Source: an uncultured Verrucomicrobiae bacterium
GTDB taxonomy: Bacteria > Verrucomicrobiota > Verrucomicrobiia > Palsa-1439
Assembly (NCBI GenBank): GCA_963812605.1
Contig: CAWEWF010000001.1
Location: forward strand, 544,001-608,000
Direction: 5' to 3'
Length of the DNA stretch: 64,000 nucleotides
The notes beneath the pieces are model-generated. The model saw only the letters and a program-made list of their open reading frames with translations. It did not search any database and had not been told where the DNA came from. Positions 1 through 64,000 of the stretch are shown piece by piece (positions within the stretch are counted from its first letter, which is position 1; each line of letters begins with the position of its first letter). The translations under genes and the position numbers were made by a program.

Positions 1-2
1 AA

Positions 3-305
3 TTGGTCTTCAATTCATGCAAGTATTCCGGTTGCGCGCGAGCCCGGGTGCAAATAACGCGAAAACAGAATGCCTGGGTGCGTGTGGTGGTTGAAGATTC
101 GGGGAGGGGCTTTGACTCCAGGGCGCTAAGCGCGAGCATGGCCAGCGGCGAAAGGTGCGGATTAAGCGGTATCCAACAGCGCCTGGCGCATGCGGGCGCG
201 CGGATGTCAGTGATAAGCGAGCCGGGCGCCGGAACGCGTATCGAAATCCTGGCGCCATCGATACCCTCGACGTTACAGTTGGCAATGGTCGCAAATCCCG
301 TGTAA
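3..305 (+). CDS. sensor histidine kinase, C-terminal HATPase fragment (5' end outside window)
   Basis: Translation shows N box (VFNSCKY), G1 (VEDSGRGF), G2 (GLSGIQQR) and G3 (PGAGT); NarX/UhpB-like. Confidence 0.8.
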   Translation: MVFNSCKYSGCARARVQITRKQNAWVRVVVEDSGRGFDSRALSASMASGERCGLSGIQQRLAHAGARMSVISEPGAGTRIEILAPSIPSTLQLAMVANPV

Positions 306-501
306 GCCCGGTCCCTTATCTACCCTACCTTGGATGACCGTTCGCCGAGCGACAATGGTTATGGGCCCACTACTCCCAATGGGTTGTCATTAGTTGGAGT
401 CTGCCCGTCTTTGTCCGGAAAACCTGCCGGAGGTAATCGACTCGAGGATGGGGTGAACACCCTATATCGCACCCCAACTTCTGCGCGTACTGTATTCTGT
501 C

Positions 502-1749
502 GTGAAAAATCAATTCGAAGACGGTGACCGCACGTTTGAGAGCGGAGCATTATTGGTGAATGTCCCCACGCCCAAACCGAGTGAAAGAGAAGCCAGGCGA
601 CCGGAGTCGGCGGACGCCATGCGGGTAAACGAGATCCGTTATCGCCGCCTGTTTGAAGCGGCCCGGGACGGCATCCTCCTACTCGACCCCGGTACACGAA
701 AAATCGTCGACGCCAATCCGTTCATGTCGGAGTTGTTGAGCTACCCGCACGAGGAGTTGCTGGGCAAAGAACTCTGGGAAATCGGCTTGCTCAAGGATGA
801 AGAAGCCAGTCGGACGGCGTTTCGGGAGTTGCAGGAAAAACATTATATCCGCTACGAAAACCTGCCGCTTCAGACCAAACGAGGCCAGCGCCGGGACGTG
901 GAGTTCGTCAGCAACATCTACGAGGAGGACGGACGGAACATCATTCAATGCAATGTCCGCGACATCACCGAGCGCAAACGAGTGGAAGACGCCTTGCACC
1001 TGGCCAAAGACCAACTGGCCGATCAAGCGGCCAAACTGGAAAGTCTGGTGGGGGAGCGGACGGCCAAACTTCAGGAAACGGTCGCCGAACTGCAGGCCTT
1101 CTCTTACAGCGTATCCCACGACCTGCGCGCGCCCTTGCGGTCGATGCGGGGCTTCGCGCAAATCCTTGTGGATGACTACGGCAGCAAATTGGATGAACAA
1201 GGGGCCAGTTATCTTCAGCAGATTATCCGCTCCTCCTCCCGTCTCGACCGCCTGATCCAGGACGTCCTGAGCTACTCCAAAGTCCTCCATGCAAAGGGCC
1301 TGGTGCGGCCGGTGGACTTGGACGGGCTCGTGCGCGACATGATCGCGACCTACCCGAATGGGCGCAAGGCGGAGTTTCACATTCAAGGAAAGTTGCCGAC
1401 GGTCTCCGGGAACGAAGCCTTCCTCACGCAATGTTTTTCCAACCTGTTGGGTAACGCCTCGAAATTTGTTACGGAGGGAACCATCCCGCGCGTTGAGATT
1501 CATGCGGAAGACCGGGAGCCCTCGATGGTTCGCGTGTGGATTGAGGACAACGGGATTGGCATTGCCCCCGAAGACCACGAGCGAGTTTTCCGAATGTTCG
1601 AGCGAGTCAATCTGGCCACCGAATACGAAGGGACGGGCATTGGGCTTACCATCGTGCGGAAAGCGGCCGAGCGCATGGGCGCGCAAGTCGGATTCGAGTC
1701 GGAATTGGGCAAGGGAAGCAGGTTTTGGATTCAGTTCCAGAAAGGATAA
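502..1749 (+). CDS. PAS-domain sensor histidine kinase
   Basis: PAS (RYRRLFEAARDGILLLD...RDITERK), H-box SHDLRAPLR, NLLGNASKF, DNGIG, GTGIGL; start uncertain (502 GTG or 619 ATG). Confidence 0.92.
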   Translation: MKNQFEDGDRTFESGALLVNVPTPKPSEREARRPESADAMRVNEIRYRRLFEAARDGILLLDPGTRKIVDANPFMSELLSYPHEELLGKELWEIGLLKDEEASRTAFRELQEKHYIRYENLPLQTKRGQRRDVEFVSNIYEEDGRNIIQCNVRDITERKRVEDALHLAKDQLADQAAKLESLVGERTAKLQETVAELQAFSYSVSHDLRAPLRSMRGFAQILVDDYGSKLDEQGASYLQQIIRSSSRLDRLIQDVLSYSKVLHAKGLVRPVDLDGLVRDMIATYPNGRKAEFHIQGKLPTVSGNEAFLTQCFSNLLGNASKFVTEGTIPRVEIHAEDREPSMVRVWIEDNGIGIAPEDHERVFRMFERVNLATEYEGTGIGLTIVRKAAERMGAQVGFESELGKGSRFWIQFQKG

Positions 1750-1755
1750 GATCCC

Positions 1756-2259
1756 GTGACCGGCACAATCTTATTGGTGGAAGACGAAGAGTCCGATGTG
1801 TTCTTCCTGCGGCAGGCCATGCAAAAGGCGGGCGTGCTGAATTCCCTTCATGTCGTGAGCGACGGCCAGGAGGCCATTGACTATTTCAAAGGCGCCGGCA
1901 AATTTGCCGATCGCGAGGGATTTCCGCTGCCATCCCTGGTGCTGCTGGATTTGAAGTTGCCGCGCGTAATGGGGCTGGATGTCCTTAAATGGATTCGCCA
2001 ACAATCCAAAGTGGCGGTGATCGTGGTCATTCTCAGTTCCTCCCAGGAGGAAGCGGACATTGCGACAGCCTATCGCCTGGGAGCCAACGGGTATCTGGTC
2101 AAGCCGACCGATGTGGGCCAACTCACTGACATGGCCAAATCGATCAAGGACTTCTGGCTGATGCAAAACACACCGCCACCGGCAGATCAGTATCCGCGAG
2201 ATCACAGCCTTCTCGCTATGCCATCGGCGCGCGAATCATCGAGAGCGGCGTCCAATTGA
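1756..2259 (+). CDS. single-domain response regulator (Rcp1-like)
   Basis: ILLVEDE, LLDLKLP, LSSS, GANGYLVKP; 6 bp downstream of the kinase. Confidence 0.92.
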   Translation: MTGTILLVEDEESDVFFLRQAMQKAGVLNSLHVVSDGQEAIDYFKGAGKFADREGFPLPSLVLLDLKLPRVMGLDVLKWIRQQSKVAVIVVILSSSQEEADIATAYRLGANGYLVKPTDVGQLTDMAKSIKDFWLMQNTPPPADQYPRDHSLLAMPSARESSRAASN

Positions 2260-2639
2260 CGATCCGTGGGGGGCCCACACGGTTTTCTCTCTGGAATCCA
2301 AACTGGGGTCAATACCCCATAGCGCGGACATGACCGCGGGCTTATTCTCGTGTGATGAACCTGAGAGAATTTTTTCAAAGTGCAAAGTCGTCCGGCGCGT
2401 CGACTCAATCCCAAACTGATCCGCCCAATCGCATTTCATCGGCGGAACCACCACTCACGAAGGTGACGAAGCGGGATTCGCGGCTCCCGGTTGTTGTCCG
2501 GAAACCATTTTCCTCCGGCCACTCTTTCGAAACCGCGAAAGAGGACCTGCTCGTGACGGGCCGTGACGCCGTCGGCAGGGGGCGTTACTTCCCCTGTTCT
2601 GGCCGCACCAGCCATCTTGCTTGAGGTCGCGCCACTCTG

Positions 2640-3143
2640 GTGAAACACGACTCATTTGAAATCAACAAAAAGGATGACATGTCCATAGCTCGACGAGAGA
2701 CCGAAATCTCTGTACTAATCGGCCAGGAGCCGCCAAATGCCAGCGCCACGACAGTAATCGCGCGGTACCCCGATATCGAAGTGTTTACAATACGTTCCTA
2801 CTGCAACCGTGACGGCGTCGTATTGCTGTTGGTGACGACGAATGCGGCGAAAACCGCGCACGTCCTCAATGCTGCCGGGTTCCAATGCGAGGCCAACCCC
2901 GTTGTATTGATTGGCCCCATCAATCGCTCCGGCTGCGCGGCTCCCATCGGAACCGAGCTGACCAATGCGGGAATTGAAGTCCTCTACTCTTATACCTCTC
3001 ACAAGGAACGCGACCGGCATTACCTGGTTTTCAAGACATCCGATGATGATGGCGCGATTCAGATCCTGACTGCCAGCCCGGCATTTCAGTCGTTGACCTG
3101 CGATGATTCCCTGCAAGATCGGGAAATGGCAATCGCTGAATGA
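2640..3143 (+). CDS. tandem ACT-domain-like protein
   Basis: Two beta-alpha-beta-beta-alpha-beta-like halves (EISVLI...; LTNAGIEVLYSY); start uncertain. Confidence 0.55.
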   Translation: MKHDSFEINKKDDMSIARRETEISVLIGQEPPNASATTVIARYPDIEVFTIRSYCNRDGVVLLLVTTNAAKTAHVLNAAGFQCEANPVVLIGPINRSGCAAPIGTELTNAGIEVLYSYTSHKERDRHYLVFKTSDDDGAIQILTASPAFQSLTCDDSLQDREMAIAE

Positions 3144-3174
3144 TTCAGTTCATTCCGATAAGCGGCCGCAGTGG

Positions 3175-3591
3175 TCATTCCCCAATAATCTTCACCAGCG
3201 CGCGTTTGCGGCGTTTGCCGTCGAATTCGCCGTAGAAGATCTGCTCCCAGGGGCCGAAGTCCAGTTGTCCGTTCGTGATCGCGACGACCACCTCGCGGCC
3301 CATGATGGTACGCTTTAAGTGCGCGTCGGCGTTGTCTTCACCGGTGTTGTGGGCGTACTGGGAATGTGGTTTCTCGGGAGCGAGTTTCTCCAGCCACTTT
3401 TCGAAGTCCTGGTGCAGGCCCGATTCATTATCATTGATGAAGACGCTGGCGCTGATGTGCATGGCGTTGCAGAGCACGAGGCCTTCCTTGACCCCGCATT
3501 CCCGCAGACAGGTCTCCACTTCGGATGTGATATTGACGAAGCCGCGTCGGGAAGGGATGTTAAACCAGAGTTCCTTGCGATAGCTTTTCAT
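3175..3591 (-). CDS. yjbQ: YjbQ/UPF0047 family protein
   Basis: [36 protein letters not shown]; start trimmed to ATG at 3591. Confidence 0.92.
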
Positions 3592-3640
3592 GGCTTCCAC
3601 AATAACGTTTGTGCTAAGAATAACAACCGGAGAACGACCC

Positions 3641-3991
3641 ATGAAAATTGCCAGCGTCAAAGAGATTCCCTCGGAAAAGGTGGACATGGACGGCGCAAAA
3701 GACTGCCAGGTCAGGCTGGCGGTGACGGCGCGCGACGGCGCGCCAAATTTCGCGATGCGCATTTTTGAAGTGTCGGCGGGCGGTCACACGCCTTTGCATC
3801 ATCATCCGTACGAGCACGAGATCTTTGTGATGGAAGGGCAGGGAACCGTCTGGCGGGACGGCCAGGAAGTGGCGATCAAGCCGGGCGACGTGCTTTACAT
3901 CCCGGCGGATGAACAGCACCAGTTCAAGAACGCCGGCGACCAGGCTTTCAAGTTTATGTGCCTGATCCCGGCGAAATTCCAAAAGTGCTGA
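3641..3991 (+). CDS. cupin domain protein
   Basis: [14 protein letters not shown] and IPADEQHQF cupin motifs. Confidence 0.9.
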
Positions 3992-3997
3992 ACGCAA

Positions 3998-4552
3998 ATG
4001 GCGCGGCTCACCAATATCGTCACGCGCACCGGGGATGACGGCACGACAGGGTTGGCCGGTGGCGGGCGCGTCAGCAAAGATTCGCCCCGCGTCTGGGCGT
4101 ACGGCACGGTGGACGAGTTGAACTCGGCCATCGGCGTGGTCCGGTCCCTGAACTCCGATCCCGATCTCGATGCGCGCCTCCGCCAGATCCAGAACGATTT
4201 GTTCAATCTCGGCGGAGAACTGGCCACGCCACCGGACAAATTTCAAAAAGGCATGCCGCGCATCGAGCGCCGGCACGTGATGGATCTGGAGAAGCAGGTT
4301 GAGGAATTGACCGGGAAGCTGGGGCCGTTGCAGGAGTTTATCCTGCCCGGTGGCGGCCCGGTGGGCGCGCAATTGCATGTGGCGCGGACGATTTGCCGTC
4401 GAGCGGAGCGCTTCTGCGTGCGCCTGGGCAAGGAAGAAAAGATCGGTGAGTTCGTGACCCCTTACCTGAATCGCCTGAGCGATGCCTTGTTCACGCTGGC
4501 CCGCTGGAGCAACAAGAAGGCCGGCGCCAAAGAGACGTACTGGAAAAAATGA
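3998..4552 (+). CDS. pduO: ATP:cob(I)alamin adenosyltransferase, PduO type
   Basis: TRTGDDGTT, YGTVDELNS, ARTICRRAER, YLNRLSD. Confidence 0.93.
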   Translation: MARLTNIVTRTGDDGTTGLAGGGRVSKDSPRVWAYGTVDELNSAIGVVRSLNSDPDLDARLRQIQNDLFNLGGELATPPDKFQKGMPRIERRHVMDLEKQVEELTGKLGPLQEFILPGGGPVGAQLHVARTICRRAERFCVRLGKEEKIGEFVTPYLNRLSDALFTLARWSNKKAGAKETYWKK

Positions 4553-4565
4553 CGGGCACTGGCTC

Positions 4566-4591
4566 GTCATCCTGAGCGCAGCGAAGAATCT
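4566..4591. repeat. REP-like extragenic repeat (GTCATCCTGAGCGCAGCGAAGAATCT)
   Basis: Matches the recurrent GTCATCCTGAGCG...CGAAGAATCT type; lies between convergent genes. Confidence 0.55.
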
Positions 4592-4599
4592 CGCGCTGT

Positions 4600-5340
4600 C
4601 TACGCGTGGACGAGCATTTTGCCGAGCCGGGCACTCACCGCGGTGAACACGATCTCGCCGATTTGGACGAGGTTGAATCGCGAATTATCGATCACCAGGT
4701 CGGGATTGATGACGTGTTCGGGATGTTCCACGAAATGTTTGCGCAGGTACTGCTCGCGACGCCGTTCGCCATCCGTGATGATCTTTTTGGCTTCACCGTG
4801 GGTCACTTCACGAGTGGCGGCCACATGGAGCGCGCGCCAGTCGAGGGGCGCGATCAGCTTCACATGCAGACCGGTCTTCAAATCCTGCGTGATCAGATAA
4901 CTGCCACGCCCGAGCAGAATGGCGCGCCCGAGGATGGCCAGCGAGCGGACCACTTCCGCCAACTGCCGCATCTCCGGCGCATCGTCCGCCTCCCGATTGA
5001 GAATCGTGTCGAACAATTTGCCCGTTCCCTCGCGGCGACGGCTATCGAGCGCCTCGGTCACGGTACCGCGAAGATGCGGGTCGGTTGAGATTTTATTGAG
5101 CAACTCGTGATCGTAATCGACCCAGGCGAAAGACGGGCGACAGCGTTCGTTCAGAACGTCCACGAGCCGGTGAGCGAGGGCCGCGCCTTCGCACCCGTAT
5201 TGCCGCGAGATGGTGATGAATTGGTGAAACTCGGGGGAACGTGGGGAGTCGGCGTGCTTGGGTTTGTGCCAGGCGCGCACGTGCGCGTCAAGGCGGGCGT
5301 CAAGATCCGGTCTCACCCAACCGTAGGGGCTCTTGCTCAT
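4600..5340 (-). CDS. cytidylate kinase-like family protein
   Basis: ITISRQYGCEG, GRAILLGRGS, DLVIDNS; ATGA overlap with the atpC stop. Confidence 0.85.
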   Translation of the reverse strand: MSKSPYGWVRPDLDARLDAHVRAWHKPKHADSPRSPEFHQFITISRQYGCEGAALAHRLVDVLNERCRPSFAWVDYDHELLNKISTDPHLRGTVTEALDSRRREGTGKLFDTILNREADDAPEMRQLAEVVRSLAILGRAILLGRGSYLITQDLKTGLHVKLIAPLDWRALHVAATREVTHGEAKKIITDGERRREQYLRKHFVEHPEHVINPDLVIDNSRFNLVQIGEIVFTAVSARLGKMLVHA

Positions 5341-5762
5341 CGCTTAACGAGAGCATAATCCGCAACCTTCAATCGCGCAAGCGCGCGTTGGAGGGAAGCC
5401 TTGGCCCGAGCCAGGTCGATCTCGGGAGCGGCTTGCTGCAATCGTTGCTCCGCCCGCTCCTGCGCGCGACGGGCGCGTTCCACATCGATTTCCTCGGGGC
5501 GCTCGGCGCTACGCGTGAGCACCGTCGTGCGCTCCTTCTGCACCACGAGGAATCCGGTGCCGACGGCGACATACTGGTCCTGCCCGTCGGGCAGACGCAT
5601 CCGCAACGGACCGGGCTTGAGCGCGAACACGAACGGCGCATGGTGCGCGAGGACCTCAAACACGCCTTCCTGGCCGGGGGCAATGACAAAGCGGATTTCT
5701 TCGCGCAGAAAGAGCTTCTGCAGCGTGAGGATTTCAAACGGGAATGTCTTCTCGTCGGCCAT
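5337..5762 (-). CDS. atpC: ATP synthase F1 epsilon
   Basis: GVFEVLAHHAP, EIDVERARRA; operon position. Confidence 0.95.
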   Translation of the reverse strand: MADEKTFPFEILTLQKLFLREEIRFVIAPGQEGVFEVLAHHAPFVFALKPGPLRMRLPDGQDQYVAVGTGFLVVQKERTTVLTRSAERPEEIDVERARRAQERAEQRLQQAAPEIDLARAKASLQRALARLKVADYALVKR

Positions 5763-5769
5763 GACGCGC

Positions 5770-7229
<1,460 letters not shown>

Positions 7230-7244
7230 AACTACCTTCAAGAA

Positions 7245-8111
7245 CTATTCTTTTTTCGCCAACGCGTCGGCGCCGGCGACAACTTCCAGCAGCGCCGTGG
7301 TGATCGAGGTCTGGCGGGCGCCGTTGTACTCGCGGGTCAGGCTGGTAATCATGTCGGACGCGCTGTCCGTGGCCGCTTTCATGGCCACCATGCGCGCCGC
7401 CTGTTCGCTGGCCAGCGACTCGACGAGCGCGCGATAGACCAGGACTTCGATATACTGCGGCAGCAATATGTCCAGCAACTCGTCCACGTCAGGCTCAAAT
7501 TGATAGGCTGTCTTCGGCCCTTGTTTGGCTGCTTCCGGTCGATTGAGCGGCAGCAACTGAATCACTTTGGGTTCCGATCGCAGCACGCTGACAAATTTCG
7601 CGTAACCCAGGTAGACCTTGTCGTATTTGGCCGCGCCGTAATCAGCAATGATCTTTTTGCTGATGCTGGCGACCTCTTCCAGGCGTACGTCGCGCGAAGG
7701 TTGCGGGAAGTGCTGGGAGATCTTGTACCCCACGTGCTGGAAATGGTCACGCCCCTTGCGTCCCACCGTGATGATCTCCACCGGCACGGTTTGCTCGTTA
7801 AAAAACCGCTGCGCCTCGCGGAGGATGCCCGCGTTGAACGGGCCGCACAAGCCGCGGTCGGCGGTGATCAACACCAGGGCCACGTTTTTCACCGCGCGCT
7901 CGGCCATCAACGGATGACGGCTCGCGCCGCCGCTGGAGGCGACAACGTCCTGCAGGATCTCGGAAAGACGTTCCGCGTAGGGTCGCGCGGACTCGGCCTT
8001 GCTTTGCGCGCGCCGCAGGCGGGCCGCGGCGATCATGTTCATCGCGCGCGTGACCTGGCGGATGTTCTTGACGCCCTTGATGCGGCGTCGAATGTCGCGA
8101 AGCGAGGCCAT
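7245..8111 (-). CDS. atpG: ATP synthase F1 gamma
   Basis: IRRRIKGVKNIRQVTRAM, DRGLCG, SEQAARMVAM, RQTSIT. Confidence 0.97.
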   Translation of the reverse strand: MASLRDIRRRIKGVKNIRQVTRAMNMIAAARLRRAQSKAESARPYAERLSEILQDVVASSGGASRHPLMAERAVKNVALVLITADRGLCGPFNAGILREAQRFFNEQTVPVEIITVGRKGRDHFQHVGYKISQHFPQPSRDVRLEEVASISKKIIADYGAAKYDKVYLGYAKFVSVLRSEPKVIQLLPLNRPEAAKQGPKTAYQFEPDVDELLDILLPQYIEVLVYRALVESLASEQAARMVAMKAATDSASDMITSLTREYNGARQTSITTALLEVVAGADALAKKE

Positions 8112-8137
8112 GTTATCTTGTGATTATTGTAGACTAT

Positions 8138-8455
8138 TTATCCGGGGCGTAGAAATCGCGGTGGAAGTATGGTGACCTGCGAAGACGGCATCGCTGCCAA
8201 GTAAACAAGCGCCTTATCGAATTTTGACGGATAAATTCCGCCTTTGAGTTGTTTTAGGACATCCGCGTCCACGAAATAATTTGCGTCTTCAATCAACGCA
8301 TTCGCGTATCCGTCCACCGTCATATCGGCAATTTCCGGTGCGTTTTTTGCCGCGTCGCGGCGAATCATTTCCAGAATGGTTTTAGCGGTGCCTCCTCGGA
8401 TCCTTTTGCCGACCAGCACTGTATATTTCACTGGGCCATTTATTATTGTACTCAT
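8138..8455 (-). CDS. hypothetical protein (105 aa), inserted in the atp operon
   Basis: Fills the gap, overlaps the upstream ORF by ATGA, is preceded by AGAGGA and is AT-richer than the flanks. Confidence 0.7.
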   Translation of the reverse strand: MSTIINGPVKYTVLVGKRIRGGTAKTILEMIRRDAAKNAPEIADMTVDGYANALIEDANYFVDADVLKQLKGGIYPSKFDKALVYLAAMPSSQVTILPPRFLRPG

Positions 8456-8913
8456 CGACTTATCCTCTTTAATCCTTGAAGCCAGCGGCGTACCTGTGTT
8501 CGAGCGGTACCGGGCCGCATATAACCAAGTGCTTTGATGAGTGGATCTTCCTGTCGGACAAACGAACTAAGCATTCGTGACACGCGCCAATCACTTGTCG
8601 ACGCCCCGTGGAAAAGCAGCAAGGTTTGTGTTCCGTAATCGCGAGTTCGTTCAACTTCCATCAGTGCACCTGACATCTCTGAAACCTCAAAGACAGCGTA
8701 ACGGCATGCGTGCAAGAGCGCAAGTGTTAGGTCGTGAATTTGCTCTGCCGTCATTGGGTAATCATCCGCGATAACCGGGACAAAGCCCTCCTCGCGCGCG
8801 ATGCGGGCCAGATCGTCTAGGAGCTTCCTGCTCGGACCATGGTAGCTTCCACCGATAAAAAGCCAACGTCCATACTTACCGGCAAGGTTAAACGTGCTTT
8901 TGCTTCTCGGCAT
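8452..8913 (-). CDS. nucleoside 2-deoxyribosyltransferase/TIR-like fold protein, inserted in the atp operon
   Basis: Beta-alpha pattern LFIGGSY...GFVPVIADD...CRYAVFEVS..SGALMEVE resembles the NDT/TIR catalytic-Glu helix (inference). Confidence 0.6.
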   Translation of the reverse strand: MPRSKSTFNLAGKYGRWLFIGGSYHGPSRKLLDDLARIAREEGFVPVIADDYPMTAEQIHDLTLALLHACRYAVFEVSEMSGALMEVERTRDYGTQTLLLFHGASTSDWRVSRMLSSFVRQEDPLIKALGYMRPGTARTQVRRWLQGLKRISR

Positions 8914-8937
8914 AATTATTTCAAGCCTGATGGCAGC

Positions 8938-10488
<1,551 letters not shown>

Positions 10489-10499
10489 GGTCTTCCTCG

Positions 10500-11036
10500 T
10501 TACTGCGCTAAACGTTCTTTAATTTGGTCGAGCTTGCGGCGCAGGCTGCCGTCAATGATCTGTTCGCCAACCTTGATAATGGCGCCGCCCAGGATCGCCG
10601 GGTCAATCCTCTGGAAAAGTTGCACGCTCTTGCCCGTGATACGGGACAGCTCCGTCGCGAGACGCTTGAGCGTGGCGTCATCCAGCGTAATCGCGGTGGT
10701 GATTTCACCGCTGACGTTCTGGCGCGCGTCATCGGCGCTCGTGTCAAACTCCTCAATGACGTGCAACACGCGACCCCCGCGGTCCAGATCGCTCAGGGTG
10801 ATAAGCATGTTGAGCACGAGCGGATGGATGCGGCCTTGAAAGAGCGCGGCAAGCGCCTGGCGTTTGCCTTCATGTTTGACGTTCGGGTCCTTGAGAAATT
10901 CCAACAGGTCGGAGTTCTTCTTCAGCAACTCGCGCAGGCGGAACAATTCCTCCTCGACGCGGGTGACGACGCCTTCGGCCTGCGCCATCTCGAAGAGGGC
11001 GCGGGCGTAACCGGTATCGATGGGGTCGTGCGGCAT
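10500..11036 (-). CDS. atpH: ATP synthase F1 delta
   Basis: YARALFE, DPAILGG, IDGSLR. Confidence 0.95.
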
Positions 11037-11053
11037 GGAGATCAATCGGTGGC

Positions 11054-11671
11054 TCAGGAGCGTTGCACTTTACCGAGGTCCTTGATCAGGTTGTCGATGA
11101 GCTGGCGATGGGTCGCCTCGTTGACTTCTTTTTCGATGACCTTCGAGGCGATCTGGACGGAGAGGCTGGCCACAGTGTCCTTCAACTCCTGGATGCCTTT
11201 CTCCTTCTGCCGGACAATTTCCTCCTGGGCGCGCTGTGCCACCGCGGAAGCCTCGGTATTGGCCTTCTCGACGACCTCCTTGCGGACACGTTCACCTAGT
11301 TGGCGGGCTTCTTCGATAATCTTGCCGGCCTCGTTGCGGGCTTCGGCGACCTGTTTCTGGTAGTCTTCCATCAGCTTCTTCGCATCGGCGCGGGATTTCT
11401 CGGCGTCATCGATGGACTTCTTGATGGTCTCCCCGCGGCGGTCGAGCGCCTGCGCGATGGGCTTGAAGGCGAACTTCGACAAAAGATAGAGCAGGATCAC
11501 GAAGGTGACCAACGTCCAGATTTGCAGGCCCCAATCAGTCGGCGGGATCTGGCTGCCTTCGCCGGGCGGCGGCGCCGTTGCCGCTTCCTCCGCCCAAGCC
11601 ACGGCGCCGGTGAGGGCGACGAAACTCAGCGTGGCGAGGAACGTATGGATGATGCGATGAAGTGTCTTCAT
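11054..11671 (-). CDS. atpF: ATP synthase Fo b
   Basis: TM helix followed by FKPIAQALDRR and a coiled coil; signal-like N-terminal extension. Confidence 0.93.
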   Translation of the reverse strand: MKTLHRIIHTFLATLSFVALTGAVAWAEEAATAPPPGEGSQIPPTDWGLQIWTLVTFVILLYLLSKFAFKPIAQALDRRGETIKKSIDDAEKSRADAKKLMEDYQKQVAEARNEAGKIIEEARQLGERVRKEVVEKANTEASAVAQRAQEEIVRQKEKGIQELKDTVASLSVQIASKVIEKEVNEATHRQLIDNLIKDLGKVQRS

Positions 11672-11678
11672 GGGACGG

Positions 11679-11972
<294 letters not shown>

Positions 11973-12740
11973 CTAATGCGATTCTTCGAGTGCTTCGCCC
12001 AGGTACAACGCGGTCAACAAGGCGAAAATGAAGGCCTGTATGAAGGCCACAAAGATTTCAAAACCGTCCATCACGATCACGCCAACGAGCGGTACCGGGG
12101 CAAGGATTTTCATGAAGAAGCCCTGCTGCAAGAGGTAAGTCACCCCGATCAATTCACCGGTCAGCAAGACGAGGATGATCTGGTGGCCGGCGGTCATGTT
12201 TGCGAAAAGACGAATGGCGAGGGAAAAAGGCCGGGCAAAGATACCGATCAATTCGATGAACGGCATGAGCGTGTAACGCAGCCAGGCGGGCGCGCTATGC
12301 GGGAAAAGCAGCTTCACGTAGTACAGCGGACCATGCCGTTTCACCGCCACCACCTGGACGACAAGGAATACGACAATCGCCAGGACGGCGGTGACGTTGA
12401 GGTTGCTCGTGCCCGCATGAAAGTAACCGGGAACCGGAATCAGGCCAATGAGATTGCTGAATAAGATGAAAAAAAAGACGGTGGCCACGAACGGAAACCA
12501 CTTTGCGCCGTGGTGCCCCATGAACGCGTCGGAGACGTTCTCGCGAACAAATTCCAGCATCGACTCCACCAGGTTCGCGAAGCGTCCCGTACCATCCTCT
12601 TTCATGGCCCGCGCCGCGCCGACCAGGAAAAGAAAGGTGAACAGGCCTCCCAGCCACAGAATCACGACGAAGTTCGTGATACTCAGATTGAGCCCGAACA
12701 GCTCGATCATTCTATGTACGATTACATGGTGCTCGCCCAT
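11973..12740 (-). CDS. atpB: ATP synthase Fo a
   Basis: RPFSLAIRLFANMTAGH, IQAFIFALLTALY. Confidence 0.96.
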   Translation of the reverse strand: MGEHHVIVHRMIELFGLNLSITNFVVILWLGGLFTFLFLVGAARAMKEDGTGRFANLVESMLEFVRENVSDAFMGHHGAKWFPFVATVFFFILFSNLIGLIPVPGYFHAGTSNLNVTAVLAIVVFLVVQVVAVKRHGPLYYVKLLFPHSAPAWLRYTLMPFIELIGIFARPFSLAIRLFANMTAGHQIILVLLTGELIGVTYLLQQGFFMKILAPVPLVGVIVMDGFEIFVAFIQAFIFALLTALYLGEALEESH

Positions 12741-12749
12741 CGCTAAATC

Positions 12750-13043
12750 CTACCTCTTGGGAAAAATCAACTGCTTCAACTGAACTAAGAGCGGCGCAGT
12801 ATAGGTAACGGCCAAAGCGCCCGTCAACCAGTATTTGTCCGCCTCCGTGTACTTGAATACCAGCCACCAGGCCACGACGACAAACAGGAGCCGTCCCACC
12901 GCGCCAGGGATCAGGACCGACACGCCCTTCGGTTGCACCACCTGGCTCTTGAGGCGCAACTCGTGTATCTGCAAGGCGGCGCTCACACCGCCGATCAACA
13001 CGCCGAAGACCACTCCCAGGATGACCGAGCGATCCGGGTTCAC
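12750..13043 (-). CDS. ATP synthase accessory membrane protein (AtpI-like)
   Basis: Three hydrophobic helices, directly upstream of atpB. Confidence 0.65.
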   Translation of the reverse strand: MNPDRSVILGVVFGVLIGGVSAALQIHELRLKSQVVQPKGVSVLIPGAVGRLLFVVVAWWLVFKYTEADKYWLTGALAVTYTAPLLVQLKQLIFPKR

Positions 13044-13258
13044 TTCGGTTTTTCTCCGCCATCACGGAAGGCGTAATACACGACCCGAAAACCCGCGGCC
13101 GCGCCCAAAAAAAAGAACAGGATCAGGAACACCGGCGACTGGCCGGTTTTCTTGTCGATCCAATATCCGATGGCCGCAATAACCACCGTGGTCAAAACCA
13201 TTTGCGTGCCCAAGGCCATGTACCGGCCCATGCCTTGATAATCTTTGCCCAAATTCAT
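13040..13258 (-). CDS. AtpZ/AtpI family protein
   Basis: IGYWIDKK...LGAAAGF pattern; first gene of the atp operon. Confidence 0.85.
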   Translation of the reverse strand: MNLGKDYQGMGRYMALGTQMVLTTVVIAAIGYWIDKKTGQSPVFLILFFFLGAAAGFRVVYYAFRDGGEKPK

Positions 13259-13300
13259 CTGGATTCACTTGCGACAACGTCAGTTCGGGCAACCAAAAGT

Positions 13301-13318
13301 GTGTGAAAACTATCACAA
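13301..13318. promoter_or_regulatory. putative Rex operator overlapping the atp operon promoter
   Basis: GTGTGAA-AACT-ATCACAA against the Rex consensus TTGTGAA-N4-TTCACAA (2 mismatches); overlaps a minus-strand TTGCCT-N16-TAGTTT; rex is present in the window. Confidence 0.6.
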
Positions 13319-13388
13319 AGTCGAGTCGAGGCAAGCAATTTTTTCGGGATTTGCCGCGCGCGCCTGAGCGTGTTATGAACAACCACCA

Positions 13389-14256
13389 ATGCGCCGCGCT
13401 GTCATCGATATCGGGACGAATACTGTGAAGGTTCTTGTTGCGGATGTGCAACAGGGTCAAGTAGTTCCGGCTTTAACGAAAGACTGCACGACGCGGCTTG
13501 GCGAAGGCGTCAACGAGTGCCAACAGCTTTCGACCCCAGCGATTGCCCGAACCTTGCAGGCCATCGACGAGTTTCTTGCGGAGGCGCAGGCGCTGGGGGC
13601 GACGAATACCATCGCGCTGACCACCAGCGCTTGTCGCGACGCAGCCAACCGCCATGAGTTCTTCGATGCGGTGCGCGGGAAATGCGGGCTCGAGGTGGAG
13701 TTGATCTCGGGCGACCGCGAAGCAGAGTTGATTTTTCACGGGGTGTCGAGCGACCCGGAATGGACGGGCGCGCCGCTTTTGGTGATGGATGTCGGGGGCG
13801 GGAGCGCTGAGTTCATCCAGGGGCGGGATGGGAAGATGGAACTGTTCCAGAGTTTGCCGCTTGGGGCGTTGCGACTTACCGAACAATTCGGCGAGGGTAA
13901 ACTGGCAGAACTCCGCGAGCATCTGCGCGCGGTTTTGCGTCCGGCGCTGGCCGCGTATGGAATCAGCGGCGGCCGGATGATTGGCACCGGCGGAACGATC
14001 ACGACTTTTGCGCGGATGCAGCATGGCGAGGTGGATCACACGACAATTTCGCAGGACGCGCTGCTCGAGGTTGGTAGAGCAGTTGGATGCGATGCCGCTG
14101 GCCGAACGAAAAAAGGTGGCCGGTTTGCCTGCCGAGCGGGCGGACATCATCGTCGCGGGTGGCGCCGTATTTCTTGTCGCGATGGAAATGCTGGGAGCGG
14201 CCGAATTGACGGTCAGCGTTCGCAATCTTCGCTACGGCGCGCTGCTAACGGGCTGA
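13389..14256 (+). CDS. ppx: Ppx/GppA exopolyphosphatase (frameshift near 14070)
   Basis: DIGTNTVK, DVGGGSAE, GTGGT; continues in the second frame with ERADIIVAG...LRYG. Confidence 0.88.
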
Positions 14257-14319
14257 GTCGCCGAAATATCGTCCTTGTCATCGGCGGCATCCCGGAACAA
14301 ATTGCGTCAGCGTGGATTG

Positions 14320-15151
14320 ATGAAGGCGGCCTCAAATCCGATTGACGGAGCCGTGGCGGTCCGCACCCTTGCGGATCGTGTCGGCGCGCGAATCATCGGC
14401 ACGCTTGAAGTCTTGCGGGAACTGGGCGCGTTTGCCGTCATCACGCTGGGGGTCACGCTCACCAAATTCAACACGTCCCGGCGCGTGGTCTATCCGCTGA
14501 TCTATACGCAGATCTGGAACGCGGGGGTGCGGCTGTTGCCGATGATCGGTTTCATCGGCGCGGCGCTGGGATTGGTGATTGTCGGGCAGACGGTAGCGTT
14601 GCTTTCGCGCGTCGGGGCGCAACAATATATCGGGACGGTGATGGTGACCGTGATCGTGCGCGAACTTGGCCCGCTGACGACGGCGCTGATCGTCCTGGCG
14701 CGCGCGGGCACCGCGAATGTTGTCGAACTCGGCACGATGCGGGCGCTCGGGCGAAATCGAAGCGTTGGAATCACTGGGGATCGACCCGATCCACTACCTC
14801 GTCATGCCGCGCGTGATTGGTTTGGCGACGGCGGTGTTTTGCCTCACGACGTACCTGGTGCTCATCGCGATTGCCGGCGGTTATCTTTTTGCGTTTTTGG
14901 AGGACGTGCCGCTGACACTGCCCAATTACCTCGAGCAACTCAACAACGCGCTGCGCTGGGAGGATTTTGCGTTGTTCGCGCTGAAGACGACCCTGTTCGG
15001 CGGCGTTATTGCGGTGGTGAATTGTTATCACGGGCTGGCGCGTCCGCTCAATGTCGAGGAAGTCTCGCGGGTGACCGCGCGCGCGGTGGTCGAGAGCGTG
15101 ACGGCCTGCGTGCTGCTCGACGCCTTTTTCCTGCTGGGCTACCTGTTTTGA
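14320..15151 (+). CDS. mlaE: MlaE-family ABC permease (frameshift near 14750)
   Basis: VRELGPLTTALIVLARAG..ELGTM joined to EIEALESLGIDPIHYLVMPR. Confidence 0.88.
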
Positions 15152-15159
15152 CGACGCAC

Positions 15160-16102
15160 ATGAAAACGAATCGACCTTTGCGTTGGTATCACATTCGCTG
15201 GCAGACGGCGGTCATTGTGATCGTCGGATATTTCGTTGCGCGGTATTTTCTTTTTGGACGATTCAAACATCCAATGGGTTCGGGTCCCGCGGGGCCGGCG
15301 GTTGCCGCCGAGGCTTTTCAAAAGGCGTGGTCAACGAACGAATTCGTTCTCGTCGGTATCGGCGACAGCGTGACGGCCGGGTTTGGAGCGAGCGAGAAAC
15401 ACGACTATTTCGACCTGCTCTTACAGAATGACGATACAAAGTATCCCGAGATGCAGGGGCGGGATTTGCAGCATGTGCTGACCCATCTTGCGCACCAGAA
15501 TCTTTCTGTCTCCTACACCGTGTCGGAAGAGCACCTGGACCAGTTGCCCGGAGTGAAACCGCAGCCGCTCTCCGTGCGCGGTATCGTGGTTGTCACCACG
15601 GGAGGCAACGATTTGATTCACGATTATGGCCGCTCGGCGCCTCGCGATGGCGCGATGTACGGCTGCACCTACGAACAGGCGTTACAATGGAAGGAGAACT
15701 TTCGCGTTCGACTGAAGGCGATCCTTAACGGCTTGATGCGGAAGTTTCCCGGTCGGCTGCGAGATTTTCTTGGCCAACATTTACGACCCGACCGATGGGG
15801 TGGGTGACATCGAGCACGCGCATCTGATGCTGCCCGCGTGGCCGGACGGGCTGAAAATACTGCCGCTTTTCAATGATACTATCGCCGAGACGTGCCGTGC
15901 CTACACCAACGTCCATCTCGTGGATTTCCACGCGGCATTTCTGGGGCATGGCATCCATTGTACCGACCGTCGCAACGCGAATTACCGCAAGGAAGATCCG
16001 TACTATTGGTACTTTGACAACCTGGAGGACCCGAACGATCGCGGGTACGATGCGATCCGCCGATTATTTCTTATCGAGATGAGCAAGGTGTTATCACCAT
16101 GA
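15160..16102 (+). CDS. membrane-anchored SGNH/GDSL hydrolase (frameshift near 15754)
   Basis: IGDSVTAG, TGGNDL; second frame ANIYDP...EDPNDRGY. Confidence 0.82.
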
Positions 16103-16895
16103 GTGACGATGCTGTTAACCAAGGCGAAGACGGACGCCGCGGTCATCGAACTGGCGGGCGTGCAGGTTTCTTATATGGACGCGCCGGAGGTGGTGCTGGT
16201 AGAGGATGTAAACTGGCGCGTTGGAGCTGGCGATTTCTGGGTGGTTAGCGGCCGGCCGTTGAGCGGGAGATCGGCGTTATTAATGACGGCAGCGGGACTC
16301 AATCGGCCGGTGCGCGGGACTTTGCGGATTCTGGGGCAGGACGTGGCGCAGGCGCATGAGAAGGACCGCGTGAATTGGCGGCAGCGCATCGGCTATGTTT
16401 TCGAGAACAGCGGACGACTATTCAGTCTTTTGAACGTGGCCCAGAACATCGCCCTGCCGATGCAGTATCATCCGGGCCTGGAGGAGGACGCCATTGCTGC
16501 GAAGGTAAATGAATTGCTCACGCTCACGGAGTTGCAGGATTACGCGGGCGCAAATGCCGAGCCACCTGAGCCTGAGCATTCAACAGCGCGTTGGTTTGGC
16601 CCGCGCGCTGGCGTTATCCGTTGAGGTATTGTTCCTGGACAATCCGCTTTCGACATTATCGCTCCGCGAATGTCGCTGGTGGCTGGATTTTTTGCGGCAA
16701 TTGCAGGAGAGTCATTGTGCCCAAGGGAAGCCGCTGACGCTGGTGGCCAGCGCGGACGATTTTCGTGGTTGGGCGGACGTTGCGAGCCATTTTGCGGTGG
16801 TGGAAGGCAGGCACTTCCACGCCGTTGGCGGACGCGAACAACTGTCGGCCAGCACCGAGCCGGTCGTGCAGGATTTTTTGGCGAAGGGACTTTGA
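16103..16895 (+). CDS. MlaF-like ABC ATP-binding protein, degenerate motifs (frameshift near 16550)
   Basis: GRPLSGRS Walker A-like, RIGYVFE, QRVGLARAL, LFLDNP. Confidence 0.8.
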
Positions 16896-16896
16896 T

Positions 16897-17920
16897 ATGG
16901 CGATACAGGATTTAACTCCCCAATTACGGACGCGATTGCGTCGCGTCGAGAAGATCGTCGGCGCTTTTGTAATCCTGGCGACGCTCGTGCTGTTGGTGGG
17001 GTTTGGGTATTACCTGTACCACACCGGCCAACGCAAAGGCTGGTTCATCCCGAAGTGTCCGTACTTTACCTTCGTGCAAAGCGCCGAAGGATTGAAAGTC
17101 GGCGATCCCGTCGTACTCATGGGATTTGAGGTCGGCAACATCACCACCATCACCGCGCAATCCCCTGCTGAGCATCGAGTCTTCGTCGGGATGGAAGTTC
17201 GGCAACCCTACTACGGCTATATTTGGTCGGATTCGAAGGTACGCGTCGCGGCGGTGGGTTTGCTGGGTGGTCGTGGTTTGGAGATCACGGCCGGTGAGAC
17301 GGGGATGCCGACAGTCAAGGAGGCTGGCGGAATCATAACGGAGTTGTGGATTCAAGATCACTGGGTGCCAATTGAGAAAGCGCGCAAGGGGGTTCGCCTC
17401 GATCCCGATGAACAACCCTCGCTCAGCGATCGCGCGCAGAAACTGGTCGAGCACCGTCGAGCGGGCGCTGCCCAACATTCTCGGGCTGACGAACCAACTT
17501 TACACCGTGTTGACCAATACCGCGCAACTCACCGCCAGCGCGAACCAGATGGTTGCCGACGTGCATCCGCTGCTCACCAACCTGACCGTCATCACCGAGA
17601 ACCTTCGCGACCCGCACGGTTCGTTCGGCGAATGGCTCATCCCGGGCGACCTGCATACGAATGTAAACACGAACCTCGTGGTCATCGCCGCGAGCCTGAA
17701 TACCACGATCCTGAACCTTGCCGCCATCACCAGCAACCTCAACGTCCAGGTCGAGTCCAACGACAAGATGCTTACGCGGATCTCCAGCCTTGTCATCGAT
17801 ACCGACAACCTCGTGCAAGGTTTGAAGAAGCACTGGCTCCTGCGGGGTGTCTTCCAGAAGATGAACAGTCAGACCAACGCGCCGCCGGCAACTGTGACGC
17901 CAGCGGGACAAAAGAAGTAA
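16897..17920 (+). CDS. mlaD: MlaD/MCE family protein (frameshift near 17450)
   Basis: TM helix, AEGLKVGDPVVLMGFEVG, GLLGGRGLEI, helical C-terminus ending HWLLRG. Confidence 0.85.
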
Positions 17921-17933
17921 TGAGAGCCGCTTC

Positions 17934-18173
17934 TCACGAATCTGTCCATCGGACGATCAACCAAAGGGCCAGGAAGATCAGGGCGCCGATCCCCATCGCG
18001 CCGGCGCCAAGATGGATTGCGAATTTCGCGACTTCCTGCTTGTCGGACGGCGCGAGCAAGCCTGTGACCACACCAGCCAGTCCCATAAGAATCAACAGAG
18101 TCCCCAGAGAGACAAAAATGACTTTGTACTCGGTAGGGGTGGCTGGTTCGGTTGGTGGTCGGAACCAAAACAT
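17934..18173 (-). CDS. small two-TM hypothetical protein
   Basis: Two clear hydrophobic helices; 2 bp downstream of the next ORF. Confidence 0.55.
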   Translation of the reverse strand: MFWFRPPTEPATPTEYKVIFVSLGTLLILMGLAGVVTGLLAPSDKQEVAKFAIHLGAGAMGIGALIFLALWLIVRWTDS

Positions 18174-18175
18174 AT

Positions 18176-18850
18176 TCAGTTCAACGTTTTGGAACTGAGC
18201 CCCTTGGCAACTTCAGGACAGGCATCGCTCAGATTATCCAAGTTTTCGTGATCGATTGTAAAAGCAACCGATTCCCGGCCCTCACTCCGGGCAATCCTTA
18301 CAACGAAGATCGTGTCATAATCATCGCGCGGCCAGGATGGAACTCGTGTTGGGTCTCCGCCATAATCTTTCACCAGAGCCCTAACAAAATCATCGAGCAG
18401 AACATGTTCCCAAGCGATGAAAATAGTGGCGCTTTTGTAAGCCGGTTTCTGAAGTTCGTTCTCGAGGTTTTTGATTTCTTTGGAGCCAAATTGCACATTG
18501 ACCGGCAGGCCGCAGCGCACGGCGGTGGGCTCGATGGTCATCAGTGGACGGATATAGAAATGTCCTTCCTTACCGTCTTTCCCGTCCGCCTTTTGAGTGG
18601 GATTGGCCGCGAAAACAAACTGTGGCGAACCGTATTTCGCGAGTAACACCGTGGGCAGGGCCAGGGCGCGATTGAGGCCGCGGCAGGTCAATTGCCCAAG
18701 TCCGTCGGGTGGTTTTTCTCCATGGCGGATGCAGACGATGGTTTCGACGGTTTGCGTGGAAGCGACAGAAGAAACAGCCGAGTTGGTTTGTGCATCAGTG
18801 TGAATGCAAATTGTGAACCCGATAAAGAATATGGTGAGCAGGCTTTTCAT
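18176..18850 (-). CDS. secreted histidine-phosphatase-like protein
   Basis: Signal peptide, IRHGEKP, RPLMTIEP, AWEH. Confidence 0.75.
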   Translation of the reverse strand: MKSLLTIFFIGFTICIHTDAQTNSAVSSVASTQTVETIVCIRHGEKPPDGLGQLTCRGLNRALALPTVLLAKYGSPQFVFAANPTQKADGKDGKEGHFYIRPLMTIEPTAVRCGLPVNVQFGSKEIKNLENELQKPAYKSATIFIAWEHVLLDDFVRALVKDYGGDPTRVPSWPRDDYDTIFVVRIARSEGRESVAFTIDHENLDNLSDACPEVAKGLSSKTLN

Positions 18851-19108
18851 AACATGGTGAAGAGCTTAATTTGGGACTTTGGGCGCCGCAAGCTGAAAGG
18901 CCGAGAGGTTTATATGGCTTCACGCTGGACATCGAATTCCGATAATGGTAGGATTGGGTATGTGCTTGAACACGGCAAGCCCACATCGCGAGGGCCCAAG
19001 ACCCCTCACCTCAATCCTTCGCTCCGAATTCCGGCTCGGAGTTCGTGGCGTGTCGCAGTTCGGCCCCCCCAAGGAGAGAGGAAGGACGCGAAAACATGTA
19101 TTTCTGCG

Positions 19109-19205
19109 AAACGAACCGGATTGGAAACCCTGTTATTTTCAATGCAACTATCAGAATGATAACCGGTTATGGCGACAGCCTCAAATTTTTCAATCCGGTT
19201 CGTTT
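19109..19205. repeat. MITE-like unit with a 15-bp perfect inverted repeat (AAACGAACCGGATTG)
   Basis: 19109-19123 is the reverse complement of 19191-19205; intergenic. Confidence 0.6.
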
Positions 19206-19271
19206 GGCGGCATTTTCGGCAGGTTCGGAATGACTTTTGAGGGTGACTGACTGTAAAGTGCGACCCGCATC

Positions 19272-19904
19272 ATGATGAAATCCAGGCCCTGGCTTCCGTA
19301 TGTCGTGCCGATGGCGATTTACTCGGCGTTCCTGCTGGTGCAGCCGTACGCGAATCTGTTGTGGATTTATCCGGCGAAGACCCTCGCGGTGGCGGCGGCG
19401 CTGATTTATTTTCGCAAGGAGTACGAGGAGTTGCGGCCGGGGTTTTCCCTGCTGGCGGTCATTGTCGGTCTCGTGGCGATTGCGATCTGGATCGCCATCG
19501 ATCCGTTTTATCCCAAGCATGAAAGTGGGGCGGCGTTCGACCCCACGACCATCTCCTCGCTGGCGCAACGGAATATGTTCCTCGTGTTTCGCGTCGTGGG
19601 CGCGGTGCTCGTGGTGCCGGTGATGGAGGAATTGTTCTGGCGCGCGTTCCTGATTCGCTGGTTGGTGAACGAAGACTTCAAGAGCGTGCCGGTCGGCACG
19701 TTCACCGGGCTTTCGTTCGCGGTGACGGTGGCGCTGTTCGGGGCGGAACACACGCAATGGCTGGCGGGGTTGATTTGCGGGGCGCTGTACAATTGGCTCT
19801 ACTACAAACGCAAGGATGTGTTCGCGTGCGTCATCGCCCACGCAGTCAGCAACGCGGCGCTGGCGGCATGGGTCTTGTCGCGCGGCGATTGGAAATTCTG
19901 GTGA
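19272..19904 (+). CDS. CAAX/CPBP intramembrane protease-related protein (exosortase-associated type)
   Basis: VPVMEELFWRAFLIR, LFGAEH, IAHAVSN. Confidence 0.88.
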   Translation: MMKSRPWLPYVVPMAIYSAFLLVQPYANLLWIYPAKTLAVAAALIYFRKEYEELRPGFSLLAVIVGLVAIAIWIAIDPFYPKHESGAAFDPTTISSLAQRNMFLVFRVVGAVLVVPVMEELFWRAFLIRWLVNEDFKSVPVGTFTGLSFAVTVALFGAEHTQWLAGLICGALYNWLYYKRKDVFACVIAHAVSNAALAAWVLSRGDWKFW

Positions 19905-19911
19905 GTGGAAC

Positions 19912-21630
19912 ATGAAATCGGACCGCAGCGAGGGCGGAGCGACGCAGCCGGCGCAAGATCGCTCGAATCGCATTCTCATTTACTTGCTCTTTGCGGTTTC
20001 CGTGATTTCGCTCTGGGTCTTTCGGCCCGTGCTCGCCAACGGCTTCGTCAATTGGGACGACCAGATCTACCTCGCGGAACTGGCGCGGATGGGAAAATTT
20101 TCCTGGTCGTCACTGCGCTGGATGTGGACCTCGCTGCAGCCGTTCTATCTCCAGCCGATCGCGTGGATGACGCACTTGGCGGATTACCAGCTTTGGGGGA
20201 TGGATGCGGTCGGGCATCACGCGACGAACTGGCTGTTGCATGGAATTTACGTCGCGCTCGTGGGGACTTTAGTGTGGCTGCTGACCGGGGCGGCGGGAAA
20301 TGTTCGCCGCCGGAACGGCTGGCGATGAGCGCGGGAATCGCCCTGGTTTGCGGGATTCATCCCTTGCAGGTCGAATCGGTGGCGTGGGTGGCCGCGCGCA
20401 ACGGATTGCTGTGCTCGGTATGGATGGTGGCGACGTTGTGCGCGTATGTGCGCGCGGTCGGAAGCGGCGGCAAACCAAAACGCGGTTGGTGGTGGACGAC
20501 CATCGCGCTGCAGGCGGTCGCGCTCCTGACGAAACCTTTTGCCGTGAGCCTGCCGCTGGTGATGCTTGCGCTGGATTTTTTTCCGTTGCGCCGGCACGTG
20601 GAACGTGGCTGGTGGCGTTTGCTCGGTGAAAAGTGGCCGATGATCGCGCTGAGCGCTGCGGCGGCGGTGGGAGCAATCGCGGCGCAGGAACATCCTAGAG
20701 AGCCTGGTCGAATACACGTTTTGGGCGCGGGTCCTGGTGGCGACGCGGGGCGTGGTTTTCTACCTGTGGAAACTGATTTGGCCCGCATGGCTCTCGCCGT
20801 TTTATCCGTTGGACAGCCGCATCAGCCTGCACAGCGAGGAGTTTCTGGTGCCCTTGTTGTTTTGCGCGGTCGTCACGGCCGTGGCGGTCTGGCAACGAAA
20901 TCGCATGCCGGCGCTGACAGCGGCGTGGTGGAGTTACCTTGCTGTGCTCGGGCCCGTGTTGGGCTTGTTACAAGTGGGAGGCCAGGCGGTGGCGGACCGT
21001 TACGCCTATCTCGCGATGGTGCCGGCGCTGATGGCGCTCGCCAGCGTGATGTTATGGTTGTGGCGACGCGGCTCGGGGCTCTTCAAGACGGTGCTCTATG
21101 TGGTGCTGGGGCTGTGGTTTGTTTTTCTGGGGTTATCGACGCGCAAGCAGATCCGCGTCTGGCACGATGACCTGTCATTGTGGGGCGCGGTGCTGGAGCC
21201 CTTTCCCAACGATCCCCTGGCGAACTACAATACGGCGCTGGCGTTGTTGAAAAGGGGACATCTGGCGGAAGCTCGCGTGGCGGCTGAGCGGGCGGTGAAC
21301 TACTCCGATCCGCGCACGCCCCAACTGCCGGTGGCGCGCGCGACACTCGGCGTGATTTATCTCAAGACCCACGCGTACAACCTGGCTGTCGAGCAACTCC
21401 AGCAGGCCGTCAAAGCGGACGGGACATTGTGGACGGCGCGATACAACCTGGCGTGCTCGTATGCGCGGTTGGATCGCCTGCCCGAAGCGTACGAGGAATT
21501 GCACGCGGTGATTACGGCGCAACCGGAGTATGCCGCGCTGGCCGCGCGCGATGGCGAACTGGTCTCGCTGCGCGACAACCCCGCCTACACGGAGCGGTTT
21601 ACCGCGTTGATCGGCGGCAAAGGAAGATGA
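19912..21630 (+). CDS. TMTC-like GT-C membrane protein with TPRs (frameshifts near 20305 and 20695)
   Basis: FVNWDD, HPLQVESVAWVAAR, ADRYAY, VWHDDLSLW, C-terminal TPRs. Confidence 0.85.
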
Positions 21631-21660
21631 CGTTGGCGAAGCGGCGAGTTATAGTGGGCC

Positions 21661-22155
21661 ATGGGAATACCGACACGGCTGATTGATTTTCTGGATCAAA
21701 GCAAAGTCCGTTATGAGATTTTGCATCATCCCGAGGCCTTCACGTCGCACGAACTCGCGGCCATCGAGCACGTGAAAGGAAAGGACCGCGCCAAAGTGGT
21801 GATGGTCAAGACGGGTGAGGAAATACTCATGGCGGTACTGCCGACGGACCGTCGTATCGACCTGGAAAAGCTGGCCGGGATTACGGGCCGTCCAACGACG
21901 GTGGCGGTGGAGACGGAGTTCAAGCCGCTGTTTCCCGATTGCGCCATCGGCACGATGCCGCCCTTCGGTCATTTATATGGCGTGGCGACTTACGTGGACC
22001 GGAGCGTAACCGAGGCCGACAAGTTGGTGTTTGAAGCGGGTACCCACAGCGATGCGATCAAAATGAAATACGCCGATTACGAACGGCTGGCAAAACCGAC
22101 CATGGCGGATTTCGCGGTGAAATTGAACGCCGGGCAAGCGACGGCAACAAAATGA
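21661..22155 (+). CDS. YbaK/EbsC aminoacyl-tRNA editing domain protein
   Basis: AKVVMVK, GTMPPFG, FEAGTH. Confidence 0.92.
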   Translation: MGIPTRLIDFLDQSKVRYEILHHPEAFTSHELAAIEHVKGKDRAKVVMVKTGEEILMAVLPTDRRIDLEKLAGITGRPTTVAVETEFKPLFPDCAIGTMPPFGHLYGVATYVDRSVTEADKLVFEAGTHSDAIKMKYADYERLAKPTMADFAVKLNAGQATATK

Positions 22156-22171
22156 TCTCGCGTCGAGAAGG

Positions 22172-24264
22172 TCAATGCGCGCCGCTTGTATCGCGGAGCC
22201 TTTGCGCTTCGGCAAGCTGGCGCCGGGCTTCCTCGTGCAATCCCTGTTGGTCCAGCACTTCCGCCAGTTCGCTGTGCACCTCGGGCGCGTCCGGTTTGAG
22301 GCGGGCCGCTTCGCGGAAATGTTCGGTGGCGTGAACCAAATCCCCGCGGCTGGCCAGAATCACCGCCAGGTTATTGTGGGCCTTGAACGCATTCGGATCC
22401 ACGCGCAACGCGGCGGTGTAGGCGGCGACGGCGTCATCGGTACGTCCCAGTTTGAGGAACAGATTGCCGAGATTGATCTGGCTGCGGGCGTTATGGGGAT
22501 CAAACCGCGCCGCCGCGGAGTAATGTGAAATGGCCTCGGCCTCGCGACCGCTCTCGGCCAGCAAATTGGCGAGGTTGTAGTGGGCCGTGGCGTTCCTCGG
22601 GTCGAGCCGCAGCACTTCCGTGAATTGCGCAATCGCTCCTTCGCGCTGGCCCATGCGGGTGAGCAATTGGGCCAGATTGAAATGCGCGGTTTGCTCGTCG
22701 GGATTGATCGCGAGCGCGGCCCCGTATTGCTCCAGCGCGGACTTGTCATCGCCTCGACCCGCCAACATGTCGGCCAGGGCCGTGTGGGCGGGGGCGTAAT
22801 CGGGCGCGTGCCGGAGCGTCTCTTGCAATTCGGCGATCGCTTGATTTGTCGCGCCACTGGCCGCCAGCGCGTTCGCCAGGTTGGCGCGCACAATCGGCTG
22901 GTTCGGGTCGATGTGCAACGCGTCGATAAAATGGGGAATCGACTCTTTCGCCCGACCGTCGTCCAGCAAGGCCAGGCCAAGGTTGGCATGGCCGCGCAAG
23001 CTCTCCGGGCGCTTGGCAACCACATCGGCCCAGATGGATTCCGCGCTATGATACTGGCCATTCCTGTGGAACGTGGCCACGCCGAGCACGAACGCCAACC
23101 CCATCACCAACCCGGCTTGCAGCCAAACCGCGGACACGATCGGGCCAGCCGAATCGCGCCCAGAGAGTTCGGCAAAGATGATCTCCTCCTCCTCACCGCG
23201 ACGACGATCACCGCCAGCAGCGGCAGATACATTCTCCGCTCGGTGGCGGGCTCGGTCGGCAAGGGCAGAAAACTGGAGGTCGGCCCCAGCAGCAGGAAGA
23301 ACCACGCGCCCCAGAATCCCCACCACCGACGACGTCGGATGGCCCACACGGTGCCGGCGAGCAGCGCCGCCAAGAGTCCCGCTGCGGGCAATGCGACGGC
23401 AAGGGCCGTTTCTCGGGGCCAGTCCGAATAATCCAGCACCAACCCTTGCGGCCATAGCGCCAGCCGCAAATAATGCGCTACGACCATCCATTGCATCTCG
23501 AAATAGTTCCAGGGGGACAGAGTGTCTACCGTAAGACCGGACTTCGATTTCAGGTTTGTTGTCAGCAGCAGGGATGCGAGCACGACCCAACTCGCAACCA
23601 GCCCCGCGTATAGCTCGGGGCGTGCGCGCAGCGCGGTTCGCCACGAGCGGGCCACGAAAATGGAATCGTAGGCGAGGACGAGCAGGGGAGTCACCACCAT
23701 GACCTCCTTCGTTCCCATCCCGAGCGTGCAAGCCATGATCGCCGCACCGAACCAGACCACCTTATGCGGGGATTCGATCCCGCGTGCGAAGCAGTACAAG
23801 GTTAGCAGGAGAAACAGCGCCATCAGTAACTCCGTCCGCTGAAACACGTACGTCACACTCTCGGTGACCAACGGATGCAGCATCCACAAAAGCGCCACGG
23901 CGTACGCGACCCATAACACACGGCTTTGATCGGCCGGCGCGACCCCCAACGCGCGCCGCACGAATCCGAACACCAACAGCGCGTTGAGAAAATGGACGAT
24001 CAGATTGAAGAGATGCCAGCCCGCCACATCGTAGCCTCCCATGGCGTAGTTAAACGCGAGGGACAGGCTGATCAATGGCCGTCCCACCAGCATGGGAAGG
24101 TCGCTGGCGATCACTTTCGACAGCGGCGAGAGCCGACGGATGGCGGGATTCTGAACAATGCTGGGGAGGTCGTCAAAAAGGAAGGGAACGTGAAACGTGT
24201 TGCGGTAAGCCGCGGCGCACAACAGCGCCAAGACCACGGGCATCCACCAACAGAATTTCCTCAT
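22172..24264 (-). CDS. TMTC-like GT-C membrane protein with TPRs (frameshift near 23190)
   Basis: FLFDD, HPLVTESVTYVFQRTE, ERRMYLP; TPR array in the second frame. Confidence 0.85.
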
Positions 24265-24380
24265 CAGCGCCTTGCGCTACACCGCCGGACCAACGGCAGG
24301 GGTAGACCGCAATTGCTTTGTAGCAGCCCGCATTCTAAGATTCAAGTCACAATGAAAAACAGGTCTGTGCCGGTGCGGTT

Positions 24381-25538
24381 ATGAACCAGCTCAGCATTGT
24401 GGAATTATTGCGAGATGAAACCTTGCGGCGGCACGAGTTTCCCGTGTGCGATGGGAAGGTCTTCCTCGCACATGCTGGCGTCTGCCCGTTGCCACGGCGC
24501 GTGGTAGACGCGATGAAGCAGTATCTGGAAGCGTGCGCCCACGAGCACCAGGAAAACGTCTTACCGGACGAGGTGGTGGTCGAGACGCGCGCATTGGCCG
24601 CCCGGCTCCTCGAAGCCGGGGAATGGGAAATTGCGTTTGTCGGGTCCACATCGATGGGGCTGGCCATGGTCGCGGCCGGTTTGCCCTGGGAGCGCGGCGA
24701 TAACGTGGTTTGCTACCGCGACGATTATCCCGCCAATGTATATCCATGGATGGATTTGGGGCGCCGCGGCGTGGAGACGCGATTTGTCGGGGCGACGCCG
24801 TTGGGAAATGTAACGGTCGAGGACGTGGAGCGGGTGGTGGACAAGAAAACGAAGCTCGTATCCTTGGCCAGCGTGCATTTTCAGACGGGTTGGCGGTTGG
24901 ACGTGGATCGAATTGGCCGTTTTCTCCGGGAACGCGGAATTTTATTTTGCCTGGACGGGATCCAGAGCTTCGGGGCGCTGCGAACGTCAATGAAGTTTGT
25001 CGATTTCGCCGCGGCGGACGCGCACAAATGGTTGTTGGGACCGCTGGGGACGGCGATCTTCTATGTGCGTCGAGAGCACTTTGAGCGTTTCCATCCACCG
25101 CTGGTCGGGTGGAACAGCGCGTCGAGTCCAAACTTCATTGCACAAGAGTCGCTGGCGTTCAAGCGCGACGCGCGACGTTATGAGCCCGGCAGCCTGAACC
25201 TGGCGGGAATCGTGGGATTGCGCGCGGCATTGCAGTTGATCCAGGAATGTGGCATTGAGGCCATCGAGGCGCGCGTGCTTGCGTTAGCGGAGCGGGCGAT
25301 CGTGGATGGAACGAAGGCCGGATTCGCGGTTCTCGGTGCGGTGGAAGGGAAGGGTCTCTCGGGGATCGTTTCGCTCGTAGTGGAAGGGCGGGATATGGCG
25401 AAAATACACGCGAAGTTGGAAGCAGCGAAGATGACAACTTCCTTACGGCACTGCCGGAATGGGAAGCAGTGTTTACGACTTTCGCCCCATTTCTACAACA
25501 CCGAGGAAGAGATCGCCGGGTTATTTGCGCAAATTTAG
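24381..25538 (+). CDS. class V PLP aminotransferase (cysteine desulfurase-like)
   Basis: DGIQSFG, AHKWLLGP, RYEPGS, RLSPHFYN. Confidence 0.9.
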   Translation: MNQLSIVELLRDETLRRHEFPVCDGKVFLAHAGVCPLPRRVVDAMKQYLEACAHEHQENVLPDEVVVETRALAARLLEAGEWEIAFVGSTSMGLAMVAAGLPWERGDNVVCYRDDYPANVYPWMDLGRRGVETRFVGATPLGNVTVEDVERVVDKKTKLVSLASVHFQTGWRLDVDRIGRFLRERGILFCLDGIQSFGALRTSMKFVDFAAADAHKWLLGPLGTAIFYVRREHFERFHPPLVGWNSASSPNFIAQESLAFKRDARRYEPGSLNLAGIVGLRAALQLIQECGIEAIEARVLALAERAIVDGTKAGFAVLGAVEGKGLSGIVSLVVEGRDMAKIHAKLEAAKMTTSLRHCRNGKQCLRLSPHFYNTEEEIAGLFAQI

Positions 25539-25630
25539 CGCAGTAGAAATAATCCTTGTAACAATTTGCAAGTAAGATATAAGCGCATACGTCACAGTGC
25601 CAAAACGGTGAAAATCTGGACGTTTACCGG

Positions 25631-25659
25631 TTGACAGTATTGAGGGCCACTGGTATCCT
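25631..25659 (+). promoter_or_regulatory. sigma70-type promoter of the prepilin gene
   Basis: TTGACA-N17-TATCCT. Confidence 0.65.
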
Positions 25660-25764
25660 GATTGAAGTAACCAGTGGCGATACCCGTCGCGATGCGGGGC
25701 GGTTCCGAGAAGCCGGGGGGGGCACACATTCCTAACCAAATAGTACGGAGGCATTACAAACATA

Positions 25765-26391
25765 ATGAGACGGTTAACCAAAATCAAGATCAGCGGCTTC
25801 ACATTGATTGAGCTGCTGGTCGTCATCGCAATTATCGGAATCCTGGCGGCCATGCTGCTGCCGGCGCTCAACCAGGCCCGCGAAAAGGCGCGTCGCGCCA
25901 ATTGCTTGAGCAATCTCAAGCAGATCGGCTTGGGCATCGCCATGTATGCCGATAACTACAACGGTCGCGTGCCCCTGGATAATTTGAGCACCCCCAATCT
26001 GGGTAAGTCTTTCAATCTGTTGAGCAACACGATCACATCCGCGAAGATCTTCACCTGCCCGAGCGACAGTTCCCGGAAGCTGACGGCAAGCTATCCGCTG
26101 GACACTTCAATCTCGGCCAATAGCAACATCAGCTACGCCTATTGCCCCTTCATTATCTGGCAGGACCAACCGGATTCGATCCTCGCGTTGGATCGCATGG
26201 CGGACACCACGCCCACCACCTATACCAAGGGCGCCAAGTGGCTCGTCAGCGGCAGCGGCGTGGGTATGCCCGCGCCTCACAAAGATGCCGGTGGGAATGT
26301 CCTGTATAACGACGGACACGTAGCGTGGAATAACAGCCTGTCGGCCCTGGTGGGCACGAACAGCCAGGCTGCGGTTGTCTCCGCGGATTAA
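25765..26391 (+). CDS. prepilin-type N-methylation protein with H-X9-DG motif (DUF1559-like)
   Basis: [37 protein letters not shown]. Confidence 0.92.
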
Positions 26392-26407
26392 TACCAGTAT
26401 TCTCACG

Positions 26408-26445
26408 AAAGAACCCCGACGCTCCGGTGTCGGGGTTCTTTTTTT
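26408..26445 (+). terminator. rho-independent terminator
   Basis: AAAGAACCCCGAC / GTCGGGGTTCTTT stem followed by a T tract. Confidence 0.88.
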
Positions 26446-26518
26446 GCTAACAGTTGGCCGAGCATCCTGTTAACAATCAGGTTGGGCGTACAGCCTGGCG
26501 AGGAGATTTCATTCATCT

Positions 26519-28309
26519 GTGGCTGACCATCCGACAGGGCGGAACTCGACATCTGGCAGCTTGTTGCTGCTGGCCCTTTTGATCGGTCTGCCCACGCTTA
26601 GCTATCCGCTGAGTTGGCTTCCGAAGTCCTGGGCGGCACTTCCGTTACGATTGCACCCTGCCATTGCCGGAGATGGTTCTCGCAGCCGGATTGCTCGCCG
26701 CAGGCGGATGGTTTGTCCGCGGACGATCCGGAAGCGAAACTGGAGAAGGAGGCGCAGCAATTCTTCCGCCGCGCAGCGTCATTTTGCCGCTGCTGGCAGT
26801 TGTCTTGAGCGCGATTATATCCACTCGGTTCAGTGAGCATCCCCAGTTCGGATTGGCCCTTCTGCCCCGGCTGGCTGGCAATTTGGCGATCTTTTTATTG
26901 GCGGCGCATGCGCCAAAAGACCGTCTGAAGGCGTTGTGCCGCTGGTGGATGATCGTCGCCGTCATCGTGGCGGGAAATGGCCTGCTGCGTTTGGGCTCGG
27001 AACTGGAATTCATTTCCACGCTGGGAAACCGGGATTTCCTCGGAACATACCTTGCTGCATCGTTCGTCATCCTGGTTTCGTACGGTGGCCCGTGGTCGGT
27101 TTTGGGAAGCCTCCTTGTTCTCGGCGCGATGGGCTTCTGCCAATCGCGAGGGGCGTGGTTGGCGCTCGGGGCCGTCGGATTGTTGTATTTCCTGAATCTC
27201 CGAAATCAATTCTTGCGACGGGCCGCAACACGCGCCGTCATCGTCGTGGTGGTCCTGATGGGTTCTAGTTTTCTTCGCTCGCCCATACGTCCTGCGGCAG
27301 TGGCGGACGGAGGTGCGTCCCATGATCTGGAAGGCAACGCTGGAGATGATTGCCGCGCGACCGCTGCTGGGACACGGATTGGGGACGTACCTCGTGGTGT
27401 ATCCGCAGGTATCGGTTGCCGGAGTATTTTCTGCGAACGAAGGCGACCAACGTCACGGATCATGCGCACAACGAGTTGCTGGAAATCGCAGCCGAGCAGG
27501 GCCTGATCGGGCTGGCCGCCACGCTATGGCTTTGGGCAACGGCCGTCTGGTGTGGTTTCCGCGCCTGCCGGCGGGATGGAGCCGATCGGCGTTACTGGTG
27601 GGGAATTTTCGGTGCCATGCTCGTCTTGATGCTTCACAGCTTGTTGGATGTGGATTTGCGATATCTGCCGAACCAGAGCCTTCTGTGGTTATTGATGGGC
27701 CTGGTCGCGGGAGCGGGCACGACACCATCGAGCTGGAATCGGATCACGATTCACTCCCGGCTGGTCCGCTGGGGTGTCGCCGGGGTTTGCCTCGTCTGCG
27801 GAGTATGGATCCTTGTGGCAGCCATCTTTCGCCCCTTGCAGGCCGACCTGCAAGACCGCCAGGCGCGAATCGCCGAAGAACGCGGGGATTTGCACGGGGT
27901 AACGGAACACGCGTGGAAGGCCCTGCTTCTCGACCCGTTTCGTTTAAGCACGCGATACCTTCTGGCGGATGCACTCTCCGGATTGCCGGAATCACAGGCG
28001 CGTGAAATGGCCATCGAACAATGTCTGCGGATTGAAGAACTGGCGCCCGATTATGCGGATGTGACCTACAACCTCGGTCAGTTGCATTTGTTGGCCGGCC
28101 AGACAGCGAAAGCGGTCCCTTATTTGCGTCGCGCCGTGGAAATCAATCCGTATAACACGGAACGAAGGATCGTTCTGGCCTCGGCGTTGCACGGGGAGGG
28201 GCAGAACGACGAAGCCCTGCGCCAACTGGATCGTGTCCTGCAACTGCAGCCCGGGAATGCGGAAGCCGAGGATCTGCGGCGGAAGATGCAGGCGGAACCT
28301 CAGCCCTGA
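26519..28309 (+). CDS. O-antigen ligase/O-oligosaccharyltransferase family protein with TPRs (frameshifts near 26650, 27280 and 27410)
   Basis: STLGN, SRGAWL, RPLLGHGLG, HAHNELLE, C-terminal TPRs. Confidence 0.82.
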
Positions 28310-28331
28310 AATTGCGCCTGCCGTAACTCTT

Positions 28332-28360
28332 TTGACATTCACGGCAGTGCCCGCTACTCT
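28332..28360 (+). promoter_or_regulatory. sigma70-type promoter of rex
   Basis: TTGACA-N17-TACTCT, 18 bp before the ATG. Confidence 0.65.
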
Positions 28361-28378
28361 GGCGCCCGCGAAGGAACC

Positions 28379-29008
28379 ATGAGGGTCGCAATTCCCAAAA
28401 AGACGGTTTATCGGCTCAGCGTGTATTTGCGCTGCCTGGAGCGTTTTGCCGAGAACGGGGTCCAGACCGCATCGAGCCACGCGCTGGCGCTGGCGGCCGG
28501 CGTCAAGCCGACGCAGTTGCGCAAGGACCTGACGAGCTTCGGTCATTTCGGCACGCGCGGACTCGGCTATGGCGTGGTGACGTTGCGGGACAAGATTGCC
28601 GAGGTGCTCGGCCGCACCCAACTTCAACCCGTCGTGCTCGTCGGTGTCGGCCATCTTGGCCTGGCCTTGCTGGCCTACAAGGGATTCGAAAAAGAGAGTT
28701 TCGAGATTGTCGCCGGTTTCGATGTCGATGTGAAACGCAAACGGCGCAAGACGTACAGTCAGCCGATCCTGGCCCTCGACAAGCTCGAAGCCTTCGTGCG
28801 CCCGCGCAAGATCCGCATGGGTATCATCACGGTGCCGTCGTCCGCCGCGCAGGACGTGGCGAACCGTCTTGTGGCCGCGGGCGTGAACGCAATCCTCAAT
28901 TTCGCCCCGATCGTCCTGCGGGTACCGAGCAATGTCGTCGTCAGCAACGTCAATCTCGCCATCGAGTTGGAAAACCTCAGCTACTTCCGCTCGCTCGCCG
29001 AGGGCTGA
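28379..29008 (+). CDS. rex: redox-sensing transcriptional repressor Rex
   Basis: RLSVYLRCL, QLRKDL..FG.FGTRGLGY, VGVGHLG, ILNFAP. Confidence 0.96.
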   Translation: MRVAIPKKTVYRLSVYLRCLERFAENGVQTASSHALALAAGVKPTQLRKDLTSFGHFGTRGLGYGVVTLRDKIAEVLGRTQLQPVVLVGVGHLGLALLAYKGFEKESFEIVAGFDVDVKRKRRKTYSQPILALDKLEAFVRPRKIRMGIITVPSSAAQDVANRLVAAGVNAILNFAPIVLRVPSNVVVSNVNLAIELENLSYFRSLAEG

Positions 29009-30135
29009 GGCGGTGCGGCCGGCCCGAGCTTGTCCCGCAGCCACTGCATCGCAGCGAGTTCTCCATCGGTGCGCACGAGTCCAAAGTATGTAAGCACATC
29101 ATCATTACTCGAGCGTAAGGGCGTCAAAGCGTCCAATGGTGTGCTTTTGATAAGATCGTTGATGTTGCTTTTCCTGGCCTGAAGATCAGCAAGGCGTTCG
29201 GCTACTGTCTGTGTAGTTCCATCAAATTCCACTGCGGTTGAGGGATTGAGGTTGCTGAGGAGCGATACTTGGATTGCGTTTCCAACGAGTTCGTTGATCA
29301 GAAGCTTGCCAGTATCGCCTGTTGCCAGCCGGTTGCCAAGTGTCAGACCACTTGTGATGAGATTGTCCGCTGTAGCGATGTCGCCGTCTTGCCGATCTTG
29401 ATTGGCGAGTGCTATGATATCGCGACTGAGCTGACGCGAAGCCGATAGTAAAGCGGATTGAGGTATGGAGTTCGCGAAGCCCAACAGATTTGCAACCGCA
29501 GGCGTGAACCCCGCATTGACGTAGACTTCAATCACAGCTTGCTCGTTGTCTAGCCAGTACATATTCAGCGATGACTTACCGCTCGCCTCGGTCAGTTCGC
29601 CGACAGCTTGTTCGGGCTGGCCAGCCTTGAAGTATTCACATGCAGCGAGGTAGTTGGCCAGCGAATTGTCCGGTGCACTCTGTTTGAACGCTTCCAGCCA
29701 GCGCCATCGGTCGCCGGGAAAAAGATTTGCAGCCAGCACGGCAAGTTGAACATGGGAATTGTCCGAATAATTCCGGGCGGCCTCATACAGGAAATTCGTG
29801 TCATGCGTTAACGAGTACGCCGCAATGAGACTGACGGCGCCGCGGTTCTTTTTGGTAAGATAGGCGTCAATTTGCTCGCGTGTGAGCTCTAAGGTTTCAG
29901 TTGATGATCCAGTGTCTGGCTGTGTCGAATCGTTTGTGGATGCAAGAGTAATTGTGTCGGGCTTGATAACCTCACGGGCTGGAGCGTATTGAATCTTCTG
30001 CGAAACCGGCATTGGGGGCATCGCTGCGGATGAACCTGCCACATCGGGGATTGATTTAGACGGACGAAATAACCAAATGGCACCGCATGCAACAACGGTC
30101 ACCAATACGATGACGATGGTACGACTTTCTGTCAT
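28981..30135 (-). CDS. hypothetical membrane-anchored alpha-helical protein
   Basis: N-terminal TM helix, helical-repeat-like body, AT-richer; GGGAAG precedes the ATG at 30135. Confidence 0.72.
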   Translation of the reverse strand: MTESRTIVIVLVTVVACGAIWLFRPSKSIPDVAGSSAAMPPMPVSQKIQYAPAREVIKPDTITLASTNDSTQPDTGSSTETLELTREQIDAYLTKKNRGAVSLIAAYSLTHDTNFLYEAARNYSDNSHVQLAVLAANLFPGDRWRWLEAFKQSAPDNSLANYLAACEYFKAGQPEQAVGELTEASGKSSLNMYWLDNEQAVIEVYVNAGFTPAVANLLGFANSIPQSALLSASRQLSRDIIALANQDRQDGDIATADNLITSGLTLGNRLATGDTGKLLINELVGNAIQVSLLSNLNPSTAVEFDGTTQTVAERLADLQARKSNINDLIKSTPLDALTPLRSSNDDVLTYFGLVRTDGELAAMQWLRDKLGPAAPPQPSASERK

Positions 30136-30157
30136 ACTTCCCTCGACCGTAAACTTT

Positions 30158-31078
30158 TCAGCCGCGCTTGACGCGGGTGCCGTCATTGTCGGCGATGAGG
30201 ATGTGGGTCTCGCAGCGGATTTGCTGTTTGGCGAACACATTCGCCATCGCTTCGGCGACGGCTTTTTCTTTTTGCTCCGCGAGGCACATGATCGAGGCGC
30301 CCGAGCCGCTGAGCCAGCCGGCGAGTGCGCCGGCTTCCACGCCACCGGCAATGACCTCATCAAGCATGGGAATGAGTTTCTTGCGATAGGGCTGGTGGAG
30401 CTTGTCATCGAACAAACCGCGCAACAGGGAATAGTCGCCGGTCGCGAAAATCGAGGTGATCAGGGCGACCCGGTTCAGGTTCTCGACGGCGTCCCGCAGC
30501 GGCACCATTTTCGGCAACAGGGCGCGGGCTTTTTCGGTGGAAACTTCGTACTCGGGCACGCAGACGACAAATTTCAAAGCGGGCGGGACATTGAAGCGGC
30601 GGTAGCGCACCGTGCCGTTGATCAAGGCCGAGACGACGAACCCGCCGAATAGCGCGGGCGCCGCATTGTCGGGATGGTGCTCGAGTTCGGTGACCAGATC
30701 GAGCAACTCCGTGTCGCCGAGCGGGCGGTCATTGAGTTCGTTGAGGGCGAAAACAATGCCCAGGCGCACGGTCACGCTGGAGCCCAGGCCGCTGGAGACG
30801 GGCACATCCCCTTTGACCTCAATTTGCAGGCCGTGCGGCTTTCCCTTGCTGCGACGGAAAAAGGCGTCCACGGCTTCCCGCGCCATGGCGTTGGCGGAGG
30901 CCGACCCCTTCTGGTTGTCGATGCGCTCGACGGTCAGCGTGTCGGCCTCGCGGATGGAAACTTGATTGTGCAACTTCAGGGCGATGCCGAGGGTGTCGAA
31001 GCCAGGACCGAGGTTGGCGGTCGTGGCGGGCACGCGAACAGTGACTGAAGGCTTTCTCACAGAGACGCGATATTGCAT
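30158..31078 (-). CDS. thrB: homoserine kinase
   Basis: VPATTANLGPGFD, GLGSS, HPDN, LHQPYR, LSGSG. Confidence 0.95.
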   Translation of the reverse strand: MQYRVSVRKPSVTVRVPATTANLGPGFDTLGIALKLHNQVSIREADTLTVERIDNQKGSASANAMAREAVDAFFRRSKGKPHGLQIEVKGDVPVSSGLGSSVTVRLGIVFALNELNDRPLGDTELLDLVTELEHHPDNAAPALFGGFVVSALINGTVRYRRFNVPPALKFVVCVPEYEVSTEKARALLPKMVPLRDAVENLNRVALITSIFATGDYSLLRGLFDDKLHQPYRKKLIPMLDEVIAGGVEAGALAGWLSGSGASIMCLAEQKEKAVAEAMANVFAKQQIRCETHILIADNDGTRVKRG

Positions 31079-31321
31079 GGCGCAACGAGGCAAGTCAAGT
31101 GGCTGCGGTGCTGACGCGAAGTGCCTTGATGATTCAATGCCCCGGGCGGGCGGATCCGACGCATTGCTGATTCCGCGGAGGCACTCGATTCCTCTTTTTG
31201 AGATTCCTCCTTCGTATTGAACCACGAGGTTTCCTTGATTTTATGGGCAAAAATCGAGGTTGGCATACCCACTGCTATCTAGTTTGCCAGTCAGGCGTTC
31301 CGCAGAGGCAGGACTGATAAG

Positions 31322-31705
31322 ATGAGCGAGACCAACAAACAGGACATCTACCGGGTGCTAATCGTGGATGAGGATGCTGCGCTGCGTGAACTGCTCGCCG
31401 GCTTGCTACGCGCGCCGAACCGCAGCGTGGAAGTACGCGATAGCGCACGCGCCGCGTTGGAATTTTTGCGGCACAATCCCATCGATATTGCGTTTGTCGA
31501 TGCGGCGTTGACAGGCGCAACCGCGCAACATCTGGCGGACAAAATCAAGAAACTCTGCCCGCACGCCCATGTCGTCGTCTGTGCCGGACGTTTGTCCCAA
31601 CCGTGGGACAGCGCGGGCCGCACCCGCAAGGGCGAGCGCGAACTGCGGCAACCATTCAATTTTGGCGAGGCCCTTCAGCTCGCCGATTCGTGCAAGACCG
31701 AGTGA
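31322..31705 (+). CDS. receiver-domain protein (degenerate)
   Basis: VLIVDED, DIAFVD; QPF in place of KPF. Confidence 0.72.
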   Translation: MSETNKQDIYRVLIVDEDAALRELLAGLLRAPNRSVEVRDSARAALEFLRHNPIDIAFVDAALTGATAQHLADKIKKLCPHAHVVVCAGRLSQPWDSAGRTRKGERELRQPFNFGEALQLADSCKTE

Positions 31706-31845
31706 AAATGAACACGATCTCGATTAGGGCGCTGGCTCCAGGGTTGGCTGTGAAGCAGGCTGCGCTGGGTGCGCAGGAAAAACCGTTCATGGCGGACCAG
31801 CGCCTCTTTCTTTGGGACATTGCCGAAAGCCCACGAGGCTTCGGA

Positions 31846-31959
31846 CTGTCCGCTCGCGACGGGTTGAGAGTCAACTGTTCGAATCCCCCCAACGCCATCA
31901 AGGTCGGCGCCTCCTCCGACCGAAGAACAGCTTGATCTCTCAACCCGCGCGCGCGGCAG
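31846..31959 (-). ncRNA. structured RNA resembling the Acido-Lenti-1 motif
   Basis: Long stem GGGTTGAGAG.TCAA.CTGTTC / GAACAG.TTGA.CTCTCAACCC plus inner stem GGTCGG/CCGACC; the family name is recalled, not searched. Confidence 0.5.
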
Positions 31960-32232
31960 CTCTTCTGCCGCGCCGGCGAGTTAGCAGTTTGGAAAATGAA
32001 ATTTTGTAAATAGACAAATGAGCAGTCCTTCAAAAAATCGTCTCTGGGAAACCCTGACCCGTCCCATTCCTCTAAAATGGACGTGGAAGGACGGGGTGGC
32101 GCTCGCCATCCTGGCCTTGATCGTCCTGATCAAGAATGCCCTTTCCAAGTCGGGCACAAGCGGCCATCGCCTGCTTGCTTTTCCACCCGTGTACGTTATA
32201 TTCGCACTGCCATAACACGGCTATATTCTCAT

Positions 32233-32587
32233 GGGGGCGAAACGGATTCGACTTTGTGGGGTGAGCGTGAGCGGCATGCCGAGGTTGTCAGGAGGCCTCG
32301 TTAAAAACCTGGCAAAAACATAACTGCGAATCACGAACTCGCACTCGCGGCTTAATTGTCCGCGACGTTCCGCCTGCGACACCTGCTGGTGGGGTCGGAA
32401 CGACGATAGCAGGTTAGTCTATGGATGTCGTCTTCAGGTCCATGGATGAAACACTAACTGGAGGCTGGCGCGGCGGGTGGCCTGTCCATTGGCAGCACGC
32501 CGGGCGAGACCCAAAGATGGAATAAGCATGTAGTCACTTGCGTGCGCTTTGCAGAGGACGTGGGTTCAACTCCCACCGCCTCCACCA
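32233..32587 (+). ncRNA. ssrA: tmRNA, tag (A)ANHELALAA at 32326-32355
   Basis: 5' GGGGGCGAAACGGATTCGAC, tag ORF ending ALAA-stop, 3' T-arm GTGGGTTCAACTCCCAC and GCCTCCACCA. Confidence 0.97.
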
Positions 32588-34087
32588 CTTTGAACTTGGC
32601 GTGAAATCATCGACCGCGCTCGGCGCGGCAACGGTGGTTTCAGCCAAGAAATTCCAGGGTTTTCTGAAGGTAACAGTTAAGGTCTGCTCGCGTAAAAGGC
32701 GGTTCGAGCAGACCTTTTTAAGGAACCCTTTCATTTCTAACCAGTTTTGGTCAGTCAGCCATTCTTCGGCCTTGTTTGCCTCAAAAAGCCAGTTTTTGAG
32801 GGGTTCGAGCCGATGAGCATGGTTTGACTCCAAAGTGGTGATTTGACCCTCCAATTCGACCTTGCGGGGCAGGAGGGGGTTTTTGAGTTCCTTGAACTCC
32901 TCAATATCGAGTGACCCGTCGGCAAAGCCGTTGTTGATGCGGTCGATCTTGGTCTTGATCGCCGCCAACTCGGCTTTGAGTCGGTCGATCTGTATTTGCC
33001 TCCGTACCGTCTCCTCCTCTTCCCACGTTTCAACTTTGGCGAGAAACCGTTCCTTCCATTCGATGGGAAGGGCGACTAGCTGCGTGTTCCGTTTCACTTC
33101 ATCGGCGAACGTGTCTTTGCGAATGTACGAGCGGTCTTCGCAATGCACCTTCTTGTTCTTGTGGGTGCATCGGTAGTAGTCGAAGCGAAGGCCGCTCTTT
33201 TTGATATGCCGTTCGCCGGTGATACAATGGCCACAGGAACCGCAGGTAGCGAAATTCAGGAAGAGAAATCCTTTGTCGTCGCGATGCTTGCGAGGCTTCG
33301 CGACGGCAACAAGCGCTTCTTGAATCTGATCGAAGGTTTTCTTCGAAATCATGGGCTGGTGCACGCCGTGGTGCACTTCGCCCTTGTGCAGAAAAACGCC
33401 ATAGTAGAAGTGGCAGCGGAGCAGGTTGCCGACGGAAGAAAGTGGTAGTGGCTTGCCATTCTGTCGGCCTAGAATACCAAGCTTGGTTGACTCTTTCTGG
33501 ATGGCGGTGAGCGAATATTCGCCTGTGGCGAATAGCTCCAAAAGCCGCTTCACCTTGGGAAAAAGCTCTGGATGGGGTTCGATGGTGCGGAGGCGTGGTT
33601 CATTTACATAGCCAAGTGGTGCTCTGCCGGACCATACGCCGCGTCGAACCTTCTCGCGGATGCCCCTGCGGATATTTACGGAGAGATCGCGGACGTATTG
33701 GTTCGCCATGCCGAGTTCAACTGCTATCATGAGCACGTTGTCGGATGGCAGGTACGTTCTTTCAAAGGCGCGGATTTCCTGAATGACGCCTCGCTGGAGC
33801 AACCCGATGATCTTTCCCCCGTCATCGAAGTTGCGGGCGAGTCTATCGAGCTTCCATGAAAGAATGGCATTCGCCTCGCCGCGTTCGATGCGGGCTAGCA
33901 TGTCGTTGAAGATTGGTCGGCCAGGCTCCTTGGCGCTCCGACTTTCGGTAAATGTTTCGACGATCACCAAGCCGTCTTGCCGCGCGATCGAGTTCAATTC
34001 GGAAAGCTGGGCTTCGATGGAAAGAATTTGTCTGTCTTCATCCTCCGTCGATTTGCGCGCATATACGAAGTATTTCAGCATGGACAT
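32534..34087 (-). CDS. large serine recombinase (resolvase + recombinase + Zn ribbon + coiled coil)
   Basis: YARKST catalytic Ser, KLDRLARN, GRAPLGY, CGSCG...YYRC...C; the last 54 nt are antisense to tmRNA. Confidence 0.95.
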   Translation of the reverse strand: MSMLKYFVYARKSTEDEDRQILSIEAQLSELNSIARQDGLVIVETFTESRSAKEPGRPIFNDMLARIERGEANAILSWKLDRLARNFDDGGKIIGLLQRGVIQEIRAFERTYLPSDNVLMIAVELGMANQYVRDLSVNIRRGIREKVRRGVWSGRAPLGYVNEPRLRTIEPHPELFPKVKRLLELFATGEYSLTAIQKESTKLGILGRQNGKPLPLSSVGNLLRCHFYYGVFLHKGEVHHGVHQPMISKKTFDQIQEALVAVAKPRKHRDDKGFLFLNFATCGSCGHCITGERHIKKSGLRFDYYRCTHKNKKVHCEDRSYIRKDTFADEVKRNTQLVALPIEWKERFLAKVETWEEEETVRRQIQIDRLKAELAAIKTKIDRINNGFADGSLDIEEFKELKNPLLPRKVELEGQITTLESNHAHRLEPLKNWLFEANKAEEWLTDQNWLEMKGFLKKVCSNRLLREQTLTVTFRKPWNFLAETTVAAPSAVDDFTPSSKWWRRWELNPRPLQSARK

Positions 34088-34123
34088 AGTCTAGCAGATT
34101 TCATAAATGATTGCGATATAAAA

Positions 34124-34531
34124 ATGAAGCGTCAGAAACATTTTACAATACCGAAAGCACTGCTCAAGAAACTGCGGGGTAATTCCTCGTCGGAGCGCCT
34201 GCTGCATCGCCTGCATGCCGTCGCGCTCGTTGCTGGCGGGCTTTCGGCTAGTGAAGTCGGGCAAATCTACGGTGATTCCCCCCGTGCTGTGGCCTATTGG
34301 GTGACTCAATACAGGAAGAGCGGCTTTGAAGGACTACAGGAGGAGGATCGCCCTGGTCGTCCGGCGCAATTAAGCCCAACGCAGATGAAGAAGCTGCAAA
34401 CTTTTGTGGAACAATCTCGTGCGAGATCACGAACGGTGAATGCGAACATCCTCTCCAAGTATATCAAAGAAGAGTTCGGCATTTCTCTTAGCACCCCTCA
34501 GTGTTGGCGGATTCTTAATCGATTGAAATGA
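34124..34531 (+). CDS. stand-alone HTH protein resembling the IS630 transposase N-terminus (no DDE domain)
   Basis: RLHAVAL...AVAYWVTQY..GFEGL...RPGRPAQLS...EEFGISLS..CWRIL; divergent from the recombinase. Confidence 0.8.
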   Translation: MKRQKHFTIPKALLKKLRGNSSSERLLHRLHAVALVAGGLSASEVGQIYGDSPRAVAYWVTQYRKSGFEGLQEEDRPGRPAQLSPTQMKKLQTFVEQSRARSRTVNANILSKYIKEEFGISLSTPQCWRILNRLK

Positions 34532-34603
34532 GTGAGTGTTGTGGTTGTCGGGTGTTTCTTTAGGCTCGATGGTGCGTATGCGGCGCCAGCAGTGAAGCTG
34601 GTC

Positions 34604-34780
34604 CCGCCTTTTACGCGAGCAGACCTTAACTGTTACCTTCAGAAAACCCTGGAATTTCTTGGCTGAAACCACCGTTGCCGCGCCGAGCGCGGTCGATGAT
34701 TTCACGCCAAGTTCAAAGTGGTGGTGCCTTCTGGAGAAAGTTCGTACCTTTTTTAATGAAAATCCAGTCTGATTTGGGTA
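34604..34780 (-). repeat. internal inverted attP copy (177 bp)
   Basis: 34604-34724 is the exact reverse complement of 32582-32702 (121 bp); 34719-34780 is the exact reverse complement of 35386-35447 (62 bp); the two overlap on TGGTGG. Confidence 0.93.
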
Positions 34781-35447
34781 AGGGAGCAATGGCTCCGTGA
34801 AGAGATCCGCGCGAACCGAATCATGATTCTTGAACTGATGAAATGGGGGGTAGTAGTTCTGTCCGGCGTTACGTCATCGCTATATTTTGTTCGGCGTAAC
34901 GTGGCGAAGCACTTGGCGGCACTCGGTGCACACCTTCGCCGTCGATGGGGTAAGAGGGGTATCGACGTAGCACAAGGGGGGTGTAGCCGAAGCGTATGTA
35001 ACCCGAGCCGATCCATCTGCGTAGCTGCGAAACGGGAGGGGAAAAGGTGTCGAGAGGAAACCTGGGGAGGCTTCCTCCCTGTTTTCCTGCGAACCCGTTT
35101 CCGGGTTCTTGTCTCCCGCGTAAGCGGGCTGTCCCACCCGTGTTCGACCCGTTAAAGGACATTGTCCTTTAACACGTTCCCGTGCGTGGGTGAACCCGTT
35201 GTGTCGCCTCTGCGACGAGCGCGAGCACGGCCTGCCCTGAGGCCGCGCGCAGCCCGATTCCGCGTGAGCGGAAAACCTATGGAAGTAGGGGATGTCAAAC
35301 GAGGGGTGAACCACGACAAAACCGTTGTAAACATTGACTCATCTGGGATCAGCACCCCTCCCCACAGTGGGGAAGGGTGTGGGGATACCCAAATCAGACT
35401 GGATTTTCATTAAAAAAGGTACGAACTTTCTCCAGAAGGCACCACCA

Positions 35448-35497
35448 TTCGACGCGCCCTTCGCTCAAGCGAAGGGCTTGCTCATGGCAGGCCATTC
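35448..35497 (+). repeat. hairpin/REP-like sequence, presumed original downstream flank of tmRNA
   Basis: TTCGAC..GCCCTTCGC-TCAA-GCGAAGGGC..GCTCATGGCAGGCC immediately after attR. Confidence 0.55.
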
Positions 35498-35545
35498 CAC
35501 TAAATTCGACACAGACTCTTTGCACGCCAGCGCGGCGAATGGGCG

Positions 35546-35833
35546 ATGAACTCCTACACCTATATTCTTCTCTGTGCCGATGATTCTCTGTATGTTGGGC
35601 ACACGCACGATTTGAGTTTGCGGGTCGATGCACACGACACAGGTCGCGGCGCTCTTCACACCGCCAAACATGGAGTTGCTCGACTGGTCTACTCAGAAGA
35701 ACATGCCACCGAAGCGCTAGCCGTGGCACGCGAACTTCAGATCAAGAAATGGAGTCGTGCGAAGAAGATGGCGCTCATCAATGGGGATTTTGAGCGACTA
35801 CGCGAACTCAGCCGGAGCCGAGACAAATTCTAA
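35546..35833 (+). CDS. GIY-YIG nuclease family protein (YhbQ-like)
   Basis: YTYILLC..SLYVGHT..R...H, ARELQIKKWSRAKK. Confidence 0.92.
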   Translation: MNSYTYILLCADDSLYVGHTHDLSLRVDAHDTGRGALHTAKHGVARLVYSEEHATEALAVARELQIKKWSRAKKMALINGDFERLRELSRSRDKF

Positions 35834-35876
35834 AGCGTTGCGAAAGGCTGCTCAAAGGCGGTGGAACATCCTGCGG

Positions 35877-36683
35877 ATGACCGTCATGTTCGAGGGAAAG
35901 ACCCGGCGGCGTAATCGGCTTCAGGCACAAACCTTCCCCGCATTGTGGGGGGCCATCCTGCAGCAAAACGTCTCGTACTATCAGCGGCTCACCCCGTCCG
36001 AGCGCAAGGAATTGCACGGTGACATTCAGGTGTTCATCGCGGAGAAAAACTTCGAAGGGTGCGGCGGCCTGGAAATTACCGAGGAGATCAAAGTCACTAT
36101 TGCCGCTTACGCCTGCATCCTGTTGCTGAACCGCCGGCACGATTTTTATCCGCGTCTGCGATCCATCCTCGTCTATCCTGATGCCTATCCCGCGGCGGTG
36201 GTGCGAATCGCGCCGGGAAACATCGCAATCGAAGGCCACGAGATGCGCGCCGGGGAATCCTGGCGGACTGGGGCGGTGGTCCTATCGTGGAACCATGTCC
36301 TGCGTCGCCCGGCGGCGGTTCCGGAGGGCCGAAATGTGGCGCTCCATGAGTTCGCGCATCAGCTCGACCACGAGAATGGCTTTACCAACGGCGCCCCGGT
36401 CTTGCCGACAACTTCCCAATATGCCACGTGGGCCCGCGTTCTCGGGAGTGAGTTCGCTACCTTGTCCAAACAAACCGCGGCTGAACAGCCGACGCTCATC
36501 GATAAGTATGGCGCAACCGAACCGGCCGAGTTCTTCGCTGTCGTCACGGAATATTTCTTTGAAAAATCGGCCCAGCTCCAACAGCGGCATCCCGAACTTT
36601 ACGAGGAGTTAAGGCGTTTCTACCGCCAGGACCCGGTCAGCACGGATCGCATGGAATCACCAACGCGCCAGACCCCAAAATAA
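35877..36683 (+). CDS. M90 family zinc peptidase (MtfA-like)
   Basis: GESW..GAVVLSW, HEFAHQLD, YGATEPAEFFAV.TE.FFE. Confidence 0.92.
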   Translation: MTVMFEGKTRRRNRLQAQTFPALWGAILQQNVSYYQRLTPSERKELHGDIQVFIAEKNFEGCGGLEITEEIKVTIAAYACILLLNRRHDFYPRLRSILVYPDAYPAAVVRIAPGNIAIEGHEMRAGESWRTGAVVLSWNHVLRRPAAVPEGRNVALHEFAHQLDHENGFTNGAPVLPTTSQYATWARVLGSEFATLSKQTAAEQPTLIDKYGATEPAEFFAVVTEYFFEKSAQLQQRHPELYEELRRFYRQDPVSTDRMESPTRQTPK

Positions 36684-36746
36684 ATGCACCCCAACGGCCA
36701 CGCAGGGCCGCCGGGGTGCATGGAACTGCTTGGCCTTTGGGAAGGC

Positions 36747-36983
36747 TTACTTCCGTTTTTGCGCGGCCTTGATCTTGGCCCAACGAGCGCGCTGTGCCGC
36801 CGCGATCCGCTCACGAGCGGCCGCCGAAAACCTCGGCTTGCGCCGGGTTATCAACTTGGAACCGGTAACTCCTCCATCCAGGGATGAAAGCGCCTTGAGC
36901 GCGAGGTTGAGCTTTTCGAGTTCGTGCTCTGCGTGTCGGCGTTGAATCTGCAACTGCTGAACAACTTGATTGATACTAGACAT
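36747..36983 (-). CDS. small basic coiled-coil protein, putative nucleoid-associated
   Basis: N-terminal coiled coil plus FSAAARERIAAAQRARWAKIK tail. Confidence 0.75.
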   Translation of the reverse strand: MSSINQVVQQLQIQRRHAEHELEKLNLALKALSSLDGGVTGSKLITRRKPRFSAAARERIAAAQRARWAKIKAAQKRK

Positions 36984-37188
36984 GATCCTCCGGGACTGGT
37001 TATTGCTCACATGACAATTTCACTCACGCGAATAGTGTAACAACATCGTAGCGTTAGTTCAACTGTTTCGTGTGACGATCGGTCCTAAGGATCCATGAGG
37101 CGATGTTGTTTGATTTCAACCCCAATGGGTTTATAATGCCGGGAAAGAAATTGGCAAGTGTTGGCGGTCAGCAAAGGAATACCATTCG

Positions 37189-37518
37189 ATGAAGAAGCGG
37201 ATTTTATTGATGATAACAGCCGTGGCGACATTCGCGGGAATTGGCTGCGAGGAGCCGCGTCCACGGCCTGTGCCACCTCCTCCCCAGTATCGCACCCAGC
37301 CGATGGGCCTGGCGGACATCAAGATGCTCGCGAAATCGGGTGTCAGCGACGAAGTCATCCTTAGCCAGATTCGCAACTCGCGTACCGTCTACCACCTCAG
37401 CGCAGCGGAGATCTTGGACCTGAAGGACGCCGGTGTGAGCGAGAAAGTGATCGACTTTATGATCAACACGGCGAGCCAGTATCGTCCCCCGGGCCCTCCT
37501 CCTCCGCCGTCTTATTGA
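37189..37518 (+). CDS. hypothetical lipoprotein
   Basis: Signal peptide ending AGIG-C, Pro-rich ends, duplicated L..xGVS..VI motif. Confidence 0.8.
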   Translation: MKKRILLMITAVATFAGIGCEEPRPRPVPPPPQYRTQPMGLADIKMLAKSGVSDEVILSQIRNSRTVYHLSAAEILDLKDAGVSEKVIDFMINTASQYRPPGPPPPPSY

Positions 37519-37611
37519 GGAACGACCGGTTGCCATTTGTTCGACGTGTTGCCTCGGTGCGGTCCCGCGCGGGTTCCGGCTCGGATTGGTTGTGCCGTTG
37601 AGACGATAGGG

Positions 37612-38967
37612 ATGCTGAAACACCGTTTCACGTTGGTTTACCGCTGGGTGAGAAATCTGCTTTCGGTGGCGGTCGCCGTGGTCTTTTTGCTGCTGCCGGG
37701 TCTGACGACCATCCGGGACCTTGCGGATCCAGGCCTGAGGCGACCGGGTATCCCGGAGAAAGCCTGGCGGATGCATCGTTATCTGACGCCGCTTATCCAG
37801 CGGTGGGCGCGGGAGCGCATCGCGTCCAAGCGCGCGGCGCACTTGAATCTCTACGATGTTCCCAGCACCGAGTGGCCGATGTTCACCTGCGTGTTTTATT
37901 TGCGGGCGACCGAAGCCTTGCAGGCGGCGTGGGAAAAGGACCATCAACTGTCCCGCGAGGCCCCGTTAACCTACTCACGGGACACGGTGGAAGCCGCGAA
38001 GGACCTGCTGCTCGATCCCAACCATCACACGTGGGTGCGCCAGCATTGGGGGGACGACTACTGGCACACCCAGAATGTGTTTTTTCGCTCGTTGGTTATT
38101 TCAGGAATCACCAGCTACGAGCAACTCGACGGGCGGGGTCAGTACCGACCGTTCTTACGGGACCAGGTGGACACGTTATCGGCGTCGCTGGATCAGTCGA
38201 AACTGGGTTTGTTGGAAGATTACCCGAATGAATGTTATCCGATTGATGTCGTCGCGGCGATTGCGTGGATCAAACGCGCGGATGAGTTGCTCGGCATCGA
38301 TCGCTCGGAATTCTATGCGCGGTCGTTGCGGGCTTTTGTGGGGGCGCAGTCGGATGGACGGGGATTGGTTCCCTACACGGTTGACTATTTGAAGGGAAGG
38401 GTGGATGAACCGTCGCGCGGGATTGGCAATTCGCACGTCCTGATGTCCGCTCCCGATCTGTGGCCCGCACAAGCGGAAACCTGGTATGATCTTTATGAAA
38501 AACATTTCTGGCAGGAACGCTGGTGGGCGGCCGGCTTTCGCGAGTATCCAAAGGATGTCACGGACTACAGTTGGTACGATGTGGATTCGGGGCCGATTGT
38601 CGATGGCTTCAGCATTTCCGGCAACGCATTCGCGGTCGCGGCATCGCGGATCAACGGACGCTTCGATCATGCCTTCACGATCAGCGCCCAGGTGCTGACC
38701 GCGTGCTGGCCTTTGCCCAACGGCCTGCAACTTGGCCCGCGCCTCATTTGTCTGTCCGCCGGCGATCACGCACCCTATCTCGGCGAATCCGCGATCATGT
38801 TCTTCCTTACGCAAAACCCAAAAGAAGGCATCCCGGTGAGGACCGGCGGACATCTGGTTGGTTCCGTGTACCTTGGTCTGTTATTCTACCTCGGATTTGG
38901 CGGACTCATGCTGTGGTTGTCCATCCGCGATATGCAAAAGTTGTGGCGAGAAAAGCATCCCCATTAG
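37612..38967 (+). CDS. membrane-anchored protein, possibly a linalool dehydratase/isomerase-like alpha/alpha barrel
   Basis: TM helices at both ends; LEDYPNECYPID, GFREYP and DVDSGP motifs; fold assignment is an inference. Confidence 0.55.
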   Translation: MLKHRFTLVYRWVRNLLSVAVAVVFLLLPGLTTIRDLADPGLRRPGIPEKAWRMHRYLTPLIQRWARERIASKRAAHLNLYDVPSTEWPMFTCVFYLRATEALQAAWEKDHQLSREAPLTYSRDTVEAAKDLLLDPNHHTWVRQHWGDDYWHTQNVFFRSLVISGITSYEQLDGRGQYRPFLRDQVDTLSASLDQSKLGLLEDYPNECYPIDVVAAIAWIKRADELLGIDRSEFYARSLRAFVGAQSDGRGLVPYTVDYLKGRVDEPSRGIGNSHVLMSAPDLWPAQAETWYDLYEKHFWQERWWAAGFREYPKDVTDYSWYDVDSGPIVDGFSISGNAFAVAASRINGRFDHAFTISAQVLTACWPLPNGLQLGPRLICLSAGDHAPYLGESAIMFFLTQNPKEGIPVRTGGHLVGSVYLGLLFYLGFGGLMLWLSIRDMQKLWREKHPH

Positions 38968-39070
38968 CGTCGCTGAAAATCTTCCGACCCATTTTCGCCC
39001 TTTCGGTATTGCGCCCATCGACAAGATTTGCATTGATTTTATGGTCGGTTTGCACGAGACGTTAGGGACA

Positions 39071-40108
39071 ATGAGGTGGTTGGTGGCTTTCTTCACGGTC
39101 GGATTTTGCTGTGCCCTGTCGCTGGTCGCATTGGCAGCGGACCCCGGGCCGGTCGAGTCCCTGAAGAGCTTCAGTGACTTCACGGAGGTCGATTTCAACC
39201 GTCTGCTGAACGGGGATGTGCTCTCGGAACGCGGTTCGTTGATGGATTTTCCCAACGGGATTTCGGCGCAAACCTGTTTCGTGGTGCCGCTATCGGCGGA
39301 AGAAACCGCGAGGCGACTGCAATTGTGGGACCCATCACCGCATCCCGAGTTGAAAGTTTTCGCCTTCCACTCGCTCCATACGCCCTGTGAATTGGCGGAC
39401 TTTCAGCCATTGGATTTCAAGACCAGCCAGCACCCGGTGCGCTGGTTGTTCGACAAAATCGTCGCTTCAACCCCGGCCAAGTCCGATCTGAATCTGACGC
39501 ATACCGAAGCCCAGCAACTGTCTGGTTGCATCGCGAAGCACGCTGATCCGCAGAAAGTGTCCGAGTGCATGGCAGCGTTCCTGCTGGGCCGCGCGTCGGC
39601 ATTTCAGCAAAAAGGGCTCGACGGGGTCCAACCTTACGAGACAGAGGGAGCGTCGATCTCGCCGGTCGTCCAGTTGCGCGCCATGCTGCGCGAACAACTC
39701 GCCATCGCCCACGAATTCTCGCCCATTCTGAAGAAGATCGGGCTGCTGGGGAATGAGACCGTCCCCTCGCTGACGCCGTTCTACTACTGGACTCTCTTCG
39801 ACGCCGACTATCACGGGACGATCAGTTTGGGGGCGGTGTATCAGTTGGCGGTGGGCGATCATTTCCAACTCGTGGATATGGAGTATTACGTCAGCGGCAA
39901 CTACTACACCTCGGCTACGGTTTTTGAAGTTTGGCCGATACGTGTCGGCGGGAAGCCCGGGGCGTTGGTGTGGCGCGGTGATTTCTTTGCGGCGCCGATG
40001 CTGGCCTTCACCAAGGGGACCGAGCGTATCGCCTACGGCGCGCTCATGCTGCAAGACATCAAAAAAGAGATTCACTGTTTTCAGGATGAGGCAAAGACGA
40101 GGAAATGA
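39071..40108 (+). CDS. secreted hypothetical protein
   Basis: Signal peptide; ATGA overlap with the next gene. Confidence 0.75.
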   Translation: MRWLVAFFTVGFCCALSLVALAADPGPVESLKSFSDFTEVDFNRLLNGDVLSERGSLMDFPNGISAQTCFVVPLSAEETARRLQLWDPSPHPELKVFAFHSLHTPCELADFQPLDFKTSQHPVRWLFDKIVASTPAKSDLNLTHTEAQQLSGCIAKHADPQKVSECMAAFLLGRASAFQQKGLDGVQPYETEGASISPVVQLRAMLREQLAIAHEFSPILKKIGLLGNETVPSLTPFYYWTLFDADYHGTISLGAVYQLAVGDHFQLVDMEYYVSGNYYTSATVFEVWPIRVGGKPGALVWRGDFFAAPMLAFTKGTERIAYGALMLQDIKKEIHCFQDEAKTRK

Positions 40109-40977
40109 AACTGAGGCTGGTCGCCATGCTTGTCCTGCTGCCGACTGCTGCCGCTTGGGCGGCCAACTCGATGAGCATCTCGCAGGAATTGGACACCGAA
40201 TACGGTTACACCGGCGGCGTGACCACGCGCGGCGGCGGCGTGAGTATCCACTCGGTTGACGAACAAAGCGCTGACGTCCGCTACGTTATCTCCCCGCAAG
40301 TTAACAAAGACCTGCTCTTGCGGCTGGGAGTCGAATGGCAGCGTTTCTCTTTCGGCGTGCCGGATCATGCACCCGTGCCCAGTGTTTTACAGCAAGCCAG
40401 CCTGGTGCTGGGGTTTGACTATCAGCTTGCGGACGAATGGCTGATGCGCGTGGAGGCGCAACCCGGCATTTACAGTGATTTCCGGAACATCACCTGGCGC
40501 GATGTCGACATGCCAGTTGTCGTTGGCTTGGTGTATTTGGCCAGTCCCGATTTGCAGTGGGTCTTCGGGTTGAGAGTTGACGCGCGCACTCAGTACCCCG
40601 TCTTGCCGGCGGCTGGCGTCCGTTGGAAGTTCTCCGACCAGTGGACGCTGGATTTCATGCTGCCCAAACCGCGGCTCGAATACGACGTGACCGAGAAACT
40701 GCAACTCTATGTCGGCGCGGAAGTGCAGGCGGGAACCTTTGCCGTGGGACAGAATTTTGGCACACCACGCGGCCAGCCAAAACTGAACGACGCTATCGTC
40801 GATTATCTGGAGTTGCACCTCGGTTCGGGTTGTTCGTGGAAGATAACGCCGAACGTCACGATCGAGGCGGAAGCGGGCCTCATGCCCTATCGTAGCTTCG
40901 ATTTCTTCGACCCGAACATCGTCTTTCGGAGCCACAACGCCCCGTACGGCCAGATCGCCTGCCACGCCCGATTTTAA
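40105..40977 (+). CDS. outer-membrane beta-barrel protein (DUF6268-like)
   Basis: Signal peptide, PGIYSDF, LPAAGVRW, C-terminal Phe. Confidence 0.78.
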   Translation: MKLRLVAMLVLLPTAAAWAANSMSISQELDTEYGYTGGVTTRGGGVSIHSVDEQSADVRYVISPQVNKDLLLRLGVEWQRFSFGVPDHAPVPSVLQQASLVLGFDYQLADEWLMRVEAQPGIYSDFRNITWRDVDMPVVVGLVYLASPDLQWVFGLRVDARTQYPVLPAAGVRWKFSDQWTLDFMLPKPRLEYDVTEKLQLYVGAEVQAGTFAVGQNFGTPRGQPKLNDAIVDYLELHLGSGCSWKITPNVTIEAEAGLMPYRSFDFFDPNIVFRSHNAPYGQIACHARF

Positions 40978-41163
40978 TCGGATGCTTCCCGGCGGTGGAC
41001 AAGGAAAAGAGCGCGATCGACAATTAGTCCACCGAGTCGTGAACGCAGGCCTGTTATTGTTTGCCCACTGTTTGAACGATCGCGCTCTTGCATAACTCTT
41101 TTCGCCCGCGGTGAACCAGGCGATGTTTTCCTATTTTGTTGCCCAATTTGTAAGGAAGCCCTC

Positions 41164-41195
41164 CCGCACGGATCGGGCGCGCCCGATCCATGCGG
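41164..41195. terminator. GC-rich palindrome between convergent genes (terminator or REP-like)
   Basis: GGATCGGGCGCGCCCGATCC perfect 20-mer extended by CCGCA/TGCGG. Confidence 0.5.
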
Positions 41196-41210
41196 TCCCG
41201 GACGCTTGTT

Positions 41211-42077
41211 TCAAGTCGACTTACGACGACGAAGGCCCAACATCCCTAAAACCCCCATCCCAACCATGGCCACCGTCGACGGCTCGGGAACCACGGCAGT
41301 ACCCGAAATCGCCACGTTATCGAAACGCCAATTGCCTGAATTGTTGTTCAAGGCCGTTCCTTTGGTGCTGACATCGTCAACGCCCGTTGAGGCGTTCACG
41401 ATTCGAATGGCGAAGTTCGTATTATTCCCTGCCAACGGATCGGAAATGTTCGCGGTCAAACCGGTGAACCAATCCTGCCCGGCCAGTGCCCCTTGCCCGG
41501 GGTTCGAACCACTATCGCTGACAAACCACCCATTAACCGTATTGGCGGAGGTGGTGTTGTTCGAAAGCACGAGTCCGGCGTCGGACCCGCCCAGTGTCAG
41601 CTTAACATTGTTCCATGTGCTGCCATCGGTGGTGTATTGGAGTTGCATATTCGCCTCGCCCTGAGTCGTCGCATACCAATCGAGGCTAACAGTAACATTG
41701 CTGAACCCGAGGGTGCTCACAGCGAACTGGGCTCCCTGCGAGCCAATCGGCGCCAAGCTCGACCAGCCGTTGGCGGCGGGGTTGCCCTGCGCCCGGATGC
41801 GCCATATCTGAGTGAGATTGGCAACACCGTTCGACCCTGTGTCTCCGGTCACGCCTTGGAGGACATCGTCGGCGTTCGTGCCGACATTCGGGGTTGGGTA
41901 AACGCCCATGCCAAGGGCGCTGGCGGTGCCCGAGCCGGTAGTGGGACTCGGGCTGTTGTTAGCCGCGATCGCGTTGGTCTCGAAAGTCCAAGCGGCGATA
42001 GTGGTTTGCGCCTGACCGTTTGTTTGAATGAGTAATGCCAGGGCCCCGGCCAATGCAAATGATAGGTGTTTTCTCAC
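41211..42077 (-). CDS. PEP-CTERM sorting domain protein
   Basis: Signal peptide; C-terminal VPEPST-TM-RRRK. Confidence 0.93.
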   Translation of the reverse strand: MRKHLSFALAGALALLIQTNGQAQTTIAAWTFETNAIAANNSPSPTTGSGTASALGMGVYPTPNVGTNADDVLQGVTGDTGSNGVANLTQIWRIRAQGNPAANGWSSLAPIGSQGAQFAVSTLGFSNVTVSLDWYATTQGEANMQLQYTTDGSTWNNVKLTLGGSDAGLVLSNNTTSANTVNGWFVSDSGSNPGQGALAGQDWFTGLTANISDPLAGNNTNFAIRIVNASTGVDDVSTKGTALNNNSGNWRFDNVAISGTAVVPEPSTVAMVGMGVLGMLGLRRRKST

Positions 42078-42470
42078 GCTTCAGTCCTCCAGTTTTCTCG
42101 CTAATAGGTTTACGGTTTAAACTCGCTGCCAAAGTGTTTACCCCGCAAGGAAGGCAAACCAAGGGCGCTACCGTTACAATCACGCAACGCCATGGCGCAC
42201 CCGGGGAATATTACATCCCGTCGGGGTCAAACGGATTCCGGATGACGGCTCGACTAACTGCACCTTGACCAAATCTTCCCTGACTTATCGCCACCAATTC
42301 GTGACACAAGCGTTTCGTTTTCTGCCTTTGTTTGTCACGTGGCCCGGCCATCGTGCGTTGCGTGCAGGGTCGCAGGAACTCACGGCGAGTTCACGCGAAC
42401 AAACTACCAGGGGAGCGCTGTCCTGCGCGTTCGACGCGCGGGGGAACAATTCACGCAAGGAGAAGACACG

Positions 42471-43286
42471 ATGCGGCAGTCCCGTCGAATAAGTGGGGCG
42501 TTCACGTTGATTGAACTGCTGGTGGTCATCGCCATCATCGGAATTCTTGCGGGCATGCTGTTGCCGGCGCTGTCCAAAGCGCGGGCTCGGGCAACACTGG
42601 CACAGTGCGTCTCGAATTTGCGGCAGTGGGGCCTCGCCGCAACCATGTATTTCGATGACGCCAACAGCTACATTCCCCTGGACGATTACGACAGCGCCGG
42701 GAACGATATGCCCAGTTGGTCGGATCTCTCCAATCCCCAATCCGCGTCCTGCTGGTATATCGTCCTGCCGCCCTATGTCCAGAAGCCCGCCATGACAAGT
42801 TTCCATAGCTTCAACGGTTTTAACTACCTCTATCACACCAAGAATATCTTCGAGTGCCCGGCGGTCAATTGGGCCCAGATGGAAAGTCCCACAAAACGCC
42901 CGTACTTCAGCTACGCCATTAATTCCAAACTCAATGAGACCGTGTCGGTAGACACCATCAAGCAACTAGATCAGGGAACAAGCGGTCCGAATAACAGCAA
43001 TCACCGCCCGGTCAATACCACGACGGTCGCCATGTTCCTCGACACCATCGCGCAACTTTCCGAACCAAGGGCTTTCGTCGGCCAAAGCTCGGGATCATCA
43101 CCGAAATACGCCAGTCCCAAGTCCTACACGACGCGAATTTCCGCCCGACATGCTGGTTCTTGCAACATCTGTTTCTTTGATGGCCACGTGGAGAACGTCC
43201 AATTGGTGAACCTATTCGACAGCTCGGGCAAAAATATTAAGACCTCACCGGTGATCTGGGATCCGTTTGATCCCGACATACCGTAG
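42471..43286 (+). CDS. prepilin-type N-methylation protein with H-X9-DG motif
   Basis: [37 protein letters not shown]. Confidence 0.92.
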
Positions 43287-43434
43287 GCGCTGTATGGGCC
43301 CTGGGTGGAAGAGTTGCTGCGGGGTTGTGACATCCTCGCTTTTTGTTCGTTGCATTGGCTTTGTACAAAGTTAGGCGGGCGAGATTCAAGTCAACATTAT
43401 TAATCAGGGAAGAAATCGATTGAGGGAAATTACC

Positions 43435-46400
43435 ATGAATAAGAAAGCACTCATTGCAATTGCCGGTGCGCTGTCCTTGCTCGTCCAGACCAACAGTCAG
43501 GCGCAAACCATCACCGCCTGGACCTTTGACAATCTCGCCGCTGCTCAAAATCAGAGTCCGGCGCCGTCTTTCGGCTTGGGACTGGCGACCCCGCTCGGCA
43601 TGTCGAACACCTATAACGGTGTCGCTAATCAGACCACCAATTTCTGCGATGTGTTGTCCGACCCTGGCAGTTCGGATGCCAGCGGCCCCAACGCCTGGCG
43701 CGTTCGCGGGGGATGGAACGGCAACAACCCACCCAACGGCTGGTCAACCAATGCGCCGATCGCCAGCCAGGGAGCCGAGTTCGATGTCAGCACCGTGGGC
43801 ATCCACACCAATATCGTGGTGACGTTTGACATCCACACGACCAAACAAATCGAAGCCAACATGGCCGTTTTATACACCACCGACGGCGTCAACTGGATTA
43901 ACTCGTTCATGATGCTGACGAACGCGGGTACCGCCGACGCGGTGGTTCTGAGCACAAACAGCCCCAACACGATTTCCGGCCCCTTCATTCAATTCCGAGA
44001 CTCGAATGCTCCCTGGTACAATAGCCTCACCGCGGTCATCACAAATCGAGCAGCCCAAAATAACCCCAACTTCGGCATCCGGCTGGTCAATGCCTCGACC
44101 GGCCCGGACTGCATCAATCAGTCGGGTCTTCCCTTCAACAGCTCGTCCGGCAACTTTCGGTATGATAACGTGTCAATTTCCGCGGGCAGCTTGGCTCCAG
44201 CCATTCCGTTCACCCCGGGCGACCTCGTCGTCTACCGGGTCGGTAATGGGATCAACACGCTTTCGAGCAACGGCAACGTTGTTTTCCTTGACGAGTACAC
44301 GACCAATGGCACCTTCGTCCAATCGGTCCCCTTACCCAGCACGCAGACTGGAAGTAACTCGGCGTTCGTCGCCAGCGGCACGGTTGTGTCCGAAGGCGGT
44401 CTATCGCTTTCGACGAATGGCTTGTACTTGCTGGCCACCGGTTATGCGACGAATACCCAATCCGGCGCCTCGCTGACCGGTACCTCCTCCGTCACGGTGC
44501 CGCGCCTGGTGGCGCGGGTGGACTACGCGGCCACCGTTGATACGACAACCGTCTTGTCGAATTGGTCCAGTGGCAGCAGTCCGCGCTCCGCCGTCTCACC
44601 GGATGGCCTCAACATTTGGGTCGGTGCCGGGACCGGCGGCGTCGGTTACACGACTTTCGGCGGTACGTTCGTGACCGTGCTGAACACGAATCCGCCCTCC
44701 GATACTCAGCGGCTCGGCATCTACGGCGGTCAACTTTATGCGATGACGGACCGCGGCATGAATGGCCTCTATGCCATCGGCTCGGGATTGCCCAATACCG
44801 GCAACCAGCTCGCGACCATCCTCGCCGGATCGCCCGGCAACGGTGCGCTTTCCAATAACGCGGCGGCCGGCTACAACTTTGTGTTCCTCACTTTGCAAGG
44901 CGGTGGCTCCTCGCCCGACACCCTCTACTACGCGGACAACGGCAGTAACGGCGAAAATGGCAACAAGGGTGGAATCCTGAAGTACTCGCTGGTCAGTGGC
45001 ACGTGGACCTCCAACGGAACCATCAACGCCTTTGGGGTTACGGGATTGACTGCGAAAAAGCAAATTACCGGTAGCACAACCAATGTTCTCCTTTACGCCA
45101 CCAGCACGAATAACACGATCTATGCCATGGTCAACTCGACCGGCTACAACGGAAATCCGTCGGGGGTGGCGGTCGCCACGCTCGCCAACGCTCCCACGGG
45201 CACGGCATTCCGTGACATTGCCTTTGTTCCAATCTTCACCACAGCGGAATGCGTGCTCACAGTGGATAGTACGCAAATCAACGCTCCGGCCTCTGGGGGC
45301 ACCGCATTTACCATCAATGTGACCGCCAATTCGAACCTATGCACATGGACGGCTTCCACGGATGTGAGTTGGATCACCAGTCTGTCCCCGACCAGCACGA
45401 ATGGCAGCGCCGCCCTCACCTTCAACCTGTCCAGCAACGCCGGCGGATTGGTGCGGACCGGCCACGTCGTCGCCGCGGGCTTGACCAATACAATCATCCA
45501 GACTGGCGCCACGAATGTTGCCTTCACCGCCGGCAACATCGCCGTTGTCCGGGCGGGCGACGGCATTGAGGATCTCTCGACTTCGGGACTTCCTATCTTC
45601 CTCGACGAGTACACCACGAACGGAACCCTCGTTCAGTCAATTCCCCTGCCCAGGACGTCTTACAGCGGCAACTTTCCGTTCACCTTCAGCGGTACAGCCA
45701 GGACCGAGGGCGGCCTTTCCCTGACTGCAGACGGCCGGTATTTGCTCGCGGTCGGCTACGGCGGCACAACCGCCGGCGCTACCGTGCCCGGGGTGGTGGC
45801 GCGGGTGAATTCCGGCGGCAACGTGGATACCTCGACGAACCCAACCAATTGGATAAGTGGTAATCCTCGCGACGCGGTTTCGCCCGATGGCACCAACATT
45901 TGGCTGGGTTGCAATGGCCTCGGCGTTGGTTTCACGACGTTCGGCAGTCGCTCCGAGACCACATTGGTCACGAATGAGGGCAGTTGGAACATCGAGCGCA
46001 TCGGCTTGTTCGGAGGCCAGGTCTACGGGATGACGGGCAAGACCACGAATGGCCTGTATGCCATCGGCACGGGCTCGCCCACGACTGGCAACCAGATAGC
46101 GACCATTCTGCCTGGTAAACCTGGCTTCGGCGCCAGCGGGAGCCTGGTAGGGGACGGCTTTAAATTCGTGTTCTTCACCCTGAAGGCCGGTAACACTAAC
46201 TTCGATACCCTGTATTACGCTGACGATGGCAACAACAACGAATTTGGCGGCTACGGTGGCATCCTGAAGTACTCGCTGATCGGCGGTGTCTGGACGATCA
46301 CCGGCGACGGGAGTGGCGACGGAACCGGCGCCATCGGCGCTTTGGGAGACGACGTAGGCCGAACACCGCGAGTTACGGGGCTGACCGGGAAACTGCAAAT

Positions 46401-47049
46401 CGCCGGGAACACAACGAATGTCATCTTGTACGCAACAAGCTTTTCGAACAACGTGATTTACGCTGTTACCGACAACACCGGGTTCAACGGCGATCCGTCG
46501 GGATTGACGCTTACGACTCTTGTCGGGCCGGCCACGAACAAGAGCATCCGTGATATCGCCTTCGTGCCGACTGGCTCGGGTGGAGTCGCGCCGACGGATC
46601 CGTTCATCACATGGCAGAACCAGTACTTCACGATAAGCCAAATGATGAACCCAGCGATAAGCGGGCCAAATGCGGATTACCTGGGCAAGGGGATGAGCAA
46701 CACCAACCAGTTCCTGGCGGGATTCAATCCCACCAATGCTGCGGCTTACGTCCATATCACCAGTATTTCCAAGACGAATGGCGGCACGGACGTTCGGGTG
46801 GATTACCTGGGAGCCAGCGGGGACAGCAGCCGCGCGCAGCCGGGGCCCTTGTTGTCCCGTACCAACGTGCTGGAGTTCACCACGGGTACGGCCAGTGGCG
46901 GCTATAGCAGTACTAACTTCGCGAGCACCGGTGTCATGCAAATCCTCAGCAACGGTGTCGGGCTCGGCACATTGACCAACATCGTGGATCCGGGCGGGGC
47001 GACGAATGGTCCATCGCGATATTATCGCGTCCGCGTGCTGGTGCCGTAG
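43435..47049 (+). CDS. large secreted surface protein: beta-sandwich, two ~340-aa repeats, BACON-like spacer, verrucomicrobial C-terminal tail
   Basis: Signal peptide; repeats FTxG...RDIAFVP at 44209-45231 and 45523-46569; CTWTASTDVSWIT; WQNQYF...FLAGFNPTN...RYYRVRV. Confidence 0.88.
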   Translation: MNKKALIAIAGALSLLVQTNSQAQTITAWTFDNLAAAQNQSPAPSFGLGLATPLGMSNTYNGVANQTTNFCDVLSDPGSSDASGPNAWRVRGGWNGNNPPNGWSTNAPIASQGAEFDVSTVGIHTNIVVTFDIHTTKQIEANMAVLYTTDGVNWINSFMMLTNAGTADAVVLSTNSPNTISGPFIQFRDSNAPWYNSLTAVITNRAAQNNPNFGIRLVNASTGPDCINQSGLPFNSSSGNFRYDNVSISAGSLAPAIPFTPGDLVVYRVGNGINTLSSNGNVVFLDEYTTNGTFVQSVPLPSTQTGSNSAFVASGTVVSEGGLSLSTNGLYLLATGYATNTQSGASLTGTSSVTVPRLVARVDYAATVDTTTVLSNWSSGSSPRSAVSPDGLNIWVGAGTGGVGYTTFGGTFVTVLNTNPPSDTQRLGIYGGQLYAMTDRGMNGLYAIGSGLPNTGNQLATILAGSPGNGALSNNAAAGYNFVFLTLQGGGSSPDTLYYADNGSNGENGNKGGILKYSLVSGTWTSNGTINAFGVTGLTAKKQITGSTTNVLLYATSTNNTIYAMVNSTGYNGNPSGVAVATLANAPTGTAFRDIAFVPIFTTAECVLTVDSTQINAPASGGTAFTINVTANSNLCTWTASTDVSWITSLSPTSTNGSAALTFNLSSNAGGLVRTGHVVAAGLTNTIIQTGATNVAFTAGNIAVVRAGDGIEDLSTSGLPIFLDEYTTNGTLVQSIPLPRTSYSGNFPFTFSGTARTEGGLSLTADGRYLLAVGYGGTTAGATVPGVVARVNSGGNVDTSTNPTNWISGNPRDAVSPDGTNIWLGCNGLGVGFTTFGSRSETTLVTNEGSWNIERIGLFGGQVYGMTGKTTNGLYAIGTGSPTTGNQIATILPGKPGFGASGSLVGDGFKFVFFTLKAGNTNFDTLYYADDGNNNEFGGYGGILKYSLIGGVWTITGDGSGDGTGAIGALGDDVGRTPRVTGLTGKLQIAGNTTNVILYATSFSNNVIYAVTDNTGFNGDPSGLTLTTLVGPATNKSIRDIAFVPTGSGGVAPTDPFITWQNQYFTISQMMNPAISGPNADYLGKGMSNTNQFLAGFNPTNAAAYVHITSISKTNGGTDVRVDYLGASGDSSRAQPGPLLSRTNVLEFTTGTASGGYSSTNFASTGVMQILSNGVGLGTLTNIVDPGGATNGPSRYYRVRVLVP

Positions 47050-47077
47050 GAAATGGGTGGAAACGTAACAGCGCGGA

Positions 47078-48172
47078 TCAAGAGGTCTTTTGTGAGGATC
47101 TCGACAGATACGTGTCAGACAGCAATTCCAGTTGCGCGCCGGCTGGTCGTCGAAACGCCGCTGTCGAAAGCTGTGGTCCATGCTCGGGAATGCCGGCGCG
47201 GCGGCAGGCGACGGCAAACATCTTCGCGAGTTGTTCGGCGAGGATCCCTTTTCCCTGCATGCGTGAGCCGAAATCGGGATCATTCAGTTTCCCGTCGCGG
47301 ATTGCCCGAATTTGCGCGAGCACTTTTTCTTTGCGCTCGGGCAAATGGCGCGCCAGCCATTGCTGGAACAGGTCGGCCACGCCGTAGGGCAGGCGGATCG
47401 GCACCATGCCGGCGCAGCACGCGCCCGCTTCCGCCGCTGCCTTGAGGATGGCAGGTAATTCGTGATCGGTAAGCCCGGGAATCACTGGGGCCACCATTAC
47501 TCCCGCGGGCACACCGGCTTTCGTTAACTCCCGGATCGCCCGCAAACGCGCGGCCGGTTGCGCCGTGCGCGGTTCCATAATCCGCGCCAGGTTCGCATCC
47601 AATGTGGTGACAGAGAGAAACACGGCGGCTGCGTGGTCGCGCGCCAGGTCGGCCAGCAGGTCAATATCGCGCGTAACCAGGAGATTTTTTGTGATGATCG
47701 CGACCGGGTTGCGGAATTCCGCAAGCACCTGCAAACATTTGCGGGTGACTTGCAGCCGGCGTTCGATGGGCTGGTAGCAATCGGTCACGCCGCTCATGGC
47801 CAGCACCTGCGGTTTCCACTTCGGCGCTGACAATTCCCGACGCAATAACTCCGGCGCGTTCTCCTTGACGACGATTTTCGTCTCGAAGTCGAGCCCGGCT
47901 GAAAAGCCGAGGTATTCGTGATAAGGCCGGGCGTAGCAATAGACGCAGCCGTGCTCGCAGCCGCGGTAGGGATTGATGCTCGCTTTGAAGCCGACGTTGG
48001 GGCTGGTGTTGCGGGTAATAATGGAAACGCTGGCATCCCGATAAAACTGCGTCTTCGGCGCGGGATCGTCCGGCTCGTCCCACTCCGCATCGCGCTCGTA
48101 CGCGGTATGCTCGAAGCGATTGGTCGGATTCTCCGCCGCCCCCCGCCCATGAATGGATTTACCTGCGCTCAT
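47078..48172 (-). CDS. PA0069-family radical SAM protein
   Basis: SINPYRGCEHGCVYCYARP, SGVTDCYQPIE. Confidence 0.93.
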   Translation of the reverse strand: MSAGKSIHGRGAAENPTNRFEHTAYERDAEWDEPDDPAPKTQFYRDASVSIITRNTSPNVGFKASINPYRGCEHGCVYCYARPYHEYLGFSAGLDFETKIVVKENAPELLRRELSAPKWKPQVLAMSGVTDCYQPIERRLQVTRKCLQVLAEFRNPVAIITKNLLVTRDIDLLADLARDHAAAVFLSVTTLDANLARIMEPRTAQPAARLRAIRELTKAGVPAGVMVAPVIPGLTDHELPAILKAAAEAGACCAGMVPIRLPYGVADLFQQWLARHLPERKEKVLAQIRAIRDGKLNDPDFGSRMQGKGILAEQLAKMFAVACRRAGIPEHGPQLSTAAFRRPAGAQLELLSDTYLSRSSQKTS

Positions 48173-48235
48173 CTGCACGACGATAGCACTTGCAGTCAGG
48201 CTGTCAAAGTAGGAGGCGCCCGGGTTTGCCAAACT

Positions 48236-48415
48236 TCACGCCGGCTGAACTTCCACGGAATCAATTTCCCCGGAGCGCACGCGTACCGCGACCGTCATGG
48301 GACGGCAGCACACTTCGCAGTCGATAATAAACTCCGAGCCGCCGTCAGTTGGGTCGAACGAAATCTCGAAATCTTCCCCGCAATGAGGACAGGTGATTGT
48401 CAGAAATTCGCTCAT
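48236..48415 (-). CDS. CPXCG-motif cysteine-rich protein
   Basis: CPHCGE...DCEVCCRP. Confidence 0.88.
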   Translation of the reverse strand: MSEFLTITCPHCGEDFEISFDPTDGGSEFIIDCEVCCRPMTVAVRVRSGEIDSVEVQPA

Positions 48416-48567
48416 GGACCAACTGTAGCCTACCGGAGCAGTTGAGACGATTTTGGTCCAAGTGTCACTTATGTAAGTCGCTCTAATCAAGCATCTTAAA
48501 CAGGGCGCTGGCTCGTGTGAAACCCTTGTGGTATGTTAGACTAAGCCCGCAGGGTAGGAAGACCGTT

Positions 48568-50091
48568 ATGGATGAGAAGATTCCAGAAGTGACGCAGTCG
48601 CAAGGGACAACAGTGGTAGCAACGTCTCCTTCGACCCAGGCATCTCGCGAAGCGCCGAAGGCTCCCAAGCTTGAGGAGATCCGGCGCAAGTCAGCGGACT
48701 ACCTGGAAACCGTCAGCAGCGGAAAAAAACTCGATCCCGAGGACAAGAATCGGATCATCACCCACACGCTGGAGAATTTCGACGACTACTTTAATCGCGG
48801 TTTTCTCCACTACCGCAAATCCGTCGCGGAAGCCGAGGACTTTGCCGCCATCGAATGGACGGGCCAGGGTTCGATCATCGAGGACATCATGGGCCGCAAG
48901 TTCATCGATTGCCTCGGCGGTTTCGGCGTTTACAACATGGGGATTCGCCACCCGAAAATTATCGCGGCGGTCAAGGCCCAACTCGAACGGATGCCGCTTT
49001 CTTCCCAGGAACTGCTCGACCCGTTGCGTGGTTTTCTCGCCGAGTTGCTGGGCGAACTCGCGCCGGGCGACCTGCAGGAATGTTTCTTCATCAGCAACGG
49101 GACCGATGCGGTCGAAGGCGCGCTGAAACTGGCGCGGCTCTACACAAAGAAAGCCGGCTTCATCTCGACCACAGGCGGTTTCCACGGCAAATCGATGGGT
49201 TCGCTCTCCGTGATGGGTCGCGCGGTATATCGCAAGCCGTTCCAACCGCTGTTGTCGAACGTTCATTTCGTGGACTACGGCGACATGAAAGACCTTGAAC
49301 GCGAACTCAAGAAACTGACCGATCTTGGCGAGGACATCGCCGCGATCATCCTGGAGCCCGTCCAGGGTGAGGCGGGCGCCGTGGTGCCGCCGGACGATTA
49401 TTTGCCGCGGGTGCGGCAGCTCTGCGATGAGTTTGGTGTTCTGTTGATCTTTGACGAAGTGCAGACCGGCATGGGCCGCACGGGCCGGGTGTTTGCCTGC
49501 GAGCATTGGAACGTGGTGCCGGACATTCTCTGCCTCGGGAAAGCGCTCGGTGGCGGCGTGATGCCGCTCAGCGCTTTCATGAGCACACCAAAAATCTGGA
49601 AGGTGCTTGAAGACAATCCGTTTCTTCACAGTTCCACTTTTGGCGGCAATCCGCTCGCCTGCGCCGCCGGCATTGCCGCGATCAATGTGTTGCTGGAGGA
49701 GGACCTTGCGCAACAGGCCGCGGAAAAGGGCCAATACCTCATGAAGCGACTCGGTTCGCTGCAGTCGACATATCCCGATATCCTCAAACAAGTGCGGGGC
49801 AAAGGACTGCTCATCGGGCTGGAATTTACGGATCGATTTATTGGCTATCGCGTGGCCGCGTCCTTGTTCAAGCGCGGCGTGCTCGTCGCGGGCACACTGC
49901 TCAGCGCCCGCACCCTTCGCATCGAGCCGGCGCTGAACATCAGCTATGCGCTTCTCGACGAGATGCTCGACAAGCTGGCGGACGCATTGAAGCAGATTGA
50001 GAAACAACTCGAGAAGGAAGCGCGGGAAAAAACGCCCAAGGACAAAGACGCCAAGGAATCGAAGGACGGGAAAGACGGCAAAGGAGATTAG
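48568..50091 (+). CDS. patA: putrescine aminotransferase (class III)
   Basis: N.GFL.YRKSV, DCLGGFG, SQELLDPLR, DEVQTGMGRTG, KALGGG. Confidence 0.88.
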   Translation: MDEKIPEVTQSQGTTVVATSPSTQASREAPKAPKLEEIRRKSADYLETVSSGKKLDPEDKNRIITHTLENFDDYFNRGFLHYRKSVAEAEDFAAIEWTGQGSIIEDIMGRKFIDCLGGFGVYNMGIRHPKIIAAVKAQLERMPLSSQELLDPLRGFLAELLGELAPGDLQECFFISNGTDAVEGALKLARLYTKKAGFISTTGGFHGKSMGSLSVMGRAVYRKPFQPLLSNVHFVDYGDMKDLERELKKLTDLGEDIAAIILEPVQGEAGAVVPPDDYLPRVRQLCDEFGVLLIFDEVQTGMGRTGRVFACEHWNVVPDILCLGKALGGGVMPLSAFMSTPKIWKVLEDNPFLHSSTFGGNPLACAAGIAAINVLLEEDLAQQAAEKGQYLMKRLGSLQSTYPDILKQVRGKGLLIGLEFTDRFIGYRVAASLFKRGVLVAGTLLSARTLRIEPALNISYALLDEMLDKLADALKQIEKQLEKEAREKTPKDKDAKESKDGKDGKGD

Positions 50092-50094
50092 GCC

Positions 50095-51576
50095 ATGAGA
50101 CACCAGTGGATCGGGGGCCAATGGCTCAAATCCAGCCGCGATCGCATCCCGGTCGTCAATCCCGCCACCGAAGAAGTCATCGACCACATTCCGCGCGGCA
50201 CCGCTGCGGACGCCGATCGGGCCGTGCAAGCCGCCCGCGAAGCCTTCAAAATTTGGCGTTGGATGCCCGCTGTTGAAAAGGCGCAACTGCTTCATGCCAT
50301 CGCTCGCGATCTGCGGGCCCGTCACAAGGAACTGGCAACTGTCATGACCGAGGAGGGCGGCAAACCTTTCTGCGAAAATCGCGATGAGGTCGAATGGGTG
50401 GCAGCGTGCTTTGATTATTACGGCGAAATTGGGCGGAACTCGCGCGGCAGTTCGCTCCCGCCGGTCGCCCATCATCAAGTCAATTTCACGATCAAGGAGC
50501 CGTACGGCGTGGTCGTCGGCATTATTCCGTGGAACTATCCGCTGCTGCTGATGGCGTGGAAGGTCGCGCCCGCGTTGATGGCCGGTAACACGGTCATCCT
50601 CAAGCCGAGCGAAGAGACACCACTTTCCACGCTCGATATTGCCGACATTTTTGGCGCGCATCTCCCGAAGGGTGTCGTCAACATCGTGACGGGTTTCGGT
50701 GAGGAAATCGGGGAGGCGCTGGTGAGACATCCCGGCACCGATCTGGTCGCGCTGACCGGCTCGGTGGAAACGGGCAAGCACGTCGGACAACTCTGTGCGG
50801 CGCAGGTGAAGAAATTTCACGGCGAACTCGGCGGCAACGATCCGTTTATCGTTTGCAGCGACGCGGACCTGGAAATTGCGAGTCGCGCGTGTTGCTGGGC
50901 CGCATTTCTCAACACCGGCCAGGTTTGCACCAGCGCCAAGCGCATTTACGTATTCGACGACATCGCGGAGGAATTTACGAAACGAGTTGTCAAGGTCGCA
51001 GAATCGCTGCGGCTGGGGAATGGACTCGATCCCGAGACAGAGATTGGGCCGCTGATCAACCGGAAGCAATTGGCGGATGTCGAATCGCGTGTGAGGGATG
51101 CGGTGCGTGATGGCGCCAAGGTGCTTTGCGGCGGACGCCGCTCGCCGAAGTTCAAAAAAGGTTTTTTCTACGAGCCGACCGTCATGGTGAACGTGAAACA
51201 GAAAATGCGGCTGGTCCACACTGAGACTTTCGGCCCGATTTTGCCCATCATGCGCGTCAAGGGAATCGATCACGCCATCGAATTGGCCAATGATAGCGTA
51301 TACGGCCTCGGCGCGAACATTTACACGAACAACATGGAATGGGCGATGGCCGCGATGGAGCGGATCACCGCCGGTACGTTCTGGATCAATGACCCGCTCA
51401 CCGACAACGATGCCGGTCCGTTCGGCGGAATGCGGCAAACGGGCCACTCGCGCGAACTGGGCGAGGAAGGCATCGATGAGTTCCGTGAAACCAAGCACGT
51501 GCATCTCGATTACAAACAGGAACTCAAGCCGTATTGGTACGGCAAGCGGTACAATAAGGATGCGCCGGGTGTTTAG
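50095..51576 (+). CDS. aldehyde dehydrogenase
   Basis: PWNYP, TGS, ELGG, GQVC, ETFGP. Confidence 0.93.
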   Translation: MRHQWIGGQWLKSSRDRIPVVNPATEEVIDHIPRGTAADADRAVQAAREAFKIWRWMPAVEKAQLLHAIARDLRARHKELATVMTEEGGKPFCENRDEVEWVAACFDYYGEIGRNSRGSSLPPVAHHQVNFTIKEPYGVVVGIIPWNYPLLLMAWKVAPALMAGNTVILKPSEETPLSTLDIADIFGAHLPKGVVNIVTGFGEEIGEALVRHPGTDLVALTGSVETGKHVGQLCAAQVKKFHGELGGNDPFIVCSDADLEIASRACCWAAFLNTGQVCTSAKRIYVFDDIAEEFTKRVVKVAESLRLGNGLDPETEIGPLINRKQLADVESRVRDAVRDGAKVLCGGRRSPKFKKGFFYEPTVMVNVKQKMRLVHTETFGPILPIMRVKGIDHAIELANDSVYGLGANIYTNNMEWAMAAMERITAGTFWINDPLTDNDAGPFGGMRQTGHSRELGEEGIDEFRETKHVHLDYKQELKPYWYGKRYNKDAPGV

Positions 51577-52558
51577 CGGGAGGGGAAACGTCTTTGCGTC
51601 GCTCTTTGTTCTTACAGCCCTGTTGCTTTCCACGAGTTGTACGGTTGTAGAGCACGTCGGCATCGCCCTGCTTTATAAAAAGGCGCCGCTTCCGGATGCG
51701 CAGGTGAGGTACGATGTGCCTTATGTCGACCACAGCCTGCTCGCGGAACAGCGGCTGGATCTGTTTCTTCCCGCAGGAACGAACTGGCCGGTCTTTATTT
51801 TTGTGCATGGCGGGAATTGGGACGCGGGCGACAAGGGTCTGCGCGTGGGTGGAGCGGATGTTTATGACAACATCGGACGCTTCTATGCGGCGCGGGGCAT
51901 CGGCGTGGCCGTCATCAATTATCGCCTGCAGCCAACGGTCAGTTGGCGCGAACAGGTCAAAGACGTAGCGGCGGCGACGGCCTGGATTCATGCTCACATT
52001 GCGGAGTATGGCGGAAATCCTCACCGGATATTCCTGGGCGGGCATTCCGCCGGCGCACAACTCGCCTGTCATGTAACCTTGAATCCAAAACCACTGGCGG
52101 AGGAGGGTCTTTCGCCTTCGATTATTAGCGGTGTGATTTCGGTGAGCGGCGCGGGGCTTGACCTCGCGGACCAGAAGACCTACGACCTGGGGGCGAAGCG
52201 GGCCTTCTATGCCGTTCGGTTTGGTAATAAAGGTCCCCGCGAGGTCTGGCAGCAAGAGGCATCGCCGGTAAGTTACGTCACTTCCAATGCCCCGCCCTTT
52301 CTCATCTTGTACGCGGCAGGGGAGAGCAAAGCACTGCAACGGCAAGCGCAGCGATTACGAGAAGTCCTGGAGGACGAGCATGTTTCCAATCAACTGGTCG
52401 TCGTGCCGGGTCAAAGTCATGAGCGCATGGTTCTTACCCTGAGCCAGCCGGATCGGACTTCGGCGAGCGCCATTCTTGATTTTATTCACGAAACCGCGCA
52501 AAAGAACTTCGAAGCGCAACCACTGAGGAGATTAACGCATGTTGATCCTGGCCATTGA
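51560..52558 (+). CDS. alpha/beta hydrolase (HSL-like esterase)
   Basis: HGGNW, GHSAG; start trimmed to ATG at 51560. Confidence 0.88.
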   Translation: MRRVFSGRGNVFASLFVLTALLLSTSCTVVEHVGIALLYKKAPLPDAQVRYDVPYVDHSLLAEQRLDLFLPAGTNWPVFIFVHGGNWDAGDKGLRVGGADVYDNIGRFYAARGIGVAVINYRLQPTVSWREQVKDVAAATAWIHAHIAEYGGNPHRIFLGGHSAGAQLACHVTLNPKPLAEEGLSPSIISGVISVSGAGLDLADQKTYDLGAKRAFYAVRFGNKGPREVWQQEASPVSYVTSNAPPFLILYAAGESKALQRQAQRLREVLEDEHVSNQLVVVPGQSHERMVLTLSQPDRTSASAILDFIHETAQKNFEAQPLRRLTHVDPGH

Positions 52559-53996
52559 TCTTGGCACCACGGGCAATCGCGCCATCGTATTCAACCATGA
52601 GACGCGCGTGCTCGCGAAAAGCCATCGCGAATTTCGGCAACTCTTTCCGCAACCAGGGTGGGTCGAGCACGATCCTATGGAAATCTGGGAGACCACCCGT
52701 GCCGTAATCGCGGAGGTTGTGGCCCGGGTGGACGCCGGGCAAATTGCGGCGGTAGGCATTACCAACCAGCGAGAGACCATCGTTTCCTGGGACCCGGAGA
52801 CCGGGGAACCGTTGCACAATGCCATCGTCTGGCAGGACCGTCGCACCAGTGCGCGCTGCGCGGGAATCAAGCGCGAGGGCTTTGAAGGGGAAATCCGCCA
52901 GCGTACCGGGCTGGTCTGTGATCCGTATTTCTCCGCGACGAAAATCGAATGGTTGCTGCAAAATGTGCCCGCTATACGGCGTGGGATTTTCGGGACGATT
53001 GATTCCTGGATCCTTTCGAAACTCACCGGCGGCCGGGTCCACGCCACGGATGTGAGCAACGCCTCGCGCACGATGCTCTTCAATCTTCAAGAGCGCCGTT
53101 GGGATGGCAAATTGCTGGAGTATTTCGGCGTGTCGCGGGAAGCACTACCCGAAGTGCGCGCCAGTTCCGGGGAGTTTGGCATGCTGGATCCGGGCTTGTT
53201 CGGTTTTTCGGCGCCGATTTGCGGCGTGGTGGGCGACCAGCAAGGCGCGATGTTTGCGCAGGGTTGTTACGAATCGGGGATCATCAAGAACACGTATGGC
53301 ACCGGTTTGTTCCTGATGATGAATACGGGAGCGACGCCGAGGACCTCGAATCACCTGCTCGCCACGATTGCGTGGCAGATCGGCGACAAGGTTGATTACG
53401 CGCTGGAAGGCAGCGTTTTTGTTGGCGGCGCGGCCATTCAATGGCTGCGCGACCACTTGCAGATCATCACGGCCTCTCACGAAACGGAATCACTGGCCGC
53501 CAGTCTTTCCTCCAACGACGGCGTCTATTTTGTCCCGGCGTTGACGGGGCTCGGCGCGCCGCATTGGGATGCGGGCGCGCGCGGGACGATCCTCGGTCTG
53601 ACCCGCGCCACCACCCGGGCGCATCTGGTCCGGGCCGCGTTGGAGGCCATCGCGTACCAAACGCGGGACCTGGTGGACGCGATGTGCGCGGAACTCGACA
53701 CGCCCCTGCGCAAGCTACAAGTGGATGGCGGCGCCTGTGCCAACAATTTCTTAATGCAATTCCAAGCGGACATTTTGGGCGTGCCCGTCGAGCGGCCGGC
53801 GATGATTGAAATGACCGCGTTGGGCGCGGCCGGCCTGGCGGGACTTCATGCCGGGGCATGGTCGAGTCCATCCGATTTCCTGTCGCATCGCATCGTCGAA
53901 CGCGTGTTCCAACCGGCGATGCTCGCGCCGTTGCGCGAGAGTTTGTACGCGAAATGGCAGGAAGCGGTAGCGCGGTCGCGTGGCTGGGCGACTTAA
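52539..53996 (+). CDS. glpK: glycerol kinase
   Basis: DLGTTG, TNQRET, WQDRR, PYFSATK, GDQQ, KNTYGTG. Confidence 0.95.
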   Translation: MLILAIDLGTTGNRAIVFNHETRVLAKSHREFRQLFPQPGWVEHDPMEIWETTRAVIAEVVARVDAGQIAAVGITNQRETIVSWDPETGEPLHNAIVWQDRRTSARCAGIKREGFEGEIRQRTGLVCDPYFSATKIEWLLQNVPAIRRGIFGTIDSWILSKLTGGRVHATDVSNASRTMLFNLQERRWDGKLLEYFGVSREALPEVRASSGEFGMLDPGLFGFSAPICGVVGDQQGAMFAQGCYESGIIKNTYGTGLFLMMNTGATPRTSNHLLATIAWQIGDKVDYALEGSVFVGGAAIQWLRDHLQIITASHETESLAASLSSNDGVYFVPALTGLGAPHWDAGARGTILGLTRATTRAHLVRAALEAIAYQTRDLVDAMCAELDTPLRKLQVDGGACANNFLMQFQADILGVPVERPAMIEMTALGAAGLAGLHAGAWSSPSDFLSHRIVERVFQPAMLAPLRESLYAKWQEAVARSRGWAT

Positions 53997-54071
53997 GGTA
54001 GGGGTTTCGTTTCGCTTCTGTAACACTGCGGTGACCCATTCGTCACCAGCGACAGGCATAGTAGAATTACA

Positions 54072-54878
54072 ATGGAATATCGAACTGTCTGGATGTCCGA
54101 TCTGCACCTGGGCACTCGCGGCAGCGACGTCGCGGGCGTGCTGGATTTTCTCAAGCACAACGAGTTCGAGACGCTGTACCTGGTCGGGGATATCATCGAC
54201 ATCTGGCGATTGCGCCGGGAGCGCTATTGGCCGCAGTCCCACAACGACGTGATCCAGAAGATCCTGCGCAAGGCGCGCAAAGGGACGGAGGTCGTGGTCA
54301 TTCCCGGCAATCACGACGAGTTTTGCCTCAACTTCCTCGGAGTCTACGGCAATATCCTCGTGAAGGAACAACACGTGCACACCACGGCGGACGGCGTGCG
54401 GCTGCTGGTGTTGCACGGGCACGAGTTCGACTCCGTCACCATGCACGCGAAGTGGATGGCCCATTTGGGGGACGCCGGCTATACCTTGTTGCTGCAGTTG
54501 AATCGTCCGCTGAACCTGGTGCGCCGTTTGTTCGGGTTCGGTTATTGGTCGTTTAGCGCTTACGTGAAACAAAGCGTCAAAAAAGTCGTCAACGTGGTCA
54601 GCCGATTCGAGGAGGCCGTGGCCCACTACGCCGAACTGCATCACGTCGACGGGATCGTCTGCGGGCACATCCACACCCCGGCGGTGCGGCAGATTCGCGG
54701 CGTGAATTACTATAACACGGGTGACTGGGTTGAGAGCAGCACCGCGTTGGTTGAGCATTTTGACGGGCGCCTGGAACTGGTGTACTGGCGCGAGGAAAGC
54801 GCAGGCAACACGATGGAGATCGAGGCCACTCCATCGGATCTGGCGGACAAATCCGGACTGATCACCGCTGCGCGCTAG
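54072..54878 (+). CDS. UDP-2,3-diacylglucosamine diphosphatase-like metallophosphoesterase
   Basis: SDLHLG, GDIID, GNHD, GHIH, NTGDW. Confidence 0.88.
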   Translation: MEYRTVWMSDLHLGTRGSDVAGVLDFLKHNEFETLYLVGDIIDIWRLRRERYWPQSHNDVIQKILRKARKGTEVVVIPGNHDEFCLNFLGVYGNILVKEQHVHTTADGVRLLVLHGHEFDSVTMHAKWMAHLGDAGYTLLLQLNRPLNLVRRLFGFGYWSFSAYVKQSVKKVVNVVSRFEEAVAHYAELHHVDGIVCGHIHTPAVRQIRGVNYYNTGDWVESSTALVEHFDGRLELVYWREESAGNTMEIEATPSDLADKSGLITAAR

Positions 54879-55040
54879 AATTCCCTCGTAAATGGCAGCA
54901 TGCGCTTTCGCGCTGTCGTCCTTGGAATTCAATTCTTTCGGCCTTGCTTGTCACTCCCCAAAACCTGATATACGTAGCAGCACCTTGCAGGAAAGCTGTT
55001 AACGGTTGACGTTGTATTATTCAACGGGAGGGACGACGAG

Positions 55041-56498
55041 ATGAAGACTTACAAGAACTACGTCAACAACGAATGGGTCAGCGGCGCGGGTACCCGCGAT
55101 GTTTTCAATCCCGCCACGGGCGAGCCGTTTGCGGTCGTCCCGGAGACTGACAATGCGGACGTGGATCGCGCGGTGCAGGCGGCGCGCGCGGCGTTCGACA
55201 CCACGAACTGGCGTGACTCTTCCCAGGCGATGGCCCGCGGCCGCGTGCTGTTCAAGATGGCCGAACTTGTCCGCAAGAACGCCGCGATGCTGGCCGAGTT
55301 GGAGACGCTGAATGGCGGCAAGCCAATTGTCGAAAGTGAATTCGACATGAATGACGTCGCGACGTGCTTCGAGTATTTCGGCGGCCTGGCGACGAAAGTG
55401 CATGGGGAAACGCTGGCTGTTCCCGATAACGCGCTGAACTTCACCTTGCGCGAACCCGTCGGCGTCGCCGCCCTCATTATTCCCTGGAATTATCCGCTGA
55501 TGATGGCCGCGTGGAAACTCGGCCCCGCGCTGGCGGCGGGCTGCGCCGTGATTCTCAAACCCGCCGAGCAAACGCCACTCACCGCGCTCGAATTCGCGAA
55601 GCTGGTGCAGAAGCACATCCCCGAATTGCCCGCGGGCATTTTCAACGTCGTGACCGGCGACGTGGTGGCGGGCCGGGCGCTCGTCGAATCGGCGCACGTC
55701 GACAAGGTCGCGTTCACGGGCGGTGCCGACACCGGCAAGGCCATCCTGCGCAGCATCGGCAGCACGCACCTGAAGAAGGTTTCGCTCGAACTCGGCGGCA
55801 AATCGCCCAACATCTTTTTCGCCGATGCGGATCTCGACGCCGCCACCGACGGCGCGCTGTTCGGCGTCTTTATCAACCAGGGCGAAGTGTGCAGCGCGGG
55901 ATCGCGCGTGCTCGTCCAGCAGGACATCTTCAAGAAATTCATGGAGCGCATGAAAGAGAAGACCAAGCGCATCAAGTTGGGCGACCCGCGGAAACGCGAG
56001 ACGAAGATGGGGCCGCTGGTTAGTGAAGAGCACCTCGAAAAAGTCGCGAGCTACATCGAGATCGGCAAGAAGGAGGCGAAGCTCCTTGCCGGCGGCAATC
56101 GCCCGAAGAATTTCAAAAAAGGCTACTACCTCGAACCGACGATCTTTGAGACCGACAACACGACGCGCATTGCCCGCGAGGAAATTTTCGGCCCGGTTGT
56201 GGCGTGCATTCCCTTCAAGGACGAAGCCGACGCGCTCCAGATCGCCAACGACACACCCTACGGTCTCGCCGCCGCCGTGTGGTCCCGCGACATCTTCAAG
56301 TGCTTGCGCGTCGTGAAAAATCTCCGCGCCGGCATCGTCTGGGTCAACACCATGCAACCGTGCTACGTCGAGTCCCCGTGGGGCGGCTACAAAGCCAGTG
56401 GCCAGGGCCGCGAGCTGTCCCTGCACGGCATGGACGAGTTTTTGGAGACGAAACAGGTCCACATCAACCTCAGCGAAACGCCGATTGGGTGGTATTAG
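55041..56498 (+). CDS. aldehyde dehydrogenase (aminoaldehyde/betaine-aldehyde type)
   Basis: PWNYP, ELGGKSP, NQGEVCSAG, EIFGP, PWGGYK. Confidence 0.92.
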   Translation: MKTYKNYVNNEWVSGAGTRDVFNPATGEPFAVVPETDNADVDRAVQAARAAFDTTNWRDSSQAMARGRVLFKMAELVRKNAAMLAELETLNGGKPIVESEFDMNDVATCFEYFGGLATKVHGETLAVPDNALNFTLREPVGVAALIIPWNYPLMMAAWKLGPALAAGCAVILKPAEQTPLTALEFAKLVQKHIPELPAGIFNVVTGDVVAGRALVESAHVDKVAFTGGADTGKAILRSIGSTHLKKVSLELGGKSPNIFFADADLDAATDGALFGVFINQGEVCSAGSRVLVQQDIFKKFMERMKEKTKRIKLGDPRKRETKMGPLVSEEHLEKVASYIEIGKKEAKLLAGGNRPKNFKKGYYLEPTIFETDNTTRIAREEIFGPVVACIPFKDEADALQIANDTPYGLAAAVWSRDIFKCLRVVKNLRAGIVWVNTMQPCYVESPWGGYKASGQGRELSLHGMDEFLETKQVHINLSETPIGWY

Positions 56499-56609
56499 CC
56501 GGGTCTTTATTGCTATCCTAAGTCAGTCGAGGAATATCTGCCGCGGCCTGTGGGCCGGTGAGATGATGTGTTCTTGAAAACTCAGCAACCTCGCCCCATA
56601 CTCATCGCG

Positions 56610-57591
56610 ATGTCTGCTCATTCAACGGACGCAACCAGCGCTTTGTCGGGCCTCACGACTGCTCGAACGGATGCAGTAGTACAGGATTCAATCGTCTCAA
56701 AGTCTTACAGGACACGGGGTGGCATCATGTATCAGGGCCACGCGGAAGCCGCGCTTACATCTGCAGGATTCGAGCAGTATCGTGGCAAAGTGCAGATGAT
56801 TTTTACTTCGCCGCCATTCCCGCTGAATAGAAAAAAGAAGTACGGCAACTTCCAAGGCGAGGCATACTCGAAGTGGCTCGCGAGCTTCGCACCAATTTTC
56901 CGCGATCTATTGAAGAAGGACGGCTCGATTGTGATGGAGATGGGCAATGCTTGGGAGCCGGGCAAGCCAGTTATGTCCACACTGGCACTCCGTGCACTGC
57001 TCACCTTTCTCGATGCTGGCAGGTTTCACCTTTGTCAGCAATTCGTTTGCTATAACCCCGCTAGGCTACCCAGCCGGACAGTGGGTAAACGTCGAGAGAA
57101 TTAGGGTGAAGGATGCATTCACTCACGTCTGGTGGATGTCCCCGTCGGAGCGTCCGAAAGCCAACAATCGCGGTGTCCTACAAGAATACAGCTCGTCCAT
57201 GAAGAAACTGCTTGCCTCGAAGAAATATAACTCAGGTAAGCGACCCTCTGAGCATCACATCGGCGTATCCTCCTTTCTCAAGAACAACGACGGCGCGATA
57301 CCGCCGAATGTGCTGACTTACGCGAACACGAGTGCAAGTGATGACTACCTAAAGTACTGTCGCAAAAATGGATTGCAGCTTCATCCGGCGCGAATGCCTG
57401 CGAAATTGCCTGAGTTCTTTATCAAGCTTCTAACCAACCCTAAGAATCTCGTTCTCGATCCGTTCGCTGGCAGCAACACGACTGGTGCTGCTGCCGAGCG
57501 GCTGAAACGCCGGTGGATGTCGATTGAACTCAATCCAACGTATGTCGCGGGATCAAGAGGACGCTTTGACAACATCCTCCCGGAGAAGTAA
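56610..57591 (+). CDS. beta-class N4-cytosine DNA methyltransferase, M.PvuII-like (frameshift near 57074)
   Basis: TSPPF, RKK.YGN, RVKDA, IPPN, HPARMPAKLPEFFI, DPFAGSNTTG, colinear with M.PvuII as recalled. Confidence 0.9.
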
Positions 57592-57594
57592 CAG

Positions 57595-59895
57595 ATGACG
57601 ACACGAGAGTTCTACGACGCGCTCGTAACAGCATCGACAGTTAAAGACGTAAGCGAAGCTCTCCGTGCTTTTGAATTGAGCCACAGCGGTGAGGAGCGTT
57701 GGGTGCCGGTTGGTGCGCGTGACAACAACCGAGGTGCAATCGAAGCATCAGCAGATCCCGGTCGGTCTCTTGTCGAACGACTCACCAACGGAATCGATGC
57801 AGTGCTTGAAGCCGAGCATAATAGCCATGACGGCCTTCCTCTGTGCCGCAGTCCCAAAGAAGCGGCAGCAGCTTGGTTGAATGTAGCGGAAGGCGGCTTA
57901 AGTGAGATGACAGCCGCACAAAGACGATCTCTTGCACTACGTGCGGCGGTAATCCTCCGTGATGGGGACGGAAAAGATGGACGGTTGGTGGAAGTAAGAG
58001 ACAATGGAATTGGCCTTACTCCTGACCAAATGCCAACAACGATCCTCAGTCTCAATGAAAGCAACAAGATGCAGAAGCACTATCTTGCCGGCACTTACGG
58101 GCAGGGCGGTTCGAGCACTTACGCAGTCAGCAAGTACACGCTCATCGCCAGTCGTTGCAATGGCTATCCAACCGTTGGCTTCACCTTGGTTTGCTTCTTA
58201 GATTTGCCGCCGGAGCAATTCAAGACCGGCCACTACGTGTACCTGACATTAAACGGTTCTGTTCTCCAGATGGAACTACCGCTGGAGGAATTTGCGACAG
58301 GCACGGTCGTTAAGCACTTCGGGTACGACCTCAGCAATTATGCCTCTCCGATTGGGCCGAACAGCGTGTACGGATTGCTGAACCAAATTCTATTCGATCC
58401 AGTAATGCCCGTGTGGCTTGACAACCAAGTTCACGGATACCGACGGGTTATCAAAGGGTCTCGGAATGCATTGAACGGCGCGGTCGATGATGGTGACGAA
58501 AACCGGCGTGGCCCACCTTTGTCACACAATGTTCGCATGTTTCATATATCTCTTGGCGACTACGGTCGGATCGGCATTGAATACTGGGTGTTGGAGCGAC
58601 CATCGAAAGAGAACAAGAACCCGATAGCTGCGTTTGTGAATCCCTCTCGGCCGATTGTATTAACTCTTCATGGTCAAAATCATGCCGAGCTGGGCCGAAC
58701 GCTTGTAAAGAAGGACGCCGAGCTGCCTTATCTGACCCAGCGGCTGATCTGCCACGTAGACTGCAACTCGCTGACGCCATATGCGAAGCGTGTTCTGTTC
58801 GTCTCAAACCGGGAAGAAGTGCGGCGTGGCGCTGTCTACAACCTCATCGAGCAAGAAGTGGTACGGGCATTGCGTTCTGACGATGAACTTGTTCGTTTGA
58901 ATAACGAAGCTCGCGAGCATAGCCTTCGGGAGCGTGATGAAACCGCAGTTCAGGAGATGCAACGGGAAGTTGCGCGACTTCTGCGGATTTATGGAATCAA
59001 TCTTGCCGAGGCTGTTGGTAGCGAAGCAGGGGGGCAGGAAGCTGGCCAAGTTCGTCCTACGCGCCCACACCCGCCTCGTCCACCACCGGTACCAATTGAA
59101 TTGCACGACCCTCCAACATACATTCGATTTCGTTGGTCGGATGGTGAGCCGATTCGGTTTCATCCTGAACAGAGACGTTTCATCAGAGTTGAGACAGACG
59201 CAAATAGCCTCTACCATAATCCAAACAACCCAACAGCCTCGCAAGTTAACATCATCCTCTCGTGCGCCGGTGTGAAGCTTTGCGGATCGACGCCATTGCA
59301 GGGAGGGAGGATGCGTGCGATTTGTGAAGCAAGTTCAACCGCGAGAGTGGGCGACGTGGGAACAATTCGTATCGAACTGACCCGACCCGGGCTATCCACA
59401 TTGTCCGATGAGCGCCCCATTTCGATAGTGCAGCAGCCGCTTGTACGCCCAGCTGCGCGACAGACTAGTCTACCCCCATTCGAGATTCGACCTGTCGAAG
59501 GACCAGACGTTGAGCAGTGGAACGTTTTGGGGTGGCCTGAGAACGTCAACTCCGTGGCTTCGTCTGCTGTCATGGAGAGTGGCACGCTCATCATCTACTA
59601 CTCGACAGTATATCCGAAATACGCGAGTCAGTTCATGTCATTTGAGGGGCGCGACCCTGCGCTCGCCAACTCATTTAGGAAGCGATACGAGATCTGGCTC
59701 GCGACACATTCGCTGCTTTACTACCAAGATCAGCAAACCGCATCTGCTGAAGCAGCGCAACGCGGCCAACCGGAAGAGAACGATGATTTGGCAGAAGCCA
59801 GAGAACGACAAGAGCGTTGTCGAATCGCGACACTCGCCACGCTGTTTGGAGCACGCGAAGTGCAGATTCCAGGAGCGCTCACAGAAACGGACTAA
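57595..59895 (+). CDS. GHKL (Hsp90/MORC-like) ATPase-domain protein
   Basis: Bergerat motifs ERLTNGIDA, DNGIG, GTYGQGG, TGT; uncharacterised C-terminal half. Confidence 0.82.
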   Translation: MTTREFYDALVTASTVKDVSEALRAFELSHSGEERWVPVGARDNNRGAIEASADPGRSLVERLTNGIDAVLEAEHNSHDGLPLCRSPKEAAAAWLNVAEGGLSEMTAAQRRSLALRAAVILRDGDGKDGRLVEVRDNGIGLTPDQMPTTILSLNESNKMQKHYLAGTYGQGGSSTYAVSKYTLIASRCNGYPTVGFTLVCFLDLPPEQFKTGHYVYLTLNGSVLQMELPLEEFATGTVVKHFGYDLSNYASPIGPNSVYGLLNQILFDPVMPVWLDNQVHGYRRVIKGSRNALNGAVDDGDENRRGPPLSHNVRMFHISLGDYGRIGIEYWVLERPSKENKNPIAAFVNPSRPIVLTLHGQNHAELGRTLVKKDAELPYLTQRLICHVDCNSLTPYAKRVLFVSNREEVRRGAVYNLIEQEVVRALRSDDELVRLNNEAREHSLRERDETAVQEMQREVARLLRIYGINLAEAVGSEAGGQEAGQVRPTRPHPPRPPPVPIELHDPPTYIRFRWSDGEPIRFHPEQRRFIRVETDANSLYHNPNNPTASQVNIILSCAGVKLCGSTPLQGGRMRAICEASSTARVGDVGTIRIELTRPGLSTLSDERPISIVQQPLVRPAARQTSLPPFEIRPVEGPDVEQWNVLGWPENVNSVASSAVMESGTLIIYYSTVYPKYASQFMSFEGRDPALANSFRKRYEIWLATHSLLYYQDQQTASAEAAQRGQPEENDDLAEARERQERCRIATLATLFGAREVQIPGALTETD

Positions 59896-59907
59896 TCCAA
59901 AGCATTC

Positions 59908-61269
59908 ATGTGTTATAAAACCGTTTCCCTCAAGACACCAATTCCTGGTCCCAAAAGCCAGGCGTTGCTGGCGCGGCGGAAGGCGGCGGTGCCGCAGGGG
60001 CCGTTTAACATTGCGCCGATCTTCGTGGAACGCGGCGAGGGCGTAACTGTCACTGATGTTGATGGAAACGTGTTTCTGGATTTCTCGGGCGGGCTTGGGT
60101 CGCTGAATGCGGGGCATGCCAACCCGAAAGTTGTGGAGGCGGTGACGGCGCAGGCGCGAAAGTATCTGCACACCTGTTTCCACATTGCCCAGTACGAGCC
60201 GTACATCGCTTTGGCGGAGAAACTGAATGCCATCACGCCCGGCAAGTTCGCGAAGAAGACATTGCTTCTCAATAGCGGCGCGGAAGCAGTCGAGAACGCG
60301 GTGAAGATTGCGCGGTATTACACGAAACGACCAGCGGTGATTGGTTTCGAACACGGGTTTGCCGGACGCACACTCCTGGCGATGACGCTGACCAGCAAGG
60401 TAATGCCCTACAAGTTTGGATTCGGCCCGTTCGCGCCCGAAGTGTATCGGCTGCCGTACCCGTATACGTATCGAAGTGGATTTGACGAAACGACCACAGG
60501 CAGGGACGCCTGTGCCACCAAGGGTTTTGAGGCTTTTGCAATCGAACAGATGCACGAGTTCTTTCACACCCACGTTGACTCGAAGCAGGTCGCTTGTGTG
60601 GTCATGGAACTGGTGTTGGGCGAAGGCGGTTTCGTTGTCGCGCCGAAACCGTATGTGCAGGCGCTGGCGAAGTTTTGCAGGGAAAACGGCATTCTATTCA
60701 TTGCGGACGAAATCCAGACGGGCTTTGCGCGCACGGGTAAAATGTTCGCGACGGAGCATTATGATTTCGAGCCAGATTTGATTACCACCGCAAAATCGCT
60801 GGCGGGCGGAATGCCGTTGTCGGCGGTGACCGGTCGGGCGGAGATCATGGACAGCGTGCACGTCGGCGGCCTGGGCGGCACGTACGGCGGCAACCCCGTG
60901 GCCTGCGCGGCGGCGTTGGCGACGATTGACGAGATCGAACGGATGAACCTGCCGGCGCGCGCGGAGAAAATTGGCGAGAAATTGCGGGGCCGCGCGTTGG
61001 CCTGGCAGAAGAAACACCCGCTGATCGGCGATGTGCGCGGGTTGGGTGCGATGGTGGCGATGGAATTCGTCAAGGACCGCCAGACCAGAGAGCCGGCCAG
61101 GGAATTCACCGTGAAGTTGATCCAGCGCTGCGTCGAGAACGGCGTGATCCTTATTTATGCCGGCACGCACAGCAACGTCCTGCGGTATCTCGTCCCGCTG
61201 ATCATCACCGATGAACAGCTTGAGGAAGGGCTTGATGTGATTGAGAAGCAGTTGTTCAACCGCGAATGA
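59908..61269 (+). CDS. gabT: 4-aminobutyrate aminotransferase
   Basis: NSGAEAVENAVKIAR, GEGGF, DEIQTGFARTG, AKSLAGG, GGTYGGNP. Confidence 0.9.
   Translation: MCYKTVSLKTPIPGPKSQALLARRKAAVPQGPFNIAPIFVERGEGVTVTDVDGNVFLDFSGGLGSLNAGHANPKVVEAVTAQARKYLHTCFHIAQYEPYIALAEKLNAITPGKFAKKTLLLNSGAEAVENAVKIARYYTKRPAVIGFEHGFAGRTLLAMTLTSKVMPYKFGFGPFAPEVYRLPYPYTYRSGFDETTTGRDACATKGFEAFAIEQMHEFFHTHVDSKQVACVVMELVLGEGGFVVAPKPYVQALAKFCRENGILFIADEIQTGFARTGKMFATEHYDFEPDLITTAKSLAGGMPLSAVTGRAEIMDSVHVGGLGGTYGGNPVACAAALATIDEIERMNLPARAEKIGEKLRGRALAWQKKHPLIGDVRGLGAMVAMEFVKDRQTREPAREFTVKLIQRCVENGVILIYAGTHSNVLRYLVPLIITDEQLEEGLDVIEKQLFNRE
60495..60519 (-). repeat. REP-like palindrome inside the gabT coding frame
   Basis: GGTGG-CACAGGC-GTCCCT-GCCTGTG on the minus strand; translates as TGRDACAT. 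Confidence 0.6.
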
Positions 61270-61275
61270 ACGCGA

Positions 61276-62385
61276 ATGGCCGCGAATCGAAATTTCGTTG
61301 TTCTTGGTGGCGTGGGCGCGATTGGGCGGGTGGTGGTGCGCGATTTGTTTGAATCGCATCCGCGGAACCACATCCTAATTGTGGACTACAACGAAGTGGG
61401 CGCGCGCGCGTATGCGCGTTCGTTTCACGGGCGGCGCGTTACGGCGGCCTTTGCGGATGCCGGGCAGTCGAAACAACTTGCGAAACTCTTCCGCGGCCAC
61501 GCCGTCGTCATCAATTGCACGCAGCACGACTTCAACCTGAAGGTGATGCGCGCGGCGCTGGCGGCGAAAGTCCACTATCTTGACCTGGGGGGATTGTTTC
61601 ACTGGACGCGCCGGCAATTGAAACTTAACCGCCAGTTCCAGCACGCAGGATTGACGGCGATTCTCGGCGCGGGCTGCGCGCCGGGCATCACCAATGTGAT
61701 GACGCGCGCGGTCGCTGACCGGCTCGACCGCGTCACGTCCGTGCGCATTCGCGTTGGCGCAAAAGATTTGAACGCCAAGCCCGCCGATTTCTTCTTCCCG
61801 TATTCCGCGCAGACGATTGTGGAGGAACTGACCCTCAAGCCGTGGGTGTTCGTGCGCGGAAGATTCAAGCAAGTGAAACCCCGTACGGGTTGGGAGCGAG
61901 TTGGTTTTTCAAGGCCGGTTGGCGCTCAGTCGGTGGTGTTGACGCGACATAGTGAGGTCGCGACAATTCCATTGACGTTTCGGGCGAAAAGTCTGCGGGA
62001 ATGCGACTTCAAAGTCGGTTTTGATCGCAAGTTTGTGCGCGAAGTGACCAGACGACTGAAAGCGGGCTGGAGAGTCCAGGATTTCGCGAAGCTACCAGTA
62101 CCACGGGGCAAGCCGAACGATTATGAAGTGTCCCGTGTGATTGTTGGCGGGAACAGGAAAACAGTCACGATGGATTGCCATGCAAAAGCGAATCGCCGCT
62201 GGCACGCCAGCGCGGGCGACATCGACACGGGCTGTCCGCCGTCGATCATTGCGCAGATGATTGTAACGGGCCTGGTTGCGCGACGAGGAGTGCTGCCACC
62301 GGAAGTGGCGGTGCCGGTCGAGCCGTTCTTCGCGGAATTGCGCAAGCGCGGGATGAAGATCGTCGTGAAGGAGAGCAAACCATGA
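61276..62385 (+). CDS. saccharopine dehydrogenase-like oxidoreductase
   Basis: GGVGAIG, HYLDLGG, GCAPGITN, HSEVAT, GVLPPE. Confidence 0.88.
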   Translation: MAANRNFVVLGGVGAIGRVVVRDLFESHPRNHILIVDYNEVGARAYARSFHGRRVTAAFADAGQSKQLAKLFRGHAVVINCTQHDFNLKVMRAALAAKVHYLDLGGLFHWTRRQLKLNRQFQHAGLTAILGAGCAPGITNVMTRAVADRLDRVTSVRIRVGAKDLNAKPADFFFPYSAQTIVEELTLKPWVFVRGRFKQVKPRTGWERVGFSRPVGAQSVVLTRHSEVATIPLTFRAKSLRECDFKVGFDRKFVREVTRRLKAGWRVQDFAKLPVPRGKPNDYEVSRVIVGGNRKTVTMDCHAKANRRWHASAGDIDTGCPPSIIAQMIVTGLVARRGVLPPEVAVPVEPFFAELRKRGMKIVVKESKP

Positions 62386-63800
62386 AAATGTGCGTGGGCG
62401 GCAAATGGGTCGAGACGGACGAAAAAATCGAAGTGCTGAATCCATACGACAATACGGTGGTGGACACGGTACCGCACGCCCGGGCCGCGGACATTGAAGC
62501 GGCGCTTGCGGCGGCGGTGCGCGGAGCGAAGATCATGGCGAAGCTCACGGCGTGGGAGCGTTATCAGATCCTGAAGAAGACGGCCGAGAAACTCGAAGCC
62601 CGGGCGGAGGAATCCGCACGCACCATCACGTTGGAGGAAGGGAAGGCGATCAGTGAAGGTCGATTCGAGGTGGGTCGCGCGGCGGAAACGCTGACACTGT
62701 CCGCCGAGGAAGCGCGACGGATTCACGGGGAAACCGTGCCGCTGGATGCCTCGCCGGGAGGGGCGGGCAAGATGGGTTTTACGTTGCGGGTGCCGTGCGG
62801 CGTGGTGGTGGCGATCAGCCCGTTCAACTTTCCGTTGAATCTCGTGGTGCACAAAGTGGGGCCAGCCATCGCGGCGGGCAACGCCGTGATCATCAAACCG
62901 CCGTCGAACACCCCGCTTTCGGCGCTGAAGCTGACGGAACTGCTCCTGGAATGCGGGTTGCCGTCCGAAGCGATCTCGTGTTTGACGGGACCCGGCGGCG
63001 AACTCGGCGATGCGCTCTGTCGCGACCAACGGGTGCGGAAAATCACATTCACCGGCAGCGTGCCCGTCGGGGAACGGATCTGCCGGACGGCCGGCATCAA
63101 GAAGGTGACGATGGAACTCGGCAGCAACTCGCCGATCATCGTCATGCCCGACGCGGATTTGGAAACAGTGGCGGAGGCGGTCGCGGCGACCGGCTATTCG
63201 AATGCGGGCCAGGTCTGCATCTCGACCCAGCGCGTGATTGCGCAGCAAGCGGTCTACGAGGATGTGTTGGCTGCGACGAAATTGAAAGTCGAGGCGTTGA
63301 CGATCGGCAATCCGCTGGACGAGAAGACGAAGGTCGGGCCAATGATTCGCGAACACGAGGCGATACGCGTCGAACAGTGGGTGCAGGAAGCCGTGAAGGG
63401 TGGTGGACGCGTGGTCACGGGAGGCGTTCGACGTGGGGCGATTTACATGCCGACAATTATTGCCGACGTGAAGCCCGAGATGCGGATCTCCTGTGAGGAG
63501 TTGTTCGGTCCGGCGGTGGCGTTTACACCATTCCATGATGTCGAAGAGGCGCTCGCGCTTGCCAACGACAGCCCCTTCGGCCTGGCGGCGGGCGTGTTCA
63601 CGGAGAGCCTGGATACCGCGATGAAGTTTGCCCGGGAACTGGAAACGGGCAACATCCATATCAATTGGGGACCGCAATGGCGCGCGGACCTGATGCCCTA
63701 TGGCGGCCTGAAAAACAGTGGTTTTGGGAAGGAAGGCCCGCGGTACGCGGTCGAAGAAATGACCGAACTGAAAATGGTGGTTTTTCACCTGAAATATTGA
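62382..63800 (+). CDS. aldehyde dehydrogenase
   Basis: PFNFP, FTGS, ELGSN, GQVC, ELFGP. Confidence 0.93.
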   Translation: MKMCVGGKWVETDEKIEVLNPYDNTVVDTVPHARAADIEAALAAAVRGAKIMAKLTAWERYQILKKTAEKLEARAEESARTITLEEGKAISEGRFEVGRAAETLTLSAEEARRIHGETVPLDASPGGAGKMGFTLRVPCGVVVAISPFNFPLNLVVHKVGPAIAAGNAVIIKPPSNTPLSALKLTELLLECGLPSEAISCLTGPGGELGDALCRDQRVRKITFTGSVPVGERICRTAGIKKVTMELGSNSPIIVMPDADLETVAEAVAATGYSNAGQVCISTQRVIAQQAVYEDVLAATKLKVEALTIGNPLDEKTKVGPMIREHEAIRVEQWVQEAVKGGGRVVTGGVRRGAIYMPTIIADVKPEMRISCEELFGPAVAFTPFHDVEEALALANDSPFGLAAGVFTESLDTAMKFARELETGNIHINWGPQWRADLMPYGGLKNSGFGKEGPRYAVEEMTELKMVVFHLKY

Positions 63801-63925
63801 TGTGTTGACCTTATTTTGGGGTCTGTGCTACAAGTTCGGCGACGTTCAGGAGGAGGAAGGTGACGTTCCGGTAACGATCGACCATGCGAACGGTGTCACA
63901 GCCAAGATCGGGAGGCGCGTCAGTT

Positions 63926-64000
63926 GTGGACACGCAGTTACAGAACAATAATATCAGAGTCGAACGGAAGCATTTCACGTTTGACCTGAGAGAGAACCCG
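63926..64000 (+). CDS. PurA/DUF3276-like nucleic-acid-binding protein, 5' fragment (runs off window)
   Basis: GGAGG then GTG start; MDTQLQNNNIRVERKHFTFDLRENP. Confidence 0.6.
   Translation, partial: MDTQLQNNNIRVERKHFTFDLRENP

What the first reader, a model, noticed from the sequence alone, without database searches (positions are those of the whole stretch)
32582..35447. Integrated element carrying a complete inverted internal copy of its own attP: two nested invertible segments
Seen: the layout is tmRNA-CCACCA-armA(115 bp)-[recombinase, HTH]-armA(rc)-TGGTGG-armB(rc, 56 bp)-[605 bp]-armB-CCACCA-host. 32582-32702 and 34604-34724 are exact inverted repeats, as are 34719-34780 and 35386-35447. 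Read on the minus strand, 34780-34604 is exactly the armB-core-armA junction that excision would create. Inference: the excised ~2.9 kb circle would have two inverted 177-bp attP copies separating two unique segments, like the yeast 2-micron plasmid FRT layout. In the chromosome, both 32703-34603 and 34781-35385 could be flipped. I know of no described LSR element with this architecture.
Basis: partly seen in the sequence, partly recalled or inferred. Interest (0 to 1): 0.88.

Follow-up and report, generated by a model that had tools for sequence, protein, structure and literature searches.

The report
Serine-recombinase island with inverted internal attP
A small mobile element sits at the end of the tmRNA gene and carries a second, upside-down copy of its own attachment site, a layout shared by a large, apparently undescribed family of recombinase elements that target the ends of tRNA genes.

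Summary

It is not a one-off or an assembly artefact. Of 70 related loci with enough flank, 63 have an inverted repeat bracketing the recombinase gene, and 32 of those are 100% identical. The second repeat pair (IR-B) encloses cargo of 1-22 kb in many relatives. The window copy has lost nearly all its cargo.

The sites behave like true large-serine-recombinase sites:
- An empty tmRNA site matches attR's host flank.
- Arm B carries a T-loop-like GTTCRA motif exactly 5 bp farther from the core than the tRNA's own T-loop in 27 of 32 elements. That is the published attP/attB half-site offset.
- The recombinase ORF reads through arm A, and the core encodes its conserved "WW".

Free flip-flop is not supported. 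The recombinase 3' end faces the tRNA in 60 of 65 loci, and shared cargo keeps one orientation. Rare alternative isomers do exist (L115, L081, one metagenome contig). What the internal attP does remains inferred. Five literature searches found no description.

The parts
32233..32587 (+). tmRNA gene (tag ANHELALAA); its last ~25 nt (T-loop plus acceptor 3' strand plus CCA) form the left half of attB/attL
   Evidence: ARAGORN; Rfam RF00023 195 bits; L056 is integrated at a ~25-nt tmRNA 3' fragment only
32582..32587 (+). attL core CCACCA, the only identity shared by attB and attP; it holds the crossover
32588..32702 (+). Arm A at attL (P' arm, 115 bp); on the minus strand it encodes the last ~40 conserved residues of the LSR up to 'WW'
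32614..32628 (+). Conserved hairpin inside arm A (CCGCGC-TCG-GCGCGG) with compensatory changes in relatives; possible terminator for the tmRNA/tRNA transcript
   Evidence: 91.7% of cells paired; 9 double changes against 3.2 in shuffles, 0 of 500 shuffles as high
32679..32719 (+). 12-bp-stem hairpin plus T-run. The inner end of the exact repeat (32702) lies in its loop, so it is complete only beside the LSR gene. Likely terminator for tmRNA read-through
32534..34087 (-). Large serine recombinase ORF (517 aa); it reads through arm A and the core (TGGTGG = WW) and stops 15 codons into the tmRNA antisense
34140..34167 (-). Sigma-70-like promoter match pointing at the LSR start (consensus match only)
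34124..34531 (+). 135-aa HTH protein (HTH_32/28/23; resembles the N-terminal DNA-binding part of IS630 transposases); candidate regulator or directionality factor. It is missing from the minimal relatives surveyed, where the left arm lies only ~130-270 nt upstream of the LSR start
34604..34718 (-). Internal inverted copy of arm A (100% identical to 32588-32702)
34719..34724 (-). Internal core (TGGTGG = CCACCA on the minus strand), shared by both repeat pairs
34725..34780 (-). Internal inverted copy of arm B, truncated to 56 bp (relatives have 265-280 bp here); it keeps the GGATTTTC..AAAA and GTACGAA motifs
34781..35385 (+). Segment Y, the remnant of the cargo: 34781-34930 has no identified relative; 34931-35178 matches the right end of the cargo in G012 and G003; 35179-35385 matches the inner part of the full-length IR-B arm of relatives
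35151..35173 (.). Perfect palindrome GTTAAAGGACA-T-TGTCCTTTAAC flanked by ACCCGT-like repeats, next to where the full-length IR-B arm of relatives begins
   Evidence: read from the sequence; a similar array in G042; function not tested
35386..35441 (+). Arm B at attR (P arm); its GTACGA motif starts 23 nt from the core, against 18 nt for the tmRNA T-loop GTTCAA
35442..35447 (+). attR core CCACCA
35448..35863 (+). Flank after attR: hairpin 35456-35477 and a GIY-YIG ORF (35546-35833). G012 and G004 lack these 416 bp, and there the M90 peptidase gene follows within ~30-37 bp

Best explanation
This is a cargo-depleted member of a large family of integrative elements driven by a large serine recombinase (LSR). 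The family inserts immediately after the encoded CCA end of tRNA and tmRNA genes. SHOWN: attB is the tRNA-like 3' end plus whatever lies downstream. attP is armB-core-armA. The core is the last 6-8 nt of the tRNA or tmRNA. Arm B mimics the T-loop with its GTTCRA motif 5 bp farther out, which is the LSR attP-versus-attB rule. Arm A is the 3' end of the recombinase gene, so attP lies inside that gene. SHOWN: the family's standard integrated layout is attL - recombinase module - complete inverted attP - cargo - attR, which gives two nested inverted-repeat pairs that share the internal core. The arms are usually identical within a genome yet differ between genomes. Here a deletion removed the cargo and most of the internal B arm, leaving 605 bp. 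INFERRED: the internal attP is a real LSR binding and recombination site kept by selection. Two independent deletions stopped 45-56 bp from the core, and the layout persists at 37-46% LSR identity. Arm identity is probably kept by gene conversion between the repeats. The internal site can occasionally be used, either as an alternative integration site or as an inversion partner, which produces the rare opposite isomers. One isomer dominates, probably because only that one places the element's terminator hairpins after the tRNA and keeps the recombinase gene convergent with, and shielded from, tRNA/tmRNA transcription.
For: Anatomy.
Conservation of IR-A: 14 genome loci have the pair, with 13 of 14 at 100%; 63 of 70 testable loci overall, 32 at 100% and 46 at 97% or more. 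This includes a 5.9-Mb record titled 'chromosome: 1' (IR-A 113 bp and IR-B 266 bp, both 100%) and an Omnitrophota element with a 46%-identical LSR and a recognisably homologous B arm.
IR-B: 276 bp around 21,760 bp in G012 and 280 bp around 4,050 bp in G003; about 8.1 kb in G041; 13 of 31 metagenome loci have an inverted B copy that reaches the core.
Mobility: an empty tmRNA site in G004 matches G012's attR flank. ARAGORN called 13 tRNA identities plus tmRNA next to the LSR.
LSR site logic: a +5 bp offset of the GTNC motif between arm B and the tRNA arm in 27 of 32 elements. Passages of PMC11722253 state the 5-bp attP/attB rule.
The ORF reads through arm A to a conserved WW in 15 of 15 loci.
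Cargo is accessory: a relaxase-like protein, coupling-protein-like ATPases, a primase and a methylase in G012; restriction-modification genes and Cro/C1-type HTH proteins in small elements.
Alternative isomers: L115 has tRNA-Ala directly upstream of the arm, spacer and LSR start that are 97% identical to canonical L095. L081 has the LSR 3' arm joined to a B' arm. An X4 contig joins 34951-35441 to 32582-32702.
Truncated internal B arms of 56 bp (window) and ~45 bp (L027).
Against: No experiment or read-level data show that the LSR acts on the internal site. By the published LSR rule, attP recombines only with attB (passages), so attL x attP or attR x attP inversion would be unorthodox.
Orientation is almost invariant, so the internal site may never recombine.
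Three genome loci (L021, L025, L030) keep a perfect repeat of the inner arm but lack the core-proximal part. G005:C17 shows no internal arm within 5.8 kb. No second B copy was found in the G043 assembly. The internal attP is therefore dispensable at least for persistence.
No inverted B copy was found in 12 of 31 metagenome loci, though some of these have little flank.
Perfect arm identity in short-read assemblies can be partly an assembler effect (bubble popping); the sequencing platform of no record is known to me.
The right-hand halves (arm A and the host flank) show no evident T-loop-like motif, so the half-site analysis covers only one side.
No directionality factor has been identified.
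Confidence: 0.6

Rival explanations
1. The internal attP is a non-recombining operator or insulator. The LSR binds it to repress its own gene and the divergent cargo genes, as resolvase does at res in Tn3 (recalled, not checked). The arm hairpins stop transcription from entering the recombinase module from either side.
For: In the minimal relatives the inverted arm lies only ~130-270 nt upstream of the LSR start, between the LSR gene and a divergently transcribed small HTH gene (Pfam-tested in 2 loci). Orientation is almost invariant. The conserved hairpin in arm A shows covariation, and a hairpin plus T-run sits at the arm's inner end.
Against: In the window's clade a 408-bp HTH gene separates the site from the LSR start. 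An operator needs about 50 bp, not 120-400 bp of perfect repeat. The rare opposite isomers need some recombination between the copies or use of the second site.
Confidence: 0.2
2. One reading: a true flip-flop system like the 2-micron plasmid, in which the LSR frequently inverts both segments, possibly for copy-number amplification of the excised circle.
For: Structurally, two inverted identical sites divide the excised circle into two unique segments. Alternative junctions exist. G012's cargo encodes a primase and a Replic_Relax protein.
Against: The LSR 3' end faces the tRNA in 60 of 65 loci, and a tRNA on the other side was seen in 1 of 80. Cargo orientation was the same in 9 of 9 related pairs that had no opposite-strand match, and in the other 13 pairs the opposite matches appear to be the IR-B arms. 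Cargos examined by Pfam in 5 small elements showed restriction-modification genes, HTH proteins and a radical-SAM protein, with no replication domains recognised. LSRs normally do not recombine two attP-type sites (passages).
Confidence: 0.1
3. A neutral fossil: one ancient inverted duplication of the attP region that persists and is homogenised by RecA-dependent gene conversion, with no function.
For: The inner boundary sequence is shared by many relatives. Arm lengths drift between clades (121-125, 147-148, 159-162 bp), as expected for repeat boundaries that expand and contract. Some members have lost or truncated the internal copy.
Against: It is retained in 63 of 70 testable loci across several phyla, down to ~37% LSR identity. 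Two independent deletions spare the 45-56 bp next to the core. Long perfect inverted repeats are usually unstable in bacteria (general knowledge).
Confidence: 0.08
4. Assembly artefact: a mix of integrated and excised forms, or a chimera.
For: Many contigs of relatives end exactly at a repeat arm, which shows that assemblers struggle here.
Against: Two of the junctions (unique LSR/HTH segment to inverted arm A, and inverted arm B to segment Y) cannot arise from mixing attL, attR, attP and attB. The same layout recurs in dozens of independent assemblies, including a record titled 'chromosome: 1'. A 170-nt contig in run X1 covers 34607-34776 with no differences, though that run may be the window's own source.
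Confidence: 0.02

Closest known systems
Phage and ICE large serine integrases (phiC31, Bxb1, A118/LI, SPbeta SprA)
   Same: Same domain set (Resolvase + Recombinase + zinc ribbon). Weak but significant sequence matches to SPbeta and A118 integrase structures. Only a short core of identity between attP and attB. The DNA motif sits 5 bp farther out in the attP half-site than in the attB half-site.
   Different: The target is the 3' CCA end of many different tRNA and tmRNA genes, recognised (by inference) through the universal T-loop. attP lies inside the integrase ORF. The element carries a second complete attP in inverted orientation. No recognisable directionality factor.
Yeast 2-micron plasmid (FLP/FRT inverted repeats)
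   Same: A circle divided into two unique segments by two inverted copies of the recombinase's site, with the recombinase gene in one segment (structural analogy; details recalled, not from a call).
   Different: A tyrosine recombinase with equimolar isomers. Here it is a serine recombinase and one isomer dominates strongly. The cargos examined in 5 small elements showed no replication domains.
Tyrosine-integrase genomic islands in tRNA/tmRNA genes (Islander-type)
   Same: Integration at the 3' part of tRNA and tmRNA genes. Partial tRNA or tmRNA 3' copies occur nearby. From the abstract of PMC4383910 as shown in search listings.
   Different: Those elements split and restore the gene using tens of bases of identity and a tyrosine integrase. 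Here the insertion is after the CCA with 6-8 bp of identity and a serine recombinase.
Tycheposons of Prochlorococcus
   Same: Cargo-carrying elements at tRNA/tmRNA genes. [quoted passage not shown]
   Different: No dual inverted attP is mentioned in the passages I saw. No sequence comparison was made.
Synthetic cassette-exchange landing pads with two inverted attP sites (MiMIC/RMCE)
   Same: Two inverted attP sites of an LSR flank a cassette (search listing only).
   Different: Those are engineered and need two inverted attB sites on the donor. Here the layout is natural and is flanked by attL and attR.

Membership tests
Large serine recombinase (LSR) integrases | N-terminal resolvase catalytic domain with the catalytic serine, followed by a recombinase domain and a zinc-ribbon domain | tested here: met
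   Pfam PF00239, PF07508 and PF13408, all above their cut-offs. R9, S11 and four Cys are invariant in a 12-member alignment.
Large serine recombinase (LSR) integrases | attP and attB share only a short core; occupied and empty sites differ by a precise insertion | tested here: met
   Core CCACCA. G004's empty site ...CCACCA|TTTTCAGGGCTGCGAACC matches G012's attR flank.
Large serine recombinase (LSR) integrases | The zinc-ribbon-domain motif lies ~5 bp farther from the centre in attP half-sites than in attB half-sites | tested here: met
   27 of 32 elements show exactly +5; the other 5 had no motif match on one side. The rule is stated in passages of PMC11722253. Only the left halves were analysable.
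Large serine recombinase (LSR) integrases | Excision to a circle bearing attP, controlled by a directionality factor | tested here: inconclusive
   One X4 contig has the armB-core-armA junction with attR-side cargo attached, but a flipped cargo would give the same junction. No directionality factor was identified; the HTH ORF is only a candidate.
Flip-flop / invertible-segment systems (2-micron, Hin/Gin type) | Inverted copies of the crossover site flank the segment | tested here: met
Flip-flop / invertible-segment systems (2-micron, Hin/Gin type) | Both orientations occur commonly in populations or among relatives | tested here: not met
   60 of 65 loci have a tRNA or tmRNA called at the LSR 3' end; 1 of 80 has a tRNA on the other side. 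9 of 9 cargo pairs without opposite-strand matches share one orientation.
Flip-flop / invertible-segment systems (2-micron, Hin/Gin type) | The recombinase catalyses inversion between the two sites | not testable with these tools
   Needs an in vitro or in vivo assay.
tmRNA | tRNA-like domain plus a tag reading frame | tested here: met
   ARAGORN; Rfam 195 bits against a gathering score of 47.

The most novel reading that the evidence does not exclude
The double inverted attP is an obligatory working part of a new type of LSR element, in one of two ways. (a) The LSR inverts the recombinase module between attL and the internal attP. This works as a ratchet: when the gene lies downstream of the tRNA/tmRNA promoter it is on and keeps flipping or excising, and when it is convergent and terminated it is off and stable. 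(b) Alternatively, the 180-400-bp repeat lets a single-stranded transfer form fold back into a ready-made duplex attP. Either way, the family would be an LSR system with relaxed site-pair rules that reads the universal tRNA T-loop, so its target could be changed simply by changing the 6-8-bp core.
Probability: 0.2. Interest if true: 0.85.

Novelty: new variant of a known kind. Interest (0 to 1): 0.72.

Why it matters
LSRs are valued genome-insertion tools, and their strict attP x attB pairing is a central rule. The core changes with the tRNA's last bases, and at least 13 tRNA identities plus tmRNA are used. If the internal site is active, it would show either a new way of regulating an integrase or an exception to the pairing rule. 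If it is not active, it is still a clean natural example of T-loop mimicry in attP, and a set of small defence and restriction-modification islands in Verrucomicrobiota, Omnitrophota and candidate-phyla bacteria.

Tried and rejected
Rfam at E<=1 over 31500-36500 found only the tmRNA and sub-threshold noise; nothing was found for segment Y.

Reads: only Logan contigs were on offer, all with a word share of 0.24 or less. The four laid runs hold related strains. Parts without cover, and the small shares of the unlaid runs, are no evidence either way. No raw reads were available, so orientation counts could not be made.

Positions of arm-to-arm mismatches (27 imperfect pairs) were 32, 11, 41 and 40 per quartile from core to inner end. 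A few loci dominate this, so it does not say how the arms are homogenised.

G042 first looked like a site-specific rearrangement, because 9 kb of housekeeping genes lie between the tRNA and the B-core-host junction. It is explained as the canonical layout plus an inversion between two 174-bp repeat copies.

L127 and L120 (no tRNA after the LSR) could not be resolved. L081's cargo orientation fits an in-place flip but is not decisive.

I looked by eye for dyad symmetry between arms A and B and for a T-loop-like motif in arm A, and found none convincing.

I considered and rejected these readings: two independent terminal-repeat transposons lying side by side (their termini are unrelated, and the armB-core-armA unit obeys LSR half-site logic); integration of a circle with a palindromic attP (the internal core is inverted, not direct); and a tandem dimer (that would give a direct, not inverted, attP).

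Supplements were closed, so published LSR att-site catalogues, which I only recall exist, could not be checked for this family.
Full report
OBSERVATION. The window holds a tmRNA gene at 32233-32587 that ends in CCACCA. From that hexamer, a 121-nt stretch (32582-32702) is repeated exactly in inverted orientation at 34604-34724. A 62-nt stretch (34719-34780) is repeated exactly, inverted, at 35386-35447, with 605 nt between the copies. The two pairs overlap in the hexamer TGGTGG at 34719-34724. Between the A arms lie a 517-aa ORF on the minus strand with the three Pfam domains of a large serine recombinase (LSR) and a 135-aa helix-turn-helix ORF on the plus strand. The HTH protein resembles the DNA-binding N-terminus of IS630 transposases. 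The element is single-copy in its genome, which has 4.17 Mb in 15 contigs.

(i) The LSR ORF does not stop before arm A. It reads through the arm, the core TGGTGG encodes two tryptophans, and the stop comes 15 codons into the antisense of the tmRNA. The same holds in all 15 relatives examined, with a conserved peptide (...QTLTVSFKKPW...WW) encoded by the arm. So attP lies inside the 3' end of the integrase gene.
(ii) The 605-bp segment is a remnant. Positions 34931-35449 match the right end of the cargo plus the attR arm in G012 (93%) and G003 (77%). Positions 35179-35447 also match, inverted, the sequence next to their internal site. In those genomes IR-B is 276 and 280 bp long (99.3% identical) and encloses 21,760 and 4,050 bp. 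The window's internal B arm has been cut down to 56 bp.

THE ATT SITES ARE REAL. In G004 the tmRNA is followed by TTTTCAGGGCTGCGAACC. In G012 the same sequence follows armB-CCACCA at attR, while arm A follows the tmRNA. Relatives of the LSR sit at tmRNA and at many tRNA genes. ARAGORN called Ala (26 loci), tmRNA (13), Pro (6), Val (5), Asn (5), Lys, Ile, Ser and Glu (2 each), and His, Trp, Asp, Arg and Gln (1 each). The shared core follows the last bases of the particular tRNA: CCACCA, CCGCCA, CGGAGCCA or CGACCA. L056 is integrated next to a mere ~25-nt tmRNA 3' fragment. Arm B is recognisably conserved across the family (GGATTTTC.TCAAAA...GTTCGRA...ACA|core). Its GTTCRA-like motif starts exactly 5 bp farther from the core than the tRNA T-loop GTTCRA in 27 of 32 elements, and the other 5 had no pattern match on one side. 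Passages of PMC11722253 state that the motifs for the second DNA-binding domain lie 5 bp closer to the centre in attB than in attP (4 bp in SPbeta). From this I infer that these LSRs read the universal T-loop and that arm B is a P-type mimic of it. Arm A and the host flank showed no comparable motif, so only one side of each site is understood.

THE ARCHITECTURE IS FAMILY-WIDE. Among 21 loci from species-representative genomes, 14 show the inverted pair around the LSR, and 13 of those 14 are 100% identical. The pair is often exactly 121 bp long and ends at the same homologous position, while the arms are only 74-98% identical between genomes. Adding 80 metagenome loci (LSR 37-81% identical) gives 70 loci with at least 300 nt before and 130 nt after the LSR match. 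Of these, 63 have a bracketing inverted repeat of 65-242 bp, with clusters at 121, 124-125, 147-148 and 159-162 bp. Of the 63, 32 are 100% identical, 46 are at least 97%, and 7 are below 90%. The 7 without a pair are L032, L036, L037, L039, L059, L061 and L120. In the 48-51% identity clade the left arm lies only ~130-270 nt upstream of the LSR start and there is no HTH gene. An Omnitrophota element with a 46%-identical LSR has tRNA-Ala, core, arm, and 5.9 kb away an inverted arm followed by a B arm homologous to the window's. A 5.9-Mb record titled 'chromosome: 1' has IR-A of 113 bp and IR-B of 266 bp, both 100% identical, around roughly 8.1 kb of cargo. An inverted B copy reaching the core was found in 13 of 31 metagenome loci (91-388 bp, cargo 1.2-8 kb). 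Several others hold a partial copy at the contig end, and 12 have none, some of them with little flank.

There are exceptions. L021, L025 and L030 keep a perfect repeat of the inner arm only. G005:C17 has no internal arm within 5.8 kb, and G003:C24 is a decayed remnant. G043 has no second B copy in its assembly. G042 is the canonical layout plus a secondary inversion between 174-bp repeats. One caveat applies: in short-read assemblies, perfect arm identity may be partly produced by the assembler.

CARGO. G012's 21.8 kb encodes a Replic_Relax protein, two coupling-protein-like ATPases, a DnaG-type primase, a DNA methylase, an SRAP protein and a CsgG/FlgO-like protein. It looks like a mobilisable island. 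G041's cargo holds IS transposases and a helicase fragment. Small elements carry methylases, an MjaI-type endonuclease, a type III-like helicase/endonuclease and a radical-SAM protein. A 65-72-aa ORF sits next to the internal site, and it was Cro/C1-type in both cases tested. Related elements share the arms and the arm-proximal few hundred bp but differ in the middle of the cargo.

DO THE SEGMENTS FLIP? A tRNA or tmRNA on the opposite strand lies within 400 nt after the LSR in 60 of 65 loci with enough downstream sequence. The 5 others are L023 (a tmRNA 3' end is visible but was not called), L031 and L056 (3' fragments), L081 and L127. A tRNA just upstream of the LSR start was seen in 1 of 80 loci. 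That locus is L115, whose arm, spacer and LSR start are 97% identical to canonical L095, but it sits at a different host locus. In L081 the LSR 3' arm is followed by core and a B' arm, which means a flipped or excised form. Unique cargo shared between relatives aligned in the same orientation only in 9 of 9 pairs with no opposite-strand match. In the other 13 listed pairs the opposite matches appear to be the IR-B arms. In run X4, one 622-nt contig from a related strain joins 34951-35441 to 32582-32702. That links attR-side cargo, arm B and core directly to arm A, as expected for the excised circle or a flipped cargo. So alternative isomers exist but are rare in consensus assemblies. A 2-micron-like equilibrium is not supported.

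OTHER FEATURES. A 6-bp-stem hairpin at 32614-32628 keeps its pairing through compensatory changes in 12 relatives (91.7% of cells paired; 9 double-change cells against 3.2 in shuffles, 0 of 500 as high; slid controls 17-56%). The peptide encoded there varies. Three G-U cells on the tRNA-sense strand hint at an RNA hairpin in the tmRNA/tRNA transcript. A second hairpin with a T-run (32679-32719) straddles the inner end of the LSR-proximal arm, so it is complete on that side only. I infer that the element supplies terminators to the displaced tRNA/tmRNA and shields the convergent LSR gene. This would explain selection for one orientation.

MECHANISM (inference). The LSR integrates armB-core-armA into the tRNA-like 3' end. 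The integrated element keeps a second, intact attP between the recombinase module and the cargo. Three observations argue that this site is selected: retention across phyla, the identical arms, and two independent truncations that spare 45-56 bp next to the core (window and L027). Its role is open. It could be a rarely used second recombination site (my preferred reading, which accounts for L115, L081 and the X4 contig). It could be an operator or insulator for the LSR. Or it could be a neutral duplicate kept uniform by gene conversion. The distribution of arm mismatches did not help.

COMPARISON AND NOVELTY. The protein is a distant LSR: phmmer gives 3e-10 to SPbeta integrase and 6e-7 to A118 integrase, and NCBIfam XisF and Ccr hits fall far below their cut-offs. 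Five full-text searches returned no paper describing a natural LSR element with an internal inverted attP, an attP inside the integrase gene, or T-loop recognition. The hits for 'inverted attP' were synthetic cassette-exchange systems, seen as listings only. The tycheposon preprint mentions a minority of LSR-bearing elements at tRNA genes, without this layout in the passages I read. Supplements and the scan's own notes were closed. I rate the finding a new variant of a known kind.

Noticed in passing
window 35448-35863: A 416-bp stretch between attR and the M90 peptidase gene holds a hairpin (35456-35477) and a 95-aa GIY-YIG ORF (35546-35833). G012 and G004 lack it; there the peptidase-side sequence starts ~30-37 bp after the CCACCA. 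It may be a separate small insertion.
   Followed up: partly
window ~35009-35088; G000:C3:73651-73729 (L006 1501-1579): An ~80-nt motif in segment Y ends in a terminator-like hairpin (35063-35081). It recurs at 75-90% identity at many loci in same-genus genomes (query 2756-2860) and once elsewhere in this genome. No Rfam match. It could be a dispersed small RNA or a regulatory element.
   Followed up: no
window 35130-35200; L052 ~19170-19300: ACCCGT-like repeats flank a perfect 11-bp-arm palindrome next to the inner boundary of the full-length IR-B arm, here and in G042. They look like iterons or an origin of transfer.
   Followed up: no
L030 2771-6476: Two LSR genes lie in tandem. The first gene's 3' arm abuts the inverted inner part of the second's arm exactly at the arm-A palindrome, and the core is missing there. 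This suggests a rearrangement at that hairpin.
   Followed up: partly
L015 (G015:C11), just after the tmRNA: An otherwise empty tmRNA site is followed by CTTTGAACATTGC, identical to the first 13 nt of arm A in L024/L027-type elements except at its first one or two bases. It may be a scar of a lost element.
   Followed up: no
L042 (G003:C34), about 400 bp beyond attR: A second 27-nt copy of the tRNA-Ala 3' end, with the same downstream bases as at attR (direct repeat, 96%), suggests an earlier or tandem integration at the same tRNA.
   Followed up: no
L041 9509-10537; L052 6547-7575: A CsgG/FlgO-like 342-aa protein is encoded next to the internal attP in both G012 and G042 (DNA 75% identical). 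It is a conserved cargo gene of unknown role.
   Followed up: no
window 34823-35155: A 110-aa ORF in segment Y has no Pfam or NCBIfam match. It overlaps the deletion junction near 34930, so it is probably not a gene.
   Followed up: partly
L077 380-5286: An array of nine tRNA genes lies a few kb beyond this element's attR-side arm. The context was not examined.
   Followed up: no

Follow-up and report, generated by a model that had tools for sequence, protein, structure and literature searches.

The locus analysed here lies in a window of 64,000 nucleotides (the whole stretch of DNA under study) and raises a double question: why does a recombinase gene end within the antisense strand of an intact tmRNA gene, and why does an inverted copy of its proper 3' end stand on the other side of it? 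We consider it probable that the locus serves a 2.85-kb integrative element as its integration module, with a large serine recombinase (LSR) as an integrase that alters itself upon integration and with a spare, inverted attP. The corresponding features are collected in Table 1.

Table 1. Features of the element and of its neighbourhood (positions in the window)
Feature	Position	Strand	Basis or remark
ssrA (tmRNA), intact, tag ANHELALAA	32233..32587	+	ARAGORN; Rfam RF00023, 195.3 bits, full length (model 1-374)
Large serine recombinase, integrated-state reading, 517 aa	32534..34087	-	ORF list, Pfam, homologs
Integrase residues 503-517, RRWELNPRPLQSARK			Encoded by antisense ssrA
attL crossover core CCACCA, last 6 bases of ssrA	32582-32587		Alignment
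P arm copy 1 + core	32582..32702	-	Repeat search, self-BLAST 121 nt at 100%
Inverted repeat I1, 128 nt, 98%	32582-32709 / 34597-34724		
Perfect portion of I1, 121 bp, 100%	32582-32702 / 34604-34724		Self-BLAST
Divergent helix-turn-helix gene, 135 aa, HTH_32/HTH_28/HTH_23	34124..34531	+	Pfam
attP2, an intact internal attP in opposite orientation to the integrase gene	34597..34780	+	Repeats, alignment, translation
attP2, P arm	34604-34718		
attP2, core TGGTGG	34719-34724		
attP2, P' arm	34725-34780		
Inverted repeat I2, 62 nt, 100%	34719-34780 / 35386-35447		
Cargo-segment remnant, without Pfam-matched ORF	34781..35385	.	
attR: P' arm copy 2 + core (core 35442-35447)	35386..35447	-	I2 100%, alignment
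G+C-rich hairpin just past attR	35457..35496	+	Read directly from sequence

On its domain set and on the structural matches of a homolog model, the integrase is a large serine recombinase. Pfam detects Resolvase (PF00239), Recombinase (PF07508) and Zn_ribbon_recom (PF13408), the N-terminal resolvase catalytic domain matching residues 7-152 with an E-value of 2.5e-18, and the serine nucleophile S13 stands in a Y-x-R-K-S motif that is invariant across 31 aligned homologs. The database holds 4123 homologs; these begin with MLKYF, so the true start may be at 34081. The model of homolog P0116, which carries the native tail, has long helices (340-443) between zinc-ribbon strands, in keeping with the inserted coiled coil of LSRs, matches LSR-att complexes with a Foldseek E-value of 8.6e-20 (9y66_A) and reaches a VIA Z of 15.3 over model residues 1-478. 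The best relative in IMG/VR reached 33% identity, which gives no link to phages.

With the canonical LSRs (phiC31, Bxb1, A118/LI, SPbeta) the integrase shares the domain set, the short core identity, a predicted alignment of residues 1 to ~480 with solved LSR-att complexes (P0116 model) and an attP arm motif displaced by 4-5 bp relative to attB. In LSRs the zinc-ribbon motif lies ~5 bp further out in attP than in attB. When the P' arm was slid along the antisense t(m)RNA arm in 35 loci, the best match was found at a shift of +5 (306/840 = 0.364); among the 19 shifts tried, -6 gave 0.321, +4 gave 0.318 and the lowest 0.138. A slide of +5 or +4 fits this offset rule. Unlike the canonical enzymes, the integrase has its attP inside its own ORF, is directed to the CCA end of tmRNA/tRNA genes, and bears a C-terminal extension of ~40 residues (476-512) mostly beyond the aligned range of solved LSR structures. 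Nor are twin inverted attP sites known from the canonical integrases.

A three-way alignment organises the attachment sites around one hexamer: attL consists of the P arm, TGGTGG and antisense ssrA; the internal site of P, TGGTGG and P'; attR of flank, TGGTGG and P'. The core common to attP and attB is short, 6 bp. The earlier note had placed the attachment core inside the recombinase gene, at its WW codons, and this alignment puts TGGTGG exactly there. It had also stated that the integrated protein ends in antisense tmRNA codons, which agrees with the minus-strand ORF and the mapping of ssrA; the translation ends in ...SSKWWRRWELNPRPLQSARK. P arm copy 1 is the final 115 nt of the native integrase coding sequence, followed by TGGTGG. 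Because the crossover core of attP coincides with the two W codons of the integrase, attP x attB recombination exchanges the last 15 codons for those read from antisense ssrA. The native version of the end is retained in attP2: translation of 34545-34775 (+) yields ...LLREQTLTVTFRKPWNFLAETTVAAPSAVDDFTPSSKWWCLLEKVRTFFNENPV and a stop, and the frame 34605-34772 (+), without a start codon of its own, encodes ...SSKWWCLLEKVRTFFNENPV and the same stop. The earlier note was likewise right that this internal copy encodes the native end, that both alternative tails count 15 aa, and that the duplicated arm (repeat I2) extends 8 bp past the stop codon (34770-34772).

A third site, attR, absent from the earlier note, bounds the element, which spans 32588-35441 at the CCA-3' end of ssrA. 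Its P' copy carries the native tail codons at 35397-35441 and the stop at 35394-35396 on the minus strand, where the listed ORF 35394..35729 ends in ...VEWWCLLEKVRTFFNENPV. The hairpin beyond attR is likely the displaced ssrA terminator, i.e. the B' side of the original attB. It matches the Rfam family Acido-Lenti-1 only weakly and below threshold (21.9 bits, E 0.11), ssrA being the sole match above threshold in the Rfam scan of 31000-37000. Another hairpin, at 32684-32722, was left uncalled by the terminator scan, its loop exceeding the length allowed by the tool.

Integration by attP x attB is predicted from an empty site in a relative and from one possible circle junction. The former is a contig of a ~87%-identical relative in which 32594 is followed, after 110 other letters, by 35946. 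The latter is contig X4 (622 nt), which passes without branching from P through core and P' into Y, with the P arm joined to 35441->34951; it can be read as a circle junction, as a cargo-flipped isomer or as the internal attP of a relative. Excision by attL x attR would rebuild the native gene. Altogether, integration-dependent tail swapping is well supported.

The native tail, CLLEKVRTFFNENPV, is carried by 8 of the 120 best database homologs. Together with 32 internal copies, these give the consensus W-W-[CSA]-[LF]-L-x3-R-T-[FV]-F-[DE]-E-N-P; the window's own version ends in ...FNENPV. Among the internal copies the most conserved positions are L5 (32/32), R9 (31/32), T10 (27/32) and F12 (25/32). 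Codon entropy is 1.05, 0.72 and 1.34 at positions 1, 2 and 3, the third being the most variable, and the Arg is retained through CGA/AGA/AGG changes. Judged by this codon pattern, the tail is conserved at the protein level and under selection, in line with the alignment of homolog C-termini that the earlier note had proposed as a check. Part of the conservation coincides with DNA, the R-T codons overlapping TCGAAC, a presumed half-site motif; the codons for F-[DE]-E-N-P fall outside a half-site of 25 bp, with most of their variation at third positions.

In the P0116 model one helix (492-512), with pLDDT above 90, runs through WW and the tail; for the window's fused isoform, pLDDT is 23-36 in residues 461-517. 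This contrast is a hint only, because the two predictions differ in sequence and in alignment. By alignment and in the P0116 model, the codons replaced upon integration are thus those of a conserved C-terminal helix segment. The ssrA-fused isoform may be impaired or differently regulated. Since it loses a selected tail and its gene converges on the strongly transcribed ssrA, integration would damp the integrase, in what could be a milder form of the 'suicidal' behaviour of archaeal integrases.

The earlier note had compared the locus with attP-in-repressor switches of mycobacteriophages. In the BPs type, attP lies in the repressor gene, the integrase is a tyrosine recombinase and integration removes a C-terminal degradation tag. 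Both systems have attP in a coding region and a protein C-terminus altered by integration, but here attP lies in a serine recombinase gene and an inverted spare copy is present, which the BPs type is not known to have, so that the analogy is loose. The dsiB gene of Dehalococcoides (PMC3146451) and the archaeal 'suicidal' integrases (PMC8371274) are closer precedents.

For DsiB of the Dehalococcoides ssrA islands, McMurdie et al. 2011 already noted tail swapping on integration and suggest that dsiB may reach full function only in the circular form (PMC3146451). Both systems have an LSR gene at the element's edge that adjoins ssrA, reads into it and overlaps attL. The same text gives an insertion in the T-loop with a 20-bp direct repeat, whereas the terminal CCACCA with a 6-bp core is used here; the partner there is the small serine recombinase DsiA, whereas the sole neighbouring gene here encodes the HTH protein; and the word 'inverted' does not occur in that paper, which thus describes no second inverted attP such as the one present here. 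The SSV-type integrases, which alter themselves by integration and are exclusive to archaea according to a 2021 review (PMC8371274), resemble our case in having the attachment site inside the integrase gene and in depending on an intact copy for excision. They are, by the same source, tyrosine recombinases whose gene is split mid-way, whereas here a bacterial serine recombinase loses its last 15 residues, and the spare inverted 3' end distinguishes the present element from them.

The layout is not confined to the window. In 48 related Verrucomicrobiota loci there is likewise an inverted copy of attP, which mostly matches the gene end at 100%, and a similar repeat occurs in 22 of 59 Patescibacteria-type relatives; the integrase end abuts an antisense tmRNA or tRNA in ~70 of the 74 loci in which it is visible. 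Such recurrence in dozens of independent relatives excludes chance. Within elements the arms are 97-100% identical, mostly 100%, and P arms compared between elements reach a median of 66% identity (595 pairs). The window and the 24-kb relative in genome G001 differ at 2 of 121 P-arm positions, both copies agreeing inside each genome. On these comparisons, the copies inside one element evolve in concert and the twin-attP skeleton has been inherited across the family. Cargo of 3.9-22 kb lies, in 4 of 4 genomes tested, within a second inverted repeat of 263-276 bp (99.6-100% identity); in G001 it includes genes for TrwB-like coupling proteins, Replic_Relax, a primase and a methylase. The second attP is not indispensable, because some relatives lack it although the upstream DNA is present (L026, L123, L137/L138, L141, L163, L164) or have truncated copies (L010/L118, L011, L016).

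These few missing or truncated copies, and the match of the R-T codons to the half-site motif, are what could be expected if the internal copy were an accident, i.e. an assembly artefact or a decaying duplication, and if the tail were conserved solely as attP half-site DNA. This is extremely improbable: the layout recurs in the assemblies of many projects, among them a complete long-read chromosome (L014/G002); most elements have arms that match at 100%, although one element differs from another by about a third; and the codons beyond the half-site, as well as that of the Arg, vary as protein-coding ones. Recurrence, arm identity and codon pattern bring this explanation close to refutation.

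According to the Islander paper, serine integrases were not known to target tRNA or tmRNA genes (PMC4383910). If our reading of a self-altering integrase holds, its family targets t(m)RNA genes in Verrucomicrobiota as well as in Patescibacteria-type genomes; insertion is invariably at the CCA end and leaves the RNA gene intact. A bacterial serine integrase would moreover shed a selected C-terminal helix segment at every integration, where the 2021 review reserves such self-alteration for archaea (PMC8371274). Natural attP/attB pairs at a universal sequence feature are of interest for integrase toolkits. The openly accessible literature searched contains no account of a conserved design with twin inverted attP sites; on the same reading, the design offers a testable model of an element that locks itself in and occasionally re-arms.

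The second, inverted and identical attP of the element places the integrase-HTH module between inverted arms of 121 bp that match perfectly; a second pair of inverted arms encloses the cargo, of which almost nothing is left in the window. The earlier note took the 121-bp arms for a programmed invertible switch toggling between a crippled ssrA-fused integrase and the native one, flipping of 32703-34603 setting the fraction of cells able to excise. The geometry of this proposal stands: perfect arms bracket the segment in the correct orientation and its inversion would rebuild the native gene. Arms kept perfectly identical across lineages imply frequent exchange between them, the tail is under selection as protein, and some database homologs bear the native tail. 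However, gene conversion without crossover also maintains arm identity, and the native-tail proteins may derive from excised circles; two loci with a native tail but without upstream context (L154, L176) could be circles or repeat-collapsed assemblies.

In 48 loci the upstream P-arm copy leads into P'; in L105 alone it leads into a tmRNA 3' fragment, and the integrase end of that locus runs off the contig. L105 is the sole candidate for the flipped form, and no locus could be verified as flipped. The bias could still reflect a flipped state that excises and is lost. Logan contigs on the window contain no strand-changing joints (shares <=0.23), an absence that carries no weight. The serine invertases Hin, Gin and Cin, like Flp on the FRT repeats of the yeast 2-micron plasmid, recombine sites that are identical, and their two orientations are easily observed. 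They too have target sites in inverted repeats bracketing a segment with or near the recombinase gene, whereas an integrase of the present type normally pairs attP only with attB, and here one orientation dominates. Inversion is geometrically possible and unproven, the loci standing at 48 against one candidate, and a programmed switch appears unlikely. It is similarly doubtful that the twin inverted attP forms a two-state device of a large, cross-phylum family, in which integration disarms the integrase, as a reversible bacterial counterpart of the archaeal suicidal type, and a flip re-arms it, only a small subpopulation becoming excision-competent.

Under the preferred reading of a self-altering integrase with a spare attP, exchange between the arms, probably by homologous recombination, would keep them identical and might occasionally flip the module, restoring the native gene; the flipped state would be rare or short-lived in nature. 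For the A118 integrase alone, no attL x attP reaction was detected (PMC3556126), so inversion here is more likely to proceed by homologous recombination across the 121-bp arms.

A further explanation assigns the second attP a role in the excised circle, which two identical inverted sites would split into two arcs: integration could use either site, giving two orientations, and, should the circle replicate, low-level attP x attP inversion could amplify copy number. In the yeast 2-micron plasmid, inversion by Flp/FRT during replication has this effect; a flip of the excised circle could drive amplification in the same style. In favour of this explanation, a unit of ~390 bp (P + core + P'.Yr) occurs twice, in opposite orientations, in all 4 genomes tested; the cargo of the 24-kb relative in G001 has replication and relaxase-type genes; and contig X4 is as expected for a non-integrated form. 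The A118 integrase recombines two attP sites at <5% of the attP x attB rate (PMC3556126). Equal use of the two sites predicts, however, that both orientations are common and just one is; the window's element, moreover, is nearly free of cargo. We regard this explanation as quite improbable. Within the cargo remnant of the window, 34931-35385 has its homologous counterpart next to attR in the 24-kb relative, where nothing matches 34781-34930.

Finally, LSRs require a directionality factor for excision, and the only other gene of the module encodes a candidate regulator or directionality factor, the divergent HTH protein. It resembles, by Pfam, the N-terminal half of IS630-type transposases. A divergent homolog stands upstream of the integrase gene in 64 of the 93 close loci and in none of the 59 Patescibacteria-type loci.

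The earlier note had described two alternative C-terminal ends for the large serine recombinase (LSR, the integrase) at ssrA. This observation was confirmed, and the ORF list, repeat search, alignment and translation showed all its coordinates and sequences to be correct. ORF translation gives RRWELNPRPLQSARK for the final 15 integrase codons, which antisense ssrA supplies (fused isoform), and translation of the internal inverted attP (attP2) gives ...SSKWWCLLEKVRTFFNENPV-stop (native tail). A three-way alignment identified the hexamer TGGTGG, coding for WW, as the core common to three window sites: attL, attP2 and attR, the last being absent from the earlier note. attR forms the closing end of the element, whose bounds (32588-35441) delimit 2,854 bp. 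The repeat search detected an inverted repeat for each attP arm, perfect over 121 bp for P (98% over an extended 128 nt) and over 62 bp for P'. Apart from the integrase, the element holds a helix-turn-helix gene and about 600 bp devoid of Pfam-matched ORFs.

Features of the window and att sites of the related element in genome G001 (contig C53)
Feature	Coordinates	Strand	Description	Source
ssrA (tmRNA)	32233-32587	+	full-length Rfam match, 195 bits	ARAGORN; Rfam
LSR gene, 517 aa	34087..32534	-	Resolvase, Recombinase, Zn_ribbon_recom domains	
attL	core 32582-32587		P arm (integrase 3' coding sequence) + core + antisense ssrA	alignment
attP2, intact attP	core 34719-34724		inverted P-arm copy + core + P' arm	alignment
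attR	core 35442-35447		DNA downstream of ssrA + core + second P' copy	alignment
Helix-turn-helix gene, 135 aa	34124-34531	divergent	HTH_32/28/23	Pfam
G+C-rich hairpin	35457-35496		directly right of attR	read from sequence
Stem-loop	32684-32722	+	12-bp stem, 13-nt loop, then TTTTT	
Motif GGGTATCCCCACACCCTTCC	35340-35390	-	3' of native stop at attR	
Non-coding stretch, ~70 nt	35003-35081		terminator-like hairpin at its end (35063-35081)	
GIY-YIG nuclease-family gene, small	35546-35833		directly 3' of attR	
G001 attL	near 118970			
G001 attP2	near 116830			
G001 attR	near 94535			

The hairpin to the right of attR looks like the displaced ssrA terminator. A stem-loop on the ssrA-sense strand, located within the integrase coding sequence at the inner edge of the inverted repeat, could halt ssrA read-through, the original terminator now being 2.9 kb off; the terminator scan did not call it because its loop exceeds the length accepted by the tool. 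The motif GGGTATCCCCACACCCTTCC, which begins a near-perfect 13-bp palindrome in the window, occupies the same place in most family members and is more conserved than the surrounding coding sequence; it could be an integrase terminator or a protein-binding site. The non-coding stretch has copies 80-83% similar in the same genome (G000, C3:73651-73729) and in G001 (C34 and C10), and no match in Rfam. A small RNA is one possible reading of this stretch, a repeated regulatory element another.

The element is integrated, and its 4.17-Mb genome holds a single copy of it. In a contig from public sequencing run X3, belonging to a relative about 87% identical, position 32594 connects to 35946 through 110 other letters; this is an unoccupied ssrA end. 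In G001, a syntenic ssrA is flanked on the same side by the gene for a 96%-identical integrase, within an element of about 24.4 kb, and the right flank of the window picks up again at C53 94499. Its cargo comprises two TrwB-like coupling proteins, a Replic_Relax protein, a DnaG-type primase, a DNA methylase and an SRAP peptidase, and the element is therefore of an integrative mobilizable or conjugative type. Window positions 34931-35447 match DNA adjacent to the G001 attR, and no match to 34781-34930 was found in G001. The window copy is a derivative without cargo.

A 1047-nt contig from a second run, X1, matches ssrA and its upstream DNA (32144-32591) with only 2 differences and continues beyond 32591 into about 600 nt of unrelated sequence. 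Thus, in that sample, the ssrA end of the same species seems to have something different, or no such element. The X3 relative with the empty site also lacks the GIY-YIG gene, which may for this reason be a separate insertion.

Among 8000 candidates scored, 4123 integrase homologs were found in the database, the best 120 being 64-81% identical. We analyzed 93 close loci (19 from genomes and 74 from metagenomes, duplicates retained). The integrase 3' end is visible in about 74 of them; about 70 enter antisense tmRNA, tRNA-Ala, tRNA-Val, tRNA-Pro or fragments of these, 2 (L154 and L176) end with the native tail, and in L020/L151, identical in sequence, the end leads into something else. The arrangement is shared by the family: 48 loci (14 from genomes, 34 from metagenomes) carry an inverted P-arm copy upstream, usually 520-640 bp from the integrase start, that reaches the core and is followed by the P' arm, the arms being 100% identical in most cases. 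The copy is truncated in three elements (L010/L118, L011 and L016) and absent despite upstream DNA in six loci (L026, L123, L137/L138, L141, L163 and L164). A second inverted repeat, made of P' and about 210 bp (Yr) and enclosing the cargo, was detected in 4 of 4 genomes tested: 273 bp at 99.6% in G001 (cargo of ~22 kb), 265 bp at 100% in the complete long-read chromosome G002 (~8.2 kb), 263 bp at 100% in G003 (~20 kb) and 276 bp at 100% in G004 (~3.9 kb). Among 59 distant relatives at about 40% identity, mostly Patescibacteria with one Elusimicrobiota, the integrase lies beside a tRNA or tmRNA gene in antisense orientation in 34, with many specificities represented, and in 22 an inverted repeat (100 bp or longer) extends from the t(m)RNA junction to 1-4 kb upstream.

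Native-type tails end 8 of the best 120 homologs. The 32 distinct internal copies yield the consensus W-W-[CSA]-[LF]-L-x-x-x-R-T-[FV]-F-[DE]-E-N-P, with L5 in 32/32, R9 in 31/32, T10 in 27/32, F12 in 25/32, E14 in 21/32, N15 in 23/32 and P16 in 19/32. Averaged over columns, entropy amounts to 1.05, 0.72 and 1.34 for the first, second and third codon positions, respectively, and the tail Arg is retained through CGA/AGA/AGG changes; both patterns are signatures of peptide-level selection. Part of the conservation is also at the DNA level, the R-T codons forming a TCGAAC-like motif. Among 19 shifts of this motif against the antisense t(m)RNA T-arm, the match is best at +5 (306/840) or +4 (267/840), followed by -6 (225/700). 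In LSRs the zinc-ribbon motif is displaced in attP relative to attB, and the +5/+4 shift is as this rule predicts. The tails derived from antisense t(m)RNA among relatives range from one to more than 40 residues and look unselected.

In the AlphaFold2 model of P0116, a homolog with the native tail (mean pLDDT 79.8), a helix at 492-512 includes both WW (499-500) and the tail; pLDDT averages 90-94 in the 10-residue blocks across 451-510. Solved LSR-att complexes align over residues 1 to about 480 (9y66_A with a Z of 15.3); the two final helices are therefore mostly outside these complexes and constitute a family-specific extension. The fused isoform of the window, predicted with a comparable alignment, has pLDDT values of 23-36 over 461-517. 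As the two predictions differ in sequence and alignment, this contrast only hints that the native tail completes a small C-terminal fold.

An integration-dependent tail swap is thus well supported, and it is a feature of known kind: McMurdie et al. 2011 (PMC3146451) reported that dsiB, the serine integrase gene of the ssrA islands in Dehalococcoides, in every case overlaps attL and stops within ssrA, and proposed that dsiB is perhaps fully functional on the circle only. A second attP in inverted orientation does not figure in that paper. In archaeal SSV-type integrases the site lies within their own gene, a property called exclusive to archaea in PMC8371274, and the Islander paper (PMC4383910) stated that tRNA genes were not known as serine integrase targets. 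The conserved skeleton of twin inverted attP sites is the most interesting outcome; no description of this layout was found in the full-text literature searched, nor in passages of the tycheposon preprint and the Integrase-On-Demand paper.

The repeat copies of an element show concerted evolution. P arms have a median identity of 66% between elements (595 pairs), and the two arms within one element are 97-100% identical. Between the window and G001, 2 of 121 P-arm positions differ and P' matches at 88% over 69 nt, both copies agreeing inside each genome. Crossing over at the core only is unable to homogenise the arms, from which we infer frequent exchange inside them. Such exchange would be gene conversion, with crossover optional.

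The earlier note had proposed that inversion of 32703-34603 could switch between the two C-termini. The geometry allows this, since flipping the segment joins the gene body to attP2 and restores the native end. Evidence that inversion actually occurs is thin. One orientation is dominant among the loci; the sole candidate flipped form, L105, has its upstream copy fused to a 25-60-nt tmRNA 3' fragment, and its integrase end lies beyond the contig. The public data matched to the window are contigs, in which minor isomers are undetectable. For A118 integrase (PMC3556126), recombination between two attP sites stays below 5% of the rate for attP x attB, and the integrase alone gave no detected reaction of attL with attP; a flip in the chromosome would therefore more plausibly proceed by homologous recombination across the perfect arms. 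Possible causes of the orientation bias are that flipped elements excise and are then lost, that conversion proceeds without crossover, or that the in-gene site is preferred at integration. Altogether, we consider an inversion switch rather unlikely.

Other arrangements were observed at the tmRNA gene. In L104, L134 and L171, unrelated DNA begins after only about 14-17 nt of tmRNA 3' end past the core, the next bases beyond this remnant being identical in L104 and L134. This suggests that other elements entered the tmRNA T-loop, displacing the old 3' end together with the integrase element. L016 encodes two tandem integrase copies (2770-4115 and 5141-6486), 84% identical over 1350 nt and separated by a 135-nt palindrome, an arrangement suggesting that such elements form tandem arrays at a single ssrA gene.
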